Virus record (IMG/VR): IMGVR_UViG_3300028587_000020
Span: 1 to 35,162 of that record
Source: a virus
Lineage: Duplodnaviria; Caudoviricetes
DNA: 35,162 nt
Strand: one strand, 5' to 3'
Part shown: positions 1-35,162 of the stretch, one piece after another
Layout: every line of letters starts with the position of its first letter
Position numbering within the stretch: position 1 is the stretch's first letter
Made by a program: the position numbers and the translations under genes
The notes under the pieces: generated by a model
Told to the model about the DNA's origin: nothing
Databases searched by the model: none
What the model saw: only the letters and a program-made list of their open reading frames with translations

Positions 1-83
1 TGAACATTGCGATTGTCGAGGACGTCGAAAACCCGGACGAGGAAATGTTCGGCACCGGGGATATCTTCATGAACCTCAGCTAA
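1..83 (+). CDS. 3' end of an upstream gene (partial), acidic C-terminus
   Basis: The frame starting at position 3 reads NIAIVEDVENPDEEMFGTGDIFMNLS* with TAA at 81-83 and is open to the window edge. An acidic tail like this is typical of SSB/replication proteins, but the identity cannot be determined. Confidence 0.55.
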   Translation, partial: NIAIVEDVENPDEEMFGTGDIFMNLS

Positions 84-99
84 TTAGCTGACGCATACC

Positions 100-152
100 G
101 GCCCCCAGAATCCATAGACCCCCCCCCTATGATTCTGGGGGCCTCCCCTTTG
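100..152 (+). terminator. Strong hairpin with poly-C loop, terminator/attenuator-like
   Basis: GGCCCCCAGAAT(C)CATAG (100-117) pairs with CTATGATTCTGGGGGCC (127-143). The loop is A followed by C8, and a pyrimidine tail TCCCCTTTG follows. Confidence 0.55.
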
Positions 153-179
153 TTCCTCCGGTGAAAGAAAGGACCCGAC

Positions 180-1277
180 GTGGATGAGGAATTTGCCTTT
201 GCGGATGCAGAAGAAGATGGGGAAGATCTCAACACTTTCCTGTCTGAATCTCTCATCCCAAAGCAGGTTTCTCCTGAAGAAGACTTGGCGAACAAAGTCA
301 AGGTCACGACGGAAGCCGGTCTGAGGAAAGTCACGTCAATCATTGACGTGATGGAAGATGACGAAAAGCTAGAATTTGTCATCCAAGATTTGCTTCCGGA
401 TACGGGTCTTATGTATGTTGCAGGAGCGTCAGGAAGTGGAAAGACGATCCTTGCAATTCAGGTCGCTGGTGACATTATCAACGGCAGGGGGACGCTGGCA
501 TGGCAATTGGGTCCAGCTTGGAATGAAAATTTCAAGGCTCTTTTCCTCTCCCTCGAAATGCCAAAGAAGGAACTTCAACTTCGGTTGCATCACATGTATC
601 CGAAGCTTTCCGATGAGGAAAGAAAAGCCTTCATGGATAGGTTCCTTTGTTACTCGGACTTTGAGCCGCTTGAACTTTGGAATCCTACTCACCAGCTAGA
701 CCTTGTACTACTCATAAAGGAGTATGGAATTAACCTTCTTTTGGTTGACTCCGCTTCAGTGAGTTTCGCATCAAGTCTGAAGAATGACGAACAAGTCAAC
801 GAAAGCATCAAGTTCCTCTACAAGATTCGCTCTCGCTTCAATCTGGCAATGATTGTGGTGGCCCACACTCGGAAGCCAACAATTGAAATGATCAACAACC
901 CAGAGAATGCAAACATCAATGAGTTGTTTGGTCACGCTGGTGTCGGTCAAAGTGCCTCGTCCGTCATCATGATGATGGAAGATGAAGCCCAGCGAAAGAA
1001 AACAATCAAATCAGGCGACGGAACGAATGTCGAGAAGGTCATGCATATGGTCAACGCGAAAGCTCGCTTTGGCGCAAATGCTGGCGCTTTCAAGGCAAAG
1101 TTGACTTCAAAAGCAGCAGTCGACAAGGGTGAACCTCTTATGTTCCGTCGTGACGCGATCCCGATTGAAATGACCGAGGAGCAAAGGCGCGCCATCAACA
1201 AGCAACTTGCTACAGATGGCATTGCTGACGCGTTCAAGGGAATTGATTTCGGAAATCTAGGGGGTGACGAAGAATGA
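180..1277 (+). CDS. RecA-fold SF4 (DnaB/RepA, AAA_25-like) DNA helicase
   Basis: Walker A GASGSGKT, catalytic LSLEM, Walker B LLLVDS, AHTRK motif and KAR arginine finger. SD AAAGGA precedes the GTG start. Confidence 0.85.
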   Translation: MDEEFAFADAEEDGEDLNTFLSESLIPKQVSPEEDLANKVKVTTEAGLRKVTSIIDVMEDDEKLEFVIQDLLPDTGLMYVAGASGSGKTILAIQVAGDIINGRGTLAWQLGPAWNENFKALFLSLEMPKKELQLRLHHMYPKLSDEERKAFMDRFLCYSDFEPLELWNPTHQLDLVLLIKEYGINLLLVDSASVSFASSLKNDEQVNESIKFLYKIRSRFNLAMIVVAHTRKPTIEMINNPENANINELFGHAGVGQSASSVIMMMEDEAQRKKTIKSGDGTNVEKVMHMVNAKARFGANAGAFKAKLTSKAAVDKGEPLMFRRDAIPIEMTEEQRRAINKQLATDGIADAFKGIDFGNLGGDEE

Positions 1278-1456
1278 GTGATCACGTACTTGTTCTCAGC
1301 ACCGAAGAAGTGAAGGCTCTGAAAGCTCTCTGTCGGGCAGGAATTAAGATGGCCGACCAGGGTTCGCCTTACTTTCAGAGAGTTCAGCCCGCAACAAAGA
1401 CAGCTCTCCAGAAACTTCTTTCGGAGGTACCGGATGAGCAGATTGACCGGAAATGA
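1274..1456 (+). CDS. Hypothetical protein (60 aa)
   Basis: ATGA overlap with the helicase stop and SD GGGGGTG upstream. Confidence 0.7.
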   Translation: MSDHVLVLSTEEVKALKALCRAGIKMADQGSPYFQRVQPATKTALQKLLSEVPDEQIDRK

Positions 1457-1670
1457 GCTGACCTGGGAATGCGTTCGTTGTGATAACGAATGTTTCCCAG
1501 AGGAGACGACAACAAGATTCGGTGATCAGTATTGTCCCGAATGCGCGAAGGATGGAAAGTGGCTGACAGTCCTAAACGACACATCATCGCCGTTGACCCC
1601 GGCGACAAGAACAACGGTATCGCATATTTCACGCAAGAGGGCAATGGGCCAACGGGTTCGGCGGATCTGA
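1434..1670 (+). CDS. Small zinc-finger protein
   Basis: CxxC (CVRC) and CxxC (CPEC) pairs. SD GGAGG at 1423-1427. Confidence 0.65.
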   Translation: MSRLTGNELTWECVRCDNECFPEETTTRFGDQYCPECAKDGKWLTVLNDTSSPLTPATRTTVSHISRKRAMGQRVRRI

Positions 1671-2116
1671 AGTTTATGCAGATCGAAGGTCCGAAGGGTT
1701 TGAGTGATCTCCTCAAGTTCATTTGGGGGATCTTTCAGGCTAAGGAAACGACCGATGGCTACGACAAGTTCAGAAACAACCCTCACAACTTGTTTTTCGT
1801 CATCGAGAACTTCAGGGTCGACACGGTTTCTCGTGGTGGTAGGGATTCTTCTAGGTTCCAGTGGAATGAAATGCTGACCTCGCAAATGATTGGTCGCGTG
1901 AGACTTCTTGCCGAATGGCTTGAAGCGCCAGTCTTTATGCAGGAGCCAAGTTCAGTTTGGCCGATGGCTCGAAAGTGGGCACCATTCCCACTCCCAAAGG
2001 GCCACCCGCCGGATGACAAGTCAGCTTTCTGTCATGGCGCAAAGTTCATGATGGACAAGGGTCTCATCAATACGGTCGATCAGATCACTTTCAACGGGCA
2101 AGATAAGATGTTCTAG
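1559..2116 (+). CDS. RuvC-like Holliday junction resolvase
   Basis: RNase H-fold motifs IIAVDPG, VIENF and C-terminal DDKSAFCH. The likely start is GTG 1559 after AAGGATGG; the ORF-track start at 1532 is probably too long. Confidence 0.8.
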   Translation: MADSPKRHIIAVDPGDKNNGIAYFTQEGNGPTGSADLKFMQIEGPKGLSDLLKFIWGIFQAKETTDGYDKFRNNPHNLFFVIENFRVDTVSRGGRDSSRFQWNEMLTSQMIGRVRLLAEWLEAPVFMQEPSSVWPMARKWAPFPLPKGHPPDDKSAFCHGAKFMMDKGLINTVDQITFNGQDKMF

Positions 2117-2131
2117 TCTGACCTAGCCAAC

Positions 2132-2166
2132 AAGAAACCCCCCTGAATTCGCCAGGGGGGTTTCTT
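2132..2166. terminator. Bidirectional intrinsic terminator between the convergent arms
   Basis: 14-bp stem AAGAAACCCCCCTG / CAGGGGGGTTTCTT with loop AATTCGC, lying between the resolvase (+) and WhiB (-). Confidence 0.85.
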
Positions 2167-2192
2167 GCGTTCTAGACTAGTCGAAGGCCACT

Positions 2193-2510
2193 TCAACTAT
2201 GACCGTAGAGCGGATTGTACCGCCCCAGATCCTCCAAATCATTTCGGAGTTCGAACCGCTCTTCTTTTGAATATCGCCGGTCCCTTTGACGGTCCGACAT
2301 ATTCCCCCATATGCCTTCACTGTCGTGCAATACAGCGAACTCACGGCATATTTCACGCACAGGACATTCAGCGCAGAAATCTTCCGCCTTCTTTCCCCGA
2401 TACAACGGGTTTTCCTGAAACCCTTCCCGCTGCATTTCTTCAGGGAAAAACAAATACGACGGGGCACCTTTGCACGCTGCGCCTACTTGCCAACTGAATT
2501 GGTTAGGCAC
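2193..2510 (-). CDS. whiB: WhiB-family (Wbl) Fe-S transcription factor
   Basis: W..AAC...LFFP, C-x2-C-P-V-x3-C and GIWG turn, giving all four conserved Cys. Confidence 0.93.
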   Translation of the reverse strand: MPNQFSWQVGAACKGAPSYLFFPEEMQREGFQENPLYRGKKAEDFCAECPVREICREFAVLHDSEGIWGNMSDRQRDRRYSKEERFELRNDLEDLGRYNPLYGHS

Positions 2511-2516
2511 ATGTTC

Positions 2517-2546
2517 AAGATAGAACGTCTGGTGCCCTTGTGTCTA
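2517..2546 (-). promoter_or_regulatory. Putative housekeeping-sigma promoter for a leaderless whiB transcript
   Basis: On the minus strand TAGACA-N18-TATCTT ends 6 nt before the GTG start, and there is no SD. Confidence 0.55.
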
Positions 2547-2658
2547 GCCACGATGCACGTGTCTGACAGTTTTTTCACAACTTCCGACTTTACCCACTTT
2601 GCCCGACTTAAGGCCCGCATAAGGCAGGTGAGTTAGGGATGCCTAAATTGGTTGACAC

Positions 2659-2829
2659 TTATTTCTGGAATACCCATCCCAGCACGCCCCCTACCAGGAG
2701 TGAGCCGACCATGCCAGCGACCCACCAAATCACTTTCTGCTGGCCAGCTTTGATTTCCCGAATGTCATTCTTTACTTCCGTCAACATTATGCCGACTTCA
2801 CGAAATGTTTTCGGGTACTCGTCGCTAAT
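2659..2829 (-). CDS. Small membrane protein (coiled coil plus one C-terminal TM; holin-accessory/XhlA-like), not in the ORF track
   Basis: Reads (I)SDEYPKTFREVGIMLTEVKNDIREIKAGQQKVIWWVAGMVGSLLVGGVLGWVFQK*. SD AAAGGTG precedes ATT at 2829; an alternative ATG lies at 2787. Confidence 0.7.
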   Translation of the reverse strand: MSDEYPKTFREVGIMLTEVKNDIREIKAGQQKVIWWVAGMVGSLLVGGVLGWVFQK

Positions 2830-2840
2830 GGTCCACCTTT

Positions 2841-3413
2841 TTAGGCTCTGTTCAAAACACTCATGACGTACGCATACATTGACGGGTAGCCATTCTGAGG
2901 TTTCTTGCTATACATGTTTCGATAGCCCCAATCGCCGCCGTACCAAGTTGCAGCGGCTCCAGCCATGCCACGACTTTTCAGGTACTGGCCAAGTTTGTAC
3001 TTGGCAATGGCATCCTGAATTTGAGGACTATTCATGAACTGGGAATAACTAATGTCATAACCCAAAGCTTCGCGGTCCCAACCGCCATTTCCTTCAAAGT
3101 TGGAACGCAAAATTTGGTACGCCCCAGAAGCGCCGGACGGGTTGGTAGCCCGGTAGTTGCCCCCCGACTCCTGCCCCCGGATCGCCCGCATGAGACGGCC
3201 GAGATCGCCCGGAATGGCACCTGTACCGGCGGTAACTCCCGAACTGACACCAGGCACTGAACCGAGACCCGCGAACGCCTGTAGGGCCGCCTGAGGCTTT
3301 GGCTTAGGGAGCTTCATTTGGGGCGTATATGTTCCACTTTGTCCGATCTGTCCCAGTCGATTCATGAAAGAATTCAACTTGTCATCCTGACCAAAACTTA
3401 CCGCCATCTTCAC
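2841..3413 (-). CDS. Lytic transglycosylase (SLT/lysozyme-like), probably virion-associated
   Basis: AIRGQESGGNY (catalytic Glu) and GASGAYQ motifs, with a low-complexity N-terminal linker. Confidence 0.88.
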   Translation of the reverse strand: MKMAVSFGQDDKLNSFMNRLGQIGQSGTYTPQMKLPKPKPQAALQAFAGLGSVPGVSSGVTAGTGAIPGDLGRLMRAIRGQESGGNYRATNPSGASGAYQILRSNFEGNGGWDREALGYDISYSQFMNSPQIQDAIAKYKLGQYLKSRGMAGAAATWYGGDWGYRNMYSKKPQNGYPSMYAYVMSVLNRA

Positions 3414-3423
3414 ACCCCTTTCA

Positions 3424-4260
3424 CTAGTAAGGTCGCAGCACCAACATTGGAGCGCCGTTGCTGTTTGTGAGATTCGACTGAATTACGCCAAGTCGAGTAT
3501 TTGCGGCGTGAACAATTTTCCCATTGCCGACGTAAATGCCAACATGTTCAGGTCCGCGAGAACCGGGCCTATAAAAGACAAGGTCGCCGGGACGAATCTG
3601 GCTGACTGGAACTTGTTTGCCGCGCTTTGCCTGTTCGTAAGTTGTACGGGGAACAGAGATTCCCATTTGCCTGTAAAGCTGCTGGACTAGACCAGAACAA
3701 TCTACGCCATTGCTGAGGCTATTTCCACCCCATACGTAAGGCGTTTTATTTCTCGCGACCTGCATTGCTTTAGCGGCAATTTGAGCGCCAATGTTCCCGG
3801 AAGCTGCGCCAGGAATGTCAGTAGCTGAACTTCCCTCGTAGCTTCCAAAGCCGTAGCTGCCAATGTTTTGCATGTTGACAGCATTTTGATACGCTCTTTT
3901 AGCTTCCGCCGTTTGTGTAGCTAGGTCACCGCGTCGACTGATTCCCTTGAGAACCGTTTTCCCGGCGTCCCCAAAGTTTCCGAGATTGAGTTCAGGTTTC
4001 CCGAATTCATCAAACTTCAGGCCAGCCGACTTGTTGACTAGATCAGTCGCAAGGCGATTTGTTCCCTGCTGTCGCAGGGCGCCATAAATTGAAGCGCCAG
4101 TTTCTTTTCTGGTGCCCAACTTGTCCAGCACGCTTTGACCAATGCTGTCAGTGGTTTCCCCCTGCTGCATAATGGTCGGCATATAGTCGTAACCGACGCC
4201 TTTTAGGGACGACTTTCCGATGCCCAGTTTGTTTTTGAATTGCATGAAGGGCGTTGCCAT
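3424..4260 (-). CDS. NlpC/P60 peptidoglycan endopeptidase, probably virion-associated
   Basis: PYVWGG, DCSGLV, PGDLVFY and HVGIYVGNGKIVHA (Cys-His-His triad). SD GGAGGTG. Confidence 0.93.
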   Translation of the reverse strand: MATPFMQFKNKLGIGKSSLKGVGYDYMPTIMQQGETTDSIGQSVLDKLGTRKETGASIYGALRQQGTNRLATDLVNKSAGLKFDEFGKPELNLGNFGDAGKTVLKGISRRGDLATQTAEAKRAYQNAVNMQNIGSYGFGSYEGSSATDIPGAASGNIGAQIAAKAMQVARNKTPYVWGGNSLSNGVDCSGLVQQLYRQMGISVPRTTYEQAKRGKQVPVSQIRPGDLVFYRPGSRGPEHVGIYVGNGKIVHAANTRLGVIQSNLTNSNGAPMLVLRPY

Positions 4261-4403
4261 TTCACCTCCAATTCGAAACCTGAACTATTTTCACACCTCG
4301 GATTCATGCAAGCGTGAGTATTAGTTGGCTCATGGTAATGCAGCAACTTTTCATCTATCGGACAGTAATATGTGTACTCATTGCACTTATGTTTTGGCTT
4401 CAC
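4203..4403 (-). CDS. Small Cys/His-rich protein
   Basis: GTGA overlap with the stop of the upstream gene, and CPID...HACMNPRC. It fills the gap between two genes. Confidence 0.55.
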   Translation of the reverse strand: MKPKHKCNEYTYYCPIDEKLLHYHEPTNTHACMNPRCENSSGFELEVKWQRPSCNSKTNWASESRP

Positions 4404-7400
4404 CTAAAGTTCTGCTCCGCCTTCTTCTTGAAGTATTCCCTCAAGTCAAACTGTGCACTCTTCTGGTATTTTCCAGTGTCAACGGCTTTTGCGCCAGTCA
4501 GAAGGTTCAGAATGTTTGTCGTGTTCGGGAAACCTTCAGACTTTGTACTCTCTGAAACGCCAAACTGCCCTGAAACTCGACCGGCCTGGGACACGACAGG
4601 AATTTGCTTGGCCATATAGTCAAGCCACTGTTCATTTGTGTGTCCGATTGGAACATTTCGCCCAAGGGTTTGACCCTGACCCATTTCAATTGGCACCTTC
4701 ATCATTGGGTTCAACATGTCGACTGTTGTCTGACCAGGGTGACCCAACATTGCCATAATGTCCAGCACAGGAGTTGACGGGTTAATTACCCGATAGGCTC
4801 CAGCGCCACCCATGATTGGGCCAATTCCTCGATCACGTACCCAATCGGGGAACATTTGATCAGTGGGGAACATGTCAGTTGTCTGATTGTTCGGGCTAAT
4901 TCCGTTGTTGAGGGCAATGGCTTCCATCAAGCGTGGATATGCCATAACCTTCGGACCGGCAAAAATCACACTTTCAATAGCAAGCGGAATAGCTTTTCTC
5001 GTCCAAGAGTAGAACGGGAAAACTCGCTTCATGAAATTGCGCTCAAACTTTGTCAGGTCAATTCCGTCGGGGTGCCACTTTCGGACGCTTCGTGCGCTCG
5101 CGCTAGCCGCATTAGTGAAGCTAGCCTTGGACTTTGCGATTCCGTCAATGAATTGGGCGAGTCGGGGGATGTGGTCTCGAACTTCTGAAATAGTATGTAC
5201 CGCTCGCTGCCCCTTTCCTCCGAGGGGTCGGAACTTGTCGAGAACTGTTGAAACATCACTGGCCACTTCTTCAAGCACTCGCGCACTTGGCAGAATTCCT
5301 TCACGGTAGGCAGCGGTGTAAATCATGTCTGCCGTGACTTTGGTGCCGTTTGGCATGGTGACAATCACCTTATTGCCAGCGGCTGGAATTTTGAGCCCTG
5401 AGTCACCTTCGTTCAAAACACTTCGAGCGACTGCCTGCTCCAAAGCTTGTGGACCAGCCAAAGCTTCAAAACTATTCGCACTGCGCGTGCCAATTTCGGC
5501 AAATTCGCCATACCTGCCCTTTTGGGCAAGCATAGTTTTCATGGCCTGCTCGTAGCGAATTGGCTTGTTGACTCCAGCGATCCAGTTGAAATAAATGTCG
5601 CCAATCAGGTTTGTCCAGTGGTGACCAGGGATGTAAATAGTCAGCGACGCTTTCAGCTTTGAAAGCACATTGTCGAAGTACTGAAGTGACTTTGCGTTTG
5701 GCGTAGAAACTTCTTCCAGCAACTTAGCAAACTGCTGAGCCTGCCGTGCACCTTCTTCAGTGAAGAAGTAGCCGCGAAGTCTGGGGTGATTCACGCCGTA
5801 CTTTACGTCGTCACTCCTGTGAGGTGACGCGAAACGACTAATGATTTCGTCGAACATGTTCTTCTCGCGCACAGTGTGCTCGACAGCATTCTGCACTTGG
5901 TGAAGAAACTTGTACGGGTCCTTAATGTCCCAAACTTCCCATGACTTTGTCCAATCAATTCCCTTGGAAAAGTCACGTTCAACGCCGGCGGCGTCCTTAA
6001 CTTTCTGTGCAACGAATTGATACTCCGGAAGTCCGAACCGCCTCAAATTCGAGTTGAGTTCATCCAGAAGAAGGCGATTACGCCCAACGACGGTAGAGTC
6101 AGCAATGGCACCAGTACGAAGGCCAGTTCCACCAAAAAGGTTTTCCATGACCTTTGCAATTTCAGACTGGAGCTTTGCGACCTGACCACTAGATACCCCA
6201 TTCTGTTGCGCAGCCCTCATTGCCTCGTGCCAAAGATCTGCGTCCTTGGGGTCAAAAGTACGGGCAAGATTGTTCAAAAGGCGTGCGCGACGGCCAACAG
6301 TTGAAAGTGCGGAACCCTGCTCACGAAGGTAAATGGGGCGCATGTCCTGAACCCCATAAGCGGCATTAAATCGCGCTCCAAGCCACTCTTTTACAAGTGC
6401 AGCCGTTCCCGAAACTCCGCCAAGTCGACTGGACGGAGGAAGGTCCGCAGCGCGTGAAATTGCATTGGTGACGCTGCGCACAAAGTTAGGATCATTAACA
6501 GCACCACTAGCTTTTCCTCCTACCTTTCCGGCACCCTTTCCGGCCCCCATGCGAACATTCCTGGGACCGTGAACAGGAGACTTTCCAGTAGTGCCAAGCC
6601 ATGCCTCAGTCTTCAATTTCTGACTTCTGAGAACACCCTCAACAGGGTTGTTCCTACCGGTCAGATTTGAAAGATAGGCGTCGGTGACTCGTGCGCCAGA
6701 ATCGCCACCACCAAGTTTGGCAGTAACAAGTTTTGCGGAATCAATTGCCTTGTTGATGAGGTCTTTTGCTCGGCCAGCGGAAAGCTTGGAGCGGTCAATT
6801 TCTTCGAGGATCTGCTTTCCTGAGCCAATTCCTCGATTGACAGCAGGTGCAGCTTCTACGGCACCTTTTGCACGAAGTGCCTGAAGTGCATTTATCTGTT
6901 CCTCGGAAAGCTGAGCCAGAGCTTTCGGGTCACCTCGGAGAATGCCCGTAATGAAGGCGTGGCTACTTCCCAGGAACCGTGGGCCAAGAGCTTCGGCGAC
7001 TTCAGAAAGTCGGAGTGGAACGCTTTCAGCAGTCTTTGCGGCAGACTGCGGAATCATTCCCTTTGTGATGAAATAATCCTCAACACTCCGCAGAATCCGA
7101 ACTGCCTTATCATACTTAGCGGCGTTTCCAAACTTGAGATTTGTGGTGATGAGGTTCCACATTCGGGCCTGCTGAGGACCTGAATATCGAACATTGTCTC
7201 CTCGTGCGATTGCCTTTGCAAGCCCCTCATAAGTGCCGGGAGCCCTACCGCGTCCCAAGATTTCATTTTCGAATTTCCTGACGACTCGGTTTGCAAGCTG
7301 AGCTTCCTTTACCTTGAGCTTTGGGCCAACACGAAGTCCAATTTCTTCAGCGCGAAGTTCGTTAGAAAGTCGACGCTCAACTTCAACTGGAATCTTGGTG

Positions 7401-8965
7401 TTCTTTACGTCGTCGGCAACCCTATTTCGAAGGGCGGGCGCCAAACCTTCTGCACCCCTGTGACCGACTTCCTTGATTACTTGAGAAGCCCTTTCGAGAA
7501 GTTCTTCAGTCTTTGTCCACTGAACCTTGGGATGAGCCGCAAGAATCCTCGCAGCTTCATACTTCCAATTCTTCTTTCCAGAGCTGGCAAGATTGACAAT
7601 CTGCTTGACGACCTTTGCCTGATCTGCGCCACCAAGAACAATTCCCTGCTTGGGAAGTTCACGACGGCCAATTCCGGCGAGGGTTTTATATTTTCCCTTA
7701 TCTCCAATTGCAGCCGGAGGAACGGCATCGCCAACCTTTGCCGCAGCTTCTCCAGCTTCATCGGCGGAATGGCCAGCCGCAATCATTACGTCGTCAGAAA
7801 GAGTTTTAGTGAGAGACCTCACCAATTCTTCCTGGCTTGGAGAAGTCCCAAGAGTCTTCTGAACTTCATTAATGTCGTCTAGGAATTTGTGAGTATTTGG
7901 AAAGCGGACCCCCTCGAAGGCATAGTTGAGATAACTGCCTACGCGATAGGACCACCCACCTCCACTCCTCATCATTTTTGCAATTTGTTCTGCAACCCCA
8001 ATCTGATCCTCTGGGGAAATTGCAAGATTGGGAGGAACTTCAGAAGCAGGTTTTGCAGCTTTCACTGAAGACTTGGGCACAAAATCTGGAGTCTGACCAA
8101 TAATCCCGACCGGGGGAGTAGAATTAATGTCAGGCTTGACTGGAATTCTGTCAGTAGCCTTTACGTCGAGACCCTTAAGAATTGCTTCATCAGCAGGATT
8201 TCCAGCCCTGGCGGCGTCCAAGCCTTCCGTCAGTTCCTTAGAAACCTGTGCACCCTTTCGAGCGGCACCGAATCCAGGAAGAAGGAAGTTCAGCGGGTCG
8301 CCACCAATGTCTGACGCAATTCCTGTCAGCATCTGATTGCGAAAATAGTCTTCTCGCGCGTCTGGAGAATCAAGGTCATCAGGAATTGCAAGTTCAAAGA
8401 AAGTCTTATCCCACATAGACTTTTGATTGACCTTGTCAAGAATTCCCTTGACTTCGTCCCAATTCTCAGGCTTCATAGCATCCGCAGTAGACATTCCTGT
8501 CGTCTTGCGAATTGCTACGTCGGAGAAATGTGTCTTGTCAGACTTGTCAGACTGCCATTCATCATTGATATCGACACCCGGTACTGCATCAAGTAGGCCC
8601 GAAGCTCCTCGCAATCCTGCGCCGATTCCTCTTCCAGCACCCGTGAAGACTCCGCCAATTGTTTTGCCAATGTCTTCCACGACTGAATCATTTGGATCGC
8701 TCTGGTGACCTGCAAGAGCCTCATCCATTGCATTGGCGACCCCGTAAAGTGGCGTAGAAAGAAGGTCAAAAAGACTGCTCAGAGCTGTCTGCCTATTTGC
8801 AGCCTTAGATTCCTTGTTCAGCTTAGCGATTTCTTTTAGGGTTACCTGGGACGGCTTTGACCAACCTGCATTGGCCATAATCATTGCAGCCGTATTGCGA
8901 ACACTTTCACCTTCAATAGAAGTTCGCGGTGCAATGAAACTTAGGTCAAGAGGCTTGTAAACCAT
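4400..8965 (-). CDS. Large internal virion / DNA-ejection protein (1521 aa)
   Basis: Size, helical Ala/Gly-rich composition, C-terminal VFPFYSW-type motif and position after the nozzle gene, as for podophage ejection proteins. Confidence 0.7.
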   Translation of the reverse strand: MVYKPLDLSFIAPRTSIEGESVRNTAAMIMANAGWSKPSQVTLKEIAKLNKESKAANRQTALSSLFDLLSTPLYGVANAMDEALAGHQSDPNDSVVEDIGKTIGGVFTGAGRGIGAGLRGASGLLDAVPGVDINDEWQSDKSDKTHFSDVAIRKTTGMSTADAMKPENWDEVKGILDKVNQKSMWDKTFFELAIPDDLDSPDAREDYFRNQMLTGIASDIGGDPLNFLLPGFGAARKGAQVSKELTEGLDAARAGNPADEAILKGLDVKATDRIPVKPDINSTPPVGIIGQTPDFVPKSSVKAAKPASEVPPNLAISPEDQIGVAEQIAKMMRSGGGWSYRVGSYLNYAFEGVRFPNTHKFLDDINEVQKTLGTSPSQEELVRSLTKTLSDDVMIAAGHSADEAGEAAAKVGDAVPPAAIGDKGKYKTLAGIGRRELPKQGIVLGGADQAKVVKQIVNLASSGKKNWKYEAARILAAHPKVQWTKTEELLERASQVIKEVGHRGAEGLAPALRNRVADDVKNTKIPVEVERRLSNELRAEEIGLRVGPKLKVKEAQLANRVVRKFENEILGRGRAPGTYEGLAKAIARGDNVRYSGPQQARMWNLITTNLKFGNAAKYDKAVRILRSVEDYFITKGMIPQSAAKTAESVPLRLSEVAEALGPRFLGSSHAFITGILRGDPKALAQLSEEQINALQALRAKGAVEAAPAVNRGIGSGKQILEEIDRSKLSAGRAKDLINKAIDSAKLVTAKLGGGDSGARVTDAYLSNLTGRNNPVEGVLRSQKLKTEAWLGTTGKSPVHGPRNVRMGAGKGAGKVGGKASGAVNDPNFVRSVTNAISRAADLPPSSRLGGVSGTAALVKEWLGARFNAAYGVQDMRPIYLREQGSALSTVGRRARLLNNLARTFDPKDADLWHEAMRAAQQNGVSSGQVAKLQSEIAKVMENLFGGTGLRTGAIADSTVVGRNRLLLDELNSNLRRFGLPEYQFVAQKVKDAAGVERDFSKGIDWTKSWEVWDIKDPYKFLHQVQNAVEHTVREKNMFDEIISRFASPHRSDDVKYGVNHPRLRGYFFTEEGARQAQQFAKLLEEVSTPNAKSLQYFDNVLSKLKASLTIYIPGHHWTNLIGDIYFNWIAGVNKPIRYEQAMKTMLAQKGRYGEFAEIGTRSANSFEALAGPQALEQAVARSVLNEGDSGLKIPAAGNKVIVTMPNGTKVTADMIYTAAYREGILPSARVLEEVASDVSTVLDKFRPLGGKGQRAVHTISEVRDHIPRLAQFIDGIAKSKASFTNAASASARSVRKWHPDGIDLTKFERNFMKRVFPFYSWTRKAIPLAIESVIFAGPKVMAYPRLMEAIALNNGISPNNQTTDMFPTDQMFPDWVRDRGIGPIMGGAGAYRVINPSTPVLDIMAMLGHPGQTTVDMLNPMMKVPIEMGQGQTLGRNVPIGHTNEQWLDYMAKQIPVVSQAGRVSGQFGVSESTKSEGFPNTTNILNLLTGAKAVDTGKYQKSAQFDLREYFKKKAEQNFR

Positions 8966-8966
8966 T

Positions 8967-10340
8967 TCACCTCAGCTTTCCAAGATACGCCTGGAGAGCC
9001 TCCATAGTAGCGTTAATGTTGCCAGTAGAGTAACGACTTCCTTCCTTCTCGAACTCTCGTCGGAGAAGGTCCATCATGAATTCCTGGCCAACATCACTGT
9101 ACTTTGGAGCGCGGCCCATACTTTCGTCACCAGGCTCAAGAATGAACTTTCCCTGAGTGACCTGCTTGTTAGAAAGTACGTCGTTGAGCTGCTCCATGAG
9201 ATTCGACGCAAGAATTGGCTGATCCGGATACTGACTGGCGAGATAGTTCCTCGCTCCAGCAAGTCCCGTTGTCAAAGTTCCTTCAGCGCCAAACTGCTGA
9301 GCCATGCTGTTGTCACTCGGAGCGTACTTTGCAGCAGAATTCTGCGCCTGAAGCTGGAAATTGAACAGCTTCATCATGTTGTCAAATTCCTGCTGACGCG
9401 AAGTCTCCATGCGCTGCTGATCCTGCGCCTGCATTTGAGCAAGAAGTGCCTCAATCGCAGAACCCTTCTGAGCTTTGAGAGAATTCACCTGACCATTCGC
9501 CTGGTTCATGAATTCATCAAGCGCAGTACGAATTTCCTGAGCGGTGTTTTCGCCCGCCATCTTTGCATTGTTGCTCAGATTTCGAGTGTAGCTCATATCA
9601 GCATTCTGCTGCTCATTGAGAGCGCTCATGTTTTGCTGCTGGTCAAGTTCCATCTGACTCTGGAAATAAGCCTGATCTTCCTGAGCCTGCTGAGAAGCGT
9701 CCTGCGATGCAGCCTGAATTCCCAGGCGCTTCAAAACTGCATCCTGCTCATTCGCATTGTCCTGATACTGCTCTTTCAGAACATTCTGAGCATCGTCATA
9801 TCGAGCATTCGCGGCCTGATCTTCAGCGGCAAACTGCTGTGTAAGCTCAGGAAGCTGAGCCATGTAATCTTTCGCCAGAGCTCCGTACATTCCCCTAGCA
9901 TCTTTCATGGACCGATTTCCACGATCGGCCCGCATTCCCATTTCATCTACGAGTGCAGAAATCTGCGGATCAAATTGTGCCGAAACCTGGGACTGAGCCA
10001 TCTGACGGAGAGTTTCAAGAGGGGTCGGTGCAACATTGATCGCATTGACTGCGTTGAAAAGCTGATCCTGGAGCGACTGGAAAGGTGATGCGATGCCATC
10101 AACAAGACCCTTTTCGACTGCCTGACGCTTTTGTGCCGCAGCCTGCTTTTCAATAAGTTCAGCGAGAGAACTCGCCTGCTCCTTTGCGCCGAAAAGAGCA
10201 TTGGCTGCACCGAAATTGCCAAAAGCCCCGGCTGCCGCACCGAGACCTCGATTGCTCTTCTTCTTTGTCTTCTTCTTCTTGTTCTTGTTGTTGCCGAGCT
10301 TGTTACTCGACTGGTTTTCAATTCGAACGTCTGGCATCAA
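8967..10340 (-). CDS. Internal virion protein, Gln/Ala-rich coiled coil with a poly-Lys N-terminus
   Basis: 457-aa ORF with NKNKKKKTKKK near the N-terminus and a long Q/A-rich helical region, in the ejection-module position. Confidence 0.7.
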   Translation of the reverse strand: MMPDVRIENQSSNKLGNNKNKKKKTKKKSNRGLGAAAGAFGNFGAANALFGAKEQASSLAELIEKQAAAQKRQAVEKGLVDGIASPFQSLQDQLFNAVNAINVAPTPLETLRQMAQSQVSAQFDPQISALVDEMGMRADRGNRSMKDARGMYGALAKDYMAQLPELTQQFAAEDQAANARYDDAQNVLKEQYQDNANEQDAVLKRLGIQAASQDASQQAQEDQAYFQSQMELDQQQNMSALNEQQNADMSYTRNLSNNAKMAGENTAQEIRTALDEFMNQANGQVNSLKAQKGSAIEALLAQMQAQDQQRMETSRQQEFDNMMKLFNFQLQAQNSAAKYAPSDNSMAQQFGAEGTLTTGLAGARNYLASQYPDQPILASNLMEQLNDVLSNKQVTQGKFILEPGDESMGRAPKYSDVGQEFMMDLLRREFEKEGSRYSTGNINATMEALQAYLGKLR

Positions 10341-10891
10341 ATCCCCAATTTAGCGGCCCGGCGACGAATCGCATCCTGTTTGGCATTGTTCATTTCAGTT
10401 GTGAGCTGACTCAGGAAACTCTTTCGCTGCGCTCCCAGATCACCAATCTGGTCAGTCTTTCCTGTCGTCAAAGCTTTCATTCGGGAGTTGAATTCGGTGT
10501 TGTAGTCACCAAGAGCTTTGGCAAAAACACCCGAATGCAAAATACCCCGTCCGGCAAAATCATTTTGCTGGTCGAGCCTGTCTTGCGCGCCCTGGCGATT
10601 GAGCGTTCGCTGACTTTCCGTATAGTCTCGATTGACGATGCCGGTCTGCCGTTTGTAATTTGCTTCATAATCAGCCTTCGACTTGTTGTAATCTGAAAGC
10701 TGCTGCTGGTAAGTTGTGTCTCCAGCAAGATACTTCGCCGTTGCCGACTGCTTCTTCTTGGACTTTGACTTCGGCTTGGGCTTTGGCTTTGGCTTAGGCT
10801 TTGTGGCAGGTTTCGGCTTTGGCTTTGCAGGTGGCTTTGTTTCGCCGACATTTGAAATGATTGGTTTCGCTGCTCCGGTTACAATTGCCAT
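10337..10891 (-). CDS. Internal virion protein with a Pro-Lys repeat N-terminus
   Basis: KPKPKPATKPKPKPKPKSKSKKK followed by a coiled coil, tightly coupled to its neighbours. Confidence 0.75.
   Translation of the reverse strand: MAIVTGAAKPIISNVGETKPPAKPKPKPATKPKPKPKPKPKSKSKKKQSATAKYLAGDTTYQQQLSDYNKSKADYEANYKRQTGIVNRDYTESQRTLNRQGAQDRLDQQNDFAGRGILHSGVFAKALGDYNTEFNSRMKALTTGKTDQIGDLGAQRKSFLSQLTTEMNNAKQDAIRRRAAKLGI
10759..10837. repeat. Degenerate 6-bp tandem repeat (GGCTTT-like) encoding the Pro-Lys tract
   Basis: Multiple GGCTTT/GGCTTG/GACTTT units on the + strand. Confidence 0.7.
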
Positions 10892-11206
10892 TTACAGTCC
10901 CCTCAACCTGCGTCGAATCGCCTCAGTTCGTGGGTCATTTTTGGCAGAAGTTGTGGAACGACCAACAACTTCCGGCCCGGACGGTCGAGAAGGTTTCCAA
11001 TCTGGACCGCCAGACCTAAGTACAGTCTTCTGAATTTTATGAAAAGGCTCTCCGGGTCCAACACCTTTACCCATGTCAGGCTTTCCCTGGCCATAGGTGT
11101 TCCATGCGGTATATTTGCTACCTACTTTATTACTACCAAAGAGCCAGTCTGAAGGTTTGTTGATAATGGCTACAGTCTTTTTGTAACCTGGCCTCTTTGT
11201 CGCCAC
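10892..11206 (-). CDS. Small basic hypothetical virion-module protein
   Basis: Abuts both neighbours, SD GAGGGG, Lys/Arg-rich. Confidence 0.7.
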   Translation of the reverse strand: MATKRPGYKKTVAIINKPSDWLFGSNKVGSKYTAWNTYGQGKPDMGKGVGPGEPFHKIQKTVLRSGGPDWKPSRPSGPEVVGRSTTSAKNDPRTEAIRRRLRGL

Positions 11207-11476
11207 TCACTTTCCCCTCTTCAGGTCACCAAGCATAATGTCAGGGCTCATCGGACTTCCGGACATTTGTCCCTTCAGTCGGCGAAGAACCGCTGACTTC
11301 ATGGCACGAGATTTGTTATCCCGCTCATTGTAGCCCATTTGTCCGGAGCCTGAAACTCTGCCAATGTTCGGCATTGACCTTCCGCCGCCATACACTTTCT
11401 TGCCAGCGGCGTAACTATTGAATCCCTTGAAACCTGGCGGCTTGTTGGGAACTCTTTTGTTTCCGAAACTGTCCAT
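11207..11476 (-). CDS. Small basic Gly-rich hypothetical virion-module protein
   Basis: TAATG overlap with the nozzle gene; Lys/Arg/Gly-rich. Confidence 0.7.
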   Translation of the reverse strand: MDSFGNKRVPNKPPGFKGFNSYAAGKKVYGGGRSMPNIGRVSGSGQMGYNERDNKSRAMKSAVLRRLKGQMSGSPMSPDIMLGDLKRGK

Positions 11477-13164
11477 TAGTTCACCGACTTAGGTGCAAGC
11501 TGCTTGCCAGCGATAAATGCAGTGATTGAGTAAAGTCGCGCAGGACCATCGGTCGTGTTGCCGGAAGTTTTCATTTCGACCTTGAACTGAACAAGTCGGA
11601 AACGGAGACTTCTGCCAAACCTAATGAATCGACGCGCCAAACCTGCACCCTGTGGCTGAGAAACCACAATTTCAGGAATGTCGAAAAGTGGGTACGCCCA
11701 GGTGTTTAGCTGACTCCACTTATATGCATGAAGCTGAGCCCAGGTAACTTTATACGCAATCGAAAATGGATACAAAGTCCCTGAAACATCTCGACCTGTA
11801 ATGCAGTCGATTCCCCAATGCATGAGTCGCTTGAATCGGTGCGAAAGTCCCACGTCGTAAGTCTTCGTCGTCATAGAACAATTGATGTCCTTGTATGCCG
11901 GGACAATCTGACCATTCTCGAGAATTACATCTTCGTAGCGATCCTGCATAATGAAAAGCTTGCAGTGAACTTTCCAGGCTCCGGAAGTTCCTAGTCCGGC
12001 ACTGTCGGTGACTTTCGCAAGAGCGCTGCAAGCAACGTAGGAGTCAAATCCTCGGCGGAGTCCAGTATTTGTGTTGTCGAGCCGAACAGCTCTTCCAATG
12101 TAGTGAATGGACTCATCATCACTCTTGTAACGCGTCCAGGCCCGAAGTCGTAGGTGGTATACATATAGACGATTGAAGAATCTTGCATAAAGTCTGTCAC
12201 CAACGAGTGAGAGACTTTGAGCAAATTTCCACCATTCGTCAATTCCCGTGTCTCCTTCATACGGAGTAGTGTGATCATATTCAAAGGGAACCTTAACTGA
12301 AACTCGCGTGAAAGTGTAATTCGTCATTTCATAAACTTCATTGTACTGAAGCATGAAAATTGAGTTCTCATACGAGACTGCGCAATTCCTGTTCATCACT
12401 CCGACAGTCTGCGAAATGTTCTGCAAAACTGCCTGAGCGGGACCCTGGTCATAAGACAACACGTAGGTCTTGTTGTCCTTCATGACAATCAAATTGTCCT
12501 GATAGACCAGAAGTTCATTTACTGCATCGCCGTCTCCCGGATTGATGTCAAAAAAGTTCGAGCCGGGGAAGCTCCCGAAATTTGCCAGATCGCTGAAAAA
12601 CAAGCGAGAACTGTTGGCAATGCTTCGGCGACCAGAGATGAATAGACGGTCTTTGTAAACTGTCGCAGCATAGCCTCGCGGCATGTTTGGCAATGCAGTG
12701 ACGAGGCCATCATTGAGGCTGTACTTTTGTCCGGTTCCCAGGGAGGTGCTTCCTCCTTCTGGCCCCGGAGCCAAATATATGTCGTCGGAGTAGCGTATGG
12801 CACTCTGATAAGTGCCGTCGGCAATCTTTTGGATGGTCCCATCATTCGTGCCACCCATGAAATATACCCAAGCGGCGAAGACTCCGGTATGGCAGGAATT
12901 GAAGATGAGGAATTGTACGCCCTCATAAACAAAGCTCCCCAACATCAACTGATGAGACTCGGGCGGAAGTGTGCCCGTTGTCAAAGTGACAGTTTCGCCA
13001 TAGAGCAAAGTCCACGGTGGCCGACTTTTCAGAGAGCCGTCGAGGTCAATGTCAAAGTTGGTGCAATCGACCATTTCATTGTCAGAAATTGCCGACATGT
13101 CGGAGTAGGTATTTATTCCTCCGGAATACGGACCGATCTGAAGCTCAGAGACTGAACTAGCCAT
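11476..13164 (-). CDS. Tail nozzle / tail tubular protein B-like (beta-propeller)
   Basis: N-terminal GGINT...N.DIDLDGSLKSRP pattern and beta-rich repeats (RLFFSD, LIVMKDNKTY). It follows the adaptor gene. Confidence 0.75.
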   Translation of the reverse strand: MASSVSELQIGPYSGGINTYSDMSAISDNEMVDCTNFDIDLDGSLKSRPPWTLLYGETVTLTTGTLPPESHQLMLGSFVYEGVQFLIFNSCHTGVFAAWVYFMGGTNDGTIQKIADGTYQSAIRYSDDIYLAPGPEGGSTSLGTGQKYSLNDGLVTALPNMPRGYAATVYKDRLFISGRRSIANSSRLFFSDLANFGSFPGSNFFDINPGDGDAVNELLVYQDNLIVMKDNKTYVLSYDQGPAQAVLQNISQTVGVMNRNCAVSYENSIFMLQYNEVYEMTNYTFTRVSVKVPFEYDHTTPYEGDTGIDEWWKFAQSLSLVGDRLYARFFNRLYVYHLRLRAWTRYKSDDESIHYIGRAVRLDNTNTGLRRGFDSYVACSALAKVTDSAGLGTSGAWKVHCKLFIMQDRYEDVILENGQIVPAYKDINCSMTTKTYDVGLSHRFKRLMHWGIDCITGRDVSGTLYPFSIAYKVTWAQLHAYKWSQLNTWAYPLFDIPEIVVSQPQGAGLARRFIRFGRSLRFRLVQFKVEMKTSGNTTDGPARLYSITAFIAGKQLAPKSVN

Positions 13165-13840
13165 TCATCATCCCCCCATCAAGATACATGTCATCCTCTG
13201 GGAGAATAGTGATTCGCGGGTAATACTCCCGCTCAGTCCACTTTTCCTGGCCTTTGAGCTTCTGGACCTGGGTTTCAAATTCACCCTTCTTGTAGGCAGC
13301 TTTCTCCAGGTCCTCATCCATTTCGTATGCCATTTTCATGCAATACTCAACAATGGAATTGTGGTACCTGTCAGGAAGCCCCAGACCTTCGGCCAGATTT
13401 CCTACACTTGCAGGGTGACGAGAATAGTAAAGTCGAAGGCCATTGGTAATACTTTCATTGGGAGTGGGGAACAAAGTGACAACCCCGCCATAAATCATGA
13501 AAACTTCAGGCTTTGCGTTCCCATAGCCTCCCTGAGAAACTGGAGCTTTGAAGCCGTCAATGTACTCATTGAACTCAGAGAAGCTCAGGCCCCGAATTCG
13601 AAAATTGTTATACATCAAAGAGCGCAGGGTGTTCAGGTCAGCTGGAAGTGGATATTCTGCCTGCCCCATGACAATGTCATTAGTTGCGACAGTTTCCATC
13701 AACTCTTCATTGTCGATGGAGATCTGAAGCTGAGCGTCATTGATCCAGCGGAAAATGTCTGCGTCAGTTACCTGAACCCCAGCGTCATCGCCAAATGTGC
13801 GTCGTACGCGATCCGCTACGTCCTGGACGTTCAAGGTCAA
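13157..13840 (-). CDS. Head-tail adaptor / tail tubular protein A-like
   Basis: VRR.FGD...IFRWINDAQ, EYPLPAD, LFPTP and LPDRYH..IV.Y patterns typical of podophage adaptors. TTG start with SD GGGGAG. Confidence 0.75.
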   Translation of the reverse strand: MTLNVQDVADRVRRTFGDDAGVQVTDADIFRWINDAQLQISIDNEELMETVATNDIVMGQAEYPLPADLNTLRSLMYNNFRIRGLSFSEFNEYIDGFKAPVSQGGYGNAKPEVFMIYGGVVTLFPTPNESITNGLRLYYSRHPASVGNLAEGLGLPDRYHNSIVEYCMKMAYEMDEDLEKAAYKKGEFETQVQKLKGQEKWTEREYYPRITILPEDDMYLDGGMMNG

Positions 13841-14285
13841 TCAGCTCCCCTCGTGAATCATGAATCATGTAGGAGGATTTGTTGTTTCGAATCACAGCTT
13901 TCGCCATTTCATGCTGCTCTTGGCGGCGTTCATGATTTATCTTTGCGTTGTAAATCTCCTTCGCACTATTGTAGTTGTCGAGCCAGGTGAGCAAATTGCC
14001 GGATCGATTCTTTTGGTCGGCGGCAAAGACAGTAGCCAAAAGGCGCTCATCAGCTTCTTGTGCCGTGCACACGAGATACGGGCGGCCATTTGGTGGAAAA
14101 CAAACGACACGGAAAGGATCGTCGTTTTCGTTTCTACGGCCTGGGGGAATCCATTGCAGCTGAAGCTTCGAATCGTAATCCTGTAGGATTTCGTTCACCC
14201 GTCGCTGCTTTTCGGATATCCAATTCTTTCCATCGTTCGAGGGAAAGTAAATATGACCGTCATCGGTCAAGTCAATTCCTGTCAC
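13785..14285 (-). CDS. Hypothetical protein (head-tail module)
   Basis: 166-aa ORF with GTGA coupling to the upstream gene. Confidence 0.7.
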   Translation of the reverse strand: MTGIDLTDDGHIYFPSNDGKNWISEKQRRVNEILQDYDSKLQLQWIPPGRRNENDDPFRVVCFPPNGRPYLVCTAQEADERLLATVFAADQKNRSGNLLTWLDNYNSAKEIYNAKINHERRQEQHEMAKAVIRNNKSSYMIHDSRGELIDLERPGRSGSRTTHIWR

Positions 14286-14725
14286 GAAAAGATCCTTGTG
14301 GCTGTGATGAATCCATTGTAGGCAACACCTGCGGTTGCTGCATTTACGGAATAAATTGCGAACTGAGTTCCTGCCGCAGCCTTGAAATAAAAGACACTCT
14401 TTGCTGGCTGATTCAGAACGGGCAAAACAGGAATCTTAGAAATCAGTGTTCCACCAAACCTGAAGCCAACATTGTAATTGTCGGCAGCTGCGGGAACACC
14501 TTCAGAAAACCAGACTACGCATTCAATCTGGTGAAGCTTTCCAGCAGCATCGGGCGGGGGCTGGTGCGTAGCGATCAAAGTATTTGCACCAGGAGCGACA
14601 ACAGTCCCTGAGCCGAAACCTGTTTCTCCAACAGGTCCAGTAACTCCCTGAAGCGCGTAAGAACCGTCGCCCAACTTTGCGTAAGCATTCTGCATCATTG
14701 TGGACAAAGATTCAGTCGCAGCCAT
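14282..14725 (-). CDS. Hypothetical virion protein (possible head decoration, beta-rich)
   Basis: SD GGAGG, and position directly after the capsid gene. Confidence 0.65.
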   Translation of the reverse strand: MAATESLSTMMQNAYAKLGDGSYALQGVTGPVGETGFGSGTVVAPGANTLIATHQPPPDAAGKLHQIECVVWFSEGVPAAADNYNVGFRFGGTLISKIPVLPVLNQPAKSVFYFKAAAGTQFAIYSVNAATAGVAYNGFITATRIFS

Positions 14726-14739
14726 TTTCCTCCAAATAC

Positions 14740-14785
14740 GTTAAAGGGGGCGGACTATGGGGATTGACACCCATAGTCCGCCCCC
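14740..14785 (-). terminator. Hairpin after the major capsid gene (partial terminator / 3' stabiliser)
   Basis: Perfect 16-bp stem 14746-14761 / 14770-14785 with an 8-nt loop and a short U tail (TTTAAC) on the minus strand. Confidence 0.75.
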
Positions 14786-14806
14786 ACAACCGGACGCAAA
14801 CTTAGT

Positions 14807-15994
14807 CTAGCTCTCGGTAACGTCCCGCACAATACCGTTAGAGTTTCGACGGTGGCAGCCAAGCTGACGATAGGTGTAAAGAGTTGCGTCATAAGCATCG
14901 TAACCAATTACACGCTGCCACTTTGAGCCGTCCCGGTCCATGAAAGACCAGTCACTTTCGCGATAGTACTTCAGAGTCTTTTCATTCAGGAAGTACATCC
15001 GGTTCGGCTGGCAATCCAGGTCAGAAATGACCGGAACTTCACCGTTGTCCGTCGTGAACTTGAGGCCCTTGAAGCCACCCTCAAATTCCGTGACATTGCT
15101 GTACTCTCGCTGCTGAACAAGCAGGTTAAAGTACGAACGACGAACACCCATAGTCGTCGTGATGAGGGTCGTCTTTCCACCCTGCTGACGAATGTCGTCG
15201 ATCATCCGAATCATCATAGACTCAGAAAGTGCACGGTTCGTGCCACCATTAGCATTTACAACAGACTTCCACTTCGTCTCGACAGTGGGGTCAATGTTGT
15301 AAAGAGTTCCCGTGTCGGAAACAATCTGCTGAAGACCGATCGTCTCACGGTTCAGGTTTCCCTGACGGACGACAATGTCACCATTCGCGCCGGTAGCAAT
15401 TGCCGCACCATCGAGAACAACTGTCGTGGGAGTTACGGCCGTAACAGTTCGACCGGTAGCACGCTGAGTTGTGCCAGTGGAATCATAAACATCAACCACC
15501 ATGCCAACTTCCATGTACTGCGTATTTGTGGAAGTGATGGTGTTTGCCGCGTAAGCGGCAGAAGAAGTCATCAGGGCGCCGACAGAAGTTCCGTAAACCT
15601 GTCGGTTCATGTCCTTCGCGACATCATCCTGAAGACCAGACATTTCCTGGTCCAGAACAGAAGCAAAAGCCTGACCGTTCGTCTTTGCCAGTTCCATGGT
15701 CTGACCGGAAAGTCGGACCGCACCGTAAAGATAAGCCAGGGTGACACGCGCACTTGCGTAGCCCTGATTCTGGGCAGTCGGAAGCTGCTCCATTTCCAGT
15801 CGGGCACCAATTCCGTGGTTACGCCGCACGTGAATTGGAAAGACAACGTACTTTCCACCGACTTCGGAAGTTACGCCCTCGGAAGTCTGCTCAAGCCGCT
15901 TAGAAGTCGTCAGCTCATTCTGAAGCTGATCCTGAATCTTCGGCTCGTAAATTTCCTTGAGGATGTTTGTTGCAGTAGTAAGAGTTGCCCCCAC
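14807..15994 (-). CDS. Major capsid protein (HK97 fold)
   Basis: 395 aa, N-terminal ILKEIY...IQDQLQNE, located after the scaffold, with strong SD GGAGG and a downstream hairpin. Confidence 0.85.
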   Translation of the reverse strand: MGATLTTATNILKEIYEPKIQDQLQNELTTSKRLEQTSEGVTSEVGGKYVVFPIHVRRNHGIGARLEMEQLPTAQNQGYASARVTLAYLYGAVRLSGQTMELAKTNGQAFASVLDQEMSGLQDDVAKDMNRQVYGTSVGALMTSSAAYAANTITSTNTQYMEVGMVVDVYDSTGTTQRATGRTVTAVTPTTVVLDGAAIATGANGDIVVRQGNLNRETIGLQQIVSDTGTLYNIDPTVETKWKSVVNANGGTNRALSESMMIRMIDDIRQQGGKTTLITTTMGVRRSYFNLLVQQREYSNVTEFEGGFKGLKFTTDNGEVPVISDLDCQPNRMYFLNEKTLKYYRESDWSFMDRDGSKWQRVIGYDAYDATLYTYRQLGCHRRNSNGIVRDVTES

Positions 15995-16005
15995 GGGCCT
16001 CCAAT

Positions 16006-16791
16006 TTATGAATTCATTTGCTGCTGAACCATTTGAGCAACAAGATTGCGTCGCTCAACACCGCTCAACTTTCGCGGGTCAATTGCCTGAGAAGGGAGAC
16101 CCGTTCCTCCGCCAGAATTTCCCATCACCTGGGGGGCAAATGGGCGGGGATTCTGCTGAAGGATGTTGCCGACCAGCTTTTCGTAGCTTTGTGCAGCTTC
16201 CTCAAAAGTTGCACCGTTCGCTACCAGCGAAAGAACGTACCTTTCGTCAAAGTTCGGATGCTTTGCCTTCAGACCTTCTATTTCAGCATCAAGCTCAGCA
16301 TCTGCCCTCTGGGCTTCTTCTCGCTGCTGCTGTCCAAGAATTGTCTGAGCGACTAGATCCAAACCTTCCTGGAGCTGGTCGACACGCGGGTCTTGGAAAG
16401 TTGAAGACTCTTCTTCCTCTTCCTCAACTTCCTCGCTTTCGGCCTCATTTCCTCCGAGACCGTAAGCTTCGGCGAGTGCAGAATAGACAGCCTGCGGATT
16501 GGTATTCAGCTGATACATAAGCTGATACCCCTGAGCCAAATCTTCAGCGGAAATGCCGTGGTCGACAAAATCCTTGTAACCCTCGTAAGACTTCAGCTGC
16601 TCATTAGCACTTTCAATTCGCTTCTGAGCTGCCTGGTCCCACTGCTGAAAATGCGGCGTCAGAACTCCATGAAACTGTTCTGGAATTGCACTCAGAGCTT
16701 CACCCCAAGCCGGATTTAGCCCTGGAGAACTTTCGTTTCCACCATCAACGTCAGTTCCCTGTACCGATCCGTCATCAATCGGTGTAGCCAC
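16006..16791 (-). CDS. Capsid scaffolding protein
   Basis: Acidic, helical, Glu-tract protein immediately upstream of the capsid gene, ending in a basic C-terminal helix. Confidence 0.75.
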   Translation of the reverse strand: MATPIDDGSVQGTDVDGGNESSPGLNPAWGEALSAIPEQFHGVLTPHFQQWDQAAQKRIESANEQLKSYEGYKDFVDHGISAEDLAQGYQLMYQLNTNPQAVYSALAEAYGLGGNEAESEEVEEEEEESSTFQDPRVDQLQEGLDLVAQTILGQQQREEAQRADAELDAEIEGLKAKHPNFDERYVLSLVANGATFEEAAQSYEKLVGNILQQNPRPFAPQVMGNSGGGTGLPSQAIDPRKLSGVERRNLVAQMVQQQMNS

Positions 16792-16845
16792 TTTTCCCCT
16801 TTTCCGGCCCGTACCTCTAAAAGAGGCCCTAGACCCATTTACAAG

Positions 16846-17097
16846 TTACTGCGGATGCTCCAGCTCGACAAGGGCACCTGAATTGCCATCGCAAGCAATG
16901 GCACCATTTGCCCACATCATTGCTTCTCGAATCCTTTCGATGCAAATCCTACGCGCGTCGCTGGGGGGAACATTGTCAATCACCCAGTGAGCGAGATTTG
17001 CAAAGTTGCTTCGAGTCGCGTTGTGAATCTCTGCGGTTATATCAGTCGCAGGGTGAAACCCGAAGTCGTTCGTGACCTTTTCGTGCGACTGATTCAT
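16846..17097 (-). CDS. Acb2/Tad1-hairpin-like (DUF7681-type) protein, candidate cyclic-nucleotide sponge
   Basis: F.FHP...H...R..F..LA..V...VP.S..R..CI..IREAMMWANGAIA matches my recollection of this family's consensus (F.YH.P...IR...ELA..I...CP.SRE.S.A.TKLEEA.MWANA.IA). Confidence 0.65.
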   Translation of the reverse strand: MNQSHEKVTNDFGFHPATDITAEIHNATRSNFANLAHWVIDNVPPSDARRICIERIREAMMWANGAIACDGNSGALVELEHPQ

Positions 17098-17098
17098 T

Positions 17099-17293
17099 CT
17101 ACTTCTCCGGCTTCTTTCCGCTCATGGCCTGAAGTCGACGCTTTGCAGCCTCAGACTTCACCTGACGAGTTTTGTCTCCCGTGGCATTCTTGTTCTTGTT
17201 CATCCACGGTGGAAGCTTCTTCTCAGGAATCTGTGCCACTGGTTTACCTTTCTCGTAAACTTCTTTAAGAAGCGGCTGGTGGGAAACTTTCAT
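17099..17293 (-). CDS. Small basic hypothetical protein
   Basis: ATGA coupling; Lys-rich, with a KKLPPW motif. Confidence 0.65.
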   Translation of the reverse strand: MKVSHQPLLKEVYEKGKPVAQIPEKKLPPWMNKNKNATGDKTRQVKSEAAKRRLQAMSGKKPEK

Positions 17294-17559
17294 GCCGTAG
17301 AAGTCGGCTGCTGACTAGAAATTGTCGTCTTGTCGTCAATCGACCTGAGAGCGAAAATCATGTCGTTGACAGTCATTTCATTCAGCTTTGCAGTGGTGTA
17401 ATAGCCTGCATTTGCTGCTGCCAGTCGAGTGCGCATTGCCGAAACGGAACTGTAATTTACCGGAGTCGTCAGACCGGAACCAGTTCCACCCATTCCATCA
17501 ACAGCCTTGAGGGAATTGGTGAAATTAGTACGGGGTGCGCCCATCTGGGAATCTGCCAT
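17290..17559 (-). CDS. Hypothetical protein (89 aa)
   Basis: Follows the portal gene directly and is coupled to the next gene. Confidence 0.7.
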   Translation of the reverse strand: MADSQMGAPRTNFTNSLKAVDGMGGTGSGLTTPVNYSSVSAMRTRLAAANAGYYTTAKLNEMTVNDMIFALRSIDDKTTISSQQPTSTA

Positions 17560-17564
17560 TTAAA

Positions 17565-19808
17565 TCATCCCATCGGTGGAATTTGTTCTTGCGGTGCGCC
17601 TTCTTCTGGAGCCATTCCTTGCTCTGGAGGCATTTGACTCGGATCGCCTCCAGCGACAATTGCCTGAAGCATTTCATCAGGGGCCTGGCCTTGTTCCATT
17701 CCACCTGATGTTACCGCATTCTGGCCGTCCTGGGGAGCAGGCTGACCAGGAATCATTCCGAGCGCCATCATGTGCTGATTGACATGCTGCTCGAAAAGAT
17801 TCTTCGTTTCCTGGGGAAGCTGCTCATACTCCTGAGACTTTCGATAAGTGTTGTGCACCTGAATGTGAGCCTGGTGTGCATCGAAAGAATTGACAGGAAC
17901 AATGAGCGGCGGTTCTGTGGGATTTCCTGCCATGTCGACAAGTGGCTGACCAGACTTCGGGTCAACAAGTCCCAGTTCAGGATTCGGTTCGCCAGTGATA
18001 GGATCTTTTGCAACAAAAGTTGCTGCGTACTGAGAAATCTGTTCCTGAGTTACGGACGCCATTCGCATATTCTCGCGAGAAGCCTGCGCAAAGTCCACAC
18101 GAATTTCATCGTACAGCCTACTTACGCCACCCATGTCCATAAGCTCAAGGCCCTTTTCCGGGGGAATGAAGCCCTGAGTCATCATGTCCATCAAGAAAGC
18201 TTGCTTGGCAGCCTTAGAAGTAGGAAGTGCAGAACCAGCTTCGACCCGAAGGTCAGTATTTTCGCGAAGATCTGCACCCTGAAAACTCATAACATTGAAA
18301 GTTCCGTCCTTGCCGGTAACTTTCACCTGTCGCGGAGTATCCCAATACTGCTTGACGTAACAAAGCGTCTGATAGCCAATCTTCTCAAACGCCTCTTCAA
18401 TGCCCTGATAAGTCGTTGAGAGCATTGATTCGTCCTGCTCCTGCAAAAAGTTAATTGCAGTTGCAGCGGTTACGCCAGAAGGAACCTGACCCTTGGAAAC
18501 CTGATGCTGGCCCGAAATATCTTCGAAGTCCATCAAAAGTCGATCCAGCTCCTGCAAAACATATGGTGGCATGTTTTGCATCGGCATGGGAGTCGGCTCA
18601 GGATAACCAAGATTGTACTGAATCACCTGACCGGGTTCAGTTGTAATCTTTGACGCGTCGATGGAACCCTTTGCCGCAAGAAGTCGCTCATGGGCCATAG
18701 CATTCTTGTTTTCAGTGATCTGGCCTCGTGTGCGATTGTATTCGCGCTGAATCGCAACAAGGTCAGTCACAACGCTGTCGGCGTAAAAGCGACCGGATGG
18801 AATGTGAGGGATCTTTGTATATGGGTACTGCTGATGAATGTACGGATTTCCCTCTACGTACTGAACAAGCTGATCGCCAATGATGGTAAACATTCCACCA
18901 TTGGGCATGAATTCTACATTGCCGGGCTTAACCCAAACTTCATAGCACATGACAGAATCGCGCTTGAATTCACCGGCGCCAACAAGATTCAAGAAGCTGT
19001 CACTTAGAATGTCGGACGCTTCCATTGTGTTCGGTTCGACTTTCATGCCATACCGAAGCTTAATCCACTCAGGGGAGCGCGTCTGAATCTGAATGACATA
19101 GGGCTGATCTTCTATGTCTTCCTGCATCATATCCGGCACGAAAAGGTGGAAGGGGGTCACCATTTCGTAGCAGAAATCCCCGTCAGGGGGATTTTCAGCA
19201 GGCAGACCCATCTGCTGAGCCATTGCCTGAACTTCAGGAGGAAGAGGCTGCCACTGCTTTGACTTCTTGGTTGGGTCCCAATAAGTCTTGATGAAACCTG
19301 TGCCAGTCGTCAAAGTCCAAAGAATTGTCTGACGGAACTTGGCGTGAATTTTCTGCTGCCTGTAGACGGAATCCCAGATCTGCTCACCAGCCTGAGCGGC
19401 TGAAAGATCCTTGTCTTCATTCGTAGCGGGAACAACTGTTGCGCTCGGCTTCTGAGCAGTCAGTCGAGATATCTCTGTACGAATGATAGGGCGGATACGA
19501 TTAATAACAGGCCGAGCACGAAAGTAGGGAGCAGGTGGAATGTAAAGACGAACGCCAACACCGCTACCATTAGAATTCGAAGTAGGTAGAAGCTGAACAT
19601 TTTGCTTCCCCGCGTAGAAAGCGAGATTCAGATACCACTGACGTTCAACTTGCTGACGAATTGTGCGGCACCGGAGGTGAGCATTCTTCGTCCACGAAAT
19701 GACACGATTGGCAAAGTCCGCATCTTTTGAGCGACTCGCAAGCTGAGAAAGTTGCTCCTGAGAATACGGCTCAATGTTCCCTCCGGGGACAACCGAAGAT
19801 GTTGCCAT
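17565..19808 (-). CDS. Portal protein (P22-like, long)
   Basis: FYAGKQ, INRIRPI, GTGFIKTYWD, QREYNRTR and SG..ATAINFLQEQD patterns plus a Pro/Gln-rich tail. SD AAGGAGGTG; lies downstream of TerL. Confidence 0.88.
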   Translation of the reverse strand: MATSSVVPGGNIEPYSQEQLSQLASRSKDADFANRVISWTKNAHLRCRTIRQQVERQWYLNLAFYAGKQNVQLLPTSNSNGSGVGVRLYIPPAPYFRARPVINRIRPIIRTEISRLTAQKPSATVVPATNEDKDLSAAQAGEQIWDSVYRQQKIHAKFRQTILWTLTTGTGFIKTYWDPTKKSKQWQPLPPEVQAMAQQMGLPAENPPDGDFCYEMVTPFHLFVPDMMQEDIEDQPYVIQIQTRSPEWIKLRYGMKVEPNTMEASDILSDSFLNLVGAGEFKRDSVMCYEVWVKPGNVEFMPNGGMFTIIGDQLVQYVEGNPYIHQQYPYTKIPHIPSGRFYADSVVTDLVAIQREYNRTRGQITENKNAMAHERLLAAKGSIDASKITTEPGQVIQYNLGYPEPTPMPMQNMPPYVLQELDRLLMDFEDISGQHQVSKGQVPSGVTAATAINFLQEQDESMLSTTYQGIEEAFEKIGYQTLCYVKQYWDTPRQVKVTGKDGTFNVMSFQGADLRENTDLRVEAGSALPTSKAAKQAFLMDMMTQGFIPPEKGLELMDMGGVSRLYDEIRVDFAQASRENMRMASVTQEQISQYAATFVAKDPITGEPNPELGLVDPKSGQPLVDMAGNPTEPPLIVPVNSFDAHQAHIQVHNTYRKSQEYEQLPQETKNLFEQHVNQHMMALGMIPGQPAPQDGQNAVTSGGMEQGQAPDEMLQAIVAGGDPSQMPPEQGMAPEEGAPQEQIPPMG

Positions 19809-19825
19809 TCACCTCCTTTTTAAAG

Positions 19826-20173
19826 TTATCGGTTGAAACCGAATTCCGTCATGAAGTCAGGGTCATCCTGATTGTAGGCCATGTTAGGGTTCAGGCCCAT
19901 CTTCTCGTAACGCTTGGCGAGAGAAACTGCCAAAGCCTCATCGTCAAGAATTGGCGCTTCCTCGACGGGTTCGCTTCGGCTTGTTTCCTTCGTCGTCCAC
20001 TGAAGCCTCTGAAAAGTCTCCAGATTCTTCGACGCCAGAAGATTCGCTGTCGTCGTCAGAACTTCCCTCTGATCCTTCAGAATCTTCGACAACCACCGCG
20101 TCAGGTATATTGTCGTTGCTGATGAGATCAGAGTTATCACAATGACAGTTACGGAGAAGTATGCGGGCTGCAT
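19826..20173 (-). CDS. Membrane-anchored hypothetical protein, overlapping the upstream gene by 230 bp
   Basis: N-terminal TM segment (YFSVTVIVITLISSATTIYL) and its own SD AGGAG 7 nt upstream. The stop falls just before the portal SD. Confidence 0.7.
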   Translation of the reverse strand: MQPAYFSVTVIVITLISSATTIYLTRWLSKILKDQREVLTTTANLLASKNLETFQRLQWTTKETSRSEPVEEAPILDDEALAVSLAKRYEKMGLNPNMAYNQDDPDFMTEFGFNR

Positions 20174-20510
20174 TTACCTGCTCCTGAAGTCGTTCAATTT
20201 CGAGATTCGCATTTCCGTAATTCAGGAGAGCCTTTTCGTACTGACCAAAAAGCTTATTGTAATTGCCATAAGTGGCAAAACCCATCATCTTTGCAACTTC
20301 AGCGAGACAGAAAGTGCAGAGGTAAAAGACGCCAAACCAATCCTGCGTCTTGCCAAAGTCCGCGAACTGTCGACCGTCCCCGCCCGAACTTCCGCAAACA
20401 ACACAGATGCCAGGATTCAGGACCGGCTCATTTGTGATACGAAAACGTGACTGAGGGAATTCCTCAGCCACCTTTTCGACATCGACTCTTTCGATGTTAG
20501 TTACGTCCAC
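19944..20510 (-). CDS. Zn-finger plus coiled-coil protein with an acidic tail
   Basis: CVVC...CTFC, a coiled coil and an Asp/Glu/Ser-rich C-terminus. Confidence 0.75.
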   Translation of the reverse strand: MDVTNIERVDVEKVAEEFPQSRFRITNEPVLNPGICVVCGSSGGDGRQFADFGKTQDWFGVFYLCTFCLAEVAKMMGFATYGNYNKLFGQYEKALLNYGNANLEIERLQEQVNAARILLRNCHCDNSDLISNDNIPDAVVVEDSEGSEGSSDDDSESSGVEESGDFSEASVDDEGNKPKRTRRGSANS

Positions 20511-20968
20511 TTCGTGGAATCACTTTCCTCAGTTGAATCAGACTCAGTCGTGACAGCTTCGTCGGAAACTTCGCTTCCTTCCGGTGCTTCCGAACTCTCT
20601 TCCTCTGCATCTTCGACAACCACGAGATTTTCTTCCTCGTTGGAATCGGAGTAGACTCCATTGTTTTCCTCATCCTGAACAGTTCCCGCATCCTCATCCG
20701 GCCTTCCGGAATCTACAGGAATGTCATTCGGGTTCTCATCGGCAAAATGTACCGACTGATAGTTTGAGGGAACAGTTCCCGTGCGCTCCTGAACCTGCGG
20801 AGTCCAATCCGGGTAAGTCCGCTCAACAATAACTTCTCGCGCCTCTCGACCTTCTACGCGCGCTGCACGGTCTTCGTGCTGCTGCTTTTCAAGACGCTCA
20901 AGATTCTCATTGTTAGCAGCATCACCGAGAGTCGGATTGTTCCAGATCTCCGGATCGAGGTCAGTCAT
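20501..20968 (-). CDS. Highly acidic hypothetical protein
   Basis: SD GGAGG; 155 aa with an Asp/Glu-rich C-terminal half. Confidence 0.75.
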   Translation of the reverse strand: MTDLDPEIWNNPTLGDAANNENLERLEKQQHEDRAARVEGREAREVIVERTYPDWTPQVQERTGTVPSNYQSVHFADENPNDIPVDSGRPDEDAGTVQDEENNGVYSDSNEEENLVVVEDAEEESSEAPEGSEVSDEAVTTESDSTEESDSTKWT

Positions 20969-21092
20969 TTTCCTCCGTCTTTTTGATTTGCCGTGTACCT
21001 ACGGGATGATGCTGACAATCACAGCCATTACAATCCGCGTGCCAACTTGGAAGGTTATTGTCAGCAGCATTTGCGCAATGTCTACATATCAT
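20961..21092 (-). CDS. Cys/His-rich microprotein (43 aa), not in the ORF track
   Basis: MICRHCANAADNNLPSWHADCNGCDCQHHPVGTRQIKKTEEND*. It overlaps the TerL stop and the next start and fills the gap exactly. Confidence 0.65.
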   Translation of the reverse strand: MICRHCANAADNNLPSWHADCNGCDCQHHPVGTRQIKKTEEND

Positions 21093-22617
21093 CGTTTAGA
21101 ACAACCCGCCAACCATTGTCACGATCAGACAAAACCCTGGGATTCAAATTAGGGTCAGTGTTCCAAGAACCATGCCCAGGAAGTTTCGCTGACGATCCTC
21201 CAATTGCTGGAAGTGGAGACTTCTCCGGCAAGTTTATCGTTTGCTTCAATTCTGGCATGAAGCTAAAGAAGTACCTGCATTCATCACATGCGTGATCATC
21301 CTTTTTGTGGATTTGGTCATATGGATTGTTCTGTGATGCTTGCTTTTTTGACGCCCAAGTTTTCCAACGAAGGCGACTAATTTCACGAATCAGGTTAGCG
21401 CAGTTACGCGTTATGCGCCAGGAGGGTGTTCCGTCTTCTCTAAGGGCAAGGTACTGATTAACTTTTGCCACCCCAGTGAGTACATCGTTATTTCCCAGGA
21501 CAAACCCAATGCCCCGTATTGCATACTCAGTTTGAATTGACGTGCCAGTGACAGCCTGCTTTTGGGCGAGAGCCGGGTCACAAATGTTGACATCTGGAAT
21601 TCGATTGTGGGCAGCATTCTTCGCATGAATGACTGCCGCGTGGTATTCAATGATACGTCCACTTTCGTAGTGCTCATCGAAAGTTATGACCTCGTTGTCT
21701 TGATTGACGGCGTGCCAATGCACTGCCGTTGGATTGTTGAAGCCGTGGTCAAGAGACATGTAGTGCTTGTAATTTCGCCCCTTAAATTCAAGGGGATCAA
21801 TTTCGTCAATGACATGAATCTTGGGATTGAAAGCCTTGTAGACAAGTCCACCCATCTGGACAAACTTGCCCTTACCTCGCGCATCAGCTTCATCTTCTGA
21901 AAGCGAATCAAGGAATTCTTTCACCTCGGTTTGATCGAGGTGGGGATTCTCGGCCATATCGACCTCTGTAATGTCGATATTCTTGTCGCCAAGGATTCCC
22001 TTTTCATAGATTACATCATAGATCCACGTCATACCTTCGACGGGAGTCATCGTGATCCATGCATGACCTTTTCGGTCGATGAGTCGAGCCATATTTTCTG
22101 TGTAAATTGTTTCGGGCGGCTCTTCGTCAAAATGGACAAAATCCCGTGACGTTCCCGCAAATTTGTCCAAGTCTTGGTCGTATGACATGAGTTCAACGAA
22201 AGAACCATTTTCAAGATAAAGTGTTCTCGTAGATGCTTCGTAAGCAGAGAACCAAGAGCCCCCTCGGAGTTGAGATGGTGGAAGCCATTGCTTGAGCTGA
22301 GGCTTGATGATTTTTTCAATTCCATTGAGAAAGTCAACCGAGATGATTCGTCCGGCAATTGGTCGATCCGGAATTCGCTGGAAAGGATGACTCCGGGTGA
22401 GCCACCAAATATCTTCAACGATACCTCCCGTAGTTTTGCCGGACCGGTTTCCTCCAATATAAAGACGAATTCGCTTGGCGGAGTTATGAAACTTCTTCTG
22501 CTTTGCGTGAGGAACGTACGAATTGATATCTGGAAAATCTGCAACTCTTGCAAGGTTTTCTCCGAGGTCTCGAAATGCATCCTGAATGTTGGCGATCTTC
22601 TTTTGCCTAGGCGGCAT
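21082..22617 (-). CDS. terL: Terminase large subunit
   Basis: Walker A GGNRSGKT, Walker B VHFDEE, coupling motif TMTP, and nuclease motifs SLDHG and DDHACDECRY. SD AAGGAGG. Confidence 0.95.
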   Translation of the reverse strand: MPPRQKKIANIQDAFRDLGENLARVADFPDINSYVPHAKQKKFHNSAKRIRLYIGGNRSGKTTGGIVEDIWWLTRSHPFQRIPDRPIAGRIISVDFLNGIEKIIKPQLKQWLPPSQLRGGSWFSAYEASTRTLYLENGSFVELMSYDQDLDKFAGTSRDFVHFDEEPPETIYTENMARLIDRKGHAWITMTPVEGMTWIYDVIYEKGILGDKNIDITEVDMAENPHLDQTEVKEFLDSLSEDEADARGKGKFVQMGGLVYKAFNPKIHVIDEIDPLEFKGRNYKHYMSLDHGFNNPTAVHWHAVNQDNEVITFDEHYESGRIIEYHAAVIHAKNAAHNRIPDVNICDPALAQKQAVTGTSIQTEYAIRGIGFVLGNNDVLTGVAKVNQYLALREDGTPSWRITRNCANLIREISRLRWKTWASKKQASQNNPYDQIHKKDDHACDECRYFFSFMPELKQTINLPEKSPLPAIGGSSAKLPGHGSWNTDPNLNPRVLSDRDNGWRVVLNDDM

Positions 22618-22627
22618 GACCTCCTTT

Positions 22628-22861
22628 TTAAAGTTCGTAGTTCAGATGATGGATCAGGTCTTTGCGCGCTCGATTCTTAGTCCATCCATGACCGCATCGA
22701 GTTCCTTCGCTAGCTTCAGCCAAATAACCATTGAAATATTGCCTAACGGCCCGAAAGTTTTTCCTACCCAATTGGTACTTCAAATACTCTAGACCTCGTC
22801 GATACCTTTTATGCTTCAAATCCATAAACAGCCCAACAGGGTAAATTTCTACATCATACAT
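22628..22861 (-). CDS. Small basic hypothetical protein
   Basis: 77 aa, SD GGGGA, directly upstream of terL. Confidence 0.6.
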   Translation of the reverse strand: MYDVEIYPVGLFMDLKHKRYRRGLEYLKYQLGRKNFRAVRQYFNGYLAEASEGTRCGHGWTKNRARKDLIHHLNYEL

Positions 22862-22880
22862 GGATTCCCCAATTCAGTTC

Positions 22881-23044
22881 GAAAACTTTAAACTTGCTAC
22901 ATTTTGCGGGGGGCCCTACCTCCGGAATACGGCAGGCACTACCGGGCAGGCCCCCTCCGCTCCTGCGTCGCTCCAGAAACCTGCCCGGCAGTTCCAGCCT
23001 ACATTCCTGCGGCCCCCGCAAAACTCCGCAAGTTCAAACTTTTC
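22881..23044 (-). ncRNA. 164-nt rod-like RNA hairpin (candidate sRNA or processing element)
   Basis: Four nested helices fill the whole intergenic gap, and most of the DNA-level mismatches become G.U pairs on the minus strand. Confidence 0.6.
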
Positions 23045-23713
23045 TCACACTGCCGTGTACCTTGCTGTTCCGACAGCATATTGTACGCCGGTCAAATAGA
23101 CCCGGTTAAAGTCGGCAGTTCCGCCAAAAGCTCGGATGCTAGAAGTGTTGAAGTCGTCCTGAAGGAAAAGTCGGACACCCTGATAAATGTTCAGGTTCGT
23201 GTCGACGGTTCCTACTGAAACAGGAGAATGTCCCAGCATGTAACCCCCGCCTTCTCGTGGGCTAAGTCCAATAGGCAGGGTTTTGAAAAGCTGGTACGAA
23301 ACATTTCTCGAGATGTTTCCGGAGGTTGGCCCGATGATTCCTCGCCAGTAGCACTGACCTCTATTGTCGAGAGCTATTTGGAAAGGTGCGGCTGGAACGG
23401 GATTCAAAGTCCAGCCGGTAATGTCCATGCATGTATTGGGAACTGTCACCCAGGGGGAAATGGCATCCTGGATGGGTCGCCAATGCCAACCCCAGTTCGC
23501 ATCTTTACATGCGAGCAGATAGATTGACTGGGTGTCGCTCTTGTAAAACCTGTCGCCGACATTATAATTCCCGGCTGTTGGTAGACTTGTGCCAGCAGGG
23601 GCGGCGGGAATGTCGGCTAGCTTGTCCCAGTTCGCATTGAGCCAAGTTTCAAAGTTGGCCATGCTGTCATTTGGGTCTGCCATATTGAATCCATAGTTTG
23701 GCGTGACCGGCAT
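23045..23713 (-). CDS. Tail-fibre/receptor-binding-like protein, paralog 3
   Basis: Start at ATG 23713 (TAATG overlap). N-terminal TPNYGF...WLNANWDKL followed by a beta-rich C-terminal domain. Confidence 0.65.
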   Translation of the reverse strand: MPVTPNYGFNMADPNDSMANFETWLNANWDKLADIPAAPAGTSLPTAGNYNVGDRFYKSDTQSIYLLACKDANWGWHWRPIQDAISPWVTVPNTCMDITGWTLNPVPAAPFQIALDNRGQCYWRGIIGPTSGNISRNVSYQLFKTLPIGLSPREGGGYMLGHSPVSVGTVDTNLNIYQGVRLFLQDDFNTSSIRAFGGTADFNRVYLTGVQYAVGTARYTAV

Positions 23714-24345
23714 TAGTACCACCACCAAACTTGGTCAACCATAACAAAGTTGCCGCCACCAGCGCCGCCCATATATTGCACTGATAGGCGGACGTAAGTA
23801 TTTCCCACTGGCTGCTCAACTTTAATGAGCCCACCCTGCGCAACAGAAGTACTTGACCCTGTATTCAGGGAAATAGCACAGGGATTGTAGTGAATGTTTC
23901 CGATCGGCTGCATTGATGCTGGAGGAGAGCCAGCGGCATCCGAATTGAGCAGAAAGAAAGATCCCATGGGCCAGGCGCTTGCAGCGGCGTCATACTGAAA
24001 ACCGCCAGTACATTCCACCATTCGATAAAGTGGATTGTTTCGCCACTTTGGGGTGAATCCTGTCCTGGGTGCTCGTGCTACAGCTACAGGAAAGTTAGTC
24101 CACGCCGACCAACCCTCTGAAATGTTCTGAGGAGCGATGAGTGACGAAGTGCCGCGAACGCAGAATTCAAAAGAGCCGTTGAAATGCTCTTGGCCTGTTT
24201 CTACGTTCGTCATGGTCCCACCTTTCATATAAGGCGTTAGTTTCGCCTCAATGTGGTCCCAGTTTGCATTTATCTGTGCAGCTTCATCAACAAGTGGATC
24301 ATTCGGGGCCGGCGGTGCAATCTTGTTAAAGTTCAAGTATGCCAT
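23713..24345 (-). CDS. Tail-fibre/receptor-binding-like protein, paralog 2
   Basis: N-terminal LNFNK...QINANWDHIE followed by a beta-rich C-terminal domain. Confidence 0.65.
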   Translation of the reverse strand: MAYLNFNKIAPPAPNDPLVDEAAQINANWDHIEAKLTPYMKGGTMTNVETGQEHFNGSFEFCVRGTSSLIAPQNISEGWSAWTNFPVAVARAPRTGFTPKWRNNPLYRMVECTGGFQYDAAASAWPMGSFFLLNSDAAGSPPASMQPIGNIHYNPCAISLNTGSSTSVAQGGLIKVEQPVGNTYVRLSVQYMGGAGGGNFVMVDQVWWWY

Positions 24346-24348
24346 GTT

Positions 24349-25011
24349 TCACCCCGTAACACCTGCATCGTATTTGATCCCAGTGAATTCAATGCGGCTT
24401 TCACCGGACCCGACAGTAGGATTTGACCCGTACCTTCGAATTTCCATCCTGCCAAGTTCGTTGAGAAAGACGCGCGCAATGCTGTAATTTGTGGAAGTGT
24501 TGCCACACCACACGTTAAAGTATTGCGATCGAGCGGGCCGGAATGCGGATGGAATTCCACCGTCAGGAATGACAACAACTGTCGTGCTTACGGGAATAGT
24601 GTCGCCGTCATTTAGCTGAATTGCCCCGATCCACTCAATTTCACGCTTTGTCGCTCCGGAGATGACTTTGTTCTCCCGAACGAAAAATGGAAGGTTGGGA
24701 TATTCTTTGTACCCGCCAGTCAGCCAAGATTTCCCGCTAGTCCAACTGTTGACAGGGCTAGAAGGGCTCTGCCAAAAGAAGCGGCCGGACTGAAAGTATG
24801 TCATGACACTGTTCGAATAGGACTTGTAAAACTTTGGCCTATCGACAGAGCCGGTAACATTTGGGACGGGGTCCGTGACGTATTCATATTCCATCAGCCG
24901 CTTTGCAGCAGTGTCAAGAATTTCCCAATTCCTGTTGAGCTGGGTGTTTACGTCGACGAATTCCGTCGTAGCGGGTTTATACAAATCAAGGTTAGCTGTG
25001 AGATCTCCCAC
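24349..25011 (-). CDS. Tail-fibre/receptor-binding-like protein, paralog 1
   Basis: N-terminal TANLDLYKP...QLNRNWEILD, and the IPSAFRP motif typical of fibre tip domains. Confidence 0.65.
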   Translation of the reverse strand: MGDLTANLDLYKPATTEFVDVNTQLNRNWEILDTAAKRLMEYEYVTDPVPNVTGSVDRPKFYKSYSNSVMTYFQSGRFFWQSPSSPVNSWTSGKSWLTGGYKEYPNLPFFVRENKVISGATKREIEWIGAIQLNDGDTIPVSTTVVVIPDGGIPSAFRPARSQYFNVWCGNTSTNYSIARVFLNELGRMEIRRYGSNPTVGSGESRIEFTGIKYDAGVTG

Positions 25012-25016
25012 TTTCC

Positions 25017-25859
25017 CTACTTCTTGGGGATCTGAAGCTTGATGTTCGGCTCAAAGTGAATGAGCTTCTGATTCACCTCAACAATTTCAAGCCAACGTCG
25101 GCCGTCGCCGAGGTGCTTTTCAGCAAGCCCCCAAAGAGTGTCACCATTCTTTGTGGTTATAACTTTCATCGACGGAAGCGTGGGCGTGGGATTTGCGGGT
25201 CGCTGAGGAAGTGGCTTCTTCGGCTTGGGGCCTTCTTCAATTGCCTGCTCGACGTGGTTCCTGAAACGGGCTACGTCGAAAAGCTTTCCGCTAGACTTTC
25301 CGGGGTCCCACTTTCCCTGCTGCCATTCGCCGTGAGCGAAAGCACTTTCCGCCTTCCAATTATGGAAAGTGCAGATGGCAGCATTCAGGCGTACGGCAGT
25401 ATGATAAAGCTTCGGGTACTCAGTTTCCGGGTTGGAAAGACCGTCATACATCCATTCCCAACCGTAGAAAGCACGGTTCCCGTCGGTGTCAGCCTTTCCA
25501 GGCTTCAGGACACCCTTATAGTTCTCAGCCTTAACCTTTGCGAGAACATTTCCGTCGCCAAGTCCGGCGTGATTGCACCGTCCCCAGCCATTGAGAAGAA
25601 CCTTTCCAGTGGTGGTAATTCCACCATGGCAAAGTGGGCCAGGGAGACTTGCGTACCCCCGCCAAAGAACATCCCGACCGGCCTTGTTGTCCTTGCCGCC
25701 CGTGTGGTGATTCAGAGAGCCGTGAACTTCCCCCCACGCTCCGCGTGAATTACGATTGTGCTCAAACCACTTTACGTCGCCGCGCGAGTTATCCTCAGTG
25801 GGAATGTCCCACTCGTCGAGAATCTTCAAAAACTGCTTGTGACTCATAGGTGCAGACAT
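25017..25859 (-). CDS. Endolysin: N-acetylmuramoyl-L-alanine amidase plus C-terminal LysM
   Basis: NHHTG, AHGEW...KWDP zinc-amidase motifs, a Pro-rich linker, and LysM GDTLWGLAEKHLGDGRRW.EI...N. Confidence 0.9.
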   Translation of the reverse strand: MSAPMSHKQFLKILDEWDIPTEDNSRGDVKWFEHNRNSRGAWGEVHGSLNHHTGGKDNKAGRDVLWRGYASLPGPLCHGGITTTGKVLLNGWGRCNHAGLGDGNVLAKVKAENYKGVLKPGKADTDGNRAFYGWEWMYDGLSNPETEYPKLYHTAVRLNAAICTFHNWKAESAFAHGEWQQGKWDPGKSSGKLFDVARFRNHVEQAIEEGPKPKKPLPQRPANPTPTLPSMKVITTKNGDTLWGLAEKHLGDGRRWLEIVEVNQKLIHFEPNIKLQIPKK

Positions 25860-25864
25860 TTATT

Positions 25865-26062
25865 TCAGCCTCCAGTGGGCGGAGCCGGGGGAGTGGTGGG
25901 AACTTCTACTTCTTCACCGGGTTCCGGCTCAGGTGTCGGGACAACCTTCGTGTTGAGGAAAACTTCAACCTCTTCGGCGAGAACAAAGTCGGCCGTGTCG
26001 GTCTTGTCGTCCCAACCGAATTCATTCAGAAGGTCTGCAAGCTTTTGGAGGAAAGTCATCAC
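25865..26062 (-). CDS. Small acidic Pro-rich hypothetical protein
   Basis: GTGA coupling; 65 aa. Confidence 0.6.
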   Translation of the reverse strand: MMTFLQKLADLLNEFGWDDKTDTADFVLAEEVEVFLNTKVVPTPEPEPGEEVEVPTTPPAPPTGG

Positions 26063-26472
26063 ACCTGCCTAAAGTTAACGAACTTCGAGAGAAGTGTCAC
26101 AAGGTCATTCACGGTAGGCGCAGCTGGAATTGTCCACTCGGCGCGAGTCTTTCCAAGATTCACCGGGTCCATTTCCAGCTTGCCTATCTTTGGCGAGGTT
26201 ACACCGTCGTGAATGTGGTTACCAGGGCTGGACTGATTTCGCCCAGGACCCAAAGTATGGTGCAAACTTTGCTGGCTACTGTCGGCGTCACTGTTAAAAT
26301 GCGCTCGGTTACTTTCTTCTGCCGAGGGAACATTTCCGCCAGCATAGTCTTTTGCTGCTGAGTAAACCTGACCAAAATCGTCAGGCTTTGTTACCGGGGC
26401 GGGATTGATTTCACTACCCGGCTTAATGTTCAGCTTCGTGGGTTTGAGTTCCCTGCCAATTCCTTCAGCCAT
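26059..26472 (-). CDS. Hypothetical (probably virion) protein with an HHTLG...GNH.H motif
   Basis: SD GAGGA; His-cluster SLHHTLGPGRNQSSPGNHIHDG. Confidence 0.7.
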   Translation of the reverse strand: MAEGIGRELKPTKLNIKPGSEINPAPVTKPDDFGQVYSAAKDYAGGNVPSAEESNRAHFNSDADSSQQSLHHTLGPGRNQSSPGNHIHDGVTSPKIGKLEMDPVNLGKTRAEWTIPAAPTVNDLVTLLSKFVNFRQV

Positions 26473-27214
26473 CAGTCATTTCCTCAAACTTCGGAGGGGC
26501 TGGAACCTGCGGAGCTATTTGCGCCTGACCTGCAATTGTTTGCATTCTGTAGCTCTGCGCGCCAGCCAGCATGTTATTTGAAAGTCCAGTCGACAAACTT
26601 TCAGCCGATGCCGCCTGACTCAAATCCATGGCTAGATTGTGCAGAATGATCGGGTCCTTCACGTACTTCTGAATGATCTCAATAAAGGTGTGAAGGATTC
26701 GTCGCACGTCGACCTGAGCTTCCTCGTTAGGTCGATACCTTCCGGTCACTTCGTAATAAGTTTTGACAGCTGCGACATTTCCATTGCGCACACCTTTCAT
26801 GAGACCCTTGTGAGCCTCATGCATTTGGTGTTCCAGCATAAGTTCACTGCGCTGCCGAAGGTAGTCGGCAAAGTTTTGATCCTGAAGCCACATAGACCAC
26901 TGTCGACTAGAAATACCCATGTCGCGCAGTTTCTTTTCGTCGCTCCTGCGATCAATCAGATCTGTCATCACCGCAGCAGCATGCATTTGCTCAGGGGTGA
27001 AACAATCTTCAGCCGCGGGGAACATGATTCCACGAACTTTGAAGCTCTTCTGAACAAGTGGGTTAGCTTTGAAAGCTGTGAGAGTTTCTTCAGGCAAATT
27101 GTAACGAGCATTGATTTGGGCGTCGGTTGGAGCGCCACCAGTTGAAGCGCAAAACCTTTCGATGAAGTGAATCAGGTCAAGATCTACGTCAGTCAAAGTT
27201 GCAACTTCGCTCAC
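26465..27214 (-). CDS. HTH protein, putative terminase small subunit
   Basis: HTH (KLRDMGISSRQWSMW..DQNF..Y) followed by a helical GNVAAVKTYYEVTGRY segment resembling phBC6A51-type/TerS proteins. Confidence 0.55.
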   Translation of the reverse strand: MSEVATLTDVDLDLIHFIERFCASTGGAPTDAQINARYNLPEETLTAFKANPLVQKSFKVRGIMFPAAEDCFTPEQMHAAAVMTDLIDRRSDEKKLRDMGISSRQWSMWLQDQNFADYLRQRSELMLEHQMHEAHKGLMKGVRNGNVAAVKTYYEVTGRYRPNEEAQVDVRRILHTFIEIIQKYVKDPIILHNLAMDLSQAASAESLSTGLSNNMLAGAQSYRMQTIAGQAQIAPQVPAPPKFEEMTDG

Positions 27215-27459
27215 CAGCGACCTCGCTTCTGAATTTCAGCGTGCAGGTTTTCAACTTCCTGGAAGTGCTCCTTCTCAGGCACCGTGAAATACCGCGTCGC
27301 TACTGCGATGAAAGTTGTTGCCAGGTACCCAAGGATATGCGCGAAGTCAATGTTTCCCATGCGCCAATCCTGGAAGACCTGCAAAGCTACCGCGATGAGA
27401 AACGCATTGATGACAGGGTTTCGCCGAACGGATACCCAAAAGTTTTTTAGCAGCTTCAC
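27211..27459 (-). CDS. Putative holin (2 TM)
   Basis: 82 aa with two hydrophobic segments and a charged C-terminus, near the endolysin. Confidence 0.6.
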   Translation of the reverse strand: MKLLKNFWVSVRRNPVINAFLIAVALQVFQDWRMGNIDFAHILGYLATTFIAVATRYFTVPEKEHFQEVENLHAEIQKRGRW

Positions 27460-27645
27460 AATTGTTGCCTCAACTTTCTAGTGAAAACGGTTGTCAATAA
27501 GACGGGGCTGGGGGCCGGAAATCCATGATCACCCCCTAGGATGCCCCTTCCTGGCGTTTGACGGTACCTCTCGCGCCCTTGACCCCCTCTTAGGCACTTA
27601 CCTTCAGCCTCAGCCTGACAGGTCCTTAGAGAGCCGTACAGAGCC

Positions 27646-28161
27646 TCACCCCCTGGGGGCTGCTCCCAAACTTTCAAAAGTTTCTGACCAATTGTTGTCG
27701 ATCAACTTTACTTCGAGCAATGCCTCAAATACCTGCTGTGGCATCTTGTTCACAATGTTTTCTTCGTACTTCTGCACCATGTCAGGGTGCACGCAAAAAG
27801 CCACAGCGAATTGAACTGGGGAAGTCCAGTAGCCGCTCCGCCATCTTTCAAAGATAACGTGGCCAGGCAGGGAACTTCCGTGGCGCTCCAACTTGTGAGG
27901 ATTGAAACGCTCTTTCGTCGCGATGCGCGATGCCTTTTGAAAGACCTCGTATCTATGCGAAACCGCAGCGAGATTGATGTTCAAAGCTTCCGCTGTCCAC
28001 TTTTGAAGTGCAGGGTTCAGCTTGCTATAAGTTCCCTGCTCTACGCGGGAAATGTACTGGCGACTTAGGCCCAATCTTTTAGCCAAAGCCGGCCCGCTCA
28101 TACTTTGCGCAAGTCTTGCGTCGGCAACTGGATTAGCGAATCTTCCAGCAAAACTTCCCAA
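27646..28161 (-). CDS. XRE-family transcription regulator with two tandem HTH-like repeats
   Basis: ARLAQSMSGPALAKRLGLSRQYISRVEQG and a second repeat WRSG..TSPVQFAVAFCVHPDMVQKYE. SD AAGGAGG precedes the TTG start. Confidence 0.8.
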   Translation of the reverse strand: MGSFAGRFANPVADARLAQSMSGPALAKRLGLSRQYISRVEQGTYSKLNPALQKWTAEALNINLAAVSHRYEVFQKASRIATKERFNPHKLERHGSSLPGHVIFERWRSGYWTSPVQFAVAFCVHPDMVQKYEENIVNKMPQQVFEALLEVKLIDNNWSETFESLGAAPRG

Positions 28162-28219
28162 GGGCCTCCTTTTTAAGTTCCGTGAGTGGCCTTTTTGGGT
28201 TTGGGGTTACTGTGTTCTA

Positions 28220-28248
28220 ATTTTACGTCGGTACCTGTTGGTTGACAA
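28220..28248 (-). promoter_or_regulatory. Sigma70/HrdB-type promoter for the leftward arm
   Basis: TTGTCA-N17-TAAAAT on the minus strand, about 60 bp upstream of the XRE start. Confidence 0.7.
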
Positions 28249-28263
28249 CTGTAGAGAGAAAAA

Positions 28264-28449
28264 GTGAAAAAATTCCTGGTCGGGGCGACCCTTGCAACTT
28301 TCGTCGCTTGGGTGCCTGTAACAGTTGGTTTTGTTTTCGGTATTTACCTCGTCGAACACTTTGATTTCGAGGCCCTAAAGTTTGAGGCGTACTTTTGGTT
28401 TTTGATGGTCTACGGGGCGGCGGAATGGTTGACAAGCTTTTTTGGGTGA
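28264..28449 (+). CDS. Small two-TM membrane protein
   Basis: 61 aa with two hydrophobic stretches, but only a weak SD. Confidence 0.45.
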   Translation: MKKFLVGATLATFVAWVPVTVGFVFGIYLVEHFDFEALKFEAYFWFLMVYGAAEWLTSFFG

Positions 28450-28559
28450 ACTGGGGCTAGGGAACCAGAAAAAGGAAACGCGAGTGGAAATCAGGACAAC
28501 ATTAATCCCCCTGGCAAACTTTCCCTTGTAAGTCACCAAGGCGAAAGTTGGGGGAGATC

Positions 28560-28865
28560 ATGTACGCGGGAACAATCGCAGTCATCATCGCGGGTCTGAT
28601 TGGTCTGCTGGCCATGGCTTTCGGTGTTGAGGGTGACGAGCCGATGGGCGCGGACATTGTTCCCGTTGTCATTCCTCCGATGCCGAACTACGCGCCGCTC
28701 AGTGAAGTCACGTGGGAAGACTTTCACGCCGACGCGTACCAGGAATACGCCGACGCTTTCGATGACTATTTCAACGCCATCGAATACAAGCGTGCGAAGA
28801 ATGGCGCGTCGATGGTTCGTCGCCCCGGTGACAAGTCGTTCCGTTTCGTGAAGAAGGGTAAGTGA
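28560..28865 (+). CDS. Membrane-anchored hypothetical protein
   Basis: ATG 28560 follows SD GGGGGAG; N-terminal TM segment and GC3-rich codons. Confidence 0.75.
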   Translation: MYAGTIAVIIAGLIGLLAMAFGVEGDEPMGADIVPVVIPPMPNYAPLSEVTWEDFHADAYQEYADAFDDYFNAIEYKRAKNGASMVRRPGDKSFRFVKKGK

Positions 28866-29149
28866 TCAAAGTGAAGAAGTTCATCGGAGCCATCGCGTTT
28901 CTGGACAGTGAGAAGGAGGATCGGCGTACGGCAGTCATGACTTTCGAGATCATGACGGACTGGTTTCAGTCGGTGCTCGAATTCCACCGTCAGGCAGTAA
29001 AGCTGGGGGACTTTGACGGAACGGAGATTCTCGTCAACGTCTACGAGTACAGCGGAACGCACAAGCCTTTCGAGGGCGTTCACCCGTACATGTTCGACTC
29101 GCAGGATCTGATTCATTCTGAATCGATCCGAAACCCGTACCACGTCTGA
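28862..29149 (+). CDS. Hypothetical protein (95 aa)
   Basis: GTGA coupling, GC3-rich codons and a following terminator. Confidence 0.8.
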   Translation: MIKVKKFIGAIAFLDSEKEDRRTAVMTFEIMTDWFQSVLEFHRQAVKLGDFDGTEILVNVYEYSGTHKPFEGVHPYMFDSQDLIHSESIRNPYHV

Positions 29150-29150
29150 G

Positions 29151-29191
29151 AAAGTGCGGGGCCAGTCTTCGGATTGGTCCCCACTTTTTTT
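29151..29191 (+). terminator. Intrinsic terminator
   Basis: GTG(C)GGGGCCAGTC-TTCG-GATTGGTCCCCAC followed by T7, with a cUUCGg tetraloop. Confidence 0.9.
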
Positions 29192-29224
29192 GTCGGCGGC
29201 TGGAAAAGCGGGTGGAAGTTTGGG

Positions 29225-29775
29225 GCCTAGGCGTCCAGTCGCTAATGTTCTGGATGTAGGTCAGCGGCTCCGGTCCAGCGGCGGTTAGATTCCGTGCGCA
29301 GATTGGGCACCAAGGCGGGGAATTGTTTTCCCTAGAGCGTGCGAATGTCGCCCGGCAAAACTTTGAGAACTAAACATCGGGATTCACCCGAAAGTCTTCA
29401 ACGCTGGGAAGCGTGGGCGACTTTCCGCGATAGAACATTGTGAGTCGAAACTCTTCCGACCATCCGTTTCAGCAGGCGCGAAATTGCCTTCCCTGGGAAG
29501 TTTGTACTCCCATACCGCATAAGTGCGAACCACTGAACAATGGTCCGTCGGAATAAGTCGACTCCACTAGCCAAGAATATGAGCGCCACCTTTAGGTGTG
29601 ACTCATGTTCAACGCTTGACAAGTGATCCATAAGCATTCGCTTAGCGCGATGCGGCTTTGGGCATAACCGTGAACGGTCAAACCGGACACGAAAAATTCG
29701 CCCCTTCCGAGGGGTGAGTTATGCCCATTGCCGCTTCAAGGGCTGATAGACTTCCCTTGGGAAGCGATAAGGCAA
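29225..29775 (+). ncRNA. Candidate large structured ncRNA or leader with a boxA-like element
   Basis: About 600 bp without a credible ORF, with many helices including long-range pairs 29442-29460/29547-29564 and 29659-29668/29718-29727. G.U pairs favour the + strand. Confidence 0.7.
29361..29376 (+). promoter_or_regulatory. boxA-like Nus antitermination motif
   Basis: CTTTGAGAACTAAACA resembles the actinobacterial rrn leader boxA region, which I recall as (C/T)TTGAGAACTCAA(C/T)A. Confidence 0.55.
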
Positions 29776-29798
29776 CACCCAACCGAAAGGATCACATC

Positions 29799-30830
29799 AT
29801 GGCCAGCATGACGTTCGAAGAGGCGCTTGAGGTCGTCAAGGGTATGGGTATCCCTGACGCGGGACTTAAGCCGCTCCAGGACAAGTGGGCCGAGACCGAA
29901 AAGATGATCCTGCTCAACAATGAGCGGATCGTGAAGATCAACGCGGCAAAGGCGCAGGACCCGACAAAGCCCGGTTACGCGGATGAGCTGGACAAGCTTT
30001 GGGCGGTGCACGCTCCGCAGGACTCCGAAATGTCGGAGAAGGAGAAGGAATACCAGGCCATCACCGCAAAGGCCGAGAAGCTTCTGAAGGAACTGCGGGA
30101 ATTCGCCAAGACCAAGGTGACCCCGCCGCTTTCGGAGAAGGAGAATGCTGATCTCCGAAAGGCCGTCAACGACGGAAAGCCCGCCATCGATTCCGCGCGT
30201 GAGGGAATCAAGGCAATGGCAACAATGGTCGATGGCATTCTCACTGCCGCAGGAAAGCCGATTGAGGGTGGACTTGTTTCGCTTCTCCCGGAAGCTGACT
30301 CTCTGAAGAGTCTTCGGGGCCGAAAGGCTTCGGGTGGAAGTAGCACGTCCTACATGACGCGCATCGGTGATGGAATGGTCAACGGCACTTCCATCGCAAA
30401 GGATGGCAAGGCCAATTTCCACGCGGTGGCTGACAAGGTTTCGGAACTGTTCGGGGCCGGTCAGTTCCCCGCCAACAAGGTCACGGGTGAAGAAGTCGAA
30501 ACCGAGTTTTACAAGGCGATCGGTAAGGACTTCCGGTCGATGAAGACCGTGAAGACTCCGGATGCGCCGCAGGTTTCGGAGTTCGATTTCACCAAGGAAG
30601 TCACCACGGGTGAGAACACGACGGAAACCCGTACGGTGAAGATCTCAATTGTTGCGAAGGAGTCGGAGGCGAAGACGGAAAGCGAGAAGCCTGCCGACAA
30701 CAAGAGTGACAACACCCCGGCCGTGAAGAATGAGGGTGAGACCGAGAAGGTGGACGCCGAGAAGGTTCCCGCTCAGGAAGTTCCCGCCCCGGCAAAGAAG
30801 GCGACGGCCGCAAAGCCCGCCAACAAGTAA
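29799..30830 (+). CDS. Hypothetical Lys/Glu/Ala-rich protein (343 aa), likely highly expressed
   Basis: ATG 29799 follows SD GAAAGGA. Strong AAG/GAG/GC3 codon bias, coiled-coil N-terminal half and a PAKKATAAKP tail. Confidence 0.85.
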   Translation: MASMTFEEALEVVKGMGIPDAGLKPLQDKWAETEKMILLNNERIVKINAAKAQDPTKPGYADELDKLWAVHAPQDSEMSEKEKEYQAITAKAEKLLKELREFAKTKVTPPLSEKENADLRKAVNDGKPAIDSAREGIKAMATMVDGILTAAGKPIEGGLVSLLPEADSLKSLRGRKASGGSSTSYMTRIGDGMVNGTSIAKDGKANFHAVADKVSELFGAGQFPANKVTGEEVETEFYKAIGKDFRSMKTVKTPDAPQVSEFDFTKEVTTGENTTETRTVKISIVAKESEAKTESEKPADNKSDNTPAVKNEGETEKVDAEKVPAQEVPAPAKKATAAKPANK

Positions 30831-30849
30831 AACCCGCTAGACCAAATTA

Positions 30850-30877
30850 CCCTCGGTCAAATGGCCGGGGGTTTTTT
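30850..30877 (+). terminator. Intrinsic terminator
   Basis: CCCTCGGTCA-AA-TGGCCGGGGG followed by T6. Confidence 0.8.
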
Positions 30878-30909
30878 GGGTAGAAGCCAAAGACGAAAGG
30901 AAGCAACAA

Positions 30910-31032
30910 GTGAAGTACTTGGTATGCAGCAAGTGTGACAACGTAGATGTTGAAGAAGATTCCGGCCCATACAATGGCGGGCCATGCGGGAATCCGAAAT
31001 GCACCGGAACTTACCAGCCGATGAAAGACTGA
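30910..31032 (+). CDS. Zn-ribbon microprotein (40 aa), not in the ORF track
   Basis: MKYLVCSKCDNVDVEEDSGPYNGGPCGNPKCTGTYQPMKD*, SD GAAAGGAAG, flanked by terminators. Confidence 0.75.
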   Translation: MKYLVCSKCDNVDVEEDSGPYNGGPCGNPKCTGTYQPMKD

Positions 31033-31044
31033 AAGGTCAGACCC

Positions 31045-31072
31045 AACCCCCTCAATTGAGGGGGTTTTTTTT
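31045..31072 (+). terminator. Intrinsic terminator
   Basis: AACCCCCTC-AATT-GAGGGGGTT followed by a T-tract. Confidence 0.9.
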
Positions 31073-31438
31073 GTGCCTATTTTCTGGCGGCCGACCCCCT
31101 AGGGTGAGAGGTCTTCCGGAGTGGAATTTCCGCCGGTCGACGCCTATAGGTGAGAGGGTTCGCAAACAACCAAACTTTGAGCGAACAAGTGAACTTTGCT
31201 TTGACCTCAAAAGTTTTGGCCTCACGAACTTTCCAAAAGTTGAATGGGGCCAAACGGGTGAACTACTCCGTATGGGTACTGTTGGGGCACCCGGGGACTG
31301 TTGGGGTAAATCGGACAACTCACCCTGTTTATAACCAACCGGGACCTCACAGCCAGACCGACTGAAAGGAGTGTCGGCTGACTGTGAGTCCCATGACTTT
31401 TGCACAAAATAGGCCCCTGACCTGCGGCTTTTTCAGCG

Positions 31439-31467
31439 TTGCATATAGACTTGCAGATCTGTAGAAT
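31439..31467 (+). promoter_or_regulatory. Sigma70/HrdB-type promoter
   Basis: TTGCAT-N17-TAGAAT, 100 bp upstream of the wHTH gene. Confidence 0.7.
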
Positions 31468-31566
31468 CTGATTGACACATCCTGAGGATCTGCAAAAGCG
31501 GACATACCGGGCGGGGGCCCATAGTCCTGAGACTTTAGGGCTAACTTTCAAAAGATTGGAGGATAC

Positions 31567-32220
31567 GTGAATCTTAGCGAGAAAAAGAAAGTCAAGGCTT
31601 CTAACCAAAGTCTTGTGTACGGCGTGTTTGGCGAAGACGAAAAGCTTACCGTTCGAGAAGTTGCCGAACGCGTGAACTTGGGTCTCCGCGAGAATGGCCC
31701 GCACGAAAGAATCAGTGAAGCCACTGTTCGACGTGCGGTGAGTGATCTGGAGAAGTTGGGTTCACTCAAAAGTTATGGGAGGCAGAACAATGCTTTCCTG
31801 TACGGCAAGCCGACAGCTGCATTGTTTGACAGCGACCGGAAATTGATCCCTTACGCGGGTGAATTGAAGGACGTTGAAGATTTCATTCGCATCATCACTA
31901 ACCCCAAAGAACGGCCTTTCACGCGCAACACGGCCGTGATGGGGGAGAAGATGCAGCACAATGTGCGCCGACAATTGGCGTATGTTGTGATGAGTTCCAT
32001 CGACGCTGGCTTTTCTCAGCAAGTTCGTGACGTGAATACCACGCTGCACAAGCTTGTTGAGGACTTGGCGTATGTTCACAGCGTGCTGGAAGGTTTCTTG
32101 AATAGTCCCGTTTGGTACCCGCAATATCGGGACCAGATGGCTGTGGCCGTTCGGGAAATGCAGAAGAACGACCCGGAACTTTTCCAGTTGGCGCTGGACT
32201 ACATCAAGAGCGGGGAATGA
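31567..32220 (+). CDS. Winged-HTH DNA-binding protein
   Basis: LTVREVAERV...ISEATVRRAVSDLEKLG (DeoR/ArsR-like wHTH). SD GGAGG. Confidence 0.8.
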   Translation: MNLSEKKKVKASNQSLVYGVFGEDEKLTVREVAERVNLGLRENGPHERISEATVRRAVSDLEKLGSLKSYGRQNNAFLYGKPTAALFDSDRKLIPYAGELKDVEDFIRIITNPKERPFTRNTAVMGEKMQHNVRRQLAYVVMSSIDAGFSQQVRDVNTTLHKLVEDLAYVHSVLEGFLNSPVWYPQYRDQMAVAVREMQKNDPELFQLALDYIKSGE

Positions 32221-32354
32221 CACTCTTTGCGAGAGTACGCAAAGTCCCACATGAACAACTAAAACTTCCCAATCTCTAGCCAAGGCTTTCGTGGCCGAAA
32301 GTTTTTGGCTAGGGTGAAGGATCGCACCACCACCAAAAAATAACTCACACAAGG

Positions 32355-32933
32355 GTGGCAACAGTGCACGAAGTATCAATTCCCGCGACGATTAATGACC
32401 ATGACGCGCTCAATGGTCATTCTTCTCGCATCAATTGGCCGAACAGTCTTCACCCGGTCACTTTGAAGGTTCACTTCCACCTGTGCGAACTTCTTCACGC
32501 GTGGAACGCGTACCCCTTCAAGCGGGTGGAAAGCTTTGGCATCGCCGCTATCGACGAATGGTCGGAGCGAATGGGCCAGACGCGATTCAGCTTCACCTCT
32601 GAGGAAAGTCTGACCGACTTCCTTGACTTGTATGGTCTCGATGACTTTGAACTGAAGCGGTCGGGGCCGAACAATGGCACGGACTTTTGGTGGCTGACTC
32701 TCACCAACAAGTTCGCACGCGAGGACGTGAATGAATTCCTCAAGGTCTATGCCGCGTGCATGAACAACCTTGCTGTAATCAATGACGAAAGGCTCCGCGC
32801 CATTCGCACTGACGGCGGCAAGGTTGGCTTCATTTGCGTTGACCATTTCTCAGCGCGTGAAGCTGCGGAACTTATCCGCATCAAGCAGGCGCGCATGATT
32901 CTGGGGAAAGGCTTCAAGAACAATGAGAGCTGA
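32355..32933 (+). CDS. Hypothetical protein (192 aa)
   Basis: Long ORF with phage-like codon usage; the exact start is uncertain. Confidence 0.7.
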   Translation: MATVHEVSIPATINDHDALNGHSSRINWPNSLHPVTLKVHFHLCELLHAWNAYPFKRVESFGIAAIDEWSERMGQTRFSFTSEESLTDFLDLYGLDDFELKRSGPNNGTDFWWLTLTNKFAREDVNEFLKVYAACMNNLAVINDERLRAIRTDGGKVGFICVDHFSAREAAELIRIKQARMILGKGFKNNES

Positions 32934-32938
32934 GCAGA

Positions 32939-33166
32939 ATGACACGGGGCAAGCATCGCCGGAAGAAAGTTCGGGCGAACTTCAGCTTTCAAGTACCGAG
33001 TTTCATGCTGCGCAAACCGAAGAAGGCAAGAAGCTTTTTCACCGCGCTCAAAGGCTCTCGGACTTTTTCGATTGTGTTGCTATTGGTCGCCGTGCTGTTC
33101 GGCACGAGTCTAATAGTGATTTCACTCAAAGGGATTAGCGTTAGCGTGAAAATCAAAACCCCCTAG
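32939..33166 (+). CDS. Small membrane protein with a basic N-terminus
   Basis: MTRGKHRR (actinobacterial GxHR-type N-terminus) plus one TM segment. Confidence 0.55.
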   Translation: MTRGKHRRKKVRANFSFQVPSFMLRKPKKARSFFTALKGSRTFSIVLLLVAVLFGTSLIVISLKGISVSVKIKTP

Positions 33167-33243
33167 GCGGTGAAAGGGCGGGGCCCGGACTTTGACCGGA
33201 ATTTCGGGCCCCGGCTTTGACCGAATGAGGGAGGGAAAAGAAA

Positions 33244-33393
33244 ATGAACGAGTCGGCGCAGGAAATGGAACGAAAGCTTTTGTTCCATGAGCGAAAGATG
33301 AATGACCCTGGGTATCCAAAGTATTGGCGAGAAAGGTGCAGGGTAATGTACTGGCACTACCTTGAGCTTCTGACGAAACCAGAGGGCAAGTGA
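33244..33393 (+). CDS. Hypothetical microprotein (49 aa), not in the ORF track
   Basis: MNESAQEMERKLLFHERKMNDPGYPKYWRERCRVMYWHYLELLTKPEGK*, SD GGGAGGG, GTGA coupling to the next gene. Confidence 0.65.
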   Translation: MNESAQEMERKLLFHERKMNDPGYPKYWRERCRVMYWHYLELLTKPEGK

Positions 33394-33617
33394 CAATTCG
33401 TCTCGTCAAGTTCAACGAAGTTCCCACATGGTGGTGCTTCACTTGTGGCGACAGTGGTCTCATCGAACATTTCAGAGCCGATGAAACCTTGCTCCGCTAC
33501 GAGAAATGTGACTGCAAGCAGCCGCTTATTTGGAAGCCTTTCACGCGAGAAGTGTGGAAGCTTTCAGATGTCGAGCGCATCGCCGAGCGACGCAAAAAGA
33601 TCTACTGCCCGTTCTAA
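33390..33617 (+). CDS. Small Zn-binding protein
   Basis: CFTC.D.G...KCDC pattern. Confidence 0.7.
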   Translation: MTIRLVKFNEVPTWWCFTCGDSGLIEHFRADETLLRYEKCDCKQPLIWKPFTREVWKLSDVERIAERRKKIYCPF

Positions 33618-33629
33618 GGAAGGTAACAA

Positions 33630-34274
33630 GTGACAACCAACAAGGTCATGGAAATGATCAACGCCATCTTTGACGGAAAGCCGTACAGGATGGAGGTCAA
33701 TTCCGCTGACGACAACTTCGAGAACATGGAAGTTCGATTCAGGTCGGACAATGTCGTTTTCGTCGAAAAGGGGGGAGCTTTCGTTTGCACCGTCAATGAC
33801 CCCCGTATCGCACGTGAAATTGCTGCGGCACTTGTCACATGGGCGAACAGGCAGGAAAGCAGCAAGAGTAGCGGCGTTCACATTTTGGTGAGCGCGCCGA
33901 TCGCCCAGGACCCCGTGAACAATTCACGTGAATCCTGGTACACGCGCACCGTCCGAATGATGACGGACGACACTATCCAGCGAAACATGAAGGACCTCCA
34001 GAGTATCGAAGCTTCTCTTGCGAGCAATCGCAATGAGACGCCGGAACTGGAGGATGTTCGTGCCGCGATTTCCATTTGCCACGCCGAACTTCGCCGACGC
34101 AAGGAAACTCGCGCAACAACTTCACTCCGCGCGACCGAGCGAGTTAGCGGTCCCCCTGTTTCACCGGCAAAGGCTTACGGTTCCAATGAGCCGGGCAATC
34201 CTCACCCCGGAACTTTCCACGGCACTCAGATTTGCGCTGCTTGCCGAAATCTTGACAAGAACCCCGGCGAGTGA
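33630..34274 (+). CDS. Hypothetical protein (214 aa) with a C-terminal His/Cys cluster
   Basis: SD AAGGAAGGT; ends in HPGTFHGTQICAAC. Confidence 0.75.
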   Translation: MTTNKVMEMINAIFDGKPYRMEVNSADDNFENMEVRFRSDNVVFVEKGGAFVCTVNDPRIAREIAAALVTWANRQESSKSSGVHILVSAPIAQDPVNNSRESWYTRTVRMMTDDTIQRNMKDLQSIEASLASNRNETPELEDVRAAISICHAELRRRKETRATTSLRATERVSGPPVSPAKAYGSNEPGNPHPGTFHGTQICAACRNLDKNPGE

Positions 34275-34277
34275 ATC

Positions 34278-34505
34278 ATGTTCGAGTTTCACTTCGAGGG
34301 CGAGGAAACCTACGAAGGCACAACAAGTGACTTCTTAGAAGTCGTCTGCCAGATTGCACAGTTTTTCGACCAGTCGGTAGCAGGTTTTTATGTTGCCGCA
34401 CTGCTCGAAGACAAGGTGAAAGAACTTCCGTACCTTCGGGTGATTGACTGGAAATTCGACCTCACCTTGGGTGAAAAGGTCATCCGAGTTCACAAGGTGG
34501 TATGA
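34278..34505 (+). CDS. Hypothetical protein (75 aa)
   Basis: Follows the previous stop by 3 nt. Confidence 0.7.
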   Translation: MFEFHFEGEETYEGTTSDFLEVVCQIAQFFDQSVAGFYVAALLEDKVKELPYLRVIDWKFDLTLGEKVIRVHKVV

Positions 34506-34508
34506 ACA

Positions 34509-34643
34509 ATGAAAACAATGCCTGACGACAAAGAAGAAGAGTGCGGGGAATGTAACGCTTGCGTCTACGCCGAATATGACGGCGAAGACCCGAGCACTCA
34601 CTGCATCAAGTGCACTTGCATCTTCTGTATTCCGGGAGCGTAG
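34509..34643 (+). CDS. Cys-rich acidic microprotein (44 aa, 7 Cys), not in the ORF track
   Basis: MKTMPDDKEEECGECNACVYAEYDGEDPSTHCIKCTCIFCIPGA*, SD AAGGTGG. Confidence 0.65.
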   Translation: MKTMPDDKEEECGECNACVYAEYDGEDPSTHCIKCTCIFCIPGA

Positions 34644-34645
34644 TC

Positions 34646-34813
34646 ATGATGCGAAAGAAGTACACCCTGTGGCAGCGAATTGTTCTCGCCATGCGGGACA
34701 TTCGTGAAATGGCCACACTGTCCATGAGTTGCCCCGGGTGCGGAAGTTCGCAAGTAACTGGTGGGGACGGTTCATGGATTTGCCATCACTGCGGAGCGCA
34801 GTGGCAAAGCTGA
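34646..34813 (+). CDS. Zn-ribbon microprotein
   Basis: CPGCGS...WICHHCG; ATG 34646 follows SD GGGAG. Confidence 0.7.
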   Translation: MMRKKYTLWQRIVLAMRDIREMATLSMSCPGCGSSQVTGGDGSWICHHCGAQWQS

Positions 34814-34917
34814 GTCAGTGGGAAGTCCTTAGTCGTAGGGGTATTTGCAGATTTCACCACATGTTGGTGAAAAGATGCCCGTGCGTAGTGAAACCCACAC
34901 CCGAACCAAAGATCTGA
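34801..34917 (+). CDS. Cys/His microprotein (38 aa)
   Basis: MAKLSQWEVLSRRGICRFHHMLVKRCPCVVKPTPEPKI*, with SD GGAG before the GTG start. Confidence 0.5.
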   Translation: MAKLSQWEVLSRRGICRFHHMLVKRCPCVVKPTPEPKI

Positions 34918-34934
34918 AAGGTTAGCGGGGCCTC

Positions 34935-35093
34935 ATGGCAAGCGAGCAAGAAAAAGAAATCCAGGAGACAGGCGAGAAGCTTTTCGCCCAGGGTTACCGC
35001 CTTGGGTGCGAAGATAAAAAGTCTGACGGCGATCGCCCCATCCACCCCTCTTGCATTAACCCAAGTGGCGAATGTGGATGCGGCAAGGGTTAA
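34935..35093 (+). CDS. Cys/His microprotein (52 aa), not in the ORF track
   Basis: MASEQEKEIQETGEKLFAQGYRLGCEDKKSDGDRPIHPSCINPSGECGCGKG*, followed by a hairpin. Confidence 0.65.
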   Translation: MASEQEKEIQETGEKLFAQGYRLGCEDKKSDGDRPIHPSCINPSGECGCGKG

Positions 35094-35103
35094 CTGATCA
35101 AAT

Positions 35104-35143
35104 AGTGGGGACCGGATCAATTCGCGGTCCGGTCCCCACTTTC
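35104..35143 (+). terminator. Terminator-like hairpin
   Basis: AGTGGGGACCGGATC-AATTCGC-GGTCCGGTCCCCACT followed by TTC. The SD and ATG of the next gene lie at the window edge. Confidence 0.7.
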
Positions 35144-35162
35144 AAAGGAGGAAGATATGTGC

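Follow-up and report, generated by a model that had tools for sequence, protein, structure and literature searches.

A modular folded leader with a host-type boxA ahead of the gene for a 343-residue protein in a family of 46-kb actinophages

It was in E. coli that rRNA-type antitermination was worked out, and tests in Gram-positive bacteria are described as only beginning (PMC13753749). According to one account, the E. coli boxA is both necessary and sufficient for the rRNA antitermination complex (PMC10250234), and in another the B. subtilis boxA binds NusB, with boxA also preceding suhB and CRISPR operons in Gammaproteobacteria (PMC13753749). In parallel, GOLLD and ROOL have been described as large structured phage RNAs of unknown function that often adjoin tRNA genes (10.1101/2024.12.08.627333). 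Here we describe a region in a stretch of phage DNA of 35,162 nucleotides (IMG/VR record IMGVR_UViG_3300028587_000020; hereafter the window, to which unlabelled coordinates refer). Read from its sequence and those of its relatives, this region is a modular leader of 250–590 nt, made of a predicted promoter, a T-loop hairpin, a boxA, a long stem that some leaders lack, two small hairpins and a 3' helix.

The window is part of a 46-kb phage, the same gene and leader being found, identical, in a 46,187-base IMG/VR contig with direct terminal repeats. An actinobacterial host is probable because the capsid protein resembles (41–44% identity) those of Cellulosimicrobium phage DS1, Arthrobacter phages Jasmine and Adat, and Microbacterium phage Shocker. 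The virion genes lie on the − strand below 27.7 kb, and the leader region lies about 700 nt into an oppositely oriented arm of small + strand genes without known function, which we infer to be the early region. Two of these small genes (28560–28865 and 28862–29149, +) lie upstream of the leader and are closed by an intrinsic terminator (29151–29191, +; stem 29158–29181), already pointed out in a preliminary description of this DNA and represented by equivalent hairpins in the relatives. The first of the two encodes 101 aa, with a hydrophobic N-terminus, a basic C-terminal motif kept in several relatives, and no PHROG match. The gap of 29192–29798, from this terminator to the ATG at 29799, was confirmed, with no conserved small ORF in eight leaders, and the Shine–Dalgarno sequence GAAAGGA (29785–29791) stands ahead of the ATG. 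Further long gaps lie close by, at about 27680–28550 and 31070–31560. The family DNA compared with the window came from seven contigs (L006–L010, L013 and L039), of which L006 and L010 are close relatives of each other, and the ninth locus was that of phage DS1 (L014). Module counts out of nine refer to the window, the seven relatives and DS1, and the eight family leaders are those without DS1. In all nine loci a non-coding gap lies ahead of the gene. In the cultured phage DS1 (L014 34432–35036, −), the gene's distant relative stands behind the promoter motif, TAATGT, boxA and some 330 non-coding nucleotides; the other modules were not detected there, and the L039 leader likewise retains little besides boxA.

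The region folds better than its shuffles, with z −4.2 on the + strand and −2.3 on the − strand, and among 71 segments of 490 nt the target segment, whose edges were picked by hand, ranks first at z −7.7, followed by −6.6, −6.4 and −6.2 against a mean of −2.4. The second-best segment of the genome (22886–23375, −; z −6.6) overlaps an ORF at 23045–23728 and the gap before the terminase region. A second long gap on the + strand, following a terminator at 31045–31066 and extending with the genes behind it from 31060–31700 on to 33170, folds almost as well (z −6.4, −6.2 and −5.5 at 31216, 31706 and 32686); the promoter motif recurs there in partial form at 31119, and a TTGACA stands at about 31473. 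Many 150-nt segments of the genome are also below z −4; given that the genome folds well overall, folding energy alone is modest evidence, and the case is built on comparison. The seven related contigs have helices equivalent to those of the window, with compensatory changes. In five anchored helices, 148 of 149 pairs are kept within each leader's own sequence, as opposed to 57–90% with strands crossed between sequences, the window being omitted from two T-module rows and L008 from one because of interrupted helices. This set holds 21 G–U pairs and one A–C opposition, a count biased toward G–U because the helices were chosen by eye with G–U allowed. The leaders also fold better than shuffles (z −1.7 to −7.2), the + strand being the better one in six of eight. 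Because pairs are kept within their own sequences, change in a compensatory manner and include far more G–U than A–C, this comparison identifies the region as a conserved RNA structure on the + strand. A covariance-model search matched it to no Rfam family.

The preliminary description had proposed an undescribed ncRNA or very large leader, and this stands insofar as the RNA structure is conserved and absent from Rfam, but not as one single RNA. A single molecule like GOLLD or ROOL does not fit a region built of separable modules, 250–590 nt long in the relatives, whose largest module is absent in four of eight. Several of the helices proposed there were recovered, namely the long-range helix (29442–29460/29547–29564), a long hairpin and a junction behind it, with pair probabilities of 0.87–1.0, but the interior drawn for the long-range helix was not: CTTCC/GGAAG and ACCA/TGGT reach pair probabilities of 0.01 and 0.0, and AGGCG/TGCCT (0.64) and CGCA/TGCG (0.66), though predicted, both clash with a covarying helix described below. 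The hairpin proposed at the 5' end exists, but it spans the predicted −10 (29243–29248) and lies mostly upstream of the predicted start. The last hairpin had to be given up in its described form, since it lies over the promoter predicted for the gene itself (−10 at 29747) and the relatives have nothing equivalent.

At the 5' end, the predicted promoter P1 (29202–29257, +) comprises an upstream motif at 29202–29216, a −10 TAATGT at 29243–29248 and a probable start at about 29255–29257. P1-like promoters with this motif occur in seven of the nine leaders, with a spacing of 26–27 nt between motif and −10. The motif, GGAAwwGCGrGTGGA, is conserved among the phages and has its first copy at 28474–28488 (+), ahead of the first early genes, so that in the family and DS1 it precedes both early promoter-like sites. 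Two copies are present in four of five 20-kb stretches and one in the fifth, with no match in 607 kb of host loci, and it is a possible binding site for a regulator. A similar −10/+1 pattern lies upstream of 7 of 70 host rRNA boxA sites (1.9 expected). Downstream of P1 there is a 5' hairpin with a tRNA-type T-loop (29268–29312, +), present with covariation in six of nine leaders and built of a helix, a 3-nt bulge, a 4–5-bp stem and a 7-nt loop, the window carrying a degenerate form; no rRNA-derived piece was detected in this module.

The claimed rRNA-type boxA was located at 29362–29376 (+), and boxA or a variant of it is the one module found at all nine loci; in the eight family leaders it lies on the transcribed strand, 46–212 nt past the inferred start of the predicted promoter. 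The pattern, which was modelled on the window's site, is of the actinobacterial rRNA-operon type and precedes 16S in host loci. It matched about 4,300 stretches in the genome collection, mostly from Actinomycetota among the 80 matches listed, and of 120 loci fetched, 35 had at least 450 nt downstream, with a 16S start within 700 nt in 27 of these. The window's own boxA ends in AAACAT, not AAYAG. In three of five whole phage records the strict pattern has a single match, each at this leader, with one control match, and two of the five have none; the looser variants of L010, L013 and L039 were accepted after widening the patterns on sight of them. Variants also occur in short leaders of 250–340 nt without module C, the long stem. 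The site is unpaired about half of the time in folding ensembles (0.34–0.75), which counts against an antitermination function, as do the two genomes lacking a strict match. In the window it is held in a multiloop closed by a helix at 29347–29354/29414–29421 (+; pair probability 0.89), which is clear in L007 (0.83), weaker in L008 and L010, and not predicted in four others.

Module C (29442–29564, +) is an optional long irregular stem present in four of nine leaders. Within it, helix P4 (29477–29480/29524–29527, +) keeps 16 of 16 pairs, and three of its four positions change on both sides (CGCG/TGCG, TCAG/TTGA, TGAG/TTCA and TCGG/TCGA in the four leaders). Although the energy model in the window prefers the small inner hairpins (0.64–0.66) over P4 (0.25), the covariation of P4 makes one long stem the better reading than two small hairpins; the long stem is thus favoured from the alignment, with a tentative mid-stem register. 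Near its tip lies a 6x4 internal loop (29487–29517, +), with CTTCCC (29488–29493) opposite TACC (29513–29516), a variable hairpin cap, and the consensus YYYCCC opposite YAYC closed by C–G and T–A. Module C is not detectably rRNA-derived, given that 48 of 200 shuffles did no worse than the module itself when compared with an alignment of 19 host operons.

In phage DNA, only 33 nt at boxA matched the region, in the Streptomyces phages Faust and Blueeyedbeauty, inside an unannotated gap of 1.5 kb. The same 6x4 loop, with different flanking helices, lies downstream of boxA in all 13 Loccivirinae-type leaders fetched, 141–179 nt behind it as against 117–124 nt in the present family, and the order of promoter, boxA and loop is the same in these 13, ahead of an unrelated small gene. 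In these phages (Faust L001 3480–3906; L046–L057) there is a conserved, unannotated folded leader of about 400 nt behind tandem promoters and boxA, and the small gene that it precedes is rich in Lys, Arg and Ala. No such loop was found in 834 kb of other loci. Over 12 distinct sequences, 86% of the cells in the loop's helices pair and 15 cells change on both sides, with none of 500 shuffles equalling this and 22–58% paired when the partner strand is slid, although these counts are inflated by relatedness and the motif was defined on both phage groups. A search of 72 kb with a model from the four family sequences alone put this loop in the top two places, though with weak scores (E 0.086 and 1.8). 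When viral contigs were scanned for the loop strands alone, boxA lay 140–159 nt upstream in 5 of 120 matches, and helices were present on both sides of the strands in all five of these versus 2 of the 115 others. These five are probably no third phage family, because the one such match that was read is Loccivirinae-like. A bolder idea, which we hold tentatively and lean against, sees in the loop stem a new mobile RNA domain, set by unrelated actinophages 120–180 nt behind a copied rRNA boxA. There it may form a portion of the antitermination complex that is encoded as RNA; alternatively, after excision, it may be a stand-alone RNA that captures a factor of host transcription or ribosome assembly within minutes of the onset of infection.

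Downstream of module C follows the long hairpin (29575–29610, +), whose conserved tip CACC–TTTA–GGTG (29587–29598) is of the C(TTTW)G type; it occurs in seven of nine leaders with 28 of 28 pairs kept. Next comes TTGACA with a small palindrome, TAAGC-N4-GCTTA (29616–29646, +; six of nine leaders), the palindrome standing 9–10 nt after a perfect TTGACA, with no −10 at canonical spacing and an almost invariant stem. This element could be a DNA site (a phage-controlled promoter or operator) or an RNA hairpin. The 3' helix (29659–29727, +; seven of nine leaders, 55 of 56 pairs kept) closes a variable interior, a three-way junction in the window, and ends 20 nt ahead of the −10 of a second predicted promoter (29744–29765, +). 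This one has an extended −10 (TGn TAGACT, 29747–29752) and GGGAAGC at its inferred start, and TGn-TAnnnT with GGGA(A)GC 6–8 nt behind it stands about 50 nt ahead of the start codon in eight of eight family leaders. This conservation makes it likely that the gene has its own promoter. In the window no terminator lies between P1 and the gene; therefore, transcription from P1 is still expected to yield a long RNA that extends across the gene to 30872. The closing terminator claimed at 30850 was found just after the gene (30849–30878, +), and in three of five genomes a script detected a terminator-like hairpin no more than about 50 nt from where the gene ends.

The gene itself (29799–30830, +) encodes the 343-aa protein, with predicted long N-terminal helices, a basic linker with RGRK, a C-terminal alpha/beta domain and a PAKK-type tail. 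It is not the orphan that had been described, since it has 32 related clusters at 35–56% identity and 54 profile matches among 50% representatives. Its distant relative in DS1 has 253 aa (profile E 2e-4, probability 46%), and a 253-aa viral model, which by its length is probably the DS1 protein, matches at E 3e-6. The structure model has a mean pLDDT of 73, low confidence in the basic linker and a disordered tail. No family was found with PHROGs, Pfam (33 members) or Foldseek (E ≤ 0.001; whole model and C-terminal domain), and a wide structure aligner returned helical matches only. Of 33 members, 31 carry RGR[KR] and 26 a PAKK-like tail, and the protein has no net basic charge (K+R 52, D+E 57). 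The RGR and PAKK-type tails presumably recall DNA-bridging proteins. In the related phage Jasmine, the outermost, first early gene is annotated as Lsr2-like, with no detectable homology to the 343-aa protein. Neither the Pfam nor the Foldseek comparison returned an Lsr2 or H-NS domain for the 343-aa protein.

We place a host-type antitermination leader first, at a probability of roughly 0.5, because promoter and boxA are never missing, whereas the presence of the folded modules varies. The folded untranslated head of the early transcript would load the host Nus/rRNA antitermination complex via its host-type boxA, and host RNA polymerase would then be kept from terminating prematurely, both in the long leader, which is untranslated, and in the early region. 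A promoter-like site, the 5' hairpin and boxA stand in the order of an rRNA leader, and the comparison shows covarying RNA helices on the + strand. By analogy with E. coli and B. subtilis, boxA would recruit NusB–S10 and build the rRNA antitermination complex, with resistance to Rho as the expected outcome, and the folded modules may be accessory docking domains, gained and lost. The 6x4 loop is likely a protein site or a tertiary contact, because its bases are fixed while the flanking helices change. Two sources would supply the 343-aa protein, the long transcript and a short-leader transcript from the gene's own promoter; as to its function, DNA-binding regulation early in infection is more likely than dedicated partnership with the RNA. 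In this way, the phage would likely borrow the host rRNA read-through machinery for its first transcripts. The intrinsic terminators downstream of the gene would count against this antitermination function if the rRNA complex of actinobacteria stops at them, and antitermination also leaves module conservation unexplained.

The main rival, which we consider somewhat doubtful, takes the folded RNA itself as the product: a stable phage ncRNA, freed when the transcript is processed at the 3' helix, that might for instance work against host defences or bind a host RNA-binding factor as a decoy, while boxA, as in rRNA operons, serves only to protect and fold it. It would account for a separate downstream promoter that makes the leader dispensable for the gene, for the fixed loop in two unrelated phage families, for the tRNA-type T-loop, and for a 3' helix kept in seven leaders and ending just before the second −10; but it sits poorly with a window that has no terminator anywhere from P1 to the gene, with a length and module content that vary so widely that L039 retains little beyond boxA, and with the absence of an Rfam match to a known stand-alone class. 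It is unlikely that the C-rich loop strand works as a conformational switch, pairing with GGGAAG just before the ribosome-binding site to control translation of the first gene. GGGAAG does lie downstream in all four module-C leaders and in nine of ten Loccivirinae-type leaders checked, and its pairing with the loop reaches a probability of 0.91 in L007, but this falls to 0.0–0.001 in the window, L008 and L009, the GGGAGA matching the Loccivirinae loop TCTCCC is absent downstream in ten of ten, and GGGAAGC is retained in leaders without the loop.

We find it similarly improbable that RNA and 343-aa protein form a dedicated ribonucleoprotein, as the preliminary description proposed, or that the protein is an N-like antiterminator binding the leader. 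The gene does stand behind a boxA leader in all eight family loci, and its distant relative likewise in DS1, and the basic RGRK motif of 31 of 33 members falls in the low-confidence linker; the obligatory character of the unit is nevertheless weakened by the gene's own promoter in eight of eight and by the loop in Loccivirinae phages, where tblastn found no relative of the protein, which is thus dispensable, as far as sequence searches tell, for the presence of the loop. Moreover, the protein occurs without module C in four of eight loci, lacks a net basic charge, and has RGR and PAKK-type tails that resemble those of DNA-bridging proteins, with the Lsr2-like annotation in Jasmine pointing the same way. 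Finally, a DNA control region of promoters and operators with incidental folding is highly improbable, since the good folding of other segments (down to z −6.6, with many of 150 nt below −4) and the almost invariant TTGACA-palindrome stem are outweighed by compensatory changes, 21 G–U versus 1 A–C, and a covariation of the loop's helices that 0 of 500 shuffles match.

In comparison with known systems, the rRNA-operon leader, described as 5' hairpin/boxB, boxA and boxC (PMC10250234, PMC13753749), resembles the phage leader in having the same actinobacterial boxA behind a promoter-like site and a 5' hairpin, and in being followed by a long untranslated folded RNA. The phage leader differs in that no rRNA follows (no Rfam rRNA match), no leader–trailer helix was identified, and a protein gene with its own predicted promoter lies downstream. 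Like lambda nut/N and HK022 put in their published descriptions (PMC10250234, PMC8632103), it would be a cis-acting RNA heading a phage early transcript, and it has boxA in common with nut, but this boxA has the host's rRNA-type sequence. No homologue of N was identified, the 343-aa protein having no PHROG or Pfam match and a short RGRK motif only; and while lambda boxB, a hairpin to which an arginine-rich N protein binds, is described as short and HK022 put as a 65-nt double hairpin, here there are 250–590 nt of modules. With the suhB and CRISPR leaders of Gammaproteobacteria (PMC13753749) it shares a boxA outside rRNA operons, whereas here the carriers are phages of Actinobacteria and conserved folded modules follow. 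GOLLD and ROOL, discrete abundant RNAs that multimerise, differ in that the phage leader matches none of their Rfam models and is modular and variable instead of one conserved architecture, and, unlike them, it has no tRNA gene for a neighbour in the 35-kb window, the portion of the 46-kb genome that was scanned. There is also a likeness to the Loccivirinae (Faust) leader near the genome right end, unannotated in the GenBank records consulted, with promoter, boxA and then the same 6x4 loop; its other modules do not align, its downstream gene is unrelated, and its genomes are of 130 kb versus 46 kb. In the open-access literature, no account of boxA leaders or of the 6x4 motif in actinophages was found.

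In summary, boxA outside rRNA operons and RNA elements heading phage early transcripts are already known kinds, and what is new is a 46-kb phage family with the boxA-leader layout, a separate gene promoter, and a loop motif that it shares with the unrelated Loccivirinae. A phage leader copying the actinobacterial boxA offers a small, non-essential substrate to test antitermination in Streptomyces and relatives, with cultured phages carrying the same parts (boxA and loop in Faust and its kin; boxA and gene in DS1). The shared loop is an RNA motif without an Rfam family and is open to a clear mutational test, and if the RNA were a separate product it would represent a new class of early phage RNA.
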